Shown here: positions 1 through 52,812 of the stretch, piece by piece
Numbering within the stretch: the stretch's first letter is position 1
Layout of the letters: every line of letters begins with the position of its first letter
IMG/VR virus record: IMGVR_UViG_3300020003_000061
Coordinates: 1-52,812 of that record
From: a virus
Taxonomy: Duplodnaviria > Caudoviricetes
DNA length: 52,812 bases
Strand: one strand, 5' to 3'
Made by a program: the position numbers and the translations under genes
Notes under the pieces: generated by a model
Seen by the model: the letters and a program-made list of their open reading frames with translations, nothing else
Databases searched by the model: none
What the model was told of the DNA's origin: nothing

Positions 1-143
1 AGGAGGCAGTGGTCAATGTGATCACGGCCCACCGTTCCGATCTCCACGACGTAGGCTACGAGCCCAGCACCACCACCGAAGGTGAGATCAAGGAACTCGA
101 CCGCATCCTCAACGAGTATGACGAGCGGAACACGCTCGACCGT
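1..143. repeat. Terminal direct repeat (assembly circularity overlap), copy 1
   Basis: 1-143 equals 52670-52812 except T17 vs G52686; an ORF reads through the junction. Confidence 0.97.
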
Positions 144-205
144 GGTGAGCTGAAGGAAGCCATCAAGGAAGCTCGTGAAGAGGAAGAGGAAGCCGGACAG
201 TCCTG

Positions 206-580
206 ATGGATCAAACCTTCCCGACTCTCTCGGTGAGGGTGGAAACACCTGATGGCACCATGTTCGTCCACATTCTGGAGGACGAGAAGGGGCTGCCGTG
301 CAAGGTGAACATCAACATCGGGAAGGCAGGCACGAATCTATCAGCGTGGGCCGACGCCTCCGCCCGGCTAGTATCGAGGTTGCTGCCGAATGTGCATGGC
401 GTGATCGAGGAGCTGACGGGACTCACCTGTTCTCGGTTCAAGCGCATGCCGCACGGTGAAATGATCAGGTCAGGACCGGAGGGCATCGCATATGCTCTGC
501 TGAAGTACAACGGGATGAAGTACAAGGAAAACAAGCCAAAGCGGAGGAGCGGTGCCGCGTCCGTCGGAGATTACGAGTGA
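206..580 (+). CDS. Stand-alone TSCPD-like domain protein (class II ribonucleotide reductase C-terminal domain-like)
   Basis: VETPDGTMFVHI...IGKAGT...ADASARLVSRLL...IEELTGL...IRSGPEGIAYAL follows the TSCPD domain pattern. Confidence 0.7.
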   Translation: MDQTFPTLSVRVETPDGTMFVHILEDEKGLPCKVNINIGKAGTNLSAWADASARLVSRLLPNVHGVIEELTGLTCSRFKRMPHGEMIRSGPEGIAYALLKYNGMKYKENKPKRRSGAASVGDYE

Positions 581-755
581 AGATGAAATCCCCTCGGGTT
601 GGTGGGGCGAAGAACACCTGAGGGGGTCGAAGGAATTGCTGATCCTACACAAAGGCGCCGAGCCGAAAGGTTCCGTCGAAGTGGACAGCTACGAGGAGAA
701 GGTAGCATGGCTGAAGATCTTGGCTATACTGAACTCGACTTTAGAGCAGCCCTGA
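552..755 (+). CDS. Hypothetical protein
   Basis: GGAGG RBS before a GTG start; fills the gap between neighbours. Confidence 0.5.
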   Translation: MPRPSEITSEDEIPSGWWGEEHLRGSKELLILHKGAEPKGSVEVDSYEEKVAWLKILAILNSTLEQP

Positions 756-1054
756 AGTTTGCTGAGGATGATCCGAATGGGCCAGGCGAGCGAACGAAGC
801 GAGTGTTTGCTCACCTTCAGAAATCCGGCCAGTTTACCAACTGGGATTTGATCTGCTTCTCGACTGAGTATCTTGCCAGTCAAGTGGGCGTGTTGTCCTG
901 GCTTGAGACACCAGTTAAGTGGCTGATACGTCTCGTTTACATCGCACACTATATCAGGTTCGAGGGAATTTCATGGTTGGACAGTGGGGTGATTTCGGCT
1001 CCGGATCAGTCATCAAAGACGGAATCAGATGGGGCGTCCACTACTGGCCCATAA
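707..1054 (+). CDS. Hypothetical protein
   Basis: GAGGAG RBS upstream of ATG707 (MAEDLGY...). Confidence 0.55.
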   Translation: MAEDLGYTELDFRAALKFAEDDPNGPGERTKRVFAHLQKSGQFTNWDLICFSTEYLASQVGVLSWLETPVKWLIRLVYIAHYIRFEGISWLDSGVISAPDQSSKTESDGASTTGP

Positions 1055-1374
1055 GCGGATTCAAGCTACACTTCACTGACGAGCATGAGTTCAGGAACAT
1101 TGATCCGAACAGTCAGGAGGATATGAAGGCTTGTGTCTACGCATGGGGAGGACCGAAACCATCTTGGATTTCAAAAGTGAGATTGGGATTCGACAGCGAA
1201 CGTCAGCAGATGATGATAATGTTCTTGGAGAAGCGCTTTGACCCGAGTCTCAGTAAGGTTCCCGATACCGGGACTAGCGGCAGAGATGAGAAGGCTGATC
1301 CAGAAGAAGTGGCCGACGCACCCGCTGCTGATCAGTCGCCCGGCGATCAACTTCATGGCATGGAGGAAGTCTGA
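973..1374 (+). CDS. Hypothetical protein
   Basis: GAGGG RBS before ATG973; acidic C-terminus. Confidence 0.55.
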   Translation: MVGQWGDFGSGSVIKDGIRWGVHYWPISGFKLHFTDEHEFRNIDPNSQEDMKACVYAWGGPKPSWISKVRLGFDSERQQMMIMFLEKRFDPSLSKVPDTGTSGRDEKADPEEVADAPAADQSPGDQLHGMEEV

Positions 1375-1377
1375 AGC

Positions 1378-1866
1378 ATGGGTTACAGTAAGAACGAAGC
1401 CTCAATCAACCGAGTGAAGCCGTTGCTGGACCAGATGGTGGCAGCCAAGGCTGATCTGACGTGGCCCACCAAGGACGCGCACATGCTCGGGTATCACTTG
1501 CGCGAGGCCATGACACTTGCCAAGAGAATTGGTAAGGCACCATACGATAAACTCAAAGACAAGTTCACGATCCGCAATCGTGGTGATCGCGTGGTCGCAG
1601 AACTGAAAGTGATCGAGACTGTGCAAGCACTTCAACAACTCATGAGCAAGATGGAACTCCCGGAGCTGCATACCGCAGTCGAGATCGTTGGCGCAGCCAT
1701 CGCTCATGATGCAGGACAAATCTATTTCCCTGACGCTGTGCTGATGGACGATGATAAGAACACGCTCTATAACTGGACGAGCAAGCACGGCTACCACATC
1801 ATCGTGGCTGAAGTGGGTGTGACCATTACGAAGGACGATCCAGGCGAGGCTGCATGGACGCCATAA
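1378..1866 (+). CDS. Hypothetical protein
   Basis: GGAGG RBS; 162 aa ORF in an operon-like arrangement. Confidence 0.75.
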   Translation: MGYSKNEASINRVKPLLDQMVAAKADLTWPTKDAHMLGYHLREAMTLAKRIGKAPYDKLKDKFTIRNRGDRVVAELKVIETVQALQQLMSKMELPELHTAVEIVGAAIAHDAGQIYFPDAVLMDDDKNTLYNWTSKHGYHIIVAEVGVTITKDDPGEAAWTP

Positions 1867-2228
1867 GGATGATGAAGGAAGAATCTGATATAATCCCGAG
1901 AGTATTCGTGACCAACTACGCGGGTCATGACTACTCAGCATTGAATAGGTATGGGAAACAAGTCTTCATCACACGAGGATTCATCAGCTTCCAGGGTCTG
2001 GACCGTGTGAAGTTTCAAGTAGCACAGGGTATGATGGACTCTGGACCGGAGGATTGGCTGGCACTGAGTGGTACAAACGTGCTCAACGTAATAGCTGCCG
2101 TGCTCTGGTATCAGCGACACGGTAAGGTGAAGGTGCTCAACTACGATAAAGAGACTCGTCAGTACAGAGAGTTGATTCTCACAGAGGAAAACAATGGCCA
2201 GCTCTTCGCCGTCCTCTCCAGCTCCTGA
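1854..2228 (+). CDS. Hypothetical alpha/beta protein (possible Csx3/half-SAVED-like fold)
   Basis: 124 aa ORF; DWLALSG...VIAAVLW...VKVLNYDK..RQY pattern; the fold call is speculative. Confidence 0.6.
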   Translation: MDAIRMMKEESDIIPRVFVTNYAGHDYSALNRYGKQVFITRGFISFQGLDRVKFQVAQGMMDSGPEDWLALSGTNVLNVIAAVLWYQRHGKVKVLNYDKETRQYRELILTEENNGQLFAVLSSS

Positions 2229-2553
2229 ATACCTGAAGGCGCTTTACGAGCGAGAGAAGGCAGACTTCTTCGACCGTAATCACAATAGGTATTTCATTCC
2301 ACCACACACGATGCGTGGTCTCGATCGGTATGTGATGGGACAAGTCAGACCAGGTAGCTTCTTGTACGGTGTGTTGACTAACGATCTGAAGTGCGCCATC
2401 ACGTCGGCGGACGACTTGAACTTGACAAATCTGCACGCTGTTGTTATATTCGTAGTCAACGTCCTACCCGTGGATATTCAAGGTTCGCCGGAGAAGGTAA
2501 ACGCCTGGCTCTCAGACGAGGTCAATGCCCACCCAAAGAGCAACGGTTCGTAA
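2194..2553 (+). CDS. Conserved phage hypothetical protein
   Basis: IPPHTMRGLDRYV...PGSFLYGVLTNDL..A...AD..N...GSPEKV.AWL pattern familiar from phage hypotheticals. Confidence 0.75.
   Translation: MASSSPSSPAPEYLKALYEREKADFFDRNHNRYFIPPHTMRGLDRYVMGQVRPGSFLYGVLTNDLKCAITSADDLNLTNLHAVVIFVVNVLPVDIQGSPEKVNAWLSDEVNAHPKSNGS
2422..2450 (+). promoter_or_regulatory. Sigma70-type promoter inside a coding region
   Basis: TTGACA-17 nt-TATATT with extended -10 TG; same design as the promoters at 44526, 46691 and 48674. Confidence 0.75.
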
Positions 2554-2752
2554 GAGCGTAGAGTTGACAGAGGAAAATGTCAGCTGGTTCTACGAAACCT
2601 ATGGCGACATCAGTAACAACGCTTCCTTGTCGTGGGTGTTGGATCTGATGCTCGAACAGTTCAGGCATGCACACGACAAGACGCCAGCAGAACTGGCGGC
2701 CATAGGCGCGGCGGAACTCAAGAAGGTTCTCGCTGGAAGGGGGGCAGCATGA
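2525..2752 (+). CDS. Putative ribbon-helix-helix DNA-binding protein
   Basis: TVRKSVEL strand, helix, then SLSWVLDLML helix: RHH-like layout. Confidence 0.5.
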   Translation: MPTQRATVRKSVELTEENVSWFYETYGDISNNASLSWVLDLMLEQFRHAHDKTPAELAAIGAAELKKVLAGRGAA

Positions 2753-3000
2753 AGATGATACCATGTCCAGAGGCTGGTGATAGAGTAATCATCGGCCCGT
2801 TCAAAGCGACCGAGCCCGGCACCGAGGATATTCCCGAGACGGAAGCCAAGGTCGTGGTAGACGAACAGACTGACCATCCCATCTACGATTTCGACGAAGA
2901 CAACTGGCAAGTTGCAGTTGACATCAAGGATGAAGGTGCTGACCTGACCTTCAATATTAGGTGGGATGAGATCGCAGGAGCCTGGCGAGATGCCGAATGA
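2749..3000 (+). CDS. Hypothetical acidic protein
   Basis: ATGA-coupled to both neighbours. Confidence 0.65.
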   Translation: MKMIPCPEAGDRVIIGPFKATEPGTEDIPETEAKVVVDEQTDHPIYDFDEDNWQVAVDIKDEGADLTFNIRWDEIAGAWRDAE

Positions 3001-3275
3001 TTCCCTCTTCAGTAGCGAAGAAGGTCGTGGCTCGCTTCGAGAAGGCGGTTCACGCTCGCGCATGTGCCCATGCGGCAGGAGCGTCGGATCATGCCATCAC
3101 GTTCGAGTATCGCCAGTCAAAGCGAGAACTTCTCGCGCTCCTTCACCTTCTAAGAACGGGGGAAAATCCAGACAACAGCATGGAGATGCCATTCTCGATG
3201 CGGCCCTCACCGCCAAGCCAACCGGCTGGGACGGTCGGATCAAACGAGCCAAAGAACCCGAGTCCTAGACCATGA
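2997..3275 (+). CDS. Hypothetical protein
   Basis: ATGA-coupled to both neighbours. Confidence 0.55.
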   Translation: MIPSSVAKKVVARFEKAVHARACAHAAGASDHAITFEYRQSKRELLALLHLLRTGENPDNSMEMPFSMRPSPPSQPAGTVGSNEPKNPSPRP

Positions 3276-4273
3276 CGGCAACTCTCCCAGTTCCAAACGA
3301 GATACGCGAGTATCCGAACCCACAGTTCATGAAGAGATTCAAGCGTCATGAACCATTGGTGATGGATCACTCAGCGATCATCATAGCCAAGACGTGTACC
3401 CGAAAGTATTTCTACCGGATCGTTCTTGGCTTCGCGCCTCGATTCCGACCGCAGTATTTCGGATTCGGTTCGTGTTACCACAAGTTCAGAGAAGTCCTGG
3501 AGCGGAAGTGGATGAACGATCCGCGCCCGCACCTGGAGAAAGTGATAGATCAGGACTTCCAGATGAAGTGCTTCGCTGAAGCAGTCTCCGCAACGCGTAG
3601 CCTCTGGAAGCTGTTGGGCATGAAAGATCCTATCGTCGGTGACAAGTGGGACTTCATGACCGAGGCACGGTTGGTGGAGTCCTGTGCTGTTGCATTCAAG
3701 CACTGGCAGAAGGAGAAGATTCAGAACAGGATCGAAGTGATCGCGATCGAACAGAACTTCATCGTTCCGCTCCCGGATGGTTCGTGGCGTGGAGGGAAGA
3801 AGGATCAGATCACCCGCTGGAATCAGAAGGTGTGGGTGCGAGACTGGAAAACTTCCTCGAAGACACAGGACGCTTACTACGCACGCACCCTCGATCCGAA
3901 CGACCAGTTCATGGGGTACGCATACGGAGCACAGCACCTGTGCGGTGAGCCTGTACAAGGTGTACTCGTGGAGGTTCTGTTCAACGCGAAGGGCACGAAG
4001 AAGGAACCAAAGAAGGGTCCAGAACTCCATCCACACATCTCATCTCGTTCCCAATCTCAGATGCAGCAATGGGAGAAGGAACAAGTTACCTTCAACAAAC
4101 AGCTAAATGTCGCTCGCGAAGATGATGTTTGGCCGATGGAGGAACGCTCCTGCCCGTTCTGCGAGTATCACTCTGTATGCACACGGGCGAGTGAGGCAGC
4201 ACAGATGGCAAAGCTTGAAGCAGAGTTCGTGGTTGAACCGTGGAATTTCCTTAGCCGTGAGGTGGACGACTAA
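3272..4273 (+). CDS. PD-(D/E)XK nuclease, Cas4/RecB-like exonuclease
   Basis: N-terminal C-x-RKYFY, GS.YH, IEQ, GKKD, RDWKTS, Q.MGY and C-terminal CPFCEYHSVC (four-Cys Fe-S layout). Confidence 0.88.
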   Translation: MTATLPVPNEIREYPNPQFMKRFKRHEPLVMDHSAIIIAKTCTRKYFYRIVLGFAPRFRPQYFGFGSCYHKFREVLERKWMNDPRPHLEKVIDQDFQMKCFAEAVSATRSLWKLLGMKDPIVGDKWDFMTEARLVESCAVAFKHWQKEKIQNRIEVIAIEQNFIVPLPDGSWRGGKKDQITRWNQKVWVRDWKTSSKTQDAYYARTLDPNDQFMGYAYGAQHLCGEPVQGVLVEVLFNAKGTKKEPKKGPELHPHISSRSQSQMQQWEKEQVTFNKQLNVAREDDVWPMEERSCPFCEYHSVCTRASEAAQMAKLEAEFVVEPWNFLSREVDD

Positions 4274-4639
4274 ATGCCTGCACCGCGCCCTGCAACTGTG
4301 GTCATGATCGCGTTCGCTACAGGCTCCGTCACGATTCAGTGTCGCAAGACGAAGCCAGAGGTGAAGGCGCTCATGAATGTACCGTACTTCGAGCGGGTTC
4401 CTCTCAAGGATTACATGCCTGGCTCGGACGGCCCGTCCTTCGAGATGGTGCCCAACCTCGTCAATATTCCTTCCATCAGCGAGACTGACGTGAAGGAAGA
4501 TCCTCGGTCGGCTGACATCAAGTACCGACTCACCAACGAGGAGATCGAGTTCGCCCGCAAGGACGTGGTGTTCTGGAGTGTGAGTGAGGCTGTTGATCCT
4601 CCACTCGTCCTAGAAGTACCAGCGAGGGTATTGCGATGA
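4274..4639 (+). CDS. Hypothetical protein
   Basis: Abuts both neighbours; 121 aa. Confidence 0.7.
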   Translation: MPAPRPATVVMIAFATGSVTIQCRKTKPEVKALMNVPYFERVPLKDYMPGSDGPSFEMVPNLVNIPSISETDVKEDPRSADIKYRLTNEEIEFARKDVVFWSVSEAVDPPLVLEVPARVLR

Positions 4640-5580
4640 CAGGTATTCTCCGACCAGGGGATCTCAAAGCCAAGCAAGACTTGCAAGGTTACGATCCCCT
4701 GAAGGACCCGGCAGCACCTGTGATGTTCCAGATGCTGGACGAGATCAAACCCTGGGAATCAGTCATCATGTTGTATTATGGTGGCTCCGGGGTTGGAAAG
4801 TCAGTGTTCGCAGGAACATGCGGCCCGCGCACACTCATCATTAACATCGGTAACGGTATCACACCGTTGCTCTCAGGGTGGGCACGCAAGAGATACTACC
4901 AAGACGGCCTGCCCATCGTCGCCACAATCAGCGAAGAGATGGACCGCAAGACTGGCTTCTTCGTCGCTGCTGATGCCTTCGACAAGGTGAAGCGTGCAAT
5001 AGATTGGGCGATGGACAAGTTCCCAGATCGGTTCGACACCATCGCAGTTGACGACGCCACAGCCTTGAAGGCGTTTGCTATGAACAAGGGACTGGAGGTC
5101 AACGAAGATTTCCAGCGTTCCAAGACGGCGGCGCAGGCGAAGAAGGAAAAGAATTACGGCCTCTACATTCCCGCTGTGCAGGACTACGGTGCCGAGATGG
5201 ACTTCATTGACAAGTTCTGCGCGGACACCGTGAAGTTCTGTCGCGAGGAGAAGAAGCACTTCGTCCTCACTGCACACGAGCGTTTCACCTACAAGGCACT
5301 CAAGGATCAATCCGGCAAGAAGATCGGTGAGGAGATCGACAAGACACGTCCCGGCTTCACTGGTCGCACCTTCCCGGATGAAATCACCGCACACTTCGAT
5401 CTGGTCTGGCGTGCCGAGGCGATCCGCACTGGTGGTGGCTCGGTGTATCGCGCACAGACTGAGGATCGCATGAACATCAAGGCCAAGACGAGGTATCCTG
5501 GGGTATTCAAGGACCCAGAGATCGAACCCAACTTCCTGAAAATCGTCGCGCAAATCAAGGCGGCGAACCCACCCGCGTAA
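4636..5580 (+). CDS. AAA_24/Sak4-like ATPase (phage recombinase)
   Basis: Walker A YGGSGVGKS, Walker B IAVDD, LTAHE, FDLV, AKTR; lies between a nuclease and an SSB-like gene. Confidence 0.85.
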   Translation: MTGILRPGDLKAKQDLQGYDPLKDPAAPVMFQMLDEIKPWESVIMLYYGGSGVGKSVFAGTCGPRTLIINIGNGITPLLSGWARKRYYQDGLPIVATISEEMDRKTGFFVAADAFDKVKRAIDWAMDKFPDRFDTIAVDDATALKAFAMNKGLEVNEDFQRSKTAAQAKKEKNYGLYIPAVQDYGAEMDFIDKFCADTVKFCREEKKHFVLTAHERFTYKALKDQSGKKIGEEIDKTRPGFTGRTFPDEITAHFDLVWRAEAIRTGGGSVYRAQTEDRMNIKAKTRYPGVFKDPEIEPNFLKIVAQIKAANPPA

Positions 5581-5616
5581 CGCGGAGCAGTTTAACCCCA
5601 AAGAGGAGCGGAAAGT

Positions 5617-6147
5617 ATGAGTCGCTACACGCATGACCCGACACAGGTGATCGCCTCGTTCGTCACCCTCCCCAAGGATGACTACGAGTTCGAGGTCGGG
5701 AAGCCCCGCGCTTTCGAGCGGACTGCCAGAAAGGGGCATCAGTCTTACGGCATCCGCGTCCCGCTCAAGGTGATTTCCAGTGGCGCCGAGAACGGGAAGA
5801 AGACGATGTACACCCTCTATCTCCACAGTGAGGGTGGGCAGCAGATGGCCAAGCGCTTCCAGATGGCTGCTGCAGGATTCACCGCCATCAACGAGAAGAG
5901 CGAGAAGGCGTTCGACAACGATCCCAACATCGCCGGTGCTGACTGGGGTTACGATCCCGAGAACGGCGAGGTCGGAACGGGGTGGGCTCAGTACGAGGGC
6001 CTGCGTCTCGCTTGCGACGTGGACATTGACCAGGCAAAGGACCCGGTCACTGGCCAGCTGTCGGTTGACGAGAAGACCGGGGAACCCATCATGCAGCAGA
6101 CGTGGGGAACCTGGCGTCCGCTCGAAGGTGCAGCGGTAGGCGCGTAG
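5617..6147 (+). CDS. Single-stranded DNA-binding protein (DUF669-like)
   Basis: LPKDDYEFEV N-terminal motif, beta-rich; follows the Sak4-like gene; GAGGAG RBS and strong codon bias. Confidence 0.6.
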   Translation: MSRYTHDPTQVIASFVTLPKDDYEFEVGKPRAFERTARKGHQSYGIRVPLKVISSGAENGKKTMYTLYLHSEGGQQMAKRFQMAAAGFTAINEKSEKAFDNDPNIAGADWGYDPENGEVGTGWAQYEGLRLACDVDIDQAKDPVTGQLSVDEKTGEPIMQQTWGTWRPLEGAAVGA

Positions 6148-6148
6148 T

Positions 6149-6673
6149 GTGAGGGCGGGTGCGTTGGGCCATGAAGTCTGGCGCGCCCGCGTCTTACTCT
6201 GGCGTCGGTTACATCCAGACCCGCGTTGGCAGCGGGGAAAGTATGATCCAAGTAAGGTCCGCGCGGCTCCATTACGGTGTCGCAAGTGCCATACCACCGA
6301 AGGAGTGACGAGGCATCATAAAGGCCATGAATATCTCTTCGCTTGCTTCATGCCCGAATGGTACGCTTCAAGGTATATACGCTTTGATCGCTCTGATTGG
6401 GTTCCTCTTTGTAGTGATCGCTGTCATCCTCGCATTCACGATCTCTATGCACCGATCGTGGATGAGATTAAACTCTATTTCGATGAGTGCCTTAAGGAGG
6501 TTAGGTACGACAAGTCCGATGTAGATTGTGAGAATCCGATCTTCGTGTGGTATCACATGCCAGATCGTCGTGTCCTCGAAAGCTTTCGCAAGCGGTTGAT
6601 AACAAAATGCGACTTGTGGCTTGCGAAGAAAAACAGAAAATATCGTCGCGGAAAGTATAAGGATCACAGATGA
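6149..6673 (+). CDS. HNH-type endonuclease-like protein
   Basis: CRKC...TRHH...WVPLCSDRCHPRIH zinc/HNH layout; lower GC than neighbours. Confidence 0.6.
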   Translation: MRAGALGHEVWRARVLLWRRLHPDPRWQRGKYDPSKVRAAPLRCRKCHTTEGVTRHHKGHEYLFACFMPEWYASRYIRFDRSDWVPLCSDRCHPRIHDLYAPIVDEIKLYFDECLKEVRYDKSDVDCENPIFVWYHMPDRRVLESFRKRLITKCDLWLAKKNRKYRRGKYKDHR

Positions 6674-6885
6674 GATGGCATAAGGCAACGCCACTAACTG
6701 TGGATGACTTCACGAACCTTGCCCAAGGTCGCATCATCGAGCATGTGATTCGAGACCAGCGTGTGCCACTAGATGAAGGTGGCTTCCTGGATTTCCAGAT
6801 TGCCTTCAAGATCTTAGGAGTGAATGCTTACATCGGCTTCCACGACCAGCAGCCTTACGTCCTGAAGTACTGGATACCCGTCTGA
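6670..6885 (+). CDS. Hypothetical protein
   Basis: ATGA-coupled to the HNH gene. Confidence 0.55.
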   Translation: MRWHKATPLTVDDFTNLAQGRIIEHVIRDQRVPLDEGGFLDFQIAFKILGVNAYIGFHDQQPYVLKYWIPV

Positions 6886-6886
6886 T

Positions 6887-6901
6887 CTTTAGCCACTAAA
6901 G
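6887..6901. promoter_or_regulatory. Dispersed palindrome CTTTAG-N3-CTAAAG
   Basis: CTTTAG CCA CTAAAG, immediately before the groES RBS. Confidence 0.75.
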
Positions 6902-6912
6902 TTGAGGACCAC

Positions 6913-7359
6913 ATGCTTGAAATGTACGACAACAAGGTCGCGGTGATTCCGCTCTTTGATCGCGATGTTTCGCCCGGCGGTATCATCATCCCCGAGATGG
7001 CGAAGGAACGCTGCGACCAAGGCATCGTCAAGTACTGCGGTCCAAACTGTAAGTGGCTCAAGCCTGGAGACTATGTTCTCTTCTCCGGGTACACCGGCCA
7101 AGCGATACGTGATGAAGTGGAGGGAACACTCATCATGTTCCGCGAGGATTCCGCAGTCGCCATCATTGCTGATGATAGACTGCCCACCACCGAAGTTCCA
7201 GGTCTCTACTTCAAGGGACCAGACGGATACTTCCCTGCTAACTACGAGCAGGCGATGGCCTTCATCGCTCGTGCTCTGGACGAGTCAGGCTGGAACGCAA
7301 CACTGAAATCGAGGAACATGGAGGATCACCGTCCGAAGGAGGATTATGCCAAGAGGTGA
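6913..7359 (+). CDS. groES: GroES-like co-chaperonin with C-terminal extension
   Basis: NKVAV...SPGGIIIPEMAKE..DQGIVKYCGP...LKPGDYVLFSGYTG...LIMFREDSAVAII. Confidence 0.9.
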   Translation: MLEMYDNKVAVIPLFDRDVSPGGIIIPEMAKERCDQGIVKYCGPNCKWLKPGDYVLFSGYTGQAIRDEVEGTLIMFREDSAVAIIADDRLPTTEVPGLYFKGPDGYFPANYEQAMAFIARALDESGWNATLKSRNMEDHRPKEDYAKR

Positions 7360-7594
7360 ACGTGGTACTGTACAAGAGGATCGCGAACTCAAGATCCTCA
7401 AGTCCTTCACATACAACAAGTCCGAGCCCGAGGACTATTCAAAGTATGTGCAGGTAGGCGACGCCCTGCAAGCAGCGGCGGAAAGAATCATCGAGAGCGC
7501 TCCCGACTGCGCAGACAGGACCACGGCCCTCCGCTGTTTGCGTGAAGCTCGAATGTGGGCCAATGCTGCAATCAACCTGAAGGGTCTGGTATGA
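7346..7594 (+). CDS. Acb2/Tad1-like helical hairpin protein (putative immune-signal sponge)
   Basis: FTYN.....Y....A..II...PD.ADRTTALR.LREARMWANAAI matches the F-x-Y-H...P-x-S-R-E...MWANAAIA hairpin family pattern. Confidence 0.62.
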   Translation: MPRGERGTVQEDRELKILKSFTYNKSEPEDYSKYVQVGDALQAAAERIIESAPDCADRTTALRCLREARMWANAAINLKGLV

Positions 7595-7989
7595 GCAAGA
7601 CCTACGAAGGGAAGCACAAGTACGCGGAGGTCGCTGAGTTCGTGTTCATCGCAATGAGCGTCTGGGATCGTCAGAACGGACGCGAGTCGAGGGACTGGAA
7701 CACGATCTCGGTAACCGACCGTGCGGAGTACCGGCAACGTGTACAAGACTACGACGAAGGGAAGTCGCAGGAGAGTCCCAAGGATGAGCGCGAGGCGATG
7801 GAGCGTAAGCTCCTCAACATGCTCCTCCCAACTTCCAACAAGACTCCGAAGAAGGAAGAGAAGAAGCCGGAGCCGATCACAGTCACGGCTGAACCGGAGC
7901 GCGTTGGTGTCGCTCACAAGCCAGTCGAGGGTACGCTCACGTCCCCGATTGCGGAGCAGCCGAAGCCCGAAGGTAAGACGATCAAGTGA
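7591..7989 (+). CDS. Hypothetical protein
   Basis: ATGA overlap with the upstream gene; Lys/Glu/Pro-rich tail. Confidence 0.7.
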   Translation: MSKTYEGKHKYAEVAEFVFIAMSVWDRQNGRESRDWNTISVTDRAEYRQRVQDYDEGKSQESPKDEREAMERKLLNMLLPTSNKTPKKEEKKPEPITVTAEPERVGVAHKPVEGTLTSPIAEQPKPEGKTIK

Positions 7990-9299
7990 TCATCCACACT
8001 GATCTGGTCAAGGTCGAGGAGCGAATCCGTGAGGAACTTGGGGAAGAAGAAACCCTTGAACTCATGGCTTCCTTTCTTGCCCTTGGCCAGCTTCAGCCGA
8101 TCCTCGTCAAACCAGGGGACAACGGCAACTACATCCTAGTCGCTGGGGAGCGCCGTCTCGAAGGCGTGAGGCAGCTGGCCAAGAAGAATCAAGCCATCAA
8201 GGGACTCGGTACAAACATGATCTGGGCCGAGCCTCGTGAAAGTCTGCAACCCCATGTCATGCTCCAGATCGAATTTGACGAGAACATGAAGCGGAAGGAT
8301 TTCACGTATGTTGAGAAGGCCCGCTTCATCAGAAAGTTCCACGAACAAATGTGCATCACTGCTAAGTTGGGTGGTGGCGAGTGGACAGGTGAACTCACTG
8401 CTGTCTCCTTGCGGCTCAGTCCTGCTTCGATTTCTCACTACCTCCGAGTTGAAGAAGCAATCAAGAACGATCCAGGAGTAGCCAAGGCTCAGACTCTCAC
8501 CGCTGCTGTCAAGCGGATGAAGACAAACGAGAAGCTGAAGATCAGAATGGAGGCGGTGAAGGAACATGCAACCGCGGCATATCATCTCGCTGAGAGTTGT
8601 GCCCGTCTGGGGGACTCGCTACAGATGGTCAAGGAAGTGCCAGATGGGTCAGTCGATCTGGTTAATTTCGACCCGCCCTGGGGAGACGACACTGGACATA
8701 AGAGTAACGACAATTGGGAGGGTTTTGACGACGATACTCAGACTTCTGACAAGATCATCAACACTCTCCTCCCTGAACTGTTCCGTGTCCTTCGGCCTGA
8801 TAGATTTCTCATATTCTGGTATCGTGCGTGGGCATACCAGGACATGGTCGGTAGACTGGAACACGCTGGATTCAGTCTTAAGTTCGGACGAACTCCCTGC
8901 ATCTGGTATAAGCCTGACAAAGTAAGTGACCAGAATCGTTTCCCGGAGAAGATGCTCATAGATGCGTATGAGACATTCCTCATTGTTCGTAAGGGAGACC
9001 CGGTATATCACCAGCGAAACTGGCAGAATGTTTTCTCCCATAATCGGGTGCCGGTGGCTGCGCTCATTCACCCGACGGAGAAGCCTCTCAGTCTGTGCGA
9101 TGATCTTATCAGACTGTGTTCTGTGCCAGGAGAAATGGTGTTCGATCCAACCGCTGGTTCTTTTTCGATTATCCACTCCGCGATCAAGAACGGTCGCAGA
9201 GGTTTGGGATTTGAACTGTCAAAGACTCACTATGATCGTGGTGTAACTCGTATGGCTGAGTATCTCAAGACAGAGAGGAAGGTGGAAGTTGCTAAGTGA
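7986..9299 (+). CDS. ParB-like domain fused to beta-class N6A/N4C DNA methyltransferase
   Basis: GQLQPILV...LVAGERRL...DEN..RKD (ParB); FDPPW, HPTEKP, VFDPTAGS, GRRGLGFE (MTase). Confidence 0.88.
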   Translation: MIIHTDLVKVEERIREELGEEETLELMASFLALGQLQPILVKPGDNGNYILVAGERRLEGVRQLAKKNQAIKGLGTNMIWAEPRESLQPHVMLQIEFDENMKRKDFTYVEKARFIRKFHEQMCITAKLGGGEWTGELTAVSLRLSPASISHYLRVEEAIKNDPGVAKAQTLTAAVKRMKTNEKLKIRMEAVKEHATAAYHLAESCARLGDSLQMVKEVPDGSVDLVNFDPPWGDDTGHKSNDNWEGFDDDTQTSDKIINTLLPELFRVLRPDRFLIFWYRAWAYQDMVGRLEHAGFSLKFGRTPCIWYKPDKVSDQNRFPEKMLIDAYETFLIVRKGDPVYHQRNWQNVFSHNRVPVAALIHPTEKPLSLCDDLIRLCSVPGEMVFDPTAGSFSIIHSAIKNGRRGLGFELSKTHYDRGVTRMAEYLKTERKVEVAK

Positions 9300-9465
9300 A
9301 CTCGAGAAAGAATTCGTGAAGGAAGGACAGGCGAAGACTGGATCACCAAGCATCATCAAGGAGTGTATCTACTTCGCCCGGCTCCTTAGCAAGACACCGC
9401 AGGAAGTCTTCGAGATTCGTCAAGGCATCAGCGCTGACGTGAACGAGGAGTATCCTTCGCTGTGA
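9289..9465 (+). CDS. Small hypothetical protein (58 aa, not in the ORF track)
   Basis: TTG start after AGGAAGG; fills the gap and overlaps the polymerase start (GTGA). Confidence 0.5.
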   Translation: MLSELEKEFVKEGQAKTGSPSIIKECIYFARLLSKTPQEVFEIRQGISADVNEEYPSL

Positions 9466-11249
9466 ACATAGGCACGGTACGAGTCCCCAACGAGGGTCCG
9501 AAGAATGCTCGAATCTATCTCGTTGGTGAGGGACCAGGTGCAGATGAGGTCGATCTCGGGAGGCCGTTTGTTGGTGTCTCGGGTCTTAAACTTAGAAATT
9601 GCCTTGGACGCAACGGAATTGGCGAGGATACCGCACGATTCTGCAATCTGGTCCAGTACCGTCCGCCTAATAACAAGTTCGAAGCAGTCCTCCGTACTCG
9701 TGAGCTGGCTGCCGGAATCGAAGAGCTTGCTTCTGACATTAGAGAGTTTCGTCCTAATGTCATCGCCGCGCTTGGAAATTGGCCCCTCTATTATCTCACT
9801 GGTCGAAGAGGCAAAAAGGCACCTGGCACAGGTATTGGAAAGTGGAGAGGATCAATTCTCCCTTGCATTCTCCCAGGATGTGAAGGAGTAAAGGTCGTTG
9901 CCTCATATCATCCGGCATTCATTGTCAGACAACCCACTGCGTATCCAATCTTCGATACAGATATTAGAAGAGTCGTACATGATAGCACTTTTCCTGAGCT
10001 ACGTTACCCGAAAAGAAACTTGGTTCTCAACCCTGTGGGTGCTCTACTTGAGGAGTGGACGGAACGTCTTTGTAGCGCTGAATACCTTGCCGTTGACATT
10101 GAAACTGTTAAACGCACAGCACACATCCTCTGTGTCGGATTCAGCCCGGACCCTCTCACATCTGTTGTCATTGCACATTCGAGTTCAGATTTTGCTAGGA
10201 CAGAAGCTATTGACCGAATACTGAGAAGCTCGGTCAAGAAAGTGTTCCATAACGGAGGTACGTTCGACATTCCTATCCTGGAGATAAACGATTTTTATGT
10301 TGAGAATTATTTCTGGGATACAATGGTGGGACAGCATGTTATGTGGGCTGAGTTACCGAAGTCTCTTGATTATTTGGGTAGCGTCCATACTCGGCAGCCT
10401 TACTACAAGACTGCTGGGCGCGCGGAGATCCCGGATGATGCGAAAGGTTGGAGTGAGAAATTCGATAGAAATGCTCTGTATGAATACAATGGGACTGATA
10501 CTGGTGTTACTGCTGAAGTGTATCTGGCCCAGCTAGAGGACTTCCGACAAGGACCACCAGCATGGCAGCGCACGTTCGACTTCGAGATGAGTGAATTCGT
10601 GGTAGCCGCCACGATCAGTCGCACTGGAATGATGGTAGATCTGAAGCGTCGGGAGACTCTCAAGCGTGCACTCCAAGCTAAGTGGGCCATCATCCAGTTT
10701 GTTCTCAACAACCTTGTTAAGCTTAGAGTTAATGTCAACTCGCCGAAGCAGATGCGAGCCCTACTCTACGACAAGGATAAACTGGGACTCCCTCCACGAA
10801 AAGACCACGAAGGCAACCTTACTACAGACGAGGATGCCATCGTATCTCTCATTGCTTTTACCAAGGATAAACTTTCCAAGCTGAAGCCCGGCGGCAATGC
10901 AAACGCTTTCTGGCAACTTCGGATTGATGCACTCAGTTCTATACTTCTCATACGCGGTATACGAAAGCTCCTCTCGTCCTACATCAATATCAGAATATCT
11001 GATGATGGACGTATTAGAGCTACTTATAAGCCTGTCGGTCCCGAGACCGGGCGTTGGGCTTGTGCCGTATACTACGATGGTACAGGGTGTAATGCGCAAA
11101 CATTTCCTCGTGAGGTGTTTGAGCTTAAAAATTACGAGGATGACCCGGTCTTGAGAGAGATGCTGCCATACATTCTCGAGTCGGAAGCTGAAGATGTGGG
11201 TATCGAGATTGATGAAGCTGTGGAAACGGAAGAAGCGGTAGCGATATGA
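9462..11249 (+). CDS. polA: DNA polymerase family A, N-terminal part: family-4 uracil-DNA glycosylase + 3'-5' exonuclease + thumb
   Basis: GEGPG..E...GRPFVG.SG and YHPA (UDG); AVDIET, FHNG.FD, YNGTD (Exo I-III); NVNSPKQ, TDEDA, ETGRW, NAQTFPR. Confidence 0.9.
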   Translation: MNIGTVRVPNEGPKNARIYLVGEGPGADEVDLGRPFVGVSGLKLRNCLGRNGIGEDTARFCNLVQYRPPNNKFEAVLRTRELAAGIEELASDIREFRPNVIAALGNWPLYYLTGRRGKKAPGTGIGKWRGSILPCILPGCEGVKVVASYHPAFIVRQPTAYPIFDTDIRRVVHDSTFPELRYPKRNLVLNPVGALLEEWTERLCSAEYLAVDIETVKRTAHILCVGFSPDPLTSVVIAHSSSDFARTEAIDRILRSSVKKVFHNGGTFDIPILEINDFYVENYFWDTMVGQHVMWAELPKSLDYLGSVHTRQPYYKTAGRAEIPDDAKGWSEKFDRNALYEYNGTDTGVTAEVYLAQLEDFRQGPPAWQRTFDFEMSEFVVAATISRTGMMVDLKRRETLKRALQAKWAIIQFVLNNLVKLRVNVNSPKQMRALLYDKDKLGLPPRKDHEGNLTTDEDAIVSLIAFTKDKLSKLKPGGNANAFWQLRIDALSSILLIRGIRKLLSSYINIRISDDGRIRATYKPVGPETGRWACAVYYDGTGCNAQTFPREVFELKNYEDDPVLREMLPYILESEAEDVGIEIDEAVETEEAVAI

Positions 11250-11518
11250 GCGTATACGTTGACGATATGTATGCGCCCTTCGGCAACATGCTCATGTGTC
11301 ATATGGTTGCTGACACTAAAGAAGAGCTGCTCGCGATGGTAGACAAGATCGGAGTGCAGCGAAAGTGGATTCAGAAAGAGGGAACGACAGGAGAACATTT
11401 TGACATCGCCAAATCCAAGCGTGCGCTTGCAGTGAAAGCTGGCGCAATCGAAATCACTTGGGCAGAGTGTGGGAGAAGAGAACTGGCGTTGCGTAGAGGT
11501 GAGAAATGGGAACGGTAG
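11246..11518 (+). CDS. DUF4031 family protein inserted between the polymerase halves
   Basis: MSVYVDD...MCHMVADT.EEL..M...IGV.RKW.Q....HFD....RALAV..GA. Confidence 0.85.
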   Translation: MSVYVDDMYAPFGNMLMCHMVADTKEELLAMVDKIGVQRKWIQKEGTTGEHFDIAKSKRALAVKAGAIEITWAECGRRELALRRGEKWER

Positions 11519-12405
11519 TCCGCACCCCGTCTCACGAGAAAAAGAATCCGCAGATTCCTATACGGAGCATGATTATATGCCCGGAGGACTGCTATCTCGT
11601 CAACTTCGACTTGGCTCAAGCCGAGAGTTGGTTAGTTGCGTATCTCGCGAACGAATACACGATGAAACACGTACTGGCTACCGGAGACTTTCACCGGGAG
11701 ACAGGACAGAAAGCGTTGTTCAAGGAGTCTGATGAGCACTGGGAGTTAGCGCCGAAGGAAGAAAGGAAGACAAAGCGATATGTCGGAAAGAGATATAATC
11801 ACGCAACGGCATATCGAATGGGTCCTCAGCGAGCTTGCGAAGTTATTAACAAAGACTCTGACAAGCCGCCCTTTGTTACGGTTACTCATGCAGAGTCGAA
11901 AGTCTTTTACAAGTCGTGGCACGACTACTACAATATTCAGGGTTGGTGGAATGAGATTGAGTATCAACTTAACGAGACGAGGACTCTCCGCACACCTTAT
12001 GATCGTATCAGATATTTCTTCGCCCCCTGGGGACCAGAGCTTTTCAGAGAAGCAACCGCCTACGTCCCCCAGTCAACCGTAGCAGATCACATGGACGGTG
12101 CAATCCAAGAGGGTGTGAATGGTCCTGGAGGTGTGATCGAAGTACACAGGCAATTCGTCAAGACTGGGATGATTCGCATTATCAATCAGTCACACGATTC
12201 AATCTTGTGCGAGATTCCCCGCACATCATGCTTGACAATTTGCGAACAAATAGTTAAATTGCTTCTTCGCCCGTTGGTCGTCAACGACGAGGAGTTCACG
12301 ATTCCTGTGGATTGTGAGATTGGTTTCAGGTGGGGAGAACTCCACGAGCAACTTCGCCCGATGGGATCATACGAAATCGAGTACGAACTTCCCGAGGCAG
12401 CGTAA
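11506..12405 (+). CDS. polA: DNA polymerase family A, C-terminal catalytic part
   Basis: Motif A FDLAQAE, DFH, motif B R..GKRYNHATAY.MG, PQSTVAD, motif C QSHDSIL, IPVD...G.RWG. Confidence 0.9.
   Translation: MGTVVRTPSHEKKNPQIPIRSMIICPEDCYLVNFDLAQAESWLVAYLANEYTMKHVLATGDFHRETGQKALFKESDEHWELAPKEERKTKRYVGKRYNHATAYRMGPQRACEVINKDSDKPPFVTVTHAESKVFYKSWHDYYNIQGWWNEIEYQLNETRTLRTPYDRIRYFFAPWGPELFREATAYVPQSTVADHMDGAIQEGVNGPGGVIEVHRQFVKTGMIRIINQSHDSILCEIPRTSCLTICEQIVKLLLRPLVVNDEEFTIPVDCEIGFRWGELHEQLRPMGSYEIEYELPEAA
12232..12260 (+). promoter_or_regulatory. Possible internal sigma70 promoter
   Basis: TTGACA-17 nt-TAAATT within the 3' part of polA. Confidence 0.4.
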
Positions 12406-12587
12406 TGACTATCGAAGAGCGAGAGCACCTTAGACAGTTCATGGGTGAGACGCTGATAGATATGTGGCCTCGTCACAGTGACGAACAGTATGTTCTCATG
12501 TTCAGTAACGGTAAGAAGCTTATACTCGGTATCTATCAGACACCGGGTGGTTATCATCTCCCAACCCTTGAAGTAGAGGATAAGTGA
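12405..12587 (+). CDS. Hypothetical protein
   Basis: TAATG coupling to polA; GAGG RBS. Confidence 0.6.
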   Translation: MTIEEREHLRQFMGETLIDMWPRHSDEQYVLMFSNGKKLILGIYQTPGGYHLPTLEVEDK

Positions 12588-12970
12588 GAGTTTACGTCGC
12601 GGGTCCGATAAGTAAAGGCCCTCTCGAAAGAAACATTAGGCGTGCTTTCGATGCGGCGGCAGTACTGATGGCGAATGGATTTCATCCATACGTCCCACAC
12701 TTTTGCTGCTTCCTAGACATCACGCACCCCCACGAATACGAGAGGTGGATGGAACTTGGCTTTGCATTTATACCAACCTGCGAAGCTGTCTTTAGACTTG
12801 ACGGAGAATCCTCCGGCGCAGACAGAGAGTGCGAGTTCGCAGAAGCATACGGAATCCCAGTCTTCCACAACATCCACGATCTCATCGGCTATCGTGACCA
12901 AAAGTCGCAAGTGCGAGAATTGGCTCCTGACCTTCCGCGAGTGGAGCCTCCCAAGGTCCGAAGCACCTGA
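12584..12970 (+). CDS. DUF4406/nucleoside 2-deoxyribosyltransferase-like protein
   Basis: RVYVAGP...G..PYVPH...W......CEAVFRL.GESSGADRE..FA...GIPVF. Confidence 0.8.
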   Translation: MRVYVAGPISKGPLERNIRRAFDAAAVLMANGFHPYVPHFCCFLDITHPHEYERWMELGFAFIPTCEAVFRLDGESSGADRECEFAEAYGIPVFHNIHDLIGYRDQKSQVRELAPDLPRVEPPKVRST

Positions 12971-14102
12971 GAGTTACCATCTCTGGGCCGGACTGTTTAC
13001 AATGGCGAGCGTCCTGAAAAGAAGGGTGAAAGTTCCGAAGAAGATTCTCGGTGGATGGGAAGTCAGCCCGACGCTCTTTATCATCTTCGTTGCTCCGCCC
13101 GGCAGGGCGCGGAAATCCACAACTGCAAATTACTCTGAGGAATTGCTCTCAGCTATACCTACCACGGAACGGGTAGCTACGAGCATTACCAAGGAACAAC
13201 TGTTGAAGAAGCTTTCAGAGGTTGACGACTCCTCCCTCTCGATCTTCTCATCAGAGTTTGCCATGTTCATCCAGAAGTCAGGGCATGATATGTATGACGT
13301 ACTTACTCATCTATTCGACGCCAATCGTGACGTTTCAGTTGAGACGTTGGGTCGAGGACTCGACTTCGCGGAGAAGCCCTGCGTTAATCTACTGGCCTGC
13401 ACGACGCCCGACTGGATCAGCAATAATATGCCTGAACACGTTATCGGAGGAGGATTTGCGTCTCGTGTTATCTTTGTGTTTGAGGAAGATGTAAGACGCC
13501 ACCAGATGTACTACGATCGTTTGGGGATTGACTGGGACAAGGTACTAGAGATGCGTGAGGATTTGATCCATGATCTCATGCACATGGCGGTCAATGTTCA
13601 AGGAGACTTTGAGATTGATGATGAGGTTCGTGCGTTCATGGATGGTAACGGGGGATGGTATCAGAATGTCAACAACCAGAAAACAGCCGCTGGCGACAAT
13701 TATAGGCTGCAGGGCTACTTCGAGCGCAAGCCTGCACACGTTCACAAGCTCGCAATGCTCTTACATCTCGCTTATGATGACGAGCTGGTGCTTACATTGC
13801 CCGATATTCAAGGGGCGATTGCAATACTGGACGACCTCGAATTGAAGATGCCGAGGACGTTCGCCAACATCGGTAGAAATCCGTATGCTGTTGACATGAA
13901 TCGAATGCTTGATTTCGTGAAGAAGCGAGGCACAGTCTCGAAGCGAGACCTCAAAGCCAACTTCTATCAGTCAGCCGACCCGGTCAAGCTCGAACAGTTG
14001 ATTCAAGGTTTGATTGATATGGGGAAAGTGCGGTTGTTCATTGACGAGGATGATCCACACAATCAAGCGAAGTCGAGGCTGGTGTATAATGGCAAGCCCT
14101 AA
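12894..14102 (+). CDS. DUF3987-like P-loop NTPase (putative replicative helicase) with C-terminal winged helix
   Basis: SEAPESYH.W, VAPPGRARKST, SSEF, NLLACTTPDW, GGGFASRVIFV; likely start GTG12894. Confidence 0.75.
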   Translation: MTKSRKCENWLLTFREWSLPRSEAPESYHLWAGLFTMASVLKRRVKVPKKILGGWEVSPTLFIIFVAPPGRARKSTTANYSEELLSAIPTTERVATSITKEQLLKKLSEVDDSSLSIFSSEFAMFIQKSGHDMYDVLTHLFDANRDVSVETLGRGLDFAEKPCVNLLACTTPDWISNNMPEHVIGGGFASRVIFVFEEDVRRHQMYYDRLGIDWDKVLEMREDLIHDLMHMAVNVQGDFEIDDEVRAFMDGNGGWYQNVNNQKTAAGDNYRLQGYFERKPAHVHKLAMLLHLAYDDELVLTLPDIQGAIAILDDLELKMPRTFANIGRNPYAVDMNRMLDFVKKRGTVSKRDLKANFYQSADPVKLEQLIQGLIDMGKVRLFIDEDDPHNQAKSRLVYNGKP

Positions 14103-14250
14103 TCCACATAGGCTGATCCAATGTCGGCACGGTAAGCATCCCCTACACTGTGACATCTGCGCAGAGGATGCTGAGCGGCCTACTCCGTCACGATCCCTCC
14201 CGGATTCAGGAGTGACTCGTCCTCCTTCGAGCGAACCCCGAAAGCCCTGA
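14089..14250 (+). CDS. Small Cys/His-rich hypothetical protein
   Basis: MASPN..CRHG.H..HCDIC; overlaps the 3' end of the convergent giant gene. Confidence 0.35.
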   Translation: MASPNPHRLIQCRHGKHPLHCDICAEDAERPTPSRSLPDSGVTRPPSSEPRKP

Positions 14251-17200
14251 GCCATGCCGACACCGGATTATCCCCATTCGCTGCCATCTCCGCACCCTCA
14301 TAAATATCGCGGAGTAGGAATCCTCCTGGAACTGTCATTAACGGCAGCTCAGTTAGAGTACGAACTCCCTCTCGTTCAGCAGATGGGAATGCCTGACCGG
14401 AGCTTATCGCAGAACCGATCAATCCAAATACCGGGCCTCCCCGATTCAGAGTCGAGCCGGGCACACCAAGAACGATTGCCTGGGCAGCCAATTGTAATTC
14501 ACGAGTTTGCTCTTCGTCGAAGCTATCTGTGGCTGCCGCTAGATGCTGGCCAGCCGAAAACAACGGCGCAGCCGTAGGAAGCATCCATGAGTTTAGATTC
14601 AAACCAAGACCAGCACTGGCAGCAGCAAGGGCACCCTGAGTCATTCCCCACCGCACTGCTACTCCTGTCTTCTCTTGTCTTGTACCTCTGCTTAACATTC
14701 GGGCGAGCGTGGTTCGAGCCCACACGGGCCAGTTACCGAACTGTCCAAACAGTCGGCCAGTGTTGGTCCCCCAACCAGCAGGATGATTCGCTAGGCCGAA
14801 GGTGCTGACAGTCTCGAAGGAAGTTGCTCTTCCCATAAAGTCTGCTGCATCTTTGAAGCGTCCCTCAGTAACAAGACGGTCAAAATGTGCAGCAACAGGA
14901 GGATCGTAAGAGTTAAGGAATAGACGATCATAAGCCTTTGCCTTAGCCGCATCCCCCGTTCCATACTCTCCCAACGCAAGCTTGTTGAGTTCCGATAGTG
15001 CCCGCGTCGAACTTTCCAGATAGCTCGCTGCGTGCGCCCACTGGTAGACGTTGTGCTGGAGTCCCCACTTGATGCCTGCGTTTGCGGTTGTTTGGATCGC
15101 CTCGCGCCACGGAGCTGAACGTGCAGCGAGAGAGTTTTGCAGTCTTTCCTGAGCGGTAAGAACGGACACTGGCCCCATTGTGGGCGTGACACCTTCTCGT
15201 GAGAGCGCAGCACTGGAAGACTCTCCGATCTGTGACTTCTTGATTATTCCTGCCCGTTCCAACTCCTGTGGATTGACGCGAGCCATCATGGTATAAAGAT
15301 CACCGAGGCGTTGCGCACCGAATCTCGAGTAATAGATCGAGGAGAAGTTGTGGAAGTCACGAATGCCTTGCATCGGACGGAAGCCGATCGTTGCAGAAGA
15401 CGACAACGAGAGCCACGTATTCACGATGTCACGACGCACCGAAACTTCCGACTCCATTCCCATCTTGTCAAGCGTTTTGTTAATGGCTTTTTCCACAAAA
15501 GATGTGGAAGCGTGTGGAATACCCCTTAGCTCATTGATGTAGTTTTCAGTGAGCAGACGCTTGACGTAATCGCCGTGCGCCGGATCAGGCATGCGAGCAG
15601 TCTCTCTATTGATGTACTCGTATGCGTGATTCAGTGCTTCCTTTGTGAAACGGTTGGAGTAACCAGAGTTGATGTAGCGAGCCAACACGTTGATCGGATC
15701 GCGATCATACTCGCTCATCTCGCCGGTACGAAGTAGCTCTGACGTGAACACCGGAGCACCATCACGCCCGGCGATGATCTCGTCGTTCTTGAAGTTGCGA
15801 AGGTGTGCGAAGTATCCACCGAGTCTCTGCTCGTCTGGAATCTCGAATGTGTCAGCGAGGTCATCGAAGTGTGACCTGATCTCATCCTTCGCCATCCGCA
15901 TCTTCACGCCCTGCTCTGTATCAGCTGCCGGGAAGTTCTTGGCGATGTAATCATCCGGACGCACGTGACCATCCATCACCGCTTCCGAGAGACGAACGAC
16001 TCCATACAGCGACAACTCACCAGGCTTGTTATGCTGTAGTATAGCGCCCATGATCCGAGCTGCTTCGATGTGAGCTTCGTCCACGTTCAACGAAGCCTGC
16101 AACCTGTGAAGTGGCTCGGTCTTCTCGCCTTCCGGGAGCTGCCAGAAACGTGGATTGTTCTCCAGTCTCTTGAGTCCACGGAAGTACTGGAACGCCTTCT
16201 GCACATCAATCTGGTTCTCGATGAACCACTTCGCTCCCGCGAGTTCGCGTGGAGTGAACGCGCGATTGAAGAGTCCACCCTCCTTAATCATATCGTCAGG
16301 ATGCATCGTCTCAATAGAAGTCGTGATCTGCTCCAGCTGCTCTGGTGTCAGTCCACGAACGAGTCGAGACGTTTCGGAGAGGCGCACCATATCCTTGTGC
16401 ATAGCTGCATACTTGCGAAGGTGTGCAACCTGCAGAGGCTGGTAAACTTCCGAGAAGAATCCTGTCTTAAGCGTGTTGTCCAGCGAGATCATAACCTGAC
16501 GCATACCAGTCAGATGCGATCCCACCTTCGAGATGTTGAACGCATCACGCAGATCACCGAACCAGCCGTTGCTCAATGGATTCCACGCTGATGTGTGTGG
16601 TCCATTGGGAGGTGGCGGTACTGGAATCAATCCACGCGCCACACCATCGGGTAAGCCAGCTGGTGTCAAGTCAGCGCCACGCAATTCGACTGTCTGCTGG
16701 ATGAATCGAAGGGCCTCCTCTGGACTGTGAGCAAGTTCCAGGTAGGAGTTCGTATCGCTATCACGAATGATCAGCGCACCATTCTGTCGCTCGATATACA
16801 TACCGTTCGACGTGGCGGCATCCACCAGGTTTGATGCAGACGACTCGCGATAGCTCGACGCTTCCTTGACGAGACGATTGTACGTTACTCTCTCCTGTGG
16901 AGACAACGCCTCGTCTCGGAGACGCTTACCATACTCATCACTCAGGAAGCGTACGAATGCAGGAACGACCTTCGAGTTGAGACGACGAAAGTCAGCATAT
17001 CCAGTAGCAATCTCGCCGAACGGCTTGTTCGGTATCTGGTCACTGCCGGTTACCTTCTTGATGTACGCTTCGAAGTCGCTGACGATTGCCTTGCGTACTT
17101 CCGGTGCGTCAAGGATGAAGCTGTTCACCGCCATGTCAGGACCATGACGGAGTTGATTCCACGGAACCTCAACAGCGTTCCCGCTCGCGTCAGCGATTCT

Positions 17201-19045
17201 GTGTGCCTCGAGAACACCCTTCTTCGTGAAGACAGGCTCGACGTAATGGTAATCGTTCCCAAGGAATCCGACGACTTCATGCGGGAAGAAGCCAGTTGCC
17301 TGGAAGTGAGCTTTGGCAAACTCCGGGGTAACCTCGGGATAAACAGTCTCACCAACGAGGGGCTCTATCTCGATTCGCCCCGGAGCTTCCGCAGAGGCCA
17401 CGTCACGGCTGTTGACAATGACCTCACCTTTCTTCGTGACGACACGGTAACGACTCACTTCTCCAGTGTACTCGTCACCGAACACCTCAACGATGCGTCC
17501 CATACCATATGGTTCAGCCATGAGCGCAACTTCTTCGCCCGGCTTGAAGGTCGTAGTTAATGCCTCGCTCTGTGCTGCGATCGCTTCTGGAATGTTCGGA
17601 CCAGGACGAGGCGGAGGCCCTTCTGGTTTCGGTGGTGTAGGAGGACCAGCAATCTCTGGAGGACCGCCAAACGATATGTCGAGCTTACCGTCTGGACGCT
17701 GATGCATGATGCTCAACTCACTCGGACGGAACTTGGTAACGCCCTGTACCACGACAGGACGGTTGAACTCGACAGTCTCCGCAGCCATCGCCAGATCGTT
17801 CGCATCTCGCAAGGCGAGGAAGCTATTCTCCGCGTTGAGGAGAGACTGTTGCGATGCTGCTTGCATCTGTCGAATGATCGACAGGTTGTGTGCGGCTACT
17901 CCTTCTTCACCCATCGGACCAAGCCTCGGTCCCCTGATGCGACCCATAACACCCTCGAAGGCGATACCAGCTGGCAACGCCATGAGTGCATAGGTCGCAG
18001 CGAAGTTGCGTCGTTCTTCTGGAGTCTCACCCAAGAGCGAACCAGTCGTGGCGCCTCCAACAGCACCTTCCACGGAGCCAGTGACGATTTGTCCTGGAAT
18101 CGTGGACTCTACTGCGAGGGCTCGTGGTACGGTCTGGGCAACAGCTTCAAGTTCCCCAATCGGTACGGCAACTCCAGCGCGCTCAGCAGCTGCCACTCCG
18201 GTACGGAGGAACTCATTTCCAACTCGCATGGATGCAACCGTCCTGCCGGCAGCATAACCCATAACGAGCCCAGCGTAATTGGCGACAACTTCGCGCTTGT
18301 ACTGCTCCCTTTCTTCTGGAAGAAGATAGCCCCCTGGTTCGATCTGATCCAGAGCGAGCGCAGCTGGTTGCCTAACCAGGTCAACGAAGAACTTGGGTAT
18401 ACCAGTAATCAGCTCTTTTGCTGTCTCAAGCGGATGAGCGATTGGGGTGCCGATGTGGAATCCCGATGAGTTGCCCAGATCGAACTCGACTATGCTTCGA
18501 TCCGTGAACAGTCTCATGCTCGCGAGCTTCATCCTCGCTTTCGCGAAACCAGTCGGCGCCGCCTCAATTCGAGCATCACTCGCCAGGTCTGCTGCAATCT
18601 TCTCCGGCGAACGAAGATATTCTGCCCTCTGGCGCTCCAGACGTTGCCGTCTACTTTCGCTTGGGCGACCACCCGGAACAACCTCTGAAGTAGCCTTTGC
18701 CGCTCCTGTAACATCTTGAGCGAAGGTCCCGATCTCAAGAAGTTCATCAATGGTTGGTTTCTTCTCGACTTCTGGTGGTGCCTCCGGGCGAGGCTCGAAG
18801 ACGCTACGGTCGTATGGAGCTACTACTGGCTGACCAACACGAGCAATGGCATCAGCCTGAATGCCGGCTATCAGTTCCTGACCTGTATCCTGTGGACCTT
18901 TCTCTCTACGTGCCAGCTTACCAAGCAGCGTAAGATCGAGAGGTCCAGTTACAGCTTGCGGCTCTTCCTCTTCCTCATCTTTAGTGGCTAAAGTCGAGGG
19001 GGACTGCAGCTGTCGAATAAGGTCAGGGTTGAGTGGTCCAGTCAT
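14180..19045 (-). CDS. Giant internal virion (DNA ejection) protein, 1621 aa
   Basis: Last and largest gene of the late operon, following two smaller Gly/Ala/Gln-rich genes as in podovirus ejectosome triads. Confidence 0.7.
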   Translation of the reverse strand: MTGPLNPDLIRQLQSPSTLATKDEEEEEPQAVTGPLDLTLLGKLARREKGPQDTGQELIAGIQADAIARVGQPVVAPYDRSVFEPRPEAPPEVEKKPTIDELLEIGTFAQDVTGAAKATSEVVPGGRPSESRRQRLERQRAEYLRSPEKIAADLASDARIEAAPTGFAKARMKLASMRLFTDRSIVEFDLGNSSGFHIGTPIAHPLETAKELITGIPKFFVDLVRQPAALALDQIEPGGYLLPEEREQYKREVVANYAGLVMGYAAGRTVASMRVGNEFLRTGVAAAERAGVAVPIGELEAVAQTVPRALAVESTIPGQIVTGSVEGAVGGATTGSLLGETPEERRNFAATYALMALPAGIAFEGVMGRIRGPRLGPMGEEGVAAHNLSIIRQMQAASQQSLLNAENSFLALRDANDLAMAAETVEFNRPVVVQGVTKFRPSELSIMHQRPDGKLDISFGGPPEIAGPPTPPKPEGPPPRPGPNIPEAIAAQSEALTTTFKPGEEVALMAEPYGMGRIVEVFGDEYTGEVSRYRVVTKKGEVIVNSRDVASAEAPGRIEIEPLVGETVYPEVTPEFAKAHFQATGFFPHEVVGFLGNDYHYVEPVFTKKGVLEAHRIADASGNAVEVPWNQLRHGPDMAVNSFILDAPEVRKAIVSDFEAYIKKVTGSDQIPNKPFGEIATGYADFRRLNSKVVPAFVRFLSDEYGKRLRDEALSPQERVTYNRLVKEASSYRESSASNLVDAATSNGMYIERQNGALIIRDSDTNSYLELAHSPEEALRFIQQTVELRGADLTPAGLPDGVARGLIPVPPPPNGPHTSAWNPLSNGWFGDLRDAFNISKVGSHLTGMRQVMISLDNTLKTGFFSEVYQPLQVAHLRKYAAMHKDMVRLSETSRLVRGLTPEQLEQITTSIETMHPDDMIKEGGLFNRAFTPRELAGAKWFIENQIDVQKAFQYFRGLKRLENNPRFWQLPEGEKTEPLHRLQASLNVDEAHIEAARIMGAILQHNKPGELSLYGVVRLSEAVMDGHVRPDDYIAKNFPAADTEQGVKMRMAKDEIRSHFDDLADTFEIPDEQRLGGYFAHLRNFKNDEIIAGRDGAPVFTSELLRTGEMSEYDRDPINVLARYINSGYSNRFTKEALNHAYEYINRETARMPDPAHGDYVKRLLTENYINELRGIPHASTSFVEKAINKTLDKMGMESEVSVRRDIVNTWLSLSSSATIGFRPMQGIRDFHNFSSIYYSRFGAQRLGDLYTMMARVNPQELERAGIIKKSQIGESSSAALSREGVTPTMGPVSVLTAQERLQNSLAARSAPWREAIQTTANAGIKWGLQHNVYQWAHAASYLESSTRALSELNKLALGEYGTGDAAKAKAYDRLFLNSYDPPVAAHFDRLVTEGRFKDAADFMGRATSFETVSTFGLANHPAGWGTNTGRLFGQFGNWPVWARTTLARMLSRGTRQEKTGVAVRWGMTQGALAAASAGLGLNLNSWMLPTAAPLFSAGQHLAAATDSFDEEQTRELQLAAQAIVLGVPGSTLNRGGPVFGLIGSAISSGQAFPSAEREGVRTLTELPLMTVPGGFLLRDIYEGAEMAANGDNPVSAWLRAFGVRSKEDESLLNPGGIVTE
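18979..18993. promoter_or_regulatory. Dispersed palindrome CTTTAG-N3-CTAAAG
   Basis: CTTTAG TGG CTAAAG about 50 nt inside the giant gene. Confidence 0.65.
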
Positions 19046-20397
19046 CAGTATGCCGGAGTGTTATCGATGATTCGTTGAATCACATCTGGATCGGTGCCGG
19101 CATCACGAAGCTGTTGAATGCCAGCCTCATAGCCAGCCGAATCAAGTGCTTCCAGCTGTGACAGGATCTGACGCTCGTACTGATTGAGCGGCGGTGGATC
19201 GTCAGAAGCACGAACCGTCTCCGCAGGAATCTCCGAGAACAACGGAGTAGCATCCTTGGAGATGTTACCCTGCTTATCACGGAACACGATCTGTGGAACC
19301 TTGGTCTGCCACCAGTGTCCTGTCTTGTCGTACTCCGCACGCCACGCGGAGCCAGACTGCTCCAACACCTCGTTGATCTTCAAGATGTTGCCACGAACAA
19401 GCTCGTCAGTCGGCGGGCGCTGGTTCTTCCTCCGAATCGTCTGGTCGAACAGTGGCCTGATCGTCTTGAGCATTTCTGCTTTACGCTTCACACCCTTGTC
19501 AGCCTGTGAAGTCTTGAGCCAACTCTCCACAGCTTTGATCTGCTCCGATGGAGCTGCAACGCCCTTGTAAGGCTCGCCCCACATAACTTCGTAGAACGCA
19601 CCGATCGGAGCAACACCACCAGCTGCCTTGAACTGGTCATACGCAGCACGGCGAAGTGAAGTCTCGAGAGCATTCGAGCCTCCATGAGTGCGCCCTTCTA
19701 CTGCTGTCTGCGCCAGTTCTCTACGAAGCGCAGCTTCCCTCTCAAACTGATACTGTCCAAGTGCAGCCTTCACACCTGCAGCAGCAGCCGGATGCATCAG
19801 TCCAGCGTTAATGTCTTCGTTCTTGATTGTACCGGATTGAATACCCGTGACGATTTCAGGAATGCCCATGTCCGCGAGCTTCTTGCCTCCCTGGTACACT
19901 CCCTCGACATCCTGCTGAACGTTCAGCTCATGCTTCGACGGAACCTTCAGGATATTCCTGATGGCCGCATCGAAGGCTTGCGGATCGGACTTCGCGAGTT
20001 CGAGTCCGCCTTCCAGCATATATCTCTGGAGTGCAGCACCCGAAGCTTGTGCAGGAGTCTCGCCGGTAGCTTCCTGTTGTCCAGCAGTCTCACGCGCACC
20101 CTGCGATTGTTCGAGGGTCTCACGCCCGAGTCCCATCCGGATCGAAGGAATGCTCTCCCTCATTCCGGTAAGGAAGTCAGTAGCGCCCTCTCCGAAGCCA
20201 AACGCCTTCAACGTACCAGGGTTCTGTTTCTCGATGTCCACGAACTTCTGCATCATCTCAGGCTTTTCGATGAACAGAGCCTTGAGTGCCTGATCGTACT
20301 TCGCTGTCGGCTTGACCAGGGAGCCTATGGTGTCAGTGAGGGATGCGAGAGATGGTCCGATACTCTCGTCAAATCCCTCCAGCTTGGGAATGGTCAT
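19045..20397 (-). CDS. Internal virion protein
   Basis: Helical 450 aa protein in the ejection module; TGATG coupling. Confidence 0.65.
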   Translation of the reverse strand: MTIPKLEGFDESIGPSLASLTDTIGSLVKPTAKYDQALKALFIEKPEMMQKFVDIEKQNPGTLKAFGFGEGATDFLTGMRESIPSIRMGLGRETLEQSQGARETAGQQEATGETPAQASGAALQRYMLEGGLELAKSDPQAFDAAIRNILKVPSKHELNVQQDVEGVYQGGKKLADMGIPEIVTGIQSGTIKNEDINAGLMHPAAAAGVKAALGQYQFEREAALRRELAQTAVEGRTHGGSNALETSLRRAAYDQFKAAGGVAPIGAFYEVMWGEPYKGVAAPSEQIKAVESWLKTSQADKGVKRKAEMLKTIRPLFDQTIRRKNQRPPTDELVRGNILKINEVLEQSGSAWRAEYDKTGHWWQTKVPQIVFRDKQGNISKDATPLFSEIPAETVRASDDPPPLNQYERQILSQLEALDSAGYEAGIQQLRDAGTDPDVIQRIIDNTPAY

Positions 20398-21038
20398 TGT
20401 TCGTAGAACCCTGAGAACGAGTTACGTGCCCCTGAACCGAACTGGTAGCCTGGGTCGAGGATGCCAGCCCCACCTCCGCCAGCAGCGCCAGCAAGTGCTG
20501 GTCCAGCAATCGAGCCGACTCCAGGAGCAAGGAACGGTAACGCAGCGCCACCGATCTGTGCGACCGTACCGAGCGCCTGTCCAAGTCCAGACTTCTTCTG
20601 GATGAGCTGTCTCTGGGCAATACCCTTGTCCGAGAAGCCAGCGATCATCTGAAGCAGTGGCCCTAACGCGCTCATCTGCAACCCTGTGATCGCCTGCGTG
20701 ATCTGTGGCGCAGCCTCGGCACGGTACAAGCCTTCTGCGTGCGCAGCAGGTGTACCAAACGCCGCTCCGCCCGACGCTCCGAAGCGAGCACGGATCGCGT
20801 TCGTGTCGCGTTCCTGTTGCTTGCTCAGGAGTTGTGTTGCCGCCTTCCCTGGAGCACCAGCACCAGAAGAAAGAAGGTCGCTTAGGATGCCGAAGATTCC
20901 ACCAGTACTGCCAGCAGCATTGGGGCTGCCAGCTGTGCCTAGACCGCCAGTGTTGAGCAGTGCTTGGAGGCCGGATATGGTTTCGTTGGCGAGTCCGGTT
21001 GCCTTGCCACCACCGACCTCTTGTGTCTTAGCTCCCAA
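20394..21038 (-). CDS. Internal virion/pilot protein
   Basis: AGGAGG RBS before TTG21038; Gly/Ala-rich with a hydrophobic GQALGTVAQIGGAALPFLAPG segment. Confidence 0.65.
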   Translation of the reverse strand: MGAKTQEVGGGKATGLANETISGLQALLNTGGLGTAGSPNAAGSTGGIFGILSDLLSSGAGAPGKAATQLLSKQQERDTNAIRARFGASGGAAFGTPAAHAEGLYRAEAAPQITQAITGLQMSALGPLLQMIAGFSDKGIAQRQLIQKKSGLGQALGTVAQIGGAALPFLAPGVGSIAGPALAGAAGGGGAGILDPGYQFGSGARNSFSGFYEQ

Positions 21039-21594
21039 GAGCTTCCTCCTTGAGGATGCCGAACAGCGCCACGTCGAACCAGTCATCGTTATGCCAGATC
21101 GCCCTACGTTTCCTGCCTTCCTTCTTGAAGCCAAGCATCGTGATGAAGTCGAAGGCGTGCTTCGTCGCGTACAGCGGTATCTCCACGCTGAGGCGACGGA
21201 AGTTGTACTTCATGAACACGTATTTGATCATCTCCTGCGTGATCCCGATTCGACCACGGTGACGACGATCAAAGAACGTGTAGTGAACTTCCGCATCGAC
21301 GCCAGCTACGATTCTCGTCATGTAATAAATACCGACGAAATCGTCTACGATCCAGAAGAGTCCGTTGCTGCAAAGCTCTCCCCTTGGACCGGCATAGAGG
21401 AACAGTTCACAGAACTTCTTGAAGTCGCCGCTGACGGAGTTGTCGAAGATGTACTTGAAATTCTTCGACTTTTCCCAGAAGAGCTTAAGGTTATCTGGCG
21501 TCAGCTGCATGGGAAAAACGGCCCTCTCGATAGGGCCTTCCGGCTCATCACAGACCCAAGTGAGAGCAGGCTCGGTCATGATTATTGCGGTCAT
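21028..21594 (-). CDS. GNAT acetyltransferase-like virion-module protein
   Basis: RHRGRIG, YVF...FRRL, LGFKKEGRKRRA...WFDVALFGILKEE (RimJ/RimL-like). Confidence 0.85.
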   Translation of the reverse strand: MTAIIMTEPALTWVCDEPEGPIERAVFPMQLTPDNLKLFWEKSKNFKYIFDNSVSGDFKKFCELFLYAGPRGELCSNGLFWIVDDFVGIYYMTRIVAGVDAEVHYTFFDRRHRGRIGITQEMIKYVFMKYNFRRLSVEIPLYATKHAFDFITMLGFKKEGRKRRAIWHNDDWFDVALFGILKEEALGS

Positions 21595-23603
21595 TCTTTG
21601 CTTTCTCCACCCTTGTAAACGTGAACCTCGTATGAGACCACGTGAAACTGCCCCAGCACCGATGAAAGCTGCCAGGCGAAACGCCGACACTTGATCTGTT
21701 TGGTCCAGGTAAAGATCTTGGACTTCCCAAGAGCAGTGCCGGTAAAGCTCTTTGTCTTGAACAGCTCGGAGATCGTCGGCCCGCCATCCTTCGAGAAGCG
21801 AAGTGTGACTGTGGTTCCAGAGATCGGAATCAACTCCACCCTGATCTCCGCGACATATATGTCATCTGTCGGAAGCGTGAAAGCCTTCGACAGCAGAACG
21901 GTCTCATACTCTCCAGTTGATCCAGAGAATGAAGGATCTATGGAAACATCCTCATCCTGAATGGTGATCTCGCCATCCTCGCGCCCGAACGCCCGAGTTG
22001 GAATAATCGTCTGCGCTGGACCGAGACTGTCAATGTCACCAAGCAAGTTCTGGATGAGTCCAGGTAACTGGTCGATCGTCGTGGTGGCAGAGCCAAGGTC
22101 CGCATCGCTGATCGTGCTGAGTCCTTCGTAAATGTCCTTGGTCCATGCCTGCGTTCTGAAGTTATATGTCCAGGCTACCACCTCCGCACTATTGGCGAGT
22201 GGAATGCAAACCGTGTATTCGTTCTGGATAGGATCGTACGAGGCGAAGATCAAGTCCTCGTTGTCGATCGCATCCATCAGCGTCTTTTCGACTGAGCGAC
22301 CAATTGGCTGCGGTGCAGAGCCTGGAGTGTAATGCCAAACCGTGCCTGAGCGACGGTCAGCCCATGTAAGTCCGTTCGACGTGATCTTCGCACTATACGG
22401 GGCATTGCAGCCCACTCCAGGAAAAGCTGCGTAAGGATTGAACGGGAACGTAGGGATCGGTTGCTTCGTAGCAAGCCAGATACTCTGTTCTCGCAAGATA
22501 GCAAGGACGTTCGTGAAACCGAATACTCCAGAAATGTCGTCACCAAGGTCACCCGGTGATTCCACCAGTGGAGTCGATCCCGCTGTCTCATCTCTGAGCG
22601 GGTCCCATTCAATGATGTTGTTTTCACCTGACCACCCTAACAAGACCGCGTTCGGCGCACCTCCCAATAGATTGGCAGCTACGACGCGATTGAAGAAACC
22701 AGTTACGTAGCGATACTCGGGAGCGTTACCGAGGGGCTTGTACGCCACAGCTACGTGATCGTACTCTTGTAATACGTTCTTACCATTGTTGGAAAAGGCA
22801 AACCTGTCGAGCACGACCGCAGCTTGAATGTAATCGGTTGCAGTACCGATCAGCGAGCCGGAATTCAAGCCACCGCTCAACCGCTCTACATCGAGACCCC
22901 AGTCAGCGTTGGCTGCAGTTTCGGACACGACGATATTGTTGCCGGCGATACCAGCGGTCTTAGCCTCGACCGTGAGCGCTGTAGCTGTGAGTGTGGTTCC
23001 GTCCACAGTTGGATGCAGCGTCGTCGCAGCTGCGTAGTCTGTGCCAGAACCAGGACCAAGATTGATGGCGTCCTTCAAGTTCGCCAGGCTTGCTGCGAGG
23101 TCAACGCCGATGAAAACGTTACCATCCACGTTCGTCAGTATTGCCTGGAACGTGTAAGTCTTAGTACCGATCGTGACCGTTTCAGTGTCAACGAAGTTCG
23201 CGGTGCCTGTGAGCGTTGCCTTCGCCTTGGCAGCAGCAGCTGCAGGTACGTTCGTCCAGACTCCACCAGCACGATGATGAACTGTGCTTGGAGTAAATCT
23301 GAAGTAGTACGTCGTCCCGTCATTCTTCTTGAAGAAGAACAGTCCGATAACAGGATTGCTGTTAGGCTTGGTCGGCACCATCAGCGTCGTACCAGGCCTA
23401 CGCTGTGTACGGTCGAATCTGCAACGAGCGTTCTGTGCAAGCTGAAGCGCGCCCGGCTCAATATCAGCAGGGTCCAACATCGTAACCATACCGAGATTCA
23501 CACGACTCTCGATAAATTTCGATTTGGCAGGAAGGTTGGTACTCGGACTAGTACCCTTATTCCTGACTGGCTGTGGCCAGGGACGCGCGTTGTTGAAAGC
23601 CAT
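21591..23603 (-). CDS. Tail tubular protein B / nozzle-like protein with an inserted domain
   Basis: 670 aa beta-propeller-like; N.R, GVGC.APYS, LRFSKDGG motifs typical of P22 gp10/T7 gp12-like proteins. Confidence 0.75.
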   Translation of the reverse strand: MAFNNARPWPQPVRNKGTSPSTNLPAKSKFIESRVNLGMVTMLDPADIEPGALQLAQNARCRFDRTQRRPGTTLMVPTKPNSNPVIGLFFFKKNDGTTYYFRFTPSTVHHRAGGVWTNVPAAAAAKAKATLTGTANFVDTETVTIGTKTYTFQAILTNVDGNVFIGVDLAASLANLKDAINLGPGSGTDYAAATTLHPTVDGTTLTATALTVEAKTAGIAGNNIVVSETAANADWGLDVERLSGGLNSGSLIGTATDYIQAAVVLDRFAFSNNGKNVLQEYDHVAVAYKPLGNAPEYRYVTGFFNRVVAANLLGGAPNAVLLGWSGENNIIEWDPLRDETAGSTPLVESPGDLGDDISGVFGFTNVLAILREQSIWLATKQPIPTFPFNPYAAFPGVGCNAPYSAKITSNGLTWADRRSGTVWHYTPGSAPQPIGRSVEKTLMDAIDNEDLIFASYDPIQNEYTVCIPLANSAEVVAWTYNFRTQAWTKDIYEGLSTISDADLGSATTTIDQLPGLIQNLLGDIDSLGPAQTIIPTRAFGREDGEITIQDEDVSIDPSFSGSTGEYETVLLSKAFTLPTDDIYVAEIRVELIPISGTTVTLRFSKDGGPTISELFKTKSFTGTALGKSKIFTWTKQIKCRRFAWQLSSVLGQFHVVSYEVHVYKGGESKE

Positions 23604-24187
23604 CAGATCACCGCCACCGAGCTTGGTGTGTTATACTTGAAGCGAGCGCCGTAGAAACGGCACCCGTTGCCGACCGCTCGGATATGGTACATACGATCGA
23701 GGTCCGGTACGTCAGCGAGCGCCGGTGAAGTAGACTGGGTAATGCCCACGGCGCTGTGTGTCAACGTATGGATGCTCGTCTTCACGCCTGTTGTAAAGCT
23801 GGTACGGTAGAACTCGATCGTCATGTTGACGCCCGATACCTTGTTCACCAACACTGCGAACTCGACAATCGTGATCCCAAGCGGGAAGATGAGCGAGCCC
23901 TGCGATGCTTCCGTACCGTCGAACTGGAAGTATTCTTCCTGGTGTGAGGTGTCGTGCTCGTCCTGCCTGTTCGTTAAGATGTGCGGACCAAACAGGAGGT
24001 ACTTACCATTCACCAGACCAGAGATCGCAGACTTGGCTACGACTGGATCAACTGTCCAGTCATTGACGAGCGTGCTGTTCATTCGCTCGCGGAGGTCAAC
24101 CTTGAACTCCCGAATCGCGTCGTCGATCTGGTTCGCCGCTCGCGTGCCTGCCGGCGTCGCTTCGTTCCAGGAGCGTGTGTATGGCAT
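23603..24187 (-). CDS. Putative tail fibre/structural protein
   Basis: WNEATPAG...IDDAIREFK.DLRER N-terminal tail-fibre-like motif; beta-rich C-terminus. Confidence 0.6.
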   Translation of the reverse strand: MPYTRSWNEATPAGTRAANQIDDAIREFKVDLRERMNSTLVNDWTVDPVVAKSAISGLVNGKYLLFGPHILTNRQDEHDTSHQEEYFQFDGTEASQGSLIFPLGITIVEFAVLVNKVSGVNMTIEFYRTSFTTGVKTSIHTLTHSAVGITQSTSPALADVPDLDRMYHIRAVGNGCRFYGARFKYNTPSSVAVI

Positions 24188-24189
24188 GG

Positions 24190-24540
24190 TTACGCCGCCT
24201 CTACCCAGGCATTGTTAAACCGCACGAAGTGATAGAACCGATCGACAGCCATCATCTTGTCGGCCCCAGTATTGGTCTTGATTTTCGCGCCGTTCTGTAC
24301 CGTCGTGAATCCATCACCGAGAACGAACAAGTGCTGACCGTCCGCTCCCTCATCGAAGTCGGTTATGAGAACAGTTGCGGTGTTTCCACATATCAACTCC
24401 TCAACGTTCTTAACCGAAGGGGTGGAATCACCCTTAGCAATGTTCTTCACAAAACGCTTCGGAAGGACGAGGTTCGTCTGTGGAGCCTCGACTATCCGCT
24501 CCTCCGTTACTCGAGTTGGCACACTTTTGTTCTCGGCCAC
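24190..24540 (-). CDS. Putative structural protein
   Basis: GAGGAG RBS; TPSV...N...ITDF..G.DGQ beta-rich domain. Confidence 0.65.
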   Translation of the reverse strand: MAENKSVPTRVTEERIVEAPQTNLVLPKRFVKNIAKGDSTPSVKNVEELICGNTATVLITDFDEGADGQHLFVLGDGFTTVQNGAKIKTNTGADKMMAVDRFYHFVRFNNAWVEAA

Positions 24541-24703
24541 GTATCCGCTCCTCGTAAGTCCTACCTCTGTTCTGCCTACGCAGCCCTTCGATTGCAGCGC
24601 GCAGCTCTGGAGTTGGATATGGCTGAGCTAATGCAGCATCCAGCAATGCTCGCCACCTGAACTCGGCCTCCGGTCGCCGCGCGCCAATATATTTCTCTGC
24701 CAT
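24434..24703 (-). CDS. Hypothetical protein
   Basis: Fills the gap after 24707; overlaps the next gene. Confidence 0.4.
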   Translation of the reverse strand: MAEKYIGARRPEAEFRWRALLDAALAQPYPTPELRAAIEGLRRQNRGRTYEERIRGREQKCANSSNGGADSRGSTDEPRPSEAFCEEHC

Positions 24704-24706
24704 CGC

Positions 24707-25237
24707 CTAGAACGAGTCCACCGAAACCTTGATGAAAGTCATCGCCGGAGGCGCTGTCGTCCGGTGATAGCCCCAAGCCGCTGTACCAGGTACACTGCAC
24801 TTGTTCTGCCGACACTGCCGAATCGAGTCGGAGTTAAAGAATACCGAGTCACCGATTGGAGGTGTAAGCAGCTTAAACGTGTCTGCGAGCTTCGTTGGTA
24901 GATGCTTGCGCAGGCGCCAGGTGTCAGGCGTCAACGTGCCACCACCAGTGAATCGAATCGTGTTGCTCGACTTGATCCTGAACACTGTCGAGTCCTCGTT
25001 TCCGAGCCCATCTGTGGGGTGTCCCCAGGCGACGACGACGCGCAGCGACTCACCCACGAAGTCTGCGAAGATGGATGGATACCTTCCGACCACGACCATA
25101 CTTTCCGGCGCTTCGGGCGCAGGGAGGTGTTCCCATGTCAGCCCCACCGGAGCGTCGTTCAGTTGAAATACTGGACCCTGTTGCGATCCTGTGAACAGCG
25201 CTGTGGCTGCCAGCAATAGCATGCGCATCATTGCCAT
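24707..25237 (-). CDS. Exported protein following the endolysin
   Basis: N-terminal MRMLLLAATALF signal-like segment; beta-rich with a Cys pair. Confidence 0.6.
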   Translation of the reverse strand: MAMMRMLLLAATALFTGSQQGPVFQLNDAPVGLTWEHLPAPEAPESMVVVGRYPSIFADFVGESLRVVVAWGHPTDGLGNEDSTVFRIKSSNTIRFTGGGTLTPDTWRLRKHLPTKLADTFKLLTPPIGDSVFFNSDSIRQCRQNKCSVPGTAAWGYHRTTAPPAMTFIKVSVDSF

Positions 25238-25665
25238 TCTCCGGTGCGAATTTGTGTTGCCAGCCGTTTGGCTCTTTCAGGGGTCTGTGTAGCCCATTTG
25301 CTCTGCAACATCGCTGCAGCTGCGTGGACGTACTTTCCATCTTCGATGAGTTTTAGAGTATTCCTGAAACCGAGTAATCCTCCAACACCCATCTGGAACG
25401 CCATGTTCAGGAGTACAGCCTGACGCACAGTGTCCAGTTTCTCGAACCACGGTATGTTCTCTTGGATTGCTCCTGTGGTTCTCTGAATATCATTACGCAG
25501 GAGTAGCGCGGCCTCTTCACGAGAGATTCCGCCGCCCTTGCGCTTGTCGATCAGTCTCCCGACACCTATCGTCCAGAAGCCAAGATGATCCTGATAAGCG
25601 TGGAGCACTTCCTGCTCATCAAGCCTCAATTGACTTTCCAGATTATGTACGCCTGCTCGTCCCAT
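25228..25665 (-). CDS. Endolysin, T4-like lysozyme (GH24)
   Basis: DE.....AYQDHLGFWTIGVGR, RQAVLLNMAFQMG..GL.GF, MLQSKWATQTPERAKRL. Confidence 0.95.
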   Translation of the reverse strand: MGRAGVHNLESQLRLDEQEVLHAYQDHLGFWTIGVGRLIDKRKGGGISREEAALLLRNDIQRTTGAIQENIPWFEKLDTVRQAVLLNMAFQMGVGGLLGFRNTLKLIEDGKYVHAAAAMLQSKWATQTPERAKRLATQIRTGEWQ

Positions 25666-25920
25666 CTAACCCTCCAGCTTTCTCAGTTCTTCTAGAGATT
25701 CACTCTCCGTCCGAACCTCACGCCGATCACCAATCCCCTTACCGAGGGCGGTGACGAAAGTACCAAGGAACGCTACGATTCCACAGATCCTGTCCAACAG
25801 CGGATCGGCTGACCTGTCGATCTGACTGCAAGCGATACCAAGTGCGACCAGGGCAATGCCGATATACGTTAGCCACTTCTTGTCGGACGCCACATGAAAC
25901 AGATGTCTGACTTTGCTCAC
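25666..25920 (-). CDS. Putative holin (2 TM)
   Basis: Two hydrophobic helices and a charged C-terminus; directly upstream of the endolysin. Confidence 0.7.
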   Translation of the reverse strand: MSKVRHLFHVASDKKWLTYIGIALVALGIACSQIDRSADPLLDRICGIVAFLGTFVTALGKGIGDRREVRTESESLEELRKLEG

Positions 25921-26255
25921 TCGCCTATCCTTTCCTTGACGGCTGCAAGTAACTCTTCAAGTGTAAACGGCTTTCTCATTACCTTGAAATGGTCATCGTA
26001 TATGGCGCCAGAGATAAAGATGATCGGAGTGTCTGGCCACTTTATTCGCAGCCATCCAACCACCGTCTCCGGTTGACCATTCGGTAACTTCATGTCAACT
26101 ATCGCAAGATCGAACCGTTCGCTTGCGCTTATCACCTTCTCCGCATCCCGCACGCTAAGAACAGCACGAACAGAGTAATTGTTAAGTTCCAACAGGCGCT
26201 TCACTATAATAGTGAGTGCCTCGTTGTCGTCTACCAGGAGAATTTTCTTCTTCAT
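25917..26255 (-). CDS. Single-domain response regulator receiver (CheY-like)
   Basis: KILLVDD, FDLAIVDMKLP, TPIIFISG, RKPF: all catalytic REC residues present. Confidence 0.93.
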   Translation of the reverse strand: MKKKILLVDDNEALTIIVKRLLELNNYSVRAVLSVRDAEKVISASERFDLAIVDMKLPNGQPETVVGWLRIKWPDTPIIFISGAIYDDHFKVMRKPFTLEELLAAVKERIGE

Positions 26256-26404
26256 GCTCCCCTGGGCCAAACTTGACCTGACGTTGGCACTGGTGTTCCT
26301 CCACCACCTTCAGCAGCCGGATATATCTGGACCTTTTCCTCCTGTGTTATGCCGGGCCACTGAACCAGTTGTGCTGGTAACGGAGACATGGTTTCGCCAG
26401 CCAT
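26252..26404 (-). CDS. Small 50-aa protein (not in the ORF track)
   Basis: MAGETMSPLPAQ...GQVWPRGA; ATGA-coupled to the REC gene. Confidence 0.5.
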   Translation of the reverse strand: MAGETMSPLPAQLVQWPGITQEEKVQIYPAAEGGGGTPVPTSGQVWPRGA

Positions 26405-26407
26405 ATA

Positions 26408-27280
26408 TCACTCGTAGAGAATGGCCGGGGCGATAAGTGTACCGCCCGACAAACCTGTCATTCCAGTATCTTGGAGCACGACGTAAGTGTGCGATCCGCC
26501 AAGAACCGTGACAGTGAGGAAGGTTCCGACTGGATTACTCGCTGCGATGCACGCTATCATGTTCAAACCCATCTCAGCTGGCCCCATACAGTAAAGCAGT
26601 GGCCAAACCGCAGACTTGCTGTCGAAAACCATATGCGCTGAAGTTGTTCCCATCGAAGGAAACTGCAGAGCATTAGTAATATGAGGATGCGATGACGCAG
26701 CAAGATGCCCTTGATTCCTCATGGAGGAACCATTCTTACTTGCGTACAAGAAGCCGGTAGTCTGGTTCGCTCCCGCTCCATTCTTTCTTCGCTCGATGCA
26801 GAACGTCCAGACGTTTGTGTTTAGCCAAGACGTGCCGCTCGCTGCCAGAGCGATGGAGAAGCGATCAGAGGCTCCTGACGCATAATGCGTCATGATGTTT
26901 ACATTGACGGCACCTGGACCAAGGAACGTCGCGCCAGAGTCGTAAAGCTCTCCAGTGATAGTACCTGCTCCGTCATGGCCGGTTCCAAATCTTATCCGCA
27001 CTCCTGGAGTTGCTGCGGCTGCACCTGAGCCAAACTCTAACTTGAGGAAGAACGGAGCCGTCGCTTGCGCAGCGTCGTCCATGCGAAAGATCTTGGTAAC
27101 TCGCGCTTGATTTGCTGCGTTTGGAGCAGTTACGTCGGTCCAGTCTGTGCCTGTCCCAAACAACGAGAAGACCTGGACCCACCCGAAGGCGACGAAGCGG
27201 TCACTGAACCACGAGCCCCAACCACGGAACTCTGCATCCGAGTTGTTGCGAAAGATTGTCGCTGTAGTTGCAGTAGCCAT
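26408..27280 (-). CDS. Tail/appendage structural protein
   Basis: Gly/Thr/Ala-rich; FRMDD..Q.TAP.F.KLE.G pattern seen in phage tail proteins. Confidence 0.65.
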   Translation of the reverse strand: MATATTATIFRNNSDAEFRGWGSWFSDRFVAFGWVQVFSLFGTGTDWTDVTAPNAANQARVTKIFRMDDAAQATAPFFLKLEFGSGAAAATPGVRIRFGTGHDGAGTITGELYDSGATFLGPGAVNVNIMTHYASGASDRFSIALAASGTSWLNTNVWTFCIERRKNGAGANQTTGFLYASKNGSSMRNQGHLAASSHPHITNALQFPSMGTTSAHMVFDSKSAVWPLLYCMGPAEMGLNMIACIAASNPVGTFLTVTVLGGSHTYVVLQDTGMTGLSGGTLIAPAILYE

Positions 27281-27871
27281 TTACAGCTCCGTAATGACGC
27301 GAGTAAACGTCGCCTGAACTGTTGCTGGAGCGCCGCTCATGTTCTCGATTGCGTAGTAGATAGTGCTTGTCACTGGCCCATCGTGGTTCTCGCCAGGTAT
27401 CCGTGGCTCGCAGATGATCGTCAGTCCACTTAAGGCTGTGAACACGAGATCAGCGATTACGCCAGCGGCAGTCTCTGGATCAACTCCAATCACACGAGCA
27501 GCATCAAATGTCCTCGCTGCTGCAGTCTGATACAACCTCACACGACAGTGCCTGTCTACTACAACTTTGTACAGCTCAAACGATTTCCCGAGAGCTATCG
27601 TTCCATCCTCGGTTGTGAGATCATTCAACGAAGCTGTTGTAACTACGATATTTGTCCGTGCCGCTAGATCGGATTTAGCGGCTAAAAGTAAGTCAACTTC
27701 CGTTTTCGTGTAGCCGTTCAGGTTCGTGAGAAGAGCTATACCGTCTGCGTCAGGACTGACTCCTGAGTTGGCTAGTAGCTGACGGAGCGGACGATTCACC
27801 ACATCCGGACGTGTCGGATGATCCTTGCCTGTGGCACGCTCGGTGAACTCAATCCATTCAATCAATGCCAT
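27281..27871 (-). CDS. Tail fibre-associated protein
   Basis: YTKTEVD.LL..K fibre motif, then VRLY.TAAAR..D..R...DP....GVIAD. Confidence 0.7.
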   Translation of the reverse strand: MALIEWIEFTERATGKDHPTRPDVVNRPLRQLLANSGVSPDADGIALLTNLNGYTKTEVDLLLAAKSDLAARTNIVVTTASLNDLTTEDGTIALGKSFELYKVVVDRHCRVRLYQTAAARTFDAARVIGVDPETAAGVIADLVFTALSGLTIICEPRIPGENHDGPVTSTIYYAIENMSGAPATVQATFTRVITEL

Positions 27872-28344
27872 TACGGTATCGCCCCAAATGTACGAGTGCC
27901 GTTGAAGAAAACCTCACCATCGAAAATCCAGCCTTCAAAAAGCGAGCAACATGCTTCGATCGTGAGCAGTTCATCGTTGCTCGGACAAGACTCGTGTGTC
28001 CCTACTGCCTCCTCTGGATCTTCCAGATCTTTCGTCAAATCTGGAGGATCGAGCATGTCTACCAGTACTGCGCCGTAAGCACCATCCTGCGTGATGGTGA
28101 CGAGGAAACCGTAATCGTTTCCTACAAACCCAGCGAGTGGTGCGAAACTAACAGCACCAGCAGACCATATACGATTCTCGAACTGTACCTGTTCCTCTCC
28201 CGGTTCGTATATGCCTTGCGCTCCGTCGCCGTAAGACAGTTCGTGTACGACTGGAAGAGGTGCAGCGTCAGCTGACTGGTTCGTGTTACTACCGAACGGC
28301 AACCAGCCAGACGCAGGAATCACGGGAACCTCGTTAATGCCCAC
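27871..28344 (-). CDS. Tail-associated protein
   Basis: Acidic; C-terminal FDGEVFFNGTRTFG motif. Confidence 0.55.
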   Translation of the reverse strand: MGINEVPVIPASGWLPFGSNTNQSADAAPLPVVHELSYGDGAQGIYEPGEEQVQFENRIWSAGAVSFAPLAGFVGNDYGFLVTITQDGAYGAVLVDMLDPPDLTKDLEDPEEAVGTHESCPSNDELLTIEACCSLFEGWIFDGEVFFNGTRTFGAIP

Positions 28345-29357
28345 CTGAATGTTAAGGTGAGCCGCTTGGTGTTCGTTTTCGGCAGCTTCGTTGTATGAAA
28401 CACAACCTGGAACATTCTAATGTTGTTCTGGAAACCATTCCAGCCAACAGTCGTGCCACCAAAGCCGGTTGCGAAGTTCGCAGATCCAGGCTCCCAAACT
28501 GCTGTTCCGTCACGGAAAAAGGTACCGTTTGTGTACGCAGCCATCGAAACAGAATCTGGAGTAGCATCTGCACCTGCTGATCCAAAGTCATCTGTCGTCG
28601 CCACTAACACGTTGGATTCTTTTCCTTCTGGCGGTCCAACGCCACCACTGCCCAGCCAGGAACTGCCTGCGCCAGCCTCGATATGACCACTGATGCCTCC
28701 CCAAGTAGCAGCTCCATCTACATTGTTCGGGCGCACTGTATAATCGTACACCGTACCGCTGATGTTCTTAGTGCTTACTAAGTCAGCGGACGGAAAGTAG
28801 AGCCGATACTCGTATGTGATTCTGAGCTGATCTGCGCTCGTCTTAACGATGGTAGTTGGAGTGCCACCTCCATCCTTGAACAACTGACGGGTCCACATGG
28901 TTCCGCCAGTGTTCGCGGTAAAGAGCCCAAACTCGGTTAAGTTACCGTTTGCCTGCGTCTCAGTAAACAGCTTTGTGATCTTCTTGGACCAGTAAAAACT
29001 GCCACCGACGAAGGCATGTACGTCAGCAATAGCCCCATTGCTATTTGTACGGTTCGAGGAACTTGGTGAAATCTCTGCTCCAAGCGAAGTTTGTGAGACG
29101 GCCGGTGCGGTGCTATCTGTCCCACAAGCGCACCAGGTTGTCAACGTCAACATCGTGGTGCCAGCAAAGTATATGTCTAACCCTGCGTCTGTGATGAGAT
29201 TCGGAAACTCTAACCGACGTTTCACGCAGCCAGTCGCAGCGTCAAGCAGCTCGACCACGAACCAGCCTTTCACACGCAGACCGAATGTGATTTCTGGAAC
29301 TTCGATCGTGCGTCCATGTCTCCAGATAGCTGGCTTGGTCCGAGGATCCCATTTCAT
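28320..29357 (-). CDS. Tail structural protein
   Basis: FPNLITDAGLD...CACGT.STAP....T.L...ANGNLTEFG...TR.L.KD..G.PTTI...DQL..TYE. Confidence 0.75.
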   Translation of the reverse strand: MKWDPRTKPAIWRHGRTIEVPEITFGLRVKGWFVVELLDAATGCVKRRLEFPNLITDAGLDIYFAGTTMLTLTTWCACGTDSTAPAVSQTSLGAEISPSSSNRTNSNGAIADVHAFVGGSFYWSKKITKLFTETQANGNLTEFGLFTANTGGTMWTRQLFKDGGGTPTTIVKTSADQLRITYEYRLYFPSADLVSTKNISGTVYDYTVRPNNVDGAATWGGISGHIEAGAGSSWLGSGGVGPPEGKESNVLVATTDDFGSAGADATPDSVSMAAYTNGTFFRDGTAVWEPGSANFATGFGGTTVGWNGFQNNIRMFQVVFHTTKLPKTNTKRLTLTFRWALTRFP

Positions 29358-29977
29358 ACTGTAACTAGGCTCCCACTCTGGAGATCGAGTGCAATGTCAG
29401 CTTCGTCAATATCGAACAAGGTGTGTTCGATGACGACTGCGATGAGCGTACCGGCGTCGAGATCCAGCGCAATGTCAGCCTCGTCTATGTCGAACATCGT
29501 GTGTTCAAGCACCACGATGATCAGGGTTCCAGCATTCAAATCGAGCACAATGTCTGCTTCATCCACGTCAAACATTGTATGCTCGATCACAACTACCAAC
29601 AACGTACCAGCGTTCAGATCAAGCGCTATATCAGCTTCATCAATATCGAACGCCACGTAGTCAATGACAGGCTCAGACAGAATCCCGGATACTATGTCGA
29701 GTACAAGATCAACCTCATCGGGTGGCGCAACGTATGGATAGAGCGTTGACTCCAGCCGACCCAACAAGTACTGACCTGTACTAGGAGTCCTGATACTGTA
29801 TATTGCAACCAGTCGATTGTCCTTCGCCTTGAAAACTTCCTCAAGGTAATGGTTGACTGGATCGGTAACTGGCGTTCTATGTTCAGTCGCATACCGCTCA
29901 CGTTGTACTCGGTAAACTAGTCCAGGTCGAACAATGGCGACCGTTATCGGTAACGCTGAATCGTTCTCGATCGCCAT
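29354..29977 (-). CDS. Tail protein: C-terminal half of a split gene plus acidic 26-aa repeats
   Basis: GLVYRVQRERYATE motif near the N-terminus; four FD(I/V)DEADI(A/V)LDL.AGTL repeats. Confidence 0.7.
   Translation of the reverse strand: MAIENDSALPITVAIVRPGLVYRVQRERYATEHRTPVTDPVNHYLEEVFKAKDNRLVAIYSIRTPSTGQYLLGRLESTLYPYVAPPDEVDLVLDIVSGILSEPVIDYVAFDIDEADIALDLNAGTLLVVVIEHTMFDVDEADIVLDLNAGTLIIVVLEHTMFDIDEADIALDLDAGTLIAVVIEHTLFDIDEADIALDLQSGSLVTV
29357..29660 (-). repeat. 78-bp (26-codon) tandem repeat, four copies
   Basis: Repeating FDIDEADIALDLxAGTLxxVVxEHTM unit. Confidence 0.9.
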
Positions 29978-30762
29978 TACGGGTTCCCTATACGAACATG
30001 CTTCTGCCTTATAAACGTCAGCGCAGTATCAGCTTCACTAGTCATCCCGACGGCTACGAGCAGCTCACCGCCTCCTACACCTATCGGAAGCGCAGAGTCT
30101 GTTTCTGACGCAAAACCGAGATTGACACGCTTCTGACTGCTAAACGCAAAGGCTGTGTCAGTCTCACTTGCTATTCCAGTTGGAGTACCACCAGTTCCAA
30201 CCGTTATATCAAATGCTGAGTCAGCTTCAGACGCCTGCCCTACTGTTTTTTCCTTTCGTACTGTGAGCGCCTGCGCTGAGTCCGTCTCGAGCGCGAGGCC
30301 AAATGCTGTTGACTTCGACTTTCCGGCTGCTTGTGCCGAATCTGTTTCACTCGCGAGTCCAACGGCCACTTGCTTTCTAACCGCGAACGCCAGTGCTGTG
30401 TCAGTTTCACTTGACTGACCAACAGCTCTCGGTTCTTGCGCCGAGATTGATTGTGCTGTGTCGCTCTCCGATGCTTGTCCAATCGCCTTGAACTTCTGAC
30501 TCGTTAGTCCTTGTGCTGAGTCGTTTTCTTCTGCGATACCGATTTCAACAAACAGAACGTTCGGTGGTGTTTCTTCAGCTCCAAGTTGAAGTGGCGCATC
30601 AATCGCCGCGATTAACTCATCTATCGGTGCGACCTGCGTCATTCCACCGAGCGGCGTCATACCATGATGTATGAAACCTGCCGTATTGATGTTACTGCCG
30701 ATCGCTCCAGCCCCTACAAGCTGGAGACAATAAGTGTTAGCAGCAGTCCGGTATACGCTCAC
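29977..30762 (-). CDS. Repeat-rich fibre-like protein
   Basis: About nine GxAxE(T/S/A/N)D(S/T)A repeats at roughly 20-aa spacing. Confidence 0.75.
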   Translation of the reverse strand: MSVYRTAANTYCLQLVGAGAIGSNINTAGFIHHGMTPLGGMTQVAPIDELIAAIDAPLQLGAEETPPNVLFVEIGIAEENDSAQGLTSQKFKAIGQASESDTAQSISAQEPRAVGQSSETDTALAFAVRKQVAVGLASETDSAQAAGKSKSTAFGLALETDSAQALTVRKEKTVGQASEADSAFDITVGTGGTPTGIASETDTAFAFSSQKRVNLGFASETDSALPIGVGGGELLVAVGMTSEADTALTFIRQKHVRIGNP

Positions 30763-31235
30763 AGTTCTTCAACCACGCACCCAAATTGAGATGCGGCGAA
30801 GATGACTGCCGCCATGTTGACAAATGCCAGTCCTGTTCCAGCTGGTATCTCGATGCCTCGTGGAATTGGTAAGACGAGGCCTGATCCCTGCACTGCTGCG
30901 AATACCCACTGAGGATACAGTTCTCCTGCCGCAAGTGACGGCTGTGCAGAGAACGGACCAAGACCGAGAAGGAAGCCAGAGTCCGGTGCTGCCTCACGTC
31001 TGGCGTGGTGTTCAGCCGTCGGTGTGATGTTCGAGGCAGAGGTGCCTTGCGTTGTCATGCGCCGCGTCACGAAGCCTGCACCAGCGGCCGGAGCCGCAGC
31101 TTGGAATACAAACGACATCTCCAGAAGCTGAATCCTTCTGGTAGCTGACGGATTCCAGATGGTGACGATAGCATGATCAATCGTGCCTACCGAAGCACCA
31201 GGATTCGCGTTGACGTAATACTCGCCCTTTGCCAT
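30759..31235 (-). CDS. Putative structural beta-sandwich protein
   Basis: ATG31235 just after the upstream stop; WNPS..RRI, GIEIPAGTGL. Confidence 0.65.
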   Translation of the reverse strand: MAKGEYYVNANPGASVGTIDHAIVTIWNPSATRRIQLLEMSFVFQAAAPAAGAGFVTRRMTTQGTSASNITPTAEHHARREAAPDSGFLLGLGPFSAQPSLAAGELYPQWVFAAVQGSGLVLPIPRGIEIPAGTGLAFVNMAAVIFAASQFGCVVEEL

Positions 31236-31236
31236 G

Positions 31237-31716
31237 TTAAGCCGCCCTGAAGAAGCCAGCTGCGTTGACGACCGCAACGATGTCGCTGCCATCTGGTGTC
31301 ACAGCGAAGTCATGCATCGTCAGAGGGAGAATATCGGTATCTGCTCCTGCGCCTGTGTTGGCGTCATAGCAGATCAATAACATACCCCAGGCACCACCAG
31401 CCGCCTGCACTGCACTCCAAGTCTGATCTGGAATGTCAACGTCATAGCGGTTGTTGGTATCATCTGGCGCAGGTAGTGCAGCAAGCTCCGCGTCCGTCAG
31501 TACCTTGCGTGCGTAGCCGCTGTTGGTGGCTTCGTTGTTTGCCGCAGCCAGAATCGCATCCAGATTGTCGTAATCCTGAAGCGTCGCGTGAGATTCCAGG
31601 CCAGTCGCTTGAAGGATGACGACGATGAACGCGCTGGGGGCTGGGTCGTTGCTTTTGACCCTGTTGTAGAGTTCAACTGTGCGGCCCTTGGCGATGTTGA
31701 AAACCGAGTCTGCCAT
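31237..31716 (-). CDS. Conserved phage structural protein
   Basis: MAD.VFNIAKGR...NEATN.GYARK.L...D.PDQTW...HDF.VTPDGSDI; GGAG RBS. Confidence 0.8.
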   Translation of the reverse strand: MADSVFNIAKGRTVELYNRVKSNDPAPSAFIVVILQATGLESHATLQDYDNLDAILAAANNEATNSGYARKVLTDAELAALPAPDDTNNRYDVDIPDQTWSAVQAAGGAWGMLLICYDANTGAGADTDILPLTMHDFAVTPDGSDIVAVVNAAGFFRAA

Positions 31717-31726
31717 CTTGTGCTCC

Positions 31727-32395
31727 TCAGATATCTGAAAAGTAGAATACCATTACATCAGAATCCGATGGATCATTCGGATTGTCCAGCAAACATCTCG
31801 GATTCCTACCCTCGCCAAAGTTCTGGAGGATGAAGTCGCCTAGAATCGGGTCGAACCAGTACAGCCAGATGCTATTGGCAATTTCGAGCGCGACAACCGC
31901 ACGCCCAGCCTGTTCAAACGCCAGATCCATTTCTGAAACAAAGCCAACGTAGCCGAACAGTACAACTTCAGCTTCCCACTCCGTGTTAGCGTCGTTGGCT
32001 CGAGAAACTAACAGCTGTCCAGTCCCAAGAACGGTATCGTTTATTGCTCTGGCACGCCAGACGCGGTTGTTTGATCCTTGAGAAGCGTCGCCAAGCGACA
32101 CCGGACCAATGCTGAAGGACGTGAGATAATCAAAAGAGATTGCATCTGGCCTCTTCTGAAGCGACGCTCCTTCCGACAAGACGCGAGTGGCAGTATCGAA
32201 ATCTGCCAGAAACTCACGGATTTCTTGCGTTATTGCAGGAGGTGGAACATCCTCCTCCGGTACATCGAAAATGTCTTCCTCATTCAGTACACCAGGAATG
32301 GGCTCGTTACCGACTGTTTCTCCGCCTTCCACAACGAAGGTAGGAGTAGCCGCTACAGGTTCAGCGGTAACAGCGAGTCCACATCCATCAGACAT
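31727..32395 (-). CDS. Tail protein: N-terminal half of a split gene
   Basis: GPVSLGD.SQG...RVW.A, EMDLAFEQ..R, YWFD, PRC.LD, SDV..FY then stop. Confidence 0.7.
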   Translation of the reverse strand: MSDGCGLAVTAEPVAATPTFVVEGGETVGNEPIPGVLNEEDIFDVPEEDVPPPAITQEIREFLADFDTATRVLSEGASLQKRPDAISFDYLTSFSIGPVSLGDASQGSNNRVWRARAINDTVLGTGQLLVSRANDANTEWEAEVVLFGYVGFVSEMDLAFEQAGRAVVALEIANSIWLYWFDPILGDFILQNFGEGRNPRCLLDNPNDPSDSDVMVFYFSDI

Positions 32396-33041
32396 CGTAC
32401 TCTCGGACGATTACTTCCAGTCCACCACGAGGAGAATCCACTTCCTCCTTCGCTTCGACCGGAACTGCGCTGTTGATGAGCGCGATCTGGTGTTGATTTG
32501 CTGCTCTCGCACGCTGATAGTCACCAAACGAGATGAATGCACGCCAGATTGCACCGAGCAAGATGATCTCATGCCAAGACTGTGGAATGGCAGGAGTATC
32601 GTTTGTTATAGACAAGTCAGCGAGAACCGTCCAGTACTTCTCGGTGATCTCGTATATGGCGTCTGGCGTTGGCAGCAGTCGGGCGGCGCAGCCCTCACGA
32701 ACGTAGTGAGTTGGGAAGCCTTCTGCAGCTTCATTCGTGTCGTAAGTACGTTCGTACACATCGATCGTGGTTCGATCAATTGTCTTGTGTACAAGCGTTG
32801 CAGGTTCGAGAATCGAAAGCTTGCGAAGTGCCTCGAATGGCTCCGGCATGTTGTAGAGCCGCGTCCCGATGATCGTGTTGAAGGTAACAGTTACTTCCTT
32901 CTCACGGAACGGAAACTTGTCGAGAACTTCCCAGTACGAACGATTCAGAAGCCGATCTACCTTCTCGTCTGACAGATCGTCTATGTCAGTTCCGGTAGCG
33001 TCACGGAGATCGTCACGTAACTGCTGGAGATCGAGGCCCAT
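32388..33041 (-). CDS. Head-tail adaptor / tail tubular protein A-like
   Basis: LN......FPF.E, G.R.Y.MP, G.PT.Y, L.PTPDA.Y.I..KY, P..WH..I..GA. Confidence 0.75.
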   Translation of the reverse strand: MGLDLQQLRDDLRDATGTDIDDLSDEKVDRLLNRSYWEVLDKFPFREKEVTVTFNTIIGTRLYNMPEPFEALRKLSILEPATLVHKTIDRTTIDVYERTYDTNEAAEGFPTHYVREGCAARLLPTPDAIYEITEKYWTVLADLSITNDTPAIPQSWHEIILLGAIWRAFISFGDYQRARAANQHQIALINSAVPVEAKEEVDSPRGGLEVIVREYDV

Positions 33042-33355
33042 CAGTCAACCTTCCCGTTCATCGGGTAGGCGAACACACTGACGTAGGATTCACGTCCAGA
33101 CTCAGTAATTTCAGCGGAGATAACACACGGTCCCTGGAGAAACAGGCGATTGTCCTCCAGAGGAATCTCCGCTACACTTGGAACGGTAGCCTCCCCGCTT
33201 CCTGCTTGAACCTTTCTGAAGATCGTCAACGAGATTCGAGAGCCAACCCGATTCTCGGTTTCGATTCTCCAATTACCAGGCCCAAGCGGGACGCGGGGAA
33301 ACGGCTTACCGCGAGTAAAAGCTGGCCTTGCGCCTACGATAAGGCTCTGCCGCAT
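33041..33355 (-). CDS. Hypothetical protein
   Basis: GAGG RBS before ATG33355. Confidence 0.55.
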   Translation of the reverse strand: MRQSLIVGARPAFTRGKPFPRVPLGPGNWRIETENRVGSRISLTIFRKVQAGSGEATVPSVAEIPLEDNRLFLQGPCVISAEITESGRESYVSVFAYPMNGKVD

Positions 33356-33371
33356 ATGAACCTCGAAGGTG

Positions 33372-33863
33372 TTAACTGAGCGCGACGAAGACCTTGACCG
33401 GGTCTCCACCTGCTGCGCTCGCGCTGAGTGCGATGCCGGCGTTCTTGGTAGCCACGGCAGTGTCGAGAAGCCGTCCCGCCGTCGTGGTATCGTAGCTGAG
33501 AATATCGCCGATCGCCACCGTGGCAGTCTGCGCGATACCCCATGCGATACCTGAGTAACAAACGAGAACCTGCTCACCGATTGCAGCGGCCGCCTTGCCC
33601 ACCGCATCGGACTCGGTGAGAGCCCTCATGTGTGTCTTGGTGCCGCCCACTACGATGCCGCAGCGAGTGATGTGCAGGCCCGTTGTGCCTGTCTTGGTCA
33701 CCTCGCCAGCAACCGTGTGAACGATGACCGCATCACCGATGTTGAGCGCCACCGTTGCCTTGGCAACGAAGCACAGACCACCTTCGACTCCGTTGGCGAG
33801 ATCAGTCGCCTGACCTCCACCAGCAACGTAGCCTGTGTGATTCGGTCCAGCTTCCCTCGTCAT
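33372..33863 (-). CDS. Capsid cement/decoration protein (DUF2190-like)
   Basis: Ala/Gly/Thr-rich; A..GE.V.V...G, GIAL.ASAAGGD; GGAGG RBS right after the capsid gene. Confidence 0.65.
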   Translation of the reverse strand: MTREAGPNHTGYVAGGGQATDLANGVEGGLCFVAKATVALNIGDAVIVHTVAGEVTKTGTTGLHITRCGIVVGGTKTHMRALTESDAVGKAAAAIGEQVLVCYSGIAWGIAQTATVAIGDILSYDTTTAGRLLDTAVATKNAGIALSASAAGGDPVKVFVALS

Positions 33864-33893
33864 ATTACCTCCTAGCTAAGAGTGGAGGTTGGA

Positions 33894-34805
33894 TTACGAG
33901 GGATTCACGCCGACCCAACCCCGCCAGTCCACGATCCAGATCAAGAACCTGGTGGTGGCCTTGTACAGAGCCGCGTCGGTGTTGAAGTCGAAGTCGTCAT
34001 CGAACTCGATGGCCCGACGAGTGACGTAGTGCGCGTCGTTGTACCGAGAGTCGATGAAGAAGTACGACTTCAGGGAGGTCTTGAAGTGCGAGACCTCGAC
34101 GGTCACCTTCATGTTCGACTTGATCGCGTTGTCCTGGTTGTCGGTCGTGAACGGTTCCTTGGCCGAGTTGAAGATCTGCCAGGCGCGATTGATGTCTGCC
34201 GAACTGTTCCCGAGAACGAGGGTGTCGGGCCACATCTTGACCGGATCACCGTTCTCGTCCTTCATCAGACGGAAGAGGTCCTGCACTGCGGTAACGCCAG
34301 TGATGGACATTCCCACCGGAGTCGCGGCGATGTTCGCCACGGTGAGTCCGCTGTTGCCGATGAGGGTGTGTGCCGCGTGGCCCGGTGCCAGACCGTCGAT
34401 GGTCTTGAACGTCGAGCCAGTGAAGAAGTCGTCCAAGAAAGCCGCTGCCCGATACTCTGAGGTCATGCGGCCGGCGTGGGCGAGCCACTTCGAGGCCTGG
34501 TTGGCCTTGCCGTACTGGTCGTCCTCTACCGTGCGCCGGGTGATCATGAAGCCGAGCGCGAACTCCTTGTCCACCCCCATCACCTTCGGACCGATGATCG
34601 CATCCTCGTAGGTGATCGGCTCGCCATCACCACGCTCCAGCAGCCTAGAAGGCCCTGTCATGATGGTGGCTGACTGCTCCGGCATGGTGGTCGTCTCGAC
34701 CTTCAGGAACACCGGATACTCCGGCGCGTAACGGTCGAACTCGTCACGGAAGTCCGAGCGAAGACCAGGGCGAAACAGTAGATTGAATGCGCCTTGGGTG
34801 ACCAC
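33894..34805 (-). CDS. Major capsid protein (HK97 fold, Mu gpT-like)
   Basis: L.PGL, GE.I.Y, FALGF.ITR..VEDDQY, DG......H, DFNT....YKA..RF.....DWRG; strong codon bias. Confidence 0.88.
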   Translation of the reverse strand: MVTQGAFNLLFRPGLRSDFRDEFDRYAPEYPVFLKVETTTMPEQSATIMTGPSRLLERGDGEPITYEDAIIGPKVMGVDKEFALGFMITRRTVEDDQYGKANQASKWLAHAGRMTSEYRAAAFLDDFFTGSTFKTIDGLAPGHAAHTLIGNSGLTVANIAATPVGMSITGVTAVQDLFRLMKDENGDPVKMWPDTLVLGNSSADINRAWQIFNSAKEPFTTDNQDNAIKSNMKVTVEVSHFKTSLKSYFFIDSRYNDAHYVTRRAIEFDDDFDFNTDAALYKATTRFLIWIVDWRGWVGVNPS

Positions 34806-34838
34806 GTTGGTTGTCTCCTGACTGCGTGTTTGCCTGAT

Positions 34839-34853
34839 CTTTAGCGACTAAAG
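34839..34853. promoter_or_regulatory. Dispersed palindrome CTTTAG-N3-CTAAAG
   Basis: CTTTAG CGA CTAAAG in the intergenic gap upstream of the capsid gene. Confidence 0.75.
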
Positions 34854-34859
34854 ACCAGA

Positions 34860-35348
34860 TTACGGAAGCTCGATCCTCGACTCCATGAACTTCACGAAGA
34901 AGAGCTTGTTGTCGATGTCGATGTCCACGATCTCGAAGATCGTCGCGGTGACTTCCGCCTGATCCAGCACCCAATCGTCACCGACCTTGGCAACGCCGTA
35001 CTGCTCGTTGATCATGGTCTGAGTCGGGGTGAGTGGATCGGTGCCGCCGTTGATGCCACGGCACGAGAACACGGTGTGACGATCCGCAACTGCCATCGAG
35101 ACTTCCTGCACTCGACCAGTGACGACGGTCGGGGAGTTGGCTGCGTCGAAACCAGGCTTGGAAGCCGCAGCTTCGAGCGAGACACCAGCCACAGTGGCCG
35201 GATCAGCTCCGCACTCCGACACTGTGCCGGCTGCGACGTACGTGAGTAGTGCGCCCTTCTTGAATACCTGGCCCGTGGTGTATTGCACCGAGAGAACGCT
35301 CGGAACTCCAGTTCCGATGTTCCGTGCGGGCTGAATCTTGCGACCCAT
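34860..35348 (-). CDS. Capsid-associated/decoration protein
   Basis: Beta-rich 162 aa protein upstream of the capsid gene; strong codon bias. Confidence 0.65.
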   Translation of the reverse strand: MGRKIQPARNIGTGVPSVLSVQYTTGQVFKKGALLTYVAAGTVSECGADPATVAGVSLEAAASKPGFDAANSPTVVTGRVQEVSMAVADRHTVFSCRGINGGTDPLTPTQTMINEQYGVAKVGDDWVLDQAEVTATIFEIVDIDIDNKLFFVKFMESRIELP

Positions 35349-35380
35349 GAGGTTTATCTCCCTAGATGGAAGACGTTAGA

Positions 35381-35971
35381 CTACCTGATGACGCGCGATG
35401 CTGCCTTGGCCGCTGCCTCTTGGTTCTGGAGGTTGATGGTACGCACAGCGCTTTCCAAGTCAGCTTTCCTTGCGATCTTCGACGCCGATTCCTCGATAGT
35501 CGGCATTCCGATGGTACGGCTCTGCGCTACGAATTCTTTCTCCTCGCCTTGGAGACGAGCCGTCTGACCAGGCTTGCCGTTGGCAGCTTCGAAGTTCTCT
35601 CGCCTAATTTCTTCCAGAAGATTGTGGTCCTCGACATCCTGAATCATGAACACGCAGTCGCCTACGATGGACATGTTATCACCCTGGTCGTGCAGGGCGC
35701 GCTTAGTGGCGTACTCCTTGTCAACAGTGAATCCGATGAGCTGCTTCTCGTAGATCGACTGCTTGTCGTTGGGAACCCACTCACCCCACAGCGTGGGAGG
35801 CAGGTCCACCTGCAACCGATCTGCGATCATACCCCGTTCGAGTACACGGCTGAAACGAGCCTTCCGTTCCGCTCGCAGCCTCTTGTACTCGTCAGGGTCC
35901 TTCGACATGGCTTCCGAGAGCGAGATCTCCCTGCCCGTTTGCAGGTCTGTTACGACTCTCTGTTCGCTCAT
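35381..35971 (-). CDS. Head-module hypothetical protein
   Basis: GGAGG RBS; lies between scaffold and capsid. Confidence 0.7.
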   Translation of the reverse strand: MSEQRVVTDLQTGREISLSEAMSKDPDEYKRLRAERKARFSRVLERGMIADRLQVDLPPTLWGEWVPNDKQSIYEKQLIGFTVDKEYATKRALHDQGDNMSIVGDCVFMIQDVEDHNLLEEIRRENFEAANGKPGQTARLQGEEKEFVAQSRTIGMPTIEESASKIARKADLESAVRTINLQNQEAAAKAASRVIR

Positions 35972-36864
35972 GGTTGTGCCCTCCCGATCTTCGAATGCAC
36001 CACCTGGTCAGGCGGTACCTCGATCCAGGATAGGAACTGTTCGGGAGTCATGCTGCGTTCCCGAGCAAGGCGCTTCTCGTTCTCTGAGAGTTCACGAGTC
36101 GGCGGCTTCTGCGGCTGCTCGTGTCCCGGAGGCGTCGGAGCGCTGGGACGAAGATGAGGAGGTGTCGTCATATCTGCTCTCGGCTGTGCCGGTGATGCTG
36201 GCGGTGTTGGCGCTGGGGGTGCTGGCGGTGCCGGAGATAGTGAAGAGTTATCCCCAAGGAGACCACGATGAAACGCTCCGGTCGCCGCCAGCGCCGCTAC
36301 GTTCAACAGCTGCGCGTTCACCTCGTTACCGGCTCCTGCTGCCGCTTCTACGAAACGATCAACCTCACGCTCGATGTGAGGCCACACGTCGCTGAACTGA
36401 CTCTTGAGTTCGATCTTCAGCCTGTCGTACTGCGTCTCCGTCCGCTGACCGGAGATGTACTGATTGATCGGCTCAACTGTCTTTGCCAATTCTGCCTTGA
36501 GCGTGTCCACGATGGACATCGGGTCTTGCCAGAACTGGCGGTTGAAATCTTCACGAGACGGAGCAGGCGATTCGATTGCCTGAACACGAGTCTCGATACC
36601 ACGCTGAGTCTGCCGAAGCCTCGTCAGCTCCTGCTGCTGTTCTCGCAGAACCTGTTCTTGTGCTGCGATCAGCTTCTGTTCCCTCGTCGGCTCTGTAGGG
36701 GCCGGAGGGGTTACACTTGCTCCTGGTTGAGTCGGCTGCTGTCCCTCAGTAGACGGGGCCGGCTGGCCGTTCGTCGCCGGGGTTGTCGGGGATTGTGATG
36801 CCCGAGGGATGACCCGCCCCTGTCCAGGTTGGCCTGACTGTTCCGGCTGCACTGGTGCTGCCAT
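35968..36864 (-). CDS. Scaffolding protein
   Basis: Pro/Gln-rich N-terminus, coiled coil, C-terminal LSENEKRLA...MTPEQF capsid-binding-like helix. Confidence 0.7.
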   Translation of the reverse strand: MAAPVQPEQSGQPGQGRVIPRASQSPTTPATNGQPAPSTEGQQPTQPGASVTPPAPTEPTREQKLIAAQEQVLREQQQELTRLRQTQRGIETRVQAIESPAPSREDFNRQFWQDPMSIVDTLKAELAKTVEPINQYISGQRTETQYDRLKIELKSQFSDVWPHIEREVDRFVEAAAGAGNEVNAQLLNVAALAATGAFHRGLLGDNSSLSPAPPAPPAPTPPASPAQPRADMTTPPHLRPSAPTPPGHEQPQKPPTRELSENEKRLARERSMTPEQFLSWIEVPPDQVVHSKIGRAQP

Positions 36865-37108
36865 GATGCCCGCTCCTCTCGCTTAAGGTGCTTATGATTT
36901 CCAAGCCTAATCGCACGCCTAATAGCTTACCGCGCCTCTCAAATGCCTCTTCCGGGCTGGAGAAGCCTTCCAGCTCCACCTGCGCCGTTGCCTCCAAGAG
37001 TCTGAACAAGTGTAGCAAGCTGGTCCATTCCCGGTGCTTGACCAACGCCTGGAGGTCCAAGATTTGCTCCTGGGCCAGTTGCGCCATTACCGCCTCCGCT
37101 GCTGCCAC
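36746..37108 (-). CDS. Small post-portal protein
   Basis: L......W..L...RG...G pattern of small post-portal proteins; overlaps portal and scaffold. Confidence 0.5.
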   Translation of the reverse strand: MAAAEAVMAQLAQEQILDLQALVKHREWTSLLHLFRLLEATAQVELEGFSSPEEAFERRGKLLGVRLGLEIISTLSERSGHHGSTSAAGTVRPTWTGAGHPSGITIPDNPGDERPAGPVY

Positions 37109-38870
37109 TTGCTCCTCCTGGCTGCTTGAGCAGCTCGCTTAGAACGATCCTATCAACGTTACGAATGTCGAAGGATTCGAGGATCTGCCGCATCGCCTCA
37201 GTGCCCGCGAGCAGACCCTTCTGAATGATATACTGGACGACGTTGGGATCGCCTCCCTGTTGCGCGAGTTGCAGCATTCCTACATAATACTGCTGCAACA
37301 GAGTAGCGACTTGCACCCAATTCTGTCGGTCCAGTATCTTGTTCTGTTGCTGTCCAGCGGCAACCAGCTCGATCAAGAGACCGTGACGAATATACTCGAT
37401 CGGCATCTCGAAGAACTGTTGAACCATTCGACCACCTTCAGCAACATCGTAGTACTCGACACGACGCGGACCAAACTGCTGGACCACACAAGCAGTGTCG
37501 ATGATGAGTTCTTGCACGAACTCTTTGATGTTCTGATAAGCGTAGTCGAATTTCTTCGCACCTTCCTGAATCCGAGCCAGGTCACCTGTAGCCGTTCCGG
37601 GCGTACCAACTTGTGGTTGGCCTAGCACCACGTCATTTACGCCAGTACGCTGCTGGCTATACATGAGGGTGGCCTGCTCGTTGTTGTAAGCAGAGTTGTA
37701 AATCTCTCCTAGCTGAACTGAATCAACGTGAGACATATCATCCAGGAACCACATCTTTCCTGGGAAGATCGGCTCACCTGGGCCGTATCCAGAAAGCTTC
37801 GAAATCTTGATCATCCTCATATTCGCCAACGTTGCGTTGTCCAGACGCTGACGATGCTGAGTGGTGATCTCTTTCTGGAACTGCTCGTTCTGCTTACAGA
37901 TGCCGATACCGTTCCAGCGATGCTCAACTGGGAAGTAGACACCGACTCTGTAAGGTCTATGTAGATCATCGTGCCAGTTGTAGCGACACGACATGAGAGC
38001 GCGAGAGGGACGATGGTAATGGAGGACTATCTCTTTCTCCTGCTTGCCTCCATCAACATTGAATGTGAGCCAGAGTTCGACCCAATCCAGAAGGTTAGGC
38101 CAGACCGACTTGCGTCCCTCAAGGGCCTCTTGCGACTGCGCAAACTTTCTCTCCACGCCAGTAGCTGTCTGTGAAGACGTGGCTACCCACGCTTTGATCT
38201 TGTCGAATGTTCCAGGCTTGAAGAAGCCACTTTGCTCCATACACATTACATCGTACGGAGATCTTGCGTGCTCCTCACCACACCAAGGGGCTGTCTGGGG
38301 ATCGGTTGCGGAGAACGGCATGAGGTAGCGACCAACAGCTACCGCATCCATAACTGCGCCATCTCGGATTACGATGGGAATCTCTTGCTCGATTCCTCCG
38401 ATCTGTCGTATTGCAGTCTTGACTATCCGCTCGTATCCAACCTTACCGATACCCGTCCCGAATTTCTCGATTTCGAGTACAGAGGAGTCGAGCTTACGAC
38501 GGATCTTCATTTCGCGGAGTAGTTCCTGATCTAAGAACCTCTCCACAGGGCGCGCGTAGTCCTCCCAAGTACTTGATCGTGCTGTCGCTGAGACCAGCTG
38601 GTTTAGAGCGAACAAGGTTGTCATAGTGCGCGCATGGACAGCTTCCACCGCTACAGCAGTCAGTGGAATAACGAGAGTTGACGCTCCGGTGAAGGGGAAC
38701 GTTGCTCGCTTGGTGGTCGGCTCTGCCCAGTAGTCCCTCTGATAGGACAGAAGCCTGTCCATCCATACATTACGCTCCATGTAATGGTTCAGTAACTCCG
38801 TCTCGACGTAAGATACGAGGCGAAGCTCTGTGTCAGCATCTAAAACCAGCTCTCTCGGGTACTCAGCCAT
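36939..38870 (-). CDS. Portal protein
   Basis: 643 aa after terL; PF.GAS, FGTGIGKV, WNGIGI, Q..I....RQRLDNATLAN, PGK.W, TAT. Confidence 0.9.
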   Translation of the reverse strand: MAEYPRELVLDADTELRLVSYVETELLNHYMERNVWMDRLLSYQRDYWAEPTTKRATFPFTGASTLVIPLTAVAVEAVHARTMTTLFALNQLVSATARSSTWEDYARPVERFLDQELLREMKIRRKLDSSVLEIEKFGTGIGKVGYERIVKTAIRQIGGIEQEIPIVIRDGAVMDAVAVGRYLMPFSATDPQTAPWCGEEHARSPYDVMCMEQSGFFKPGTFDKIKAWVATSSQTATGVERKFAQSQEALEGRKSVWPNLLDWVELWLTFNVDGGKQEKEIVLHYHRPSRALMSCRYNWHDDLHRPYRVGVYFPVEHRWNGIGICKQNEQFQKEITTQHRQRLDNATLANMRMIKISKLSGYGPGEPIFPGKMWFLDDMSHVDSVQLGEIYNSAYNNEQATLMYSQQRTGVNDVVLGQPQVGTPGTATGDLARIQEGAKKFDYAYQNIKEFVQELIIDTACVVQQFGPRRVEYYDVAEGGRMVQQFFEMPIEYIRHGLLIELVAAGQQQNKILDRQNWVQVATLLQQYYVGMLQLAQQGGDPNVVQYIIQKGLLAGTEAMRQILESFDIRNVDRIVLSELLKQPGGASGSSGGGNGATGPGANLGPPGVGQAPGMDQLATLVQTLGGNGAGGAGRLLQPGRGI

Positions 38871-38885
38871 CAGAAAACCTCTCCC

Positions 38886-39104
38886 TTACGCTGGAATTGA
38901 GCCTGGCGGAGGGTTCCCGAACAACTGTTCGAAGATCGGTCGAACATCTCTGACCTTGATCGTGATCTTGAAGACCAGGATGGTCTTTTTGATGATTGTG
39001 TCGCCACTGTGCTTGAAATACCACTCCCAAAACATGGCAGACAGCGCCACCTGCTGCATCGGAGTGAGTTCTGGCAGTTTGGATGATTCCTGAAGAACGC
39101 CCAT
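38886..39104 (-). CDS. Hypothetical protein
   Basis: AGAGGAAAG RBS; lies between terL and portal. Confidence 0.55.
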   Translation of the reverse strand: MGVLQESSKLPELTPMQQVALSAMFWEWYFKHSGDTIIKKTILVFKITIKVRDVRPIFEQLFGNPPPGSIPA

Positions 39105-39121
39105 TTGTCACTTTCCTCTCT

Positions 39122-40846
39122 TTACACCAGGTCGATGGCCGAGTAGCCCGTTTCCACGTCGTGCTGAGCGAAGAATTCCTCTTCTTTTTGCTGAAAACGC
39201 TGGAACTTGCCCCTCGAAAGACCAGGCATCCACACTTCTGGGCCATATCCAAGAGCATCGAGCATGTGGATCTTGCGATTTGCTCCAAAAGTGTCGAACT
39301 CTCTGACCATTTCGGCTGTATCGTCGCCAAACTGATTGGACTTGTCAACGATTCCACCCTGCATCTTCTCAGGATTCGCAGCAAAATGAATCAGACCAGC
39401 GCTCCAGTAGTTCTGTGTTGCTCTAACACGAGCAGGTTTCGAGAGAGTCTTGCCTCCAACAATCGGTCCAACGGGGATGATGTTGAAATACTGCTTCCTC
39501 CACAACATCTCCCTCTCGAACCAGACCTTGAACAGACCAGAAAACAGCACTTCCTCAATTGCCATCAAGCGAGGCTGCCACCGAGCGACCAGCTTGAATG
39601 TATTATCACACGCTTCGGGTGGCTTCCACTCCCGCTCCAGACAGTTGAGGATGAAGATTCGATTAAGGCTGTCTGACCCAGTAACGACCAACCCACCATA
39701 ACCTGACATTGCTGGGTCGTAAAGAATACAAACATCCAGATCACGGACATTGATCCTTGTCTGAACCTTTCCAGAAAAGACAATCAGCTGGTTGTAGCCT
39801 ACCCAGTGATAGTATCTCTTCCAACTTTTGTCGAATTCAGTCGCACCTTCCTCTGGATTGTTCGCGTACTGTGCGCTGAAGACCCTGCGATTCTTCCGAA
39901 GGATGGCGAGATTCTTCTCTGTGAAACCACCCTCTGGAAATATCGGCTTCTTCTCGAGTGACTTATCAGGATTTATCTTCCCAGTAAGCTCCTCGACACC
40001 TCTGATGTACCTAAGGATCTCCTCGCCGTAACGATCATGAACATGTGAATACAGATCGTCGAATGCCCAGCGAGTTCCGATCAGGTCGAAATGGTCAACT
40101 CCAAAGTCCGAGAAGAAAGCCTGAATGTTATCGAACCATTCCTTCGCGGCCATCATGATCGTGTCCGAATCACGAGCCTTGTCACCAATCAAGTCGTCAA
40201 ACTTGATATAGTTATAGTGACGACCCTGCGACTTTCCACCTACACCCATCGTGTCAATCGTTGGCTCAGGCCAGGTCTGTGACCGTGGCAGCTCCAATTC
40301 ATGCCGATTGATGCGGTGTTTTCTTGGTGACGGTACGCACTCTGGGAACAATCCCATGAGTAGCGAGTTCGTCAGGAAATGTCCTGTGATCGCAAATAAG
40401 AAATTCGACGCTTGTCCATCAGTCTCATGGCAGATCAGAAGTCTGCAGTCTGTGCCTAGGTCCCGAGGCCAAGGTTGATTCGAGAGAACGTCTGGAAGGA
40501 CGATCTGTATCGAGTCACCGATTGTGCAAATGGTTGACTTGTAGTGGCCGCGAGGGAGAAGAATCTCCCGAAAACGCCACTCTGCATTCCTTTCCATCCA
40601 GCTGCACAGATGACCGTGCAGGTTAGGAGACAGTTTGTCATAGCCTAAGACAGATGCGTTCAGCCAAAAGAGGTCGTTCTTTGCTCTCTGTCGCCAGTGA
40701 TTCCAAGTCTCCGTATCCAGCTCACGAAACTTCTTTTCTACTTTCTTACGAGTTTCGGTGAGAACTTCCTCGGATATGAGATGATTCCACTCCTCGTCCG
40801 AGTAAGTTCCCTCAAACTCGAAGTTACGGAGTTGGAAGTTCGCCAT
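39122..40846 (-). CDS. terL: Terminase large subunit
   Basis: LLPRGHYKST (Walker A), G.H...FDDL (Walker B), IGTRWAFDD.Y, FSAQY.NNP, YDPA, IEEV, MLDAL. Confidence 0.93.
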   Translation of the reverse strand: MANFQLRNFEFEGTYSDEEWNHLISEEVLTETRKKVEKKFRELDTETWNHWRQRAKNDLFWLNASVLGYDKLSPNLHGHLCSWMERNAEWRFREILLPRGHYKSTICTIGDSIQIVLPDVLSNQPWPRDLGTDCRLLICHETDGQASNFLFAITGHFLTNSLLMGLFPECVPSPRKHRINRHELELPRSQTWPEPTIDTMGVGGKSQGRHYNYIKFDDLIGDKARDSDTIMMAAKEWFDNIQAFFSDFGVDHFDLIGTRWAFDDLYSHVHDRYGEEILRYIRGVEELTGKINPDKSLEKKPIFPEGGFTEKNLAILRKNRRVFSAQYANNPEEGATEFDKSWKRYYHWVGYNQLIVFSGKVQTRINVRDLDVCILYDPAMSGYGGLVVTGSDSLNRIFILNCLEREWKPPEACDNTFKLVARWQPRLMAIEEVLFSGLFKVWFEREMLWRKQYFNIIPVGPIVGGKTLSKPARVRATQNYWSAGLIHFAANPEKMQGGIVDKSNQFGDDTAEMVREFDTFGANRKIHMLDALGYGPEVWMPGLSRGKFQRFQQKEEEFFAQHDVETGYSAIDLV

Positions 40847-41423
40847 CTTCTACAACGATCTCTTCCTTCGTTCCACTATGCAGACGCTTCGCTTCATCTG
40901 CGAGCGCTGTGCCCTTGATCATCTTGTCGAACTGCTGTTCAGAGACGATGAGGGCACGATTGATGTGTGTGCCACCATCTTCAGGCTGAATCTTCCTGGT
41001 TCCTTTCAACAGTGTGATCGCCCGGTCGAAGAGACCAAGAGGATTCTTTTCAGCAAGCACGTCGTTGTTGATTACATCCTCAACACGTTGCATCGCCTTG
41101 AGAGTAACAGTCTCAAGACGCTGCTCGATCGTCTGCTGCGCCTTGCCGTTGATGCGAGCAATGACGAGCTTACGAACGATCTGCGCTTGTTCTGTCTTGA
41201 GGATGTGACTGATGTGCATCTCGGTGAAACCAATGCGAGACGCAATCTCGGAACGCTTGAGTCCCATACAATCGAGGAGAACTACTTCCTCGTAGATGGG
41301 ATGCCATTCCTTGGGATTCCAACGAGGCTTGGTTATGCGCGCACGTCGAAAGGTCTGATTCTCCTCCATGTGTTCGGGGAGATCAGGGTTGACTTGCGTT
41401 TCCTTGAACTTCGGAGCCGTCAT
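40824..41423 (-). CDS. Terminase small subunit (putative)
   Basis: HTH (GLKRSEIASRIGFT..HISHIL) and helical oligomer region, immediately upstream of terL. Confidence 0.7.
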   Translation of the reverse strand: MTAPKFKETQVNPDLPEHMEENQTFRRARITKPRWNPKEWHPIYEEVVLLDCMGLKRSEIASRIGFTEMHISHILKTEQAQIVRKLVIARINGKAQQTIEQRLETVTLKAMQRVEDVINNDVLAEKNPLGLFDRAITLLKGTRKIQPEDGGTHINRALIVSEQQFDKMIKGTALADEAKRLHSGTKEEIVVEDGELPTP

Positions 41424-41665
41424 GAGAACTTGAGGCTCGCGCTGACTTCGCCGGAGTCGTTGGCGCTACCAGCATGACCTGAGACAGACGCGTTGATGGT
41501 CTTGCCGGGATGATCGGAGCAGTAACCGAGAAGCAAGTCCTTCCCTCGGTCGAGGTCCTTGTTCTCCTCGTCACTACGTTCTACCTTCTTGGCTTCCTCG
41601 TACTGCTCGCCGACCTGGGTCTGAGCATCAGCAGCACCACCGGAGAATGAAAGGTTCCAGCTCAT
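41420..41665 (-). CDS. Hypothetical protein
   Basis: GGAGG RBS; ATGA coupling to terS. Confidence 0.7.
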   Translation of the reverse strand: MSWNLSFSGGAADAQTQVGEQYEEAKKVERSDEENKDLDRGKDLLLGYCSDHPGKTINASVSGHAGSANDSGEVSASLKFS

Positions 41666-41776
41666 CTTTTACGTCCTCCAAATCCCCTAAGAGCCTTACG
41701 ATACTCTCGGAGACGTTTGCCAAGTGCGCCCTGCTTCGGAGGAGGCGGGCTAGACTTGGGAGTGGATGATTTCTTC

Positions 41777-42079
41777 TTACCCCTTCCAGCCATTGTCAGG
41801 ATCCTCAAGAGCTGCACGAATCTGCTTTAATTCGTACAGGTATATCTCTTGTCGCCAAGCTGCGAAAGCTTCAGGCAGTGTAAACCCGTGCTCTGCCCAG
41901 AGCGGATAAATCATCTCACGGAAGTCCCGTAGGTACAACCGCCAGTCTATCTCTTCCTCTTCAGTGAAGCCGATGACCTCCTCACGCACAGGAGGGTCTC
42001 GTCTAGACCCCGGCGAACTGCTTGTAGAGCCAGTAGAGACAGAGGAGCGCCACCAACGCAATAGCCGCGTAAACCACAT
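41777..42079 (-). CDS. Hypothetical protein
   Basis: ORF in the late leader cluster. Confidence 0.45.
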   Translation of the reverse strand: MWFTRLLRWWRSSVSTGSTSSSPGSRRDPPVREEVIGFTEEEEIDWRLYLRDFREMIYPLWAEHGFTLPEAFAAWRQEIYLYELKQIRAALEDPDNGWKG

Positions 42080-42212
42080 AGTTGAGTGGCTCCGGGATGG
42101 TCACTTTACGCAGAAACCAGAACACGATTGCAGCAGCACAGATGGCGAAGATGATAATGATGATCAGCCTGACCGGGTCCGGTGTGGCGAGCAACATGAT
42201 GTTGAGCATCAC
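42003..42212 (-). CDS. Small two-TM membrane protein
   Basis: LIIIIIFAIC...W.L.K..IPEP....VY..IAL..LL; GGAGG RBS. Confidence 0.7.
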   Translation of the reverse strand: MMLNIMLLATPDPVRLIIIIIFAICAAAIVFWFLRKVTIPEPLNYVVYAAIALVALLCLYWLYKQFAGV

Positions 42213-42358
42213 TTCCTCCGCTTCACCTTCTCGGGGAGGTTCTTGGAAGAAGAGTGAGCAAGATATTCTCTCGCTACCTTCTTCGGGATTCCCTTCGTGC
42301 TCTTACCGTGCGCGGCTGCCTGCATCGCCCGGAATTGAGCTTTGGACTTCACCGGCAT
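42209..42358 (-). CDS. Small basic protein (DUF3008-like)
   Basis: MPVKSKAQFRAM.AAAHG....GIP.KVA.EY......LPEKV. Confidence 0.75.
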   Translation of the reverse strand: MPVKSKAQFRAMQAAAHGKSTKGIPKKVAREYLAHSSSKNLPEKVKRRK

Positions 42359-42359
42359 G

Positions 42360-42578
42360 TCAGCCCCCGGTAAAGAACTTCTTGATCTTGGAGCCGGTGC
42401 TCTCAGCCTTCTGTACGCCCTCCGACAGCTTGCCCGCCGTCTTGCGCATCGCAGCGCCCCGAGGTCCATACGCTTCGACTGCGAGCGAGTCTTCGGGAGT
42501 CATCGCTGGAGTCTTGCCGAGGCGCTTGTCGGCATTGGCACGATGACGAGCACGCGAACCACCAGTAGGATCAGACAC
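42360..42578 (-). CDS. Hypothetical basic protein
   Basis: Operon-coupled small ORF. Confidence 0.55.
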   Translation of the reverse strand: MSDPTGGSRARHRANADKRLGKTPAMTPEDSLAVEAYGPRGAAMRKTAGKLSEGVQKAESTGSKIKKFFTGG

Positions 42579-42813
42579 GAATCCCCCTAACTAAGACGGA
42601 CACCATATCATTGAGCAGTCTGCAAATCGCGTATGCCTCGTGTCTCTTGAGGGGATAACGCGTATCAGCAGAAACCAGGAACTTTATGTTGTTCCACATA
42701 ATGTCGTATCCTGCGTGCTCACCGCCGACCTTATGTGGCTTTACATGAAAAGGCTTCGCCCTGTGTCTCTTTCCTTTCTCGCCTATTACGAGTTTCTCAC
42801 CCGCCGATGACAC
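42571..42813 (-). CDS. Hypothetical protein
   Basis: Operon-coupled small ORF. Confidence 0.45.
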   Translation of the reverse strand: MSSAGEKLVIGEKGKRHRAKPFHVKPHKVGGEHAGYDIMWNNIKFLVSADTRYPLKRHEAYAICRLLNDMVSVLVRGIRV

Positions 42814-43174
42814 GTCTGAAGAACCGGAAGAGACGGTCAGCTGCCGCTGCGCCGTTCAGGTGAACTCTCCAGGCTGCGCCGAGAAGAAGCGAGGCCTCGA
42901 AGATCGTATGCGCGCCCACAGCAGGCATCGTCGCCGTGGAAGCTTCCCAGGTCGCAGCTGCGGTAGCCTGCGCCAAAGTTACCTTCGGTTCTCTGAGTTC
43001 GTAGTCTACGTCGAAGTCGAGCGAGATTTCGATTGTTGCCACTTCGAGAAGTGCTGCTGGGGCAAGACACGCGATTTCTTCAGCATCCGAGATCGTATGG
43101 TTACTGATCATCGCAGGCGAATCTGTCGCTCCACTCGCAACAGTAACGTTTGGTCCTGGTGCGAAGCTTAACAT
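42797..43174 (-). CDS. First late gene, putative beta-sandwich structural protein
   Basis: ATG43174 just downstream of the leftward promoter. Confidence 0.55.
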   Translation of the reverse strand: MLSFAPGPNVTVASGATDSPAMISNHTISDAEEIACLAPAALLEVATIEISLDFDVDYELREPKVTLAQATAAATWEASTATMPAVGAHTIFEASLLLGAAWRVHLNGAAAADRLFRFFRRVIGG

Positions 43175-43216
43175 ACGAGTCCCCAGCTGAATGGAAACGA
43201 ACACAGGATAGTTGTC

Positions 43217-43245
43217 AGTATAGCACAATGGCCATCCATACGCAA
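43217..43245 (-). promoter_or_regulatory. Leftward (late arm) sigma70 promoter
   Basis: Minus strand GGGGC TTGCGT-17 nt-TATACT with extended -10 TG. Confidence 0.7.
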
Positions 43246-43338
43246 GCCCCAGTTTACGCGCGAGCCGCATGGATGCGCCCGAAGTCTGTGTCCATGCGGG
43301 GTAGGGTACGATGCGCGCAAAATCCTGCACGATCTCAT

Positions 43339-43353
43339 CTTTAGCGGCTAAAG
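43339..43353. promoter_or_regulatory. Dispersed palindrome CTTTAG-N3-CTAAAG
   Basis: CTTTAG CGG CTAAAG about 95 bp upstream of the late -35 box. Confidence 0.75.
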
Positions 43354-43459
43354 TCAAGACACAGAGCAAGAAATGAGTTTCATGTCAAAAAACATAGCAC
43401 AAATTGTCGGGGTGCCTTGATATGAATGTTGAGTTCTGGTTTCCCCTCTACGGGGGGAT

Positions 43460-43575
43460 GCGAGTGCTCACTCACCTCAGCGTTGCGCGAGTGAGTGCTC
43501 ACGGTTGCACCGCCACGCCACGAGGGTGAGTACTCACAACCACTACCGTGGGGGTGGGCGTGAGTGAGCACTCAT
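43460..43575. repeat. Four GTGAG-NN-CTCAC palindromes
   Basis: Copies at 43460, 43491, 43526 and 43564. Confidence 0.85.
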
Positions 43576-43697
43576 TTGCATGTTGCGGGATTGTTACACC
43601 ACAGTGTGGCTCAGATACCCCGAAGGGCACCCGAAGCGGGGGTTATGCAATGAGTTGCACGATTGCTAACCTCTTGACCTGCAATGAGTTAGAGACG

Positions 43698-43765
43698 TGG
43701 CACGAGGGTTGCTCTATGAGGAGCCGTGACCGGGGCGCCACCTCCCACCTGGCACGGAGGTTGCT
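43698..43765 (+). promoter_or_regulatory. Tandem sigma54 (-24/-12) promoters
   Basis: TGGCACG-AGGG-TTGCT at 43698 and TGGCACG-GAGG-TTGCT at 43750, both followed by CTATGAGG. Confidence 0.75.
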
Positions 43766-43820
43766 CTATGAGGTGGCACGCGCGGGGCGCAAACCCCGTC
43801 ACATATCCCGAGGGGGAAAC

Positions 43821-44111
43821 GTGGCTCACGCAATTGGTTGCATTGGCTCATCGCAAGATGGGCGGACCAAGACGCGCCCGGCCATGACCAAGGAGCAACG
43901 CAAGCGCAATACTTCGCTTGTGCCTCGCAAGGTGCGGAACCAGACTCGTGCAATCGGTTTCATTCTGGTCAGCCGTGACGGCGAGAAGCCCAAGGTCCGA
44001 GCAATCCGGGCGGGACACGGACGGCACTACCAGCAAGCGCTCATGTTTGCTGAGGTGGAGATTATGAAAGATTCCGAGGGCAAGCCCCTCACGGTCAAGC
44101 GGCCGAAATAG
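43821..44111 (+). CDS. First early gene, small basic protein
   Basis: GAGGGGG RBS before GTG43821; alternative start ATG43884. Confidence 0.6.
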   Translation: MAHAIGCIGSSQDGRTKTRPAMTKEQRKRNTSLVPRKVRNQTRAIGFILVSRDGEKPKVRAIRAGHGRHYQQALMFAEVEIMKDSEGKPLTVKRPK

Positions 44112-44115
44112 GGAC

Positions 44116-44144
44116 TTGACACGGACGCCACGAGCCGCTATTAT
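44116..44144 (+). promoter_or_regulatory. Sigma70 promoter overlapping the tRNA-like element
   Basis: TTGACA-17 nt-TATTAT. Confidence 0.65.
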
Positions 44145-44194
44145 AGGGTAGAGGCACGGCAACGTGTCGGGAGGTTCGAATCCTCCTCGTGGCA
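44127..44194 (+). ncRNA. Anticodon-less tRNA-like RNA
   Basis: 7-bp acceptor GCCACGA/TCGTGGC plus A discriminator; T-arm GGAGG-TTCGAAT-CCTCC; GGCACG-GCAA-CGTGTC hairpin. Confidence 0.7.
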
Positions 44195-44223
44195 TTGGTG
44201 AGGTGAATGCGTGAGTTTCCATC

Positions 44224-44391
44224 TTTTCCACGCATCCATGTGGATGGACGGGGGTGACCCCTTTCCCCCCGGACACCTCAGTACTCTCTATAAAAATAAT
44301 ATATATAGAGAATAACTGAGGAGCGTGAGAGGGAAGGGGTGGGGTAGGGCCATCCACATGGATGGATGGAAGAAATGTAAACTTATCCACG
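44224..44391. repeat. Large imperfect inverted repeat with AT-rich apex; candidate replication origin
   Basis: Nested arms CATCCATGTGGATGG/CCATCCACATGGATG, ACCCCTT/AAGGGGT, CCTCAGT/ACTGAGG, TCTCTATA/TATAGAGA. Confidence 0.7.
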
Positions 44392-44525
44392 GAGGTAATG
44401 TGGTGACGTGGCTCAGGAAGTATACGCGTTGCACGAGGTGGATTGTTCTGCCTCGTTAGTGAAATGGGAAGTGTCCCATTAAGTGGACACTCGTGGGGTG
44501 GGGCAAGCGCCCGGATATTCGGGGC

Positions 44526-44554
44526 TTGACAGGAAACGGTGACCGTGTTATATT
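44526..44554 (+). promoter_or_regulatory. Strong early sigma70 promoter
   Basis: GGC TTGACA-17 nt-TATATT, with GTGT before the -10 box. Confidence 0.85.
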
Positions 44555-44562
44555 GTGTTTAC

Positions 44563-44608
44563 GGTCGCACGGACCAAGCTCTTTGACAACCGATACGTGA
44601 GCGCTGAT
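44563..44608 (+). promoter_or_regulatory. boxB-like hairpin + boxA antitermination element + 5' arm of a long-range stem
   Basis: GGTC-GCACG-GACC, then GCTCTTTGACAA (rrn boxA-like), then ACCGATACGTGAGCGCTGAT. Confidence 0.65.
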
Positions 44609-44650
44609 TCAACCTCGAACAACTACCGTTTATCGGTGAGGAGAATCAGC

Positions 44651-45085
44651 ATGAAGGCTGTCCTGCAGGAAAAGCCCGTCTCCACCAATCACGAGAAGCT
44701 TGGCAAGATCGAGTTTCCCGTCGAGGTGATGCAGGTCGAGACGGATGAGGAGATGGTCAACGACGCGGGCGGTGCGGAGTCCTTGAGGGACTTCTACAAC
44801 GGCCAGCGTTCCACCAACGCCAAGAATGCGGCTCGTGCATTCGCGCGGAACTACGAGGTTCCCGAGGGCGTGGAACTGACTCCCGAGAAGATCGCGGAGC
44901 TGGTTCAGCAGATCAAGGAGAAGGGCCAGAAGCTGGCTCTGGATTACACTCCTTCGGCGGATACCGAGCGCGGGCCGAGCAAGGCCAAGAAGGCCGCCGC
45001 GTTCGACGAGATCGCGACGCTCGTTTCGAGCGGCAAGGAGTTCACGATGGAGGAGCTTCAGGGCCTCCTGGCGAAGGCGAAGTAA
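44651..45085 (+). CDS. Early hypothetical protein (144 aa), probably highly expressed
   Basis: GAGGAG RBS; near-exclusive AAG/GAG/ATC/TTC codon use. Confidence 0.85.
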   Translation: MKAVLQEKPVSTNHEKLGKIEFPVEVMQVETDEEMVNDAGGAESLRDFYNGQRSTNAKNAARAFARNYEVPEGVELTPEKIAELVQQIKEKGQKLALDYTPSADTERGPSKAKKAAAFDEIATLVSSGKEFTMEELQGLLAKAK

Positions 45086-45092
45086 CTCGCAT

Positions 45093-45290
45093 ATCAGCGC
45101 TCACGGTCGGTAGGTCTACACTCAAAGGTGAAAAGAGCTAATTTGCAGTACGCGCAAGGCCAGAGTAGCGCCTGGCAAACCAACGTAATACCTGATTTAC
45201 CGGAGATGCCAGAGGCTCGACCTCTGGGGGTGAGCGCCGCCTCGTAGGCTCTGAGATGGATCGAGGCTCATCTCCAACCTAGGCGCGAGG
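45093..45290 (+). ncRNA. Structured intergenic RNA
   Basis: CCAGAGG/CCTCTGG; CCTCG-TAGG-GAGATG/CATCTC-CCTA-CGAGG; GCGCTCAC/GTGAGCGC stems. Confidence 0.45.
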
Positions 45291-45295
45291 TTACA

Positions 45296-45508
45296 TTGCG
45301 TGACAATGGGCGAGTAACTGGTCGCACGTTCGAGCCTCGACGTTTCGTTGAGGCTGTGCGATACAAGGAACAGGTAGGCGGGATCATGACTCGGCAACAC
45401 ACGAGAAGCGGTCCCGTTTATTTTGTCCAGTGCTTGCCAGCGCCTGAGTGGATTGATTCATTCTGGCGTGATGTGGATGCAGGCTGGTTGCCCATTAACC
45501 CGAGTTAA
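45296..45508 (+). CDS. Hypothetical protein
   Basis: GAGG RBS, TTG start. Confidence 0.45.
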   Translation: MRDNGRVTGRTFEPRRFVEAVRYKEQVGGIMTRQHTRSGPVYFVQCLPAPEWIDSFWRDVDAGWLPINPS

Positions 45509-45511
45509 CTT

Positions 45512-45964
45512 ATGCTGAGGAACACTACCAACATTCCGGATCGTTTGGTGGCGATTGCCGCAGCATTTGCGATGCCTCCAGATTGTCCACCCATCGCTTG
45601 TATCACGGTTAAGAACAAGCGGCGAGGCAAGATCGGTGGACAATGGGGCTGGTTCTATCCAGACGATAATCAGGTAATCACGATTATCCCTCGTAGAATC
45701 ACGAGAACGCACGATTTCAAGTTGAGATATACCAAGAAGCGTATTCGATTCTCGACACGAGCCGAGTTCCTCGTTCACATCATGGCTCACGAACTGCGCC
45801 ACGCTTGGCAATGGAAGCATTGGAATACTCCAGCCATGAAATGGCGGTTGGAGAGGACTCGCGTTGGGAAATACGCGAGGGAGGTAGACGCGGAGATCTA
45901 CCAGATGCAAATTCTCCGCAAGTGGCAGCACGAGATCATGCCTCTAATCAAGGAGGTAGCGTGA
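45512..45964 (+). CDS. SprT-like/zincin HEXXH metallopeptidase
   Basis: G.F, LVHIMAHELRHAWQ, downstream E.DA. Confidence 0.7.
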   Translation: MLRNTTNIPDRLVAIAAAFAMPPDCPPIACITVKNKRRGKIGGQWGWFYPDDNQVITIIPRRITRTHDFKLRYTKKRIRFSTRAEFLVHIMAHELRHAWQWKHWNTPAMKWRLERTRVGKYAREVDAEIYQMQILRKWQHEIMPLIKEVA

Positions 45965-46131
45965 GGACGACAGGCAATCTGTCTGCCGTGCCGCTCGAGA
46001 TTCTCGACATTGCTGAAAGCATGGCCGAGGCCTCGAAGCTGCAGATGTGCTCGGTGAATTACGTGATGCCGAGCAAGACGTTCAGGGAAGGCGAGTATCG
46101 CCTGTTGGGCAACGTCCACGCTGGTATTTAG
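45961..46131 (+). CDS. Hypothetical protein
   Basis: AGGAGG RBS; GTGA coupling. Confidence 0.55.
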   Translation: MRTTGNLSAVPLEILDIAESMAEASKLQMCSVNYVMPSKTFREGEYRLLGNVHAGI

Positions 46132-46140
46132 TCGCTAAAG
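46126..46140. promoter_or_regulatory. Dispersed palindrome, one mismatch
   Basis: ATTTAG TCG CTAAAG between two early genes. Confidence 0.65.
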
Positions 46141-46156
46141 ACGAGGACGGGAGGAG

Positions 46157-46687
46157 GTGAGAACATTGGATCGCAAGGAACTCGAACGCGAGATTCTCGA
46201 GGCTTGCGAGCGTGTCGCTGGCGCAAGAGCGCGGTATGCGCATCACTGCGCAGTCGAGGACACGATCCGAAGCGTGGCTGGCTACAATAGCACCGAGGCC
46301 AAGCCTTATCGTGAGGCGAAGGAACTCCTCGCGGACAAGGTGAGAGATCAGGCTATCAGCGAGGATCGCCTCTGGCGTGCTGTGGTCGAGGGAACGGTGG
46401 ATCGTATCCTCGAATCATTCGGGAGGCGTGAGGACATTCTCAAGGCCACGTTCGGCACCGTGAGCGACGATCTGCACAACGCGCTTCTGGTGGACGAGAC
46501 GCCCAAGCGCCCGGCAAGCGACGAGGAGCACGCGATTCACTTGGTTCGCGAGATCTGGAATCGCTCGCGCCAGGGATTGCTCGGCGTCACCAAGACGATG
46601 CTCGGTGAGATCGCGGACATTCTCGGGGAGGAAGATCCGAACCTGGGGAGCAATCCTCCGAAGGGCTGGGACAAGATCGAAACGTGA
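46157..46687 (+). CDS. Hypothetical helical protein
   Basis: 176 aa ORF with a purine-rich RBS. Confidence 0.7.
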   Translation: MRTLDRKELEREILEACERVAGARARYAHHCAVEDTIRSVAGYNSTEAKPYREAKELLADKVRDQAISEDRLWRAVVEGTVDRILESFGRREDILKATFGTVSDDLHNALLVDETPKRPASDEEHAIHLVREIWNRSRQGLLGVTKTMLGEIADILGEEDPNLGSNPPKGWDKIET

Positions 46688-46690
46688 GGC

Positions 46691-46719
46691 TTGACAAACC
46701 GCCCCGAATGTGTTATATT
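46691..46719 (+). promoter_or_regulatory. Strong early sigma70 promoter
   Basis: GGC TTGACA AAC...GTGT TATATT, 17-nt spacer. Confidence 0.85.
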
Positions 46720-46734
46720 ACGGGGTACAACGTT

Positions 46735-46864
46735 CCGCGCTGGGAGCAGTCGTGCGCGCAAGTAGCAATACCGCGGCCTGAGACCCGTCCCCTCCCAGGA
46801 TGGCCGTGAAACCAGACGTGGCCGAACGCTCAGATATGGCCGAACGTCAGTCCTGGGAGGGACG
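46735..46864 (+). ncRNA. Structured 5' leader sequestering the RBS
   Basis: CGTCCCCTCCCAGGA/TCCTGGGAGGGACG stem closing three 18-nt-period TGGCCG repeats. Confidence 0.6.
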
Positions 46865-46872
46865 TATCCAAA

Positions 46873-47469
46873 ATGGCAGATCAAGAGGACGGAGTGGGCA
46901 AACTGTCGCTCACTCAGGTAGAGGAGGAAGTTCATAAGCACGCGTTGAAGTATGCTCGTGAACACACCTCACTACCGATCACGGCGTTTCGTGTGTTCCT
47001 CTGGCCCGGTGACTTTCATTGCAAGCTCACGCCCGGACCTACCGCGAGGATCATTCTCGGTAGCAAGGCGTGGCCGGGTGAGCCCGATTTCTGGGACACG
47101 CTCAAGCGCGCAGTAGACAGGGTTTGGACGCAGCGGCTGTACAGCACGATGGCGATAGAGCATGTCGCTCATGTGCTGGAGAGGGACGCCAGCTGGAAGC
47201 GCTGGCTGAAAGAGAAGTACAATTTCGACCCGGAGTTGATTCCGCATATGTTAGGCGACGATGAAGTGTCAGTGCGGCACTTCGAGCGAATCGAAGTGAT
47301 CCACAAGGAAACGGGGATGCGTGAGGTGGTCGAGGTGGAGCCTGGCGCGAAGCGTACAACGTTCGTTGCCAAGGAGATCGCCACGACTCGCCTCGCTCGG
47401 CGCGTCCACGAGCTTCGACTCGCAGAGCAGCAGAAGGATAACACACTCCCTTTTCCGGCGAGCGCTTGA
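46873..47469 (+). CDS. Hypothetical protein
   Basis: 198 aa ORF after the structured leader. Confidence 0.75.
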   Translation: MADQEDGVGKLSLTQVEEEVHKHALKYAREHTSLPITAFRVFLWPGDFHCKLTPGPTARIILGSKAWPGEPDFWDTLKRAVDRVWTQRLYSTMAIEHVAHVLERDASWKRWLKEKYNFDPELIPHMLGDDEVSVRHFERIEVIHKETGMREVVEVEPGAKRTTFVAKEIATTRLARRVHELRLAEQQKDNTLPFPASA

Positions 47470-47472
47470 ATC

Positions 47473-47676
47473 ATGGCGAGCCGGGGGAGGTCACCAACAG
47501 TAGCCCTGCGTGAATATGCCGAGGGCTACTCAGGTTACCAGGCGTTGCTCGAAGGCACCACGTCGCCTGGGACCACGAAGTATTACGCTTGCCTGAAATA
47601 TGGGCCGCGTAAGTCCCGTTGGATGGCGCAGGAGTGGTTGGAGAATCAGTTAAGGAAGCGTCGTCGGAGGAACTGA
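47473..47676 (+). CDS. Hypothetical basic protein
   Basis: 67 aa ORF directly after the previous stop. Confidence 0.5.
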   Translation: MASRGRSPTVALREYAEGYSGYQALLEGTTSPGTTKYYACLKYGPRKSRWMAQEWLENQLRKRRRRN

Positions 47677-47996
47677 CGCTGAAAGATCGGGAAAGGCGAT
47701 AGCTGGGGATCGTCACCGTATACTCCAGCCGACTGGCTAGGTCGCTGCGCAACCAGCGTAAAGGTGCCACGACGCCTTTCCTACGCCACTCTCGACGCTG
47801 AGGCTTGGCCCTCCCCAAGCACTTGGAAACTGAAGCAAGGTTACGGCCATCTCCTTGCAGAGGTTAGTCGGGTTCGATTCCCGCCAGCGTCTCTGGGCAG
47901 ACAGCGAAGAACCTGTGAAACGTGGGCAGTCAGGGTTGATCCTACTCAGGATAGCACCCGTCCCATAAACGTGGAGAATGGAGCGCTGTTCTGCCC
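47675..47996 (+). ncRNA. Cluster of structured RNA domains, including a non-canonical tRNA-like element at 47794-47892
   Basis: GACGCTG/CAGCGTC acceptor-like stem with CGGG-TTCGATT-CCCG T-arm; flanking closed domains. Confidence 0.6.
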
Positions 47997-48045
47997 TTTG
48001 CTTTGCAGTTCCCCGTAGTACCTCACTCTTAGGCGGAGGTTCTAT

Positions 48046-48171
48046 ATGATGCGCTCGACCAGGGTTCCCCTCTGGTTGCTGCTTCTCGCTCTGTATCTGC
48101 CGTTCTGGGTTCGAGTCTGCACCCGGATCGGCTCGATGTGGGGCGGGCGCGGCGGACTGACGTGGGCCTGA
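48046..48171 (+). CDS. Small membrane peptide (41 aa, not in the ORF track)
   Basis: GGAGG RBS; MMRSTRVPLWLLLLALYLPFWVRV. Confidence 0.5.
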   Translation: MMRSTRVPLWLLLLALYLPFWVRVCTRIGSMWGGRGGLTWA

Positions 48172-48214
48172 TGGACTGGATCATCGAGGCCCTCCTCCCC
48201 TGGCGCAGGAAGCG

Positions 48215-48511
48215 GTGGCCGGGCTGGTGAGGTACTTCGCCATCTTTGACACAGATGGCCCGCTGTTCGAGCTGACGCAAGACCAGCGTACCGAGATGTT
48301 GCGTGAGGTTATTGCTAAGGAACCCAGCATCGTCCGGTACGCTGTCGTCAGATCAGGGCTGGGCAAGGAGCCGTCGTTTCACACTGATTTCTGGACGGTG
48401 GATCATCAGACGTTGTTCCTACTTCGCTTGATGATGCAGCTCACAAAAGAGTTTCACCAAGATGGCAACGGACCTGAACCAGGATCAGTAGATGAAGATA
48501 GAGTTTCGTAA
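48215..48511 (+). CDS. Hypothetical protein
   Basis: AGGAAG RBS, GTG start. Confidence 0.55.
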   Translation: MAGLVRYFAIFDTDGPLFELTQDQRTEMLREVIAKEPSIVRYAVVRSGLGKEPSFHTDFWTVDHQTLFLLRLMMQLTKEFHQDGNGPEPGSVDEDRVS

Positions 48512-48677
48512 GGTCAGTCGCGCAGGCAACAACGTGACCTGCCAGGTGTTCTTCGATGGCATCATCGTTGCACCGCAGCTTCACTGCACTCCCAAGGAGT
48601 ATGAGGCACTCCTCACCACGCTCAAGAAGGACCACGAGGTAATCAGCATGATCGAGGTCAGTTCCAGCGAGGCTTGA
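48492..48677 (+). CDS. Hypothetical protein
   Basis: 61 aa; its stop codon lies within the next promoter's -35 box. Confidence 0.6.
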   Translation: MKIEFRKVSRAGNNVTCQVFFDGIIVAPQLHCTPKEYEALLTTLKKDHEVISMIEVSSSEA

Positions 48678-48702
48678 CAAACGCCGGACAAAGTGTTATA
48701 TT
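48674..48702 (+). promoter_or_regulatory. Strong early sigma70 promoter
   Basis: GGC TTGACA AAC...GTGT TATATT, 17-nt spacer. Confidence 0.85.
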
Positions 48703-48733
48703 ACACAGTACCCAAATAGCTGAGGCACAAACG

Positions 48734-50965
48734 GTGCCCGAAAGTGAAGATCAACTCGTAGACGCAGAGCTTCTAATCGCTGATGCGGAAGCTGAGATGG
48801 AACGGCTCCGTGTCGAGGGAGAAGAAGCTTCGCGCAAGCTCGCTGCCTTACGCGAGAGCTATCGTGATGTGCAGGCTAAGAAAGCTGCTCTCAGCGAGAA
48901 GCTCATGCGGGAGAAGCGAGTTGCGGAAGAAGTCGAACGAGAGAAAGTCCGCCAAGAAGCCCTGGCTCGACCGACTGAGGTTCGGGCTTGCGACTTCGAT
49001 ATGTTCTATGTGAATGTCAAAATCCTACCCGACATTCGCGAGGACATACTCAGCTTGCTCCGTGGAATCTACGCTCGGCAGTACGATGCGTACACAGGAG
49101 TAAATCGCGTCCCTGCCGAGTCGTGGAAAACGTTCCGCGAGCAGGTAGTCAACCTCAAGAACGTCAAGCTCACGCATCTGATGGGTGTCGAGGCGAAGAT
49201 CAAGAAGTTCGAGTCTGCGCCCGACTACAACATCGAGCTGGACGGCAAGCAATTCAAGATCACAGCGCATCCGAAAGCTCCCACGAATTTGTTGAGGGAC
49301 ATACCGGGTGCCGAGTACTTCCGCGAGAAACTCTATTGGACAATCCCATACACTGAAGGCTGGCGCGTGTACAAGGCGCTGGAGGGATACCAGAGTGATC
49401 GCGGCGTAACCTGGAAGCCAGATGCGCTCGCGTTGGTCGAGACTGAGATCGAGCGACGCACCAAGATGGACACCATCGCACTCCAACAGGACTCAGATCT
49501 TGTCCTCCCTTTCAAGAATGGTCACACTCCACGCCCGTTTCAGAAAGTGGGAGTTGAGTTTATCAATCTCTCGAACGGACGCGCCCTGCTTGCTGACCAG
49601 ATGGGACTGGGAAAGACTTGGCAAGCAGTCGGATATGCACAACTGCACAATCTCCGAACAGTTGTTATCTGCCCTGCCCATCTCAAAGCTAATTGGTCAC
49701 GTGAGATCATCCAACTCACCGGAGAGATTCCAACTGTTCTGTGGGGTCGGGAGCCTGACCAATTTGCGGTCACCACACTCTTGATGAAGAAGCCACGTTG
49801 GGTGATCATCAACTATGACATCCTCGGGTCCAAGACAGAGGTGCCGGAGAAGGAGACGATAGACGAGAACGGTCTCAAGCACGTCGTCCCCAAGAAGGAT
49901 CGGTTCCTCTGGGCTGACCTGCTCAACATGAGCAAGCCCGACCTCATCATCACCGACGAGGCGCACTACACAAAGAACACAGACTCGAATCGCAGCAAGG
50001 CAGTCAGGATGCTCACACCTGACAAGCGCCTCGCTCTCACAGGTACGCCAGTATTGAATCGTCCGGGTGAATATTGGGCGATCCTCAACTGGCTGCGCCC
50101 GGAGCTATTCCCCTCGGAAGATAAGTTCATCTACCAGTACACGTACAACGGGAAGACGGCGCGCAATATCGAGGAGCTTCGAGAAGTCCTTAAGCCCATC
50201 ATGATCCGACGGCTCAAGAAGGATGTTGTATCTGAGCTGCCGCCGATCAATCGAATCACCAACCTCCACGAGCTTAGTGCCGGTGCGCGAGAGGTCTACA
50301 AGAAGGTGCTCGCCGGTGTGTACCTGAAGATCGACGAGGCTGGCAACAAGATCGAGTTCAACATCACGTCGATTCTCGCTGAGATTGGGAAGTTGAAAGA
50401 GGTCTGTGCCCATGACAAGGTTGATGCGGTGGTCGAGCTGGCGGCGGAACTGTACGATACGGAACAGGATGCGGGAGACGCCAAGCTCGGGAATAAGAAA
50501 GTGCTTATATTTTCGCAGTATAAGGACGTGGTACGTAAGATCGCCCTTGGGCTCGGTCGTGAAGCTATCTACTGGACGGGTGATACTGACTTCGAAGAGC
50601 GGACTCGTCTGGAAAACGAATTCCAGACTAATCCTGATGTACACTTCCTCGTGGTGAGTCTCATGACCGGCCAGACCGGCTTGAATCTGACAGCCGCAGG
50701 CCACGTCGTCTTCGCAGACCTGTACTGGACACCAGCCGCTCACGCACAGGCAGAGGAGCGGGCATACGGCAGGCTCAGTAACATGCACGGTTGCGACAGC
50801 TACTATCTCGTCGCCACCAACACCATCGAGGATTGGATTCAGGAGTTGCTCGCATCCAAGCTCATTACGATCAACGCTGTGGTCGAGGGCATAGATGCCG
50901 AGCGCGATCCAAGCATCGGAATGGAAATCATCCGACGCCTCAAGGAAATGAGGAACTCACTATGA
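48734..50965 (+). CDS. SNF2-family helicase with N-terminal coiled coil and HARP-like domains (SMARCAL1-like)
   Basis: RPFQ..GV, LLADQMGLGKT, DEAH, LTGTPVLNRP.E, RRLKKDV..ELP, G.NLTAA, QAEERAY; start GTG48734 downstream of the promoter. Confidence 0.92.
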   Translation: MPESEDQLVDAELLIADAEAEMERLRVEGEEASRKLAALRESYRDVQAKKAALSEKLMREKRVAEEVEREKVRQEALARPTEVRACDFDMFYVNVKILPDIREDILSLLRGIYARQYDAYTGVNRVPAESWKTFREQVVNLKNVKLTHLMGVEAKIKKFESAPDYNIELDGKQFKITAHPKAPTNLLRDIPGAEYFREKLYWTIPYTEGWRVYKALEGYQSDRGVTWKPDALALVETEIERRTKMDTIALQQDSDLVLPFKNGHTPRPFQKVGVEFINLSNGRALLADQMGLGKTWQAVGYAQLHNLRTVVICPAHLKANWSREIIQLTGEIPTVLWGREPDQFAVTTLLMKKPRWVIINYDILGSKTEVPEKETIDENGLKHVVPKKDRFLWADLLNMSKPDLIITDEAHYTKNTDSNRSKAVRMLTPDKRLALTGTPVLNRPGEYWAILNWLRPELFPSEDKFIYQYTYNGKTARNIEELREVLKPIMIRRLKKDVVSELPPINRITNLHELSAGAREVYKKVLAGVYLKIDEAGNKIEFNITSILAEIGKLKEVCAHDKVDAVVELAAELYDTEQDAGDAKLGNKKVLIFSQYKDVVRKIALGLGREAIYWTGDTDFEERTRLENEFQTNPDVHFLVVSLMTGQTGLNLTAAGHVVFADLYWTPAAHAQAEERAYGRLSNMHGCDSYYLVATNTIEDWIQELLASKLITINAVVEGIDAERDPSIGMEIIRRLKEMRNSL

Positions 50966-51138
50966 CCACCACCCCTGAAGTAGTCGTCACCGAGGAACCA
51001 CCTCCAAGCTGTGAAGATGTTCTCCGCGCGTTGCGGACGATGTTGGAGGTGCCCGAGGGTGAGAGCATTCTCGCGTACACCAGTCGCTTGGTGCGTCGTG
51101 CCAAGGTCGCCGGCATTGATGGGAACGCAGTCAAATGA
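50962..51138 (+). CDS. Hypothetical protein
   Basis: GAGG RBS; ATGA coupling. Confidence 0.6.
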   Translation: MTTTPEVVVTEEPPPSCEDVLRALRTMLEVPEGESILAYTSRLVRRAKVAGIDGNAVK

Positions 51139-51443
51139 CCGAGCACTTCACGAGGTGCGACTTCTGCTCCACGGAGACAACGGAACTCCGGCAGTATGAA
51201 CCGCTCCAGCATATCAAGGAGATTCGAGCTGCCGGTGCCGTGGCCTTGGTCAACGATACTGGACCTTGGTGTGCTTGCAAGTTGTGTGAGGCGCTGATCG
51301 AAGCTGACGATTGGAAGGGATTAGCTGATCGTGCATTGGTGCCGCTGCGAAAGCTATTCCCTGACACGCCACACGCGCTTCACATCGAAGCAGTCAAGTC
51401 CATGTGGACAGTAGTATTCGGAACTGAGAGGGTGAAGCTATGA
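51135..51443 (+). CDS. Zinc-binding hypothetical protein
   Basis: CDFCS...WCAC..C..LIE..DW..L..R. Confidence 0.75.
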   Translation: MTEHFTRCDFCSTETTELRQYEPLQHIKEIRAAGAVALVNDTGPWCACKLCEALIEADDWKGLADRALVPLRKLFPDTPHALHIEAVKSMWTVVFGTERVKL

Positions 51444-51674
51444 AACTCTCCGACGAGAAGCTGGCGCTCGGCGTAATACTGACGAACGCTGTCATGCTCG
51501 CCGTGTTCTTCTTCACACTGCGTGCTGCGTTGGTGAGGTACTGCTCATGACCGACGCCGAGAAGCTCAAGCGAATCGCGGCCGTGCTCAAGAAGCACTTC
51601 ACCAATCTCGACGTGATGAAGACGATCGACATTGCGTCAGAGATTCACCAAGCGATCGAGGAGGAATTACAGAA

Positions 51675-51863
51675 ATGAAGCTCCGCGAGATACTGGAAAA
51701 GGTCGGCATCAACATCGCGGACGTTGAGCGCAGCCTTGACTTCAAGTCGAAGAACAAGCTCGATTGGGAAGTGAGCGTTCACCAAGCCGGCGAGCAGGCC
51801 GACGAGATAGTGCACGTCGAGCTTGTGTACGAGAACCGGACGATCTACCTGGAGTATGAGTGA
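51675..51863 (+). CDS. Hypothetical protein
   Basis: GAGGAG RBS. Confidence 0.6.
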   Translation: MKLREILEKVGINIADVERSLDFKSKNKLDWEVSVHQAGEQADEIVHVELVYENRTIYLEYE

Positions 51864-51987
51864 GGCGTGAGTTCTCACCACCGAAAGCTGACGAAGAGGC
51901 CGTCTCTGATCTGGTGACGGAACTCTACGTACAAGTACGCGAGGCTGCTCATGGCAACCACGCAGCAAGAGAGGAAGCTAAGAAGCT

Positions 51988-52185
51988 ATGCCGCAGGATT
52001 CTCGTCCGCCTCGGGTAGAACCAACGCCCGAGGATCGTCAGCATCTGATCCAAGCCATGAAGGATGTGGCCGAAGGCTGGAAGCTTCATCCGTTCACCTG
52101 CGCTCGGTTCGAGGCTATCGGGTGGCTCGACAAGAATGGGTGGACTCAATCTGCTTACGATGCGCGGAAGGAGGTGAAAACTTGA
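51988..52185 (+). CDS. Hypothetical protein
   Basis: Small operon-coupled ORF. Confidence 0.5.
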   Translation: MPQDSRPPRVEPTPEDRQHLIQAMKDVAEGWKLHPFTCARFEAIGWLDKNGWTQSAYDARKEVKT

Positions 52186-52337
52186 AAGTCTGGGAACTGC
52201 GCCAACAACTGGATGACCTAGGCGACGACGTTGAGGTTTCAGTGCTGACCGATGACGGCGAGTACGAGATCGCGGAAGTGAAACCGATCCCGGCGGCAGG
52301 TACTGCGACGATTGTCTTAGGAGAACTCCAGGAGTGA
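52182..52337 (+). CDS. Hypothetical protein
   Basis: GGAGG RBS, TTG start; MKV.EL...L..L.DD.EV pattern common in phages. Confidence 0.65.
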   Translation: MKVWELRQQLDDLGDDVEVSVLTDDGEYEIAEVKPIPAAGTATIVLGELQE

Positions 52338-52570
52338 AAGTACAATCGTTCCCGTACAAGTGTACTTACTGTGGACGCTCCGGTAAGTACAAGACCGGCA
52401 ACATGGCACTCGCAATGGACTTCAAGTGTCCACATGATGGAGCTACGATGATCTATCAAGCTCCAGCTACACCAATGGTTGAGGTGTTCGAGTTGCCGGA
52501 GGTGGTTGAAGAGATGGTCGAGTTCACGCACAAGTTGGACGACGCAATCGTTAGGCGACTAGGCATCTGA
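52334..52570 (+). CDS. Zinc-ribbon hypothetical protein
   Basis: YKCTYCG...FKCPHDG. Confidence 0.6.
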   Translation: MKVQSFPYKCTYCGRSGKYKTGNMALAMDFKCPHDGATMIYQAPATPMVEVFELPEVVEEMVEFTHKLDDAIVRRLGI

Positions 52571-52571
52571 T

Positions 52572-52586
52572 CTTTACTCACTAAAT
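52572..52586. promoter_or_regulatory. Degenerate copy of the dispersed palindrome
   Basis: GATCTTTAC TCA CTAAAT in an intergenic gap just before an RBS. Confidence 0.5.
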
Positions 52587-52599
52587 ACCAGGAGGTTCT

Positions 52600-52812
52600 G
52601 TGGCAGTCAGCGTGACGGACAAACTGAAGGCGGTGCTCGGATACGCCACGTTCCCGAACAAGGAGATCAAGGAGGCAGTGGTCAAGGTGATCACGGCCCA
52701 CCGTTCCGATCTCCACGACGTAGGCTACGAGCCCAGCACCACCACCGAAGGTGAGATCAAGGAACTCGACCGCATCCTCAACGAGTATGACGAGCGGAAC
52801 ACGCTCGACCGT
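52600..52812 (+). CDS. Hypothetical acidic protein spanning the circular junction (continues to position 206)
   Basis: GGAGG RBS, GTG52600 MAVSVTDKL..., in frame with ORF 9..206. Confidence 0.75.
   Translation, partial: MAVSVTDKLKAVLGYATFPNKEIKEAVVKVITAHRSDLHDVGYEPSTTTEGEIKELDRILNEYDERNTLDR
52670..52812. repeat. Terminal direct repeat, copy 2
   Basis: Matches 1-143. Confidence 0.97.

What the first reader, a model, noticed from the sequence alone, without database searches (positions are those of the whole stretch)
44116..44194. 68-nt anticodon-less tRNA mimic with a sigma70 promoter embedded in it
Seen: a 7-bp acceptor stem GCCACGA (44127-33)/TCGTGGC (44187-93), discriminator A44194, and a perfect T-arm GGAGG-TTCGAAT-CCTCC. 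There is a D-loop-like GGGTAGA segment. In place of the anticodon and variable arms there is a single 6-bp GCAA-capped hairpin. No CCA is encoded. The same bases carry TTGACA-N17-TATTAT, whose transcript would lack the 5' acceptor strand, so the full fold can only arise from upstream (sigma54-type) transcription. Known: a GCC start, A73, GGTAGA and a tetraloop-capped long arm resemble bacterial tRNA-Leu, and bacterial LeuRS largely ignores the anticodon. Inference: a non-decoding tRNA mimic that could be an RNase P/Z processing signal, an amino-acid carrier, or a decoy for tRNA-targeting defences. It has no anticodon loop for a nuclease to cut.
Basis: partly seen in the sequence, partly recalled or inferred. 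Interest (0 to 1): 0.82.

Follow-up and report, generated by a model that had tools for sequence, protein, structure and literature searches.

The report
Anticodon-less tRNA mimic in a phage
An uncultured soil phage carries a small gene for an RNA shaped like the top of a tRNA but with no anticodon, and related phages preserve its fold, so it is a real non-decoding tRNA look-alike of a kind seen before in phages such as T5, with no shown function.

Summary
ARAGORN and Rfam do not call the element a tRNA.

It is not a chance fold or a one-off deletion. Two relatives carry a homologous element at the same spot: phage record G001 (84 nt) and metagenome contig L072 (129 nt). All three have different acceptor stems that still pair. 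Five of 7 acceptor pairs changed on both sides, and 95.7% of 69 pair cells are paired. None of the three has an anticodon loop. The site where the anticodon arm should be holds 0, 13 or about 55 nt.

The TTGACA-N17-TATTAT promoter belongs to the phage's own promoter set. G001 keeps it and L072 lacks it, so it overlies the RNA gene in one lineage only. Two perfect sigma54 motifs lie upstream.

Best reading: a substrate of tRNA-processing enzymes, cut out of the upstream transcript. It would act like plant-mitochondrial t-elements and resemble phage T5 RNA1. No function is shown.

The scan has noted similar anticodon-less phage tRNA mimics on other DNA. I class it as a new variant of a known kind, of moderate interest.

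The parts
44127..44194 (+). tRNA-like RNA element, 68 nt, with no anticodon arm
   Evidence: Sequence. Fold z = -4.55. Homologs in G001 and L072 with covarying stems. Model R1 scores 86.9 bits on it, but R1 was built from it.
44127..44133 (+). 5' strand of the acceptor stem. It lies inside the spacer of the sigma70 promoter.
   Evidence: Five of 7 acceptor pairs changed on both sides among 3 sequences.
44134..44152 (+). D-region analogue GCCGCTATTATAGGGTAGA, with G at position 8 and a GG for the elbow. It contains the -10 hexamer.
   Evidence: Fifteen of its 19 positions are identical in all 3 homologs. The other four are the variable block TTAT / ATAT / GCAC; its second and fourth positions differ only in L072.
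44153..44168 (+). 6-bp hairpin with a GCAA tetraloop, placed like the long variable arm of a class II tRNA, 1 nt before the T stem
   Evidence: Kept in G001 (7 bp, GTAA loop, closing pair flipped) and in L072.
44170..44186 (+). T arm GGAGG-TTCGAAT-CCTCC
   Evidence: The first pair is G-C in the window and C-G in L072.
44187..44194 (+). 3' strand of the acceptor stem plus discriminator A. TTGG follows and no CCA is encoded.
   Evidence: A followed by TTGG is found in all three homologs.
44116..44144 (+). sigma70-type promoter TTGACA-N17-TATTAT. The predicted start at about 44150-44152 is inferred.
   Evidence: G001 has TTGACA-N18-TAATAT at the same place. L072 has none.
43698..43765 (+). Two tandem exact sigma54-type motifs (43698-43713 and 43750-43765) upstream of the small gene and the element
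   Evidence: the only 0-mismatch matches in the window. The motif is conserved in G001, L036/L073 and L072.
43821..44111 (+). Conserved gene for a 96-aa basic protein. Its stop codon ends 15 nt before the element.
   Evidence: GTG start preceded by GAGGGGG. Eighteen homologs, 10 of them called at 96 aa. Alignment.
44212..44386 (.). Large imperfect palindrome with an AT-rich centre and CCATCCACATGGATGG sites, directly downstream of the element

Best explanation
The element is a selectively maintained, tRNA-derived RNA. It keeps what tRNA-processing enzymes read: a 7-bp acceptor stem stacked on a 5-bp T arm, a canonical T loop, a D-loop GG for the elbow, and discriminator A. It also keeps a variable-arm-like hairpin. 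It has lost the anticodon arm, so it cannot decode.

Proposed mechanism:
1. The full element is transcribed as the tail of the upstream 96-aa gene, probably from the two sigma54-type promoters.
2. RNase P then cuts in front of G44127, just behind the gene's stop codon.
3. A 3' nuclease of the RNase Z type cuts behind A44194.
4. The transcript is thereby punctuated, and a stable RNA of about 68 nt is released (71 nt if CCA is added).

This works like plant-mitochondrial t-elements. It looks like the 'tRNA-like stable RNA' RNA1 of phage T5.

In the window's lineage a sigma70 promoter has been laid over the 5' third of the element. RNA started there (about 44150-52) lacks the 5' acceptor strand and cannot be processed at this site. 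It begins instead with two hairpins.

Shown: the structure, its conservation and covariation, the promoter motifs and the gene order. Inferred: transcription, every cleavage, CCA addition and stability.
For: Structure under selection:
- Three homologs share the D region but have three different acceptor stems: GCCACGA/TCGTGGC, GACGCGA/TCACGTC and GAGGCAC/GTGCCTC.
- 95.7% of 69 pair cells are paired, and 7 of 23 pairs changed on both sides.
- None of 500 shuffles reaches these values, and slid controls give 0-3 such pairs.

Freedom where processing enzymes do not look:
- The anticodon-arm site holds 0 nt in the window.
- It holds a 13-nt tandem duplication in G001.
- It holds about 55 nt with a 16-nt loop in L072.

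Position:
- The element begins 15 nt after the stop codon in the window.
- It begins 5 nt after the stop in L072, and 8 nt after a 49-codon ORF in G001.

Other points:
- A followed by TTGG is kept in all three homologs.
- Exact sigma54 motifs lie upstream in the window, G001 and L072.
- Precedents: the abstract of PMC1920247 describes t-elements as RNase Z/P signals. The T5 record annotates RNA1 as a 'tRNA-like stable RNA with unknown functions', and RNA1 folds with a Leu-type D loop, an inserted module, a hairpin and a T arm.
- None of the 30 ORFs tested is an integrase or a tRNA enzyme.
Against: - No RNA data exist. No listed run that holds the stretch is on record as RNA.
- There are only three homologs, so the statistics are thin. 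The structure was also derived from these same sequences, which favours it over the slid controls.
- G001 has one C.A mismatch in the acceptor stem. Its T stem needs a 2-nt bulge or an 8/4 register. Its fold is not better than shuffles (z = -1.36, 21 of 200).
- Position 8 is G in all three, not the U of canonical tRNAs (recalled rule).
- Two related lineages have the palindrome without the element (L036/L073 and L062/L070), so it is dispensable.
- The conserved variable-arm-like hairpin is more than a bare cutting signal would need.
- In the window alone the composite pattern arises by chance in 14 of 200 shuffles.
Confidence: 0.5

Rival explanations
1. The released RNA is itself the product and acts in trans as a tRNA mimic. 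It could be charged by host LeuRS as a non-decoding leucine carrier. It could instead be a decoy that titrates host factors or defence toxins that read the acceptor end or the elbow of tRNAs. Processing would be the same as in the best explanation; only the purpose differs.
For: - A73, the T-loop U54/A58 positions, a D-loop GG and GGTAGA are the features the review lists as sufficient for charging E. coli tRNA-Leu variants that lack the anticodon and variable arms (PMC9976931 passages).
- The variable-arm-like hairpin is conserved with a flipped closing pair, which a pure cutting signal would not need.
- The same phages carry a second irregular tRNA-like family and a tRNA-Tyr. This is typical of accessory tRNA cargo.
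- Search listings and abstracts report that phage tRNAs counter tRNA-targeting defences (PMC11464382, PMC11555353, PMC10264068).
Against: - There are no charging, stability or binding data.
- G8 and the enlarged D region depart from real tRNA-Leu.
- The published phage tRNAs rescue decoding, which this RNA cannot do.
- The identity rules quoted are for E. coli, and the host here is unknown.
- The sigma70 overlay would make a truncated, useless mimic from that promoter.
Confidence: 0.25
2. It is a decaying phage tRNA gene, a pseudogene that lost its anticodon arm. It has no function of its own and survives only because the promoter now sits in it.
For: - A relative lineage has an anticodon-bearing, tRNA-shaped gene at the same spot.
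- Relatives have a tRNA-Tyr that the window lacks.
- Two lineages lack the element altogether.
- The -10 hexamer lies in the conserved D region.
Against: - Twenty of 21 acceptor cells pair although 5 of 7 pairs changed on both sides, in flanks that are only about 70% identical. Neutral decay would break the stem.
- L072 keeps the element and its D region without any promoter, so the promoter does not explain the conservation.
- All three homologs lack an anticodon loop, so the loss is old and the fold was kept afterwards.
Confidence: 0.08
3. The working unit is DNA: a promoter plus the downstream AT-centred palindrome, for example a transcription-activated replication origin. On this view the tRNA shape is incidental.
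For: - A promoter directly upstream of the palindrome is seen in the window, in G001 and, without any tRNA-like element, in L062/L070.
- The palindrome carries sites that are themselves palindromic and occur nowhere else in the window.
- It shows no consistent strand bias in folding energy.
Against: - This does not explain compensatory changes between a strand in the promoter spacer and a strand 60 nt downstream.
- It does not explain the canonical T loop.
- It does not explain the element in L072, which has no promoter.
- Both readings can be true side by side.
Confidence: 0.07
4. It is a phage attachment site copied from the 3' part of a host tRNA gene.
For: Many phages integrate into tRNA genes and carry the tRNA's 3' part (recalled knowledge).
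Against: - No integrase was found among the 30 ORFs tested, and the gene set looks lytic: DNA polymerase, primase, helicase, exonuclease.
- The 5' acceptor strand is present and covaries.
- The 25-nt 3' end has no exact match in the viral collection.
- The one bacterial-genome scan, anchored on the flanking palindrome motif, returned nothing related.
Confidence: 0.02

Closest known systems
Phage T5 RNA1, annotated in record AY543070 as 'tRNA-like stable RNA with unknown functions' (30501-30644)
   Same: - It is a phage-encoded tRNA-shaped RNA beside real tRNA genes.
- It has a Leu-type D loop (AAUUGGUAGA in T5, AUAGGGUAGA here).
- It has a canonical T arm and a hairpin just before the T arm.
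- The MFE fold shows a folded module, not an anticodon stem-loop, at the anticodon position, as in the 129-nt L072 homolog.
   Different: - No sequence relationship can be shown. Model R1 scores 15.3 bits on it, in the range it gives T5's ordinary tRNAs (9.8-14.8 bits).
- The window's form has nothing at all at the anticodon position.
- The window's form is not in a tRNA cluster.
- The window's form carries a promoter inside it.
t-elements of plant mitochondria (Forner et al. 2007, PMC1920247; abstract read)
   Same: They are tRNA-like structures next to mRNA ends, taken to be cis-signals for RNase Z and/or RNase P. Here the element starts 5-15 nt behind a stop codon.
   Different: The systems are unrelated and no homology is implied. 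Cleavage is mapped there and not here. This element keeps an elbow and a variable-arm-like hairpin.
Minimal E. coli tRNA-Leu variants without anticodon and variable arms (review PMC9976931, passages read)
   Same: A73 and D/T-loop contacts with no anticodon arm are reported to be enough for leucylation.
   Different: Those are laboratory constructs. This is a natural gene with G8 and an enlarged D region, in an unknown host. Charging is untested.
Phage T4 RNAC and RNAD (PMC3014915 and PMC9697503, passages read)
   Same: They are small RNAs made from a phage tRNA region with unknown roles.
   Different: That they look like tRNAs is my recollection, not shown by any search. I made no sequence comparison.
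Irregular tRNAs and allo-tRNAs of soil bacteria and phages (PMC5389517, abstract and passages read)
   Same: They are non-canonical tRNA shapes from soil and sediment metagenomes and from phages. The G001 homolog can also be drawn with an 8/4 acceptor/T-stem split.
   Different: Allo-tRNAs have anticodon arms and decode. The window and L072 fit the normal 7/5 split.
mascRNA, gammaherpesvirus tRNA-like RNAs, the tmRNA tRNA-like domain, YrlA
   Same: They are non-decoding tRNA mimics handled by tRNA-processing enzymes (recalled).
   Different: Rfam gives only 19.9 bits for mascRNA (cut-off 42.5). It lists no tmRNA or Y-RNA-type family among 24 matches at E <= 10. ARAGORN finds no tmRNA at default settings.

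Membership tests
Canonical tRNA (Rfam RF00005) | Score at or above the family cut-off of 29 bits | tested here: not met
   No match at E <= 10 in the whole record. Nothing at gathering scores.
Canonical tRNA (Rfam RF00005) | Anticodon arm with a 5-bp stem and a 7-nt loop | tested here: not met
   Only 36 nt lie between the acceptor and T stems. The one hairpin there has a 4-nt (or 3-nt) loop. ARAGORN tRNAs.
Canonical tRNA (Rfam RF00005) | 7-bp acceptor stem, 5-bp T stem, T loop TTCRANY, GG in the D loop | tested here: met
   The stems covary.
Canonical tRNA (Rfam RF00005) | U at position 8 and a 3-4 bp D stem (recalled rule) | tested here: not met
   Position 8 is G in all 3 homologs. The D-stem pairing is not the same in all three.
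Selenocysteine tRNA (RF01852) | Score at or above 47 bits | tested here: not met
   22 bits, E = 0.075 on 601 nt.
mascRNA/menRNA (RF01684) | Score at or above 42.5 bits | tested here: not met
   19.9 bits.
tmRNA | tRNA-like domain plus a tag reading frame, detected by ARAGORN or Rfam | tested here: not met
   ARAGORN at default finds none. Rfam finds none at E <= 10. Hits with loosened ARAGORN thresholds are noise.
Phage T5 RNA1-like tRNA-shaped stable RNAs | Sequence or profile relationship to T5 RNA1 | tested here: not met
   R1 scores 15.3 bits, no better than on T5's true tRNAs.
Phage T5 RNA1-like tRNA-shaped stable RNAs | Accumulates as a stable RNA in infected cells | not testable with these tools
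   No RNA holder is listed.
t-element-like processing signal | Mapped RNase P / RNase Z cuts at its borders | not testable with these tools
   Needs end mapping or enzyme assays.
t-element-like processing signal | tRNA-like fold directly next to a gene end | tested here: met
   15, 5 and 8 nt behind a stop codon in the window, L072 and G001.
sigma70-type promoter | -35 and -10 hexamers at 16-18 nt spacing | tested here: met
   11 of 12 with spacer 17. It is one of 7 TTGACA-N15-19-TANNNT sites against 1.01 expected. G001 scores 10 of 12 with spacer 18.
sigma70-type promoter | Transcription start in vivo | not testable with these tools
   No RNA data.
tRNA-gene attachment site (attP) | An integrase in the phage and identity to a host tRNA's 3' end | tested here: inconclusive
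   No integrase among the 30 ORFs tested. The host is unknown and I ran no scan of bacterial genomes with the 3' end.

The most novel reading that the evidence does not exclude
This would be a natural minimal 'tRNA-Leu shell': the phage makes an anticodon-less class II tRNA mimic that the host LeuRS charges through A73 and the elbow. The mimic would then act outside decoding. It could carry leucine, or it could serve as a decoy for defence toxins that attack tRNA acceptor ends. The two promoters would switch production between the complete mimic (sigma54 read-through) and a 5'-truncated, inert RNA (the sigma70 start inside the gene).
Probability: 0.15. Interest if true: 0.8.

Novelty: new variant of a known kind. 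Interest (0 to 1): 0.5.

Why it matters
Phage genomes hold tRNA-shaped genes that tRNA finders miss and that cannot decode. T5 RNA1 is annotated as a stable RNA of unknown function.

This element is about the smallest form of that idea: acceptor stem, elbow, one hairpin and a T arm. Its relatives show that the anticodon position can hold nothing, 13 nt or a 55-nt module while the rest is held fixed. That makes it a compact test object for two questions: what such RNAs need in order to be recognised, and what they are for.

The overlaid promoter, with sigma54 motifs upstream, would also be an unusual case of one stretch of DNA encoding both an RNA fold and a start site that destroys that fold.

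If it is only a cutting mark, it is ordinary biology in a new place.

Tried and rejected
Searches for relatives:
- GenBank phage BLAST found no match in near mode or distant mode.
- The exact 25-nt 3' end in viral contigs gave 0 stretches.
- The D-region pattern in viral contigs found only G001.
- One search was my own slip: I used 5 N where 4 were needed. Its 11 hits are unrelated.
- The corrected pattern gave 29 stretches, of which only G001 is related.
- A protein-based locus search with the long 187-aa reading of the upstream ORF found none.
- The same search with the downstream ORF found G001 only.
- With the helicase it found 5 loci.
- The genome-contig scan with the palindrome motif gave 3 unrelated hits.
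- The metagenome scan gave 22 stretches, 6 of them related: L054, L062, L070, L071, L072 and L073.

RNA and read data:
- No RNA holder is listed.
- Contigs of runs X3-X6 were laid on the region. X4, X5 and X6 carry a relative in which 44107-44211 is replaced by 116 other letters that the tool did not print. X3 has no cover over most of the element.

Detectors and models:
- Loosened ARAGORN thresholds gave only noise: 57 'tRNAs' at -ps80.
- The model R1 search of the whole records of G001-G004 found nothing new. L054 was not held there.

The palindrome: comparing folding energy on the two strands showed no consistent bias.

The upstream 96-aa protein:
- No Pfam or PHROG family.
- No usable Atlas hit.
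- The AlphaFold model has mean pLDDT 77.3.
- Foldseek against PDB found no match at E <= 0.001. The row for an archaeal LeuRS (E = 0.51, 44 columns) is not evidence.

Other:
- The scan's notes for this genome are empty.

Full report
WHAT THE WINDOW IS

The window is a complete IMG/VR virus record of 52,812 bp (CheckV 100%). The best DNA holders are labelled soil metagenome and may be its source.

Structural genes, including the large terminase, run on the minus strand. Replication genes run on the plus strand. These are a split family-A DNA polymerase fused to a UDG domain, a DUF3987 primase, an SNF2 helicase, a PD-(D/E)XK exonuclease, Sak4 and a ParB-methyltransferase. None of the 30 ORFs I tested is an integrase or a tRNA-handling enzyme. 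GenBank phages hold nothing similar.

THE OBSERVATION

- the acceptor stem at 44127-33 and 44187-93;
- discriminator A44194, followed by TTGG with no CCA;
- the T arm at 44170-86, with loop TTCGAAT;
- GGGTAGA at 44146-52;
- a 6-bp GCAA-capped hairpin at 44153-68;
- TTGACA-N17-TATTAT at 44116-44.

The RNA folds far better than shuffles (-32.8 kcal/mol, z = -4.55, 0 of 200). ARAGORN calls no tRNA anywhere in the window. Rfam gives nothing at gathering scores. Below threshold it gives only tRNA-Sec at 22 bits and mascRNA at 19.9 bits. RF00005 gives nothing at E <= 10.

On its own the composite is not overwhelming. A T loop plus a perfect T stem plus a 7-bp acceptor stem turns up in 14 of 200 shuffled windows.

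RELATIVES

I anchored on the neighbouring genes and on a motif of the downstream palindrome (CCATCCACATGGATGG, unique to that site in the window). This found five further lineages.

1. G001, a 51,884-bp record with terminal repeats. It is about 70% identical to the window over the element and palindrome, and 73% over the upstream gene. It has an 84-nt homolog at the same spot (L003:2172-2255).
2. L072, a 1,259-bp metagenome contig. It has a 129-nt homolog (988-1116).
3. L011/L054. These have a different 76-nt tRNA-shaped gene at the same spot, which ARAGORN labels tRNA-Leu(tag).
4. L036/L073. About 60 nt separate the upstream gene from the palindrome, with no T arm.
5. L062/L070. A TTGACA promoter lies about 75 nt before the palindrome, with no tRNA-like element.

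A further variant sits in three sediment runs. There 44107-44211 is replaced by 116 other letters that I could not see.

COVARIATION

The three homologs share the D region GCCGCTA-NNNN-AGGGTAGA. They also share the T loop, discriminator A and the trailer TTGG.

Their acceptor stems are GCCACGA/TCGTGGC, GACGCGA/TCACGTC and GAGGCAC/GTGCCTC. On the alignment, 23 pairs give 95.7% paired cells. Seven pairs changed on both sides: 5 of the 7 acceptor pairs, the first T-stem pair and the closing pair of the hairpin. No shuffle out of 500 reaches these values. Sliding the partners gives 0-3 such pairs and 41-49% pairing.

Caveats:
- There are only three sequences.
- The structure was read from these same sequences.
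- G001 has one C.A mismatch and needs a bulge in its T stem.
- G001's own fold is not better than shuffles.
- L072 folds at z = -2.86.

Even so, neutral decay at about 30% divergence would not leave 20 of 21 acceptor cells paired.

THE ANTICODON POSITION

None of the three homologs has a 7-nt anticodon loop. Between the D region and the hairpin that abuts the T stem:
- the window has nothing;
- G001 has a 13-nt tandem duplication;
- L072 has about 55 nt forming a long hairpin with a 16-nt loop.

The hairpin that stays is separated from the T stem by one base. That is the position of the long variable arm of class II tRNAs (recalled rule). The family therefore looks like a class II tRNA shell whose anticodon arm is free to vanish or be replaced.

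The L011/L054 gene is not a normal tRNA-Leu either. It has a class I shape, a weak D stem and C at position 37. It gave no Rfam hit at E <= 0.01 and scores 19.2 bits against my model. I treat it as a positional analogue of uncertain homology.

THE PROMOTERS

The window has 7 TTGACA-N15-19-TANNNT sites against 1.01 expected, and 6 of them are on the plus strand. Four share the form TTGACA-N17-(TG)TTATATT and stand in front of genes. The site inside the element scores 11 of 12.

G001 keeps it as TTGACA-N18-TAATAT. L072 has no such site in or before its element. There the four variable bases of the D region read GCAC, not TTAT or ATAT. The promoter is therefore real-looking but specific to one lineage, and it does not explain why the D region is conserved.

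Upstream, the only two exact matches to TGGCAC-N5-TTGCW in the window lie at 43698 and 43750. Matches with up to 2 mismatches are not enriched overall, at 31 against 25 expected. The exact motif recurs upstream of the same gene in G001, L036/L073 and L072. Four GTGAGYRCTCAC dyads lie 120-240 nt further upstream (6 matches in the window against 0.67 expected). This is the layout of an enhancer-dependent promoter (recalled).

The gene between these motifs and the element is best read as 43821-44111. It has a GTG start behind GAGGGGG and encodes 96 aa. Eighteen homologs were found, 10 of them called at 96 aa, and none is named. Its model matches no solved fold.

MECHANISM

The conserved parts are the acceptor/T-arm stack, the T loop, the D-loop GG and the discriminator. 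These are the parts that RNase P, RNase Z-type nucleases and the CCA-adding enzyme read (established knowledge, recalled). The part that is free to vary is the part they ignore. The element begins 5-15 nt behind a stop codon in all three phages.

I therefore think it is cut out of the sigma54-driven transcript. That would end the upstream message and release a small stable RNA. The abstract of PMC1920247 proposes the same for plant-mitochondrial t-elements.

The nearest phage precedent is T5 RNA1, annotated 'tRNA-like stable RNA with unknown functions'. Its fold shows a Leu-type D loop, an inserted module, a hairpin and a T arm. My model gives it only 15.3 bits, no more than it gives T5's real tRNAs. 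The likeness is therefore one of kind, not shown descent. T4 RNAC and RNAD are two more small RNAs from a phage tRNA region with unknown roles.

Whether the released RNA also acts in trans is open. The review PMC9976931 (passages) states that E. coli tRNA-Leu stays chargeable without anticodon and variable arms if A73 and the D/T-loop contacts remain. This element has both features. No step of transcription, cutting, CCA addition or charging is shown.

EARLIER NOTES OF THIS SCAN

The scan holds 68 notes in at least 67 genomes on anticodon-less tRNA mimics in phages. They pointed me to T5 RNA1 and to the t-element paper, and I checked both as far as the annotation and the abstract go. A note on another genome describes a similar fold-back dyad.

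VERDICT

The element is a real, conserved, non-decoding tRNA look-alike and a new variant of a known but unexplained kind. The functional readings remain hypotheses.

Noticed in passing
window 47794-47892 (+); L012:8742-8831; L011:8887-8981 (same as L010:2237-2331 and L054): A second family of irregular tRNA-shaped elements, 90-99 nt long. It has covarying 7-bp acceptor stems (GACGCTG/CAGCGTC, GACGCGA/TCGCGTC, AGCACAG/CTGTGCT), T loop TTCGATT and discriminator T. Where the anticodon loop should be there is an oversized loop holding a conserved GGCCATC. ARAGORN and Rfam do not call it.
   Followed up: partly
L009:896-981, L010:2105-2190, L011:8755-8840, L012:9028-9115; window 47470-48670: Four related records carry a tRNA-Tyr(gta) 650-1000 nt upstream of the SNF2 helicase gene. 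It scores only 24.8-29.8 bits on RF00005 and 35-38 bits on tRNA-Sec. The window has no tRNA-Tyr at all.
   Followed up: partly
window 43460-43575 and 43698-43765: Four GTGAGYRCTCAC dyads spaced 31-38 nt apart lie upstream of two tandem exact sigma54-type motifs. The sigma54 motif is conserved in three relatives. An enhancer-dependent sigma54 promoter would be unusual in a phage.
   Followed up: partly
window 44212-44386: An imperfect palindrome of about 175 bp with an AT-only centre. It is flanked by CCATCCACATGGATGG sites that are themselves dyads and occur nowhere else in the window. It is conserved in five other lineages. There is no consistent strand bias in RNA folding energy. It could be a replication origin, a protein-binding site or a long hairpin RNA. 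Its weak Rfam microRNA hits only reflect the hairpin shape.
   Followed up: partly
window 2422, 44526, 46691, 48674 (+): A family of near-identical strong promoters, TTGACA-N17-(TG)TTATATT, stands in front of plus-strand genes. The same form occurs in G001.
   Followed up: partly
window 9462-11249 and 11506-12405: The family-A DNA polymerase is split into two ORFs about 250 bp apart. The first carries an N-terminal uracil-DNA-glycosylase-superfamily domain.
   Followed up: no
L003:2198-2223: The G001 homolog carries a perfect 13-nt tandem duplication exactly where the anticodon arm would sit. It copies the 5' half and loop of the adjacent hairpin.
   Followed up: partly
window 44107-44211, in contigs of runs X4, X5 and X6: Three sediment metagenomes hold a relative with the flanks about 85-95% alike, but with 116 other letters in place of the 103 that include the element. 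It is probably one more variant of the element. The letters were not shown.
   Followed up: no
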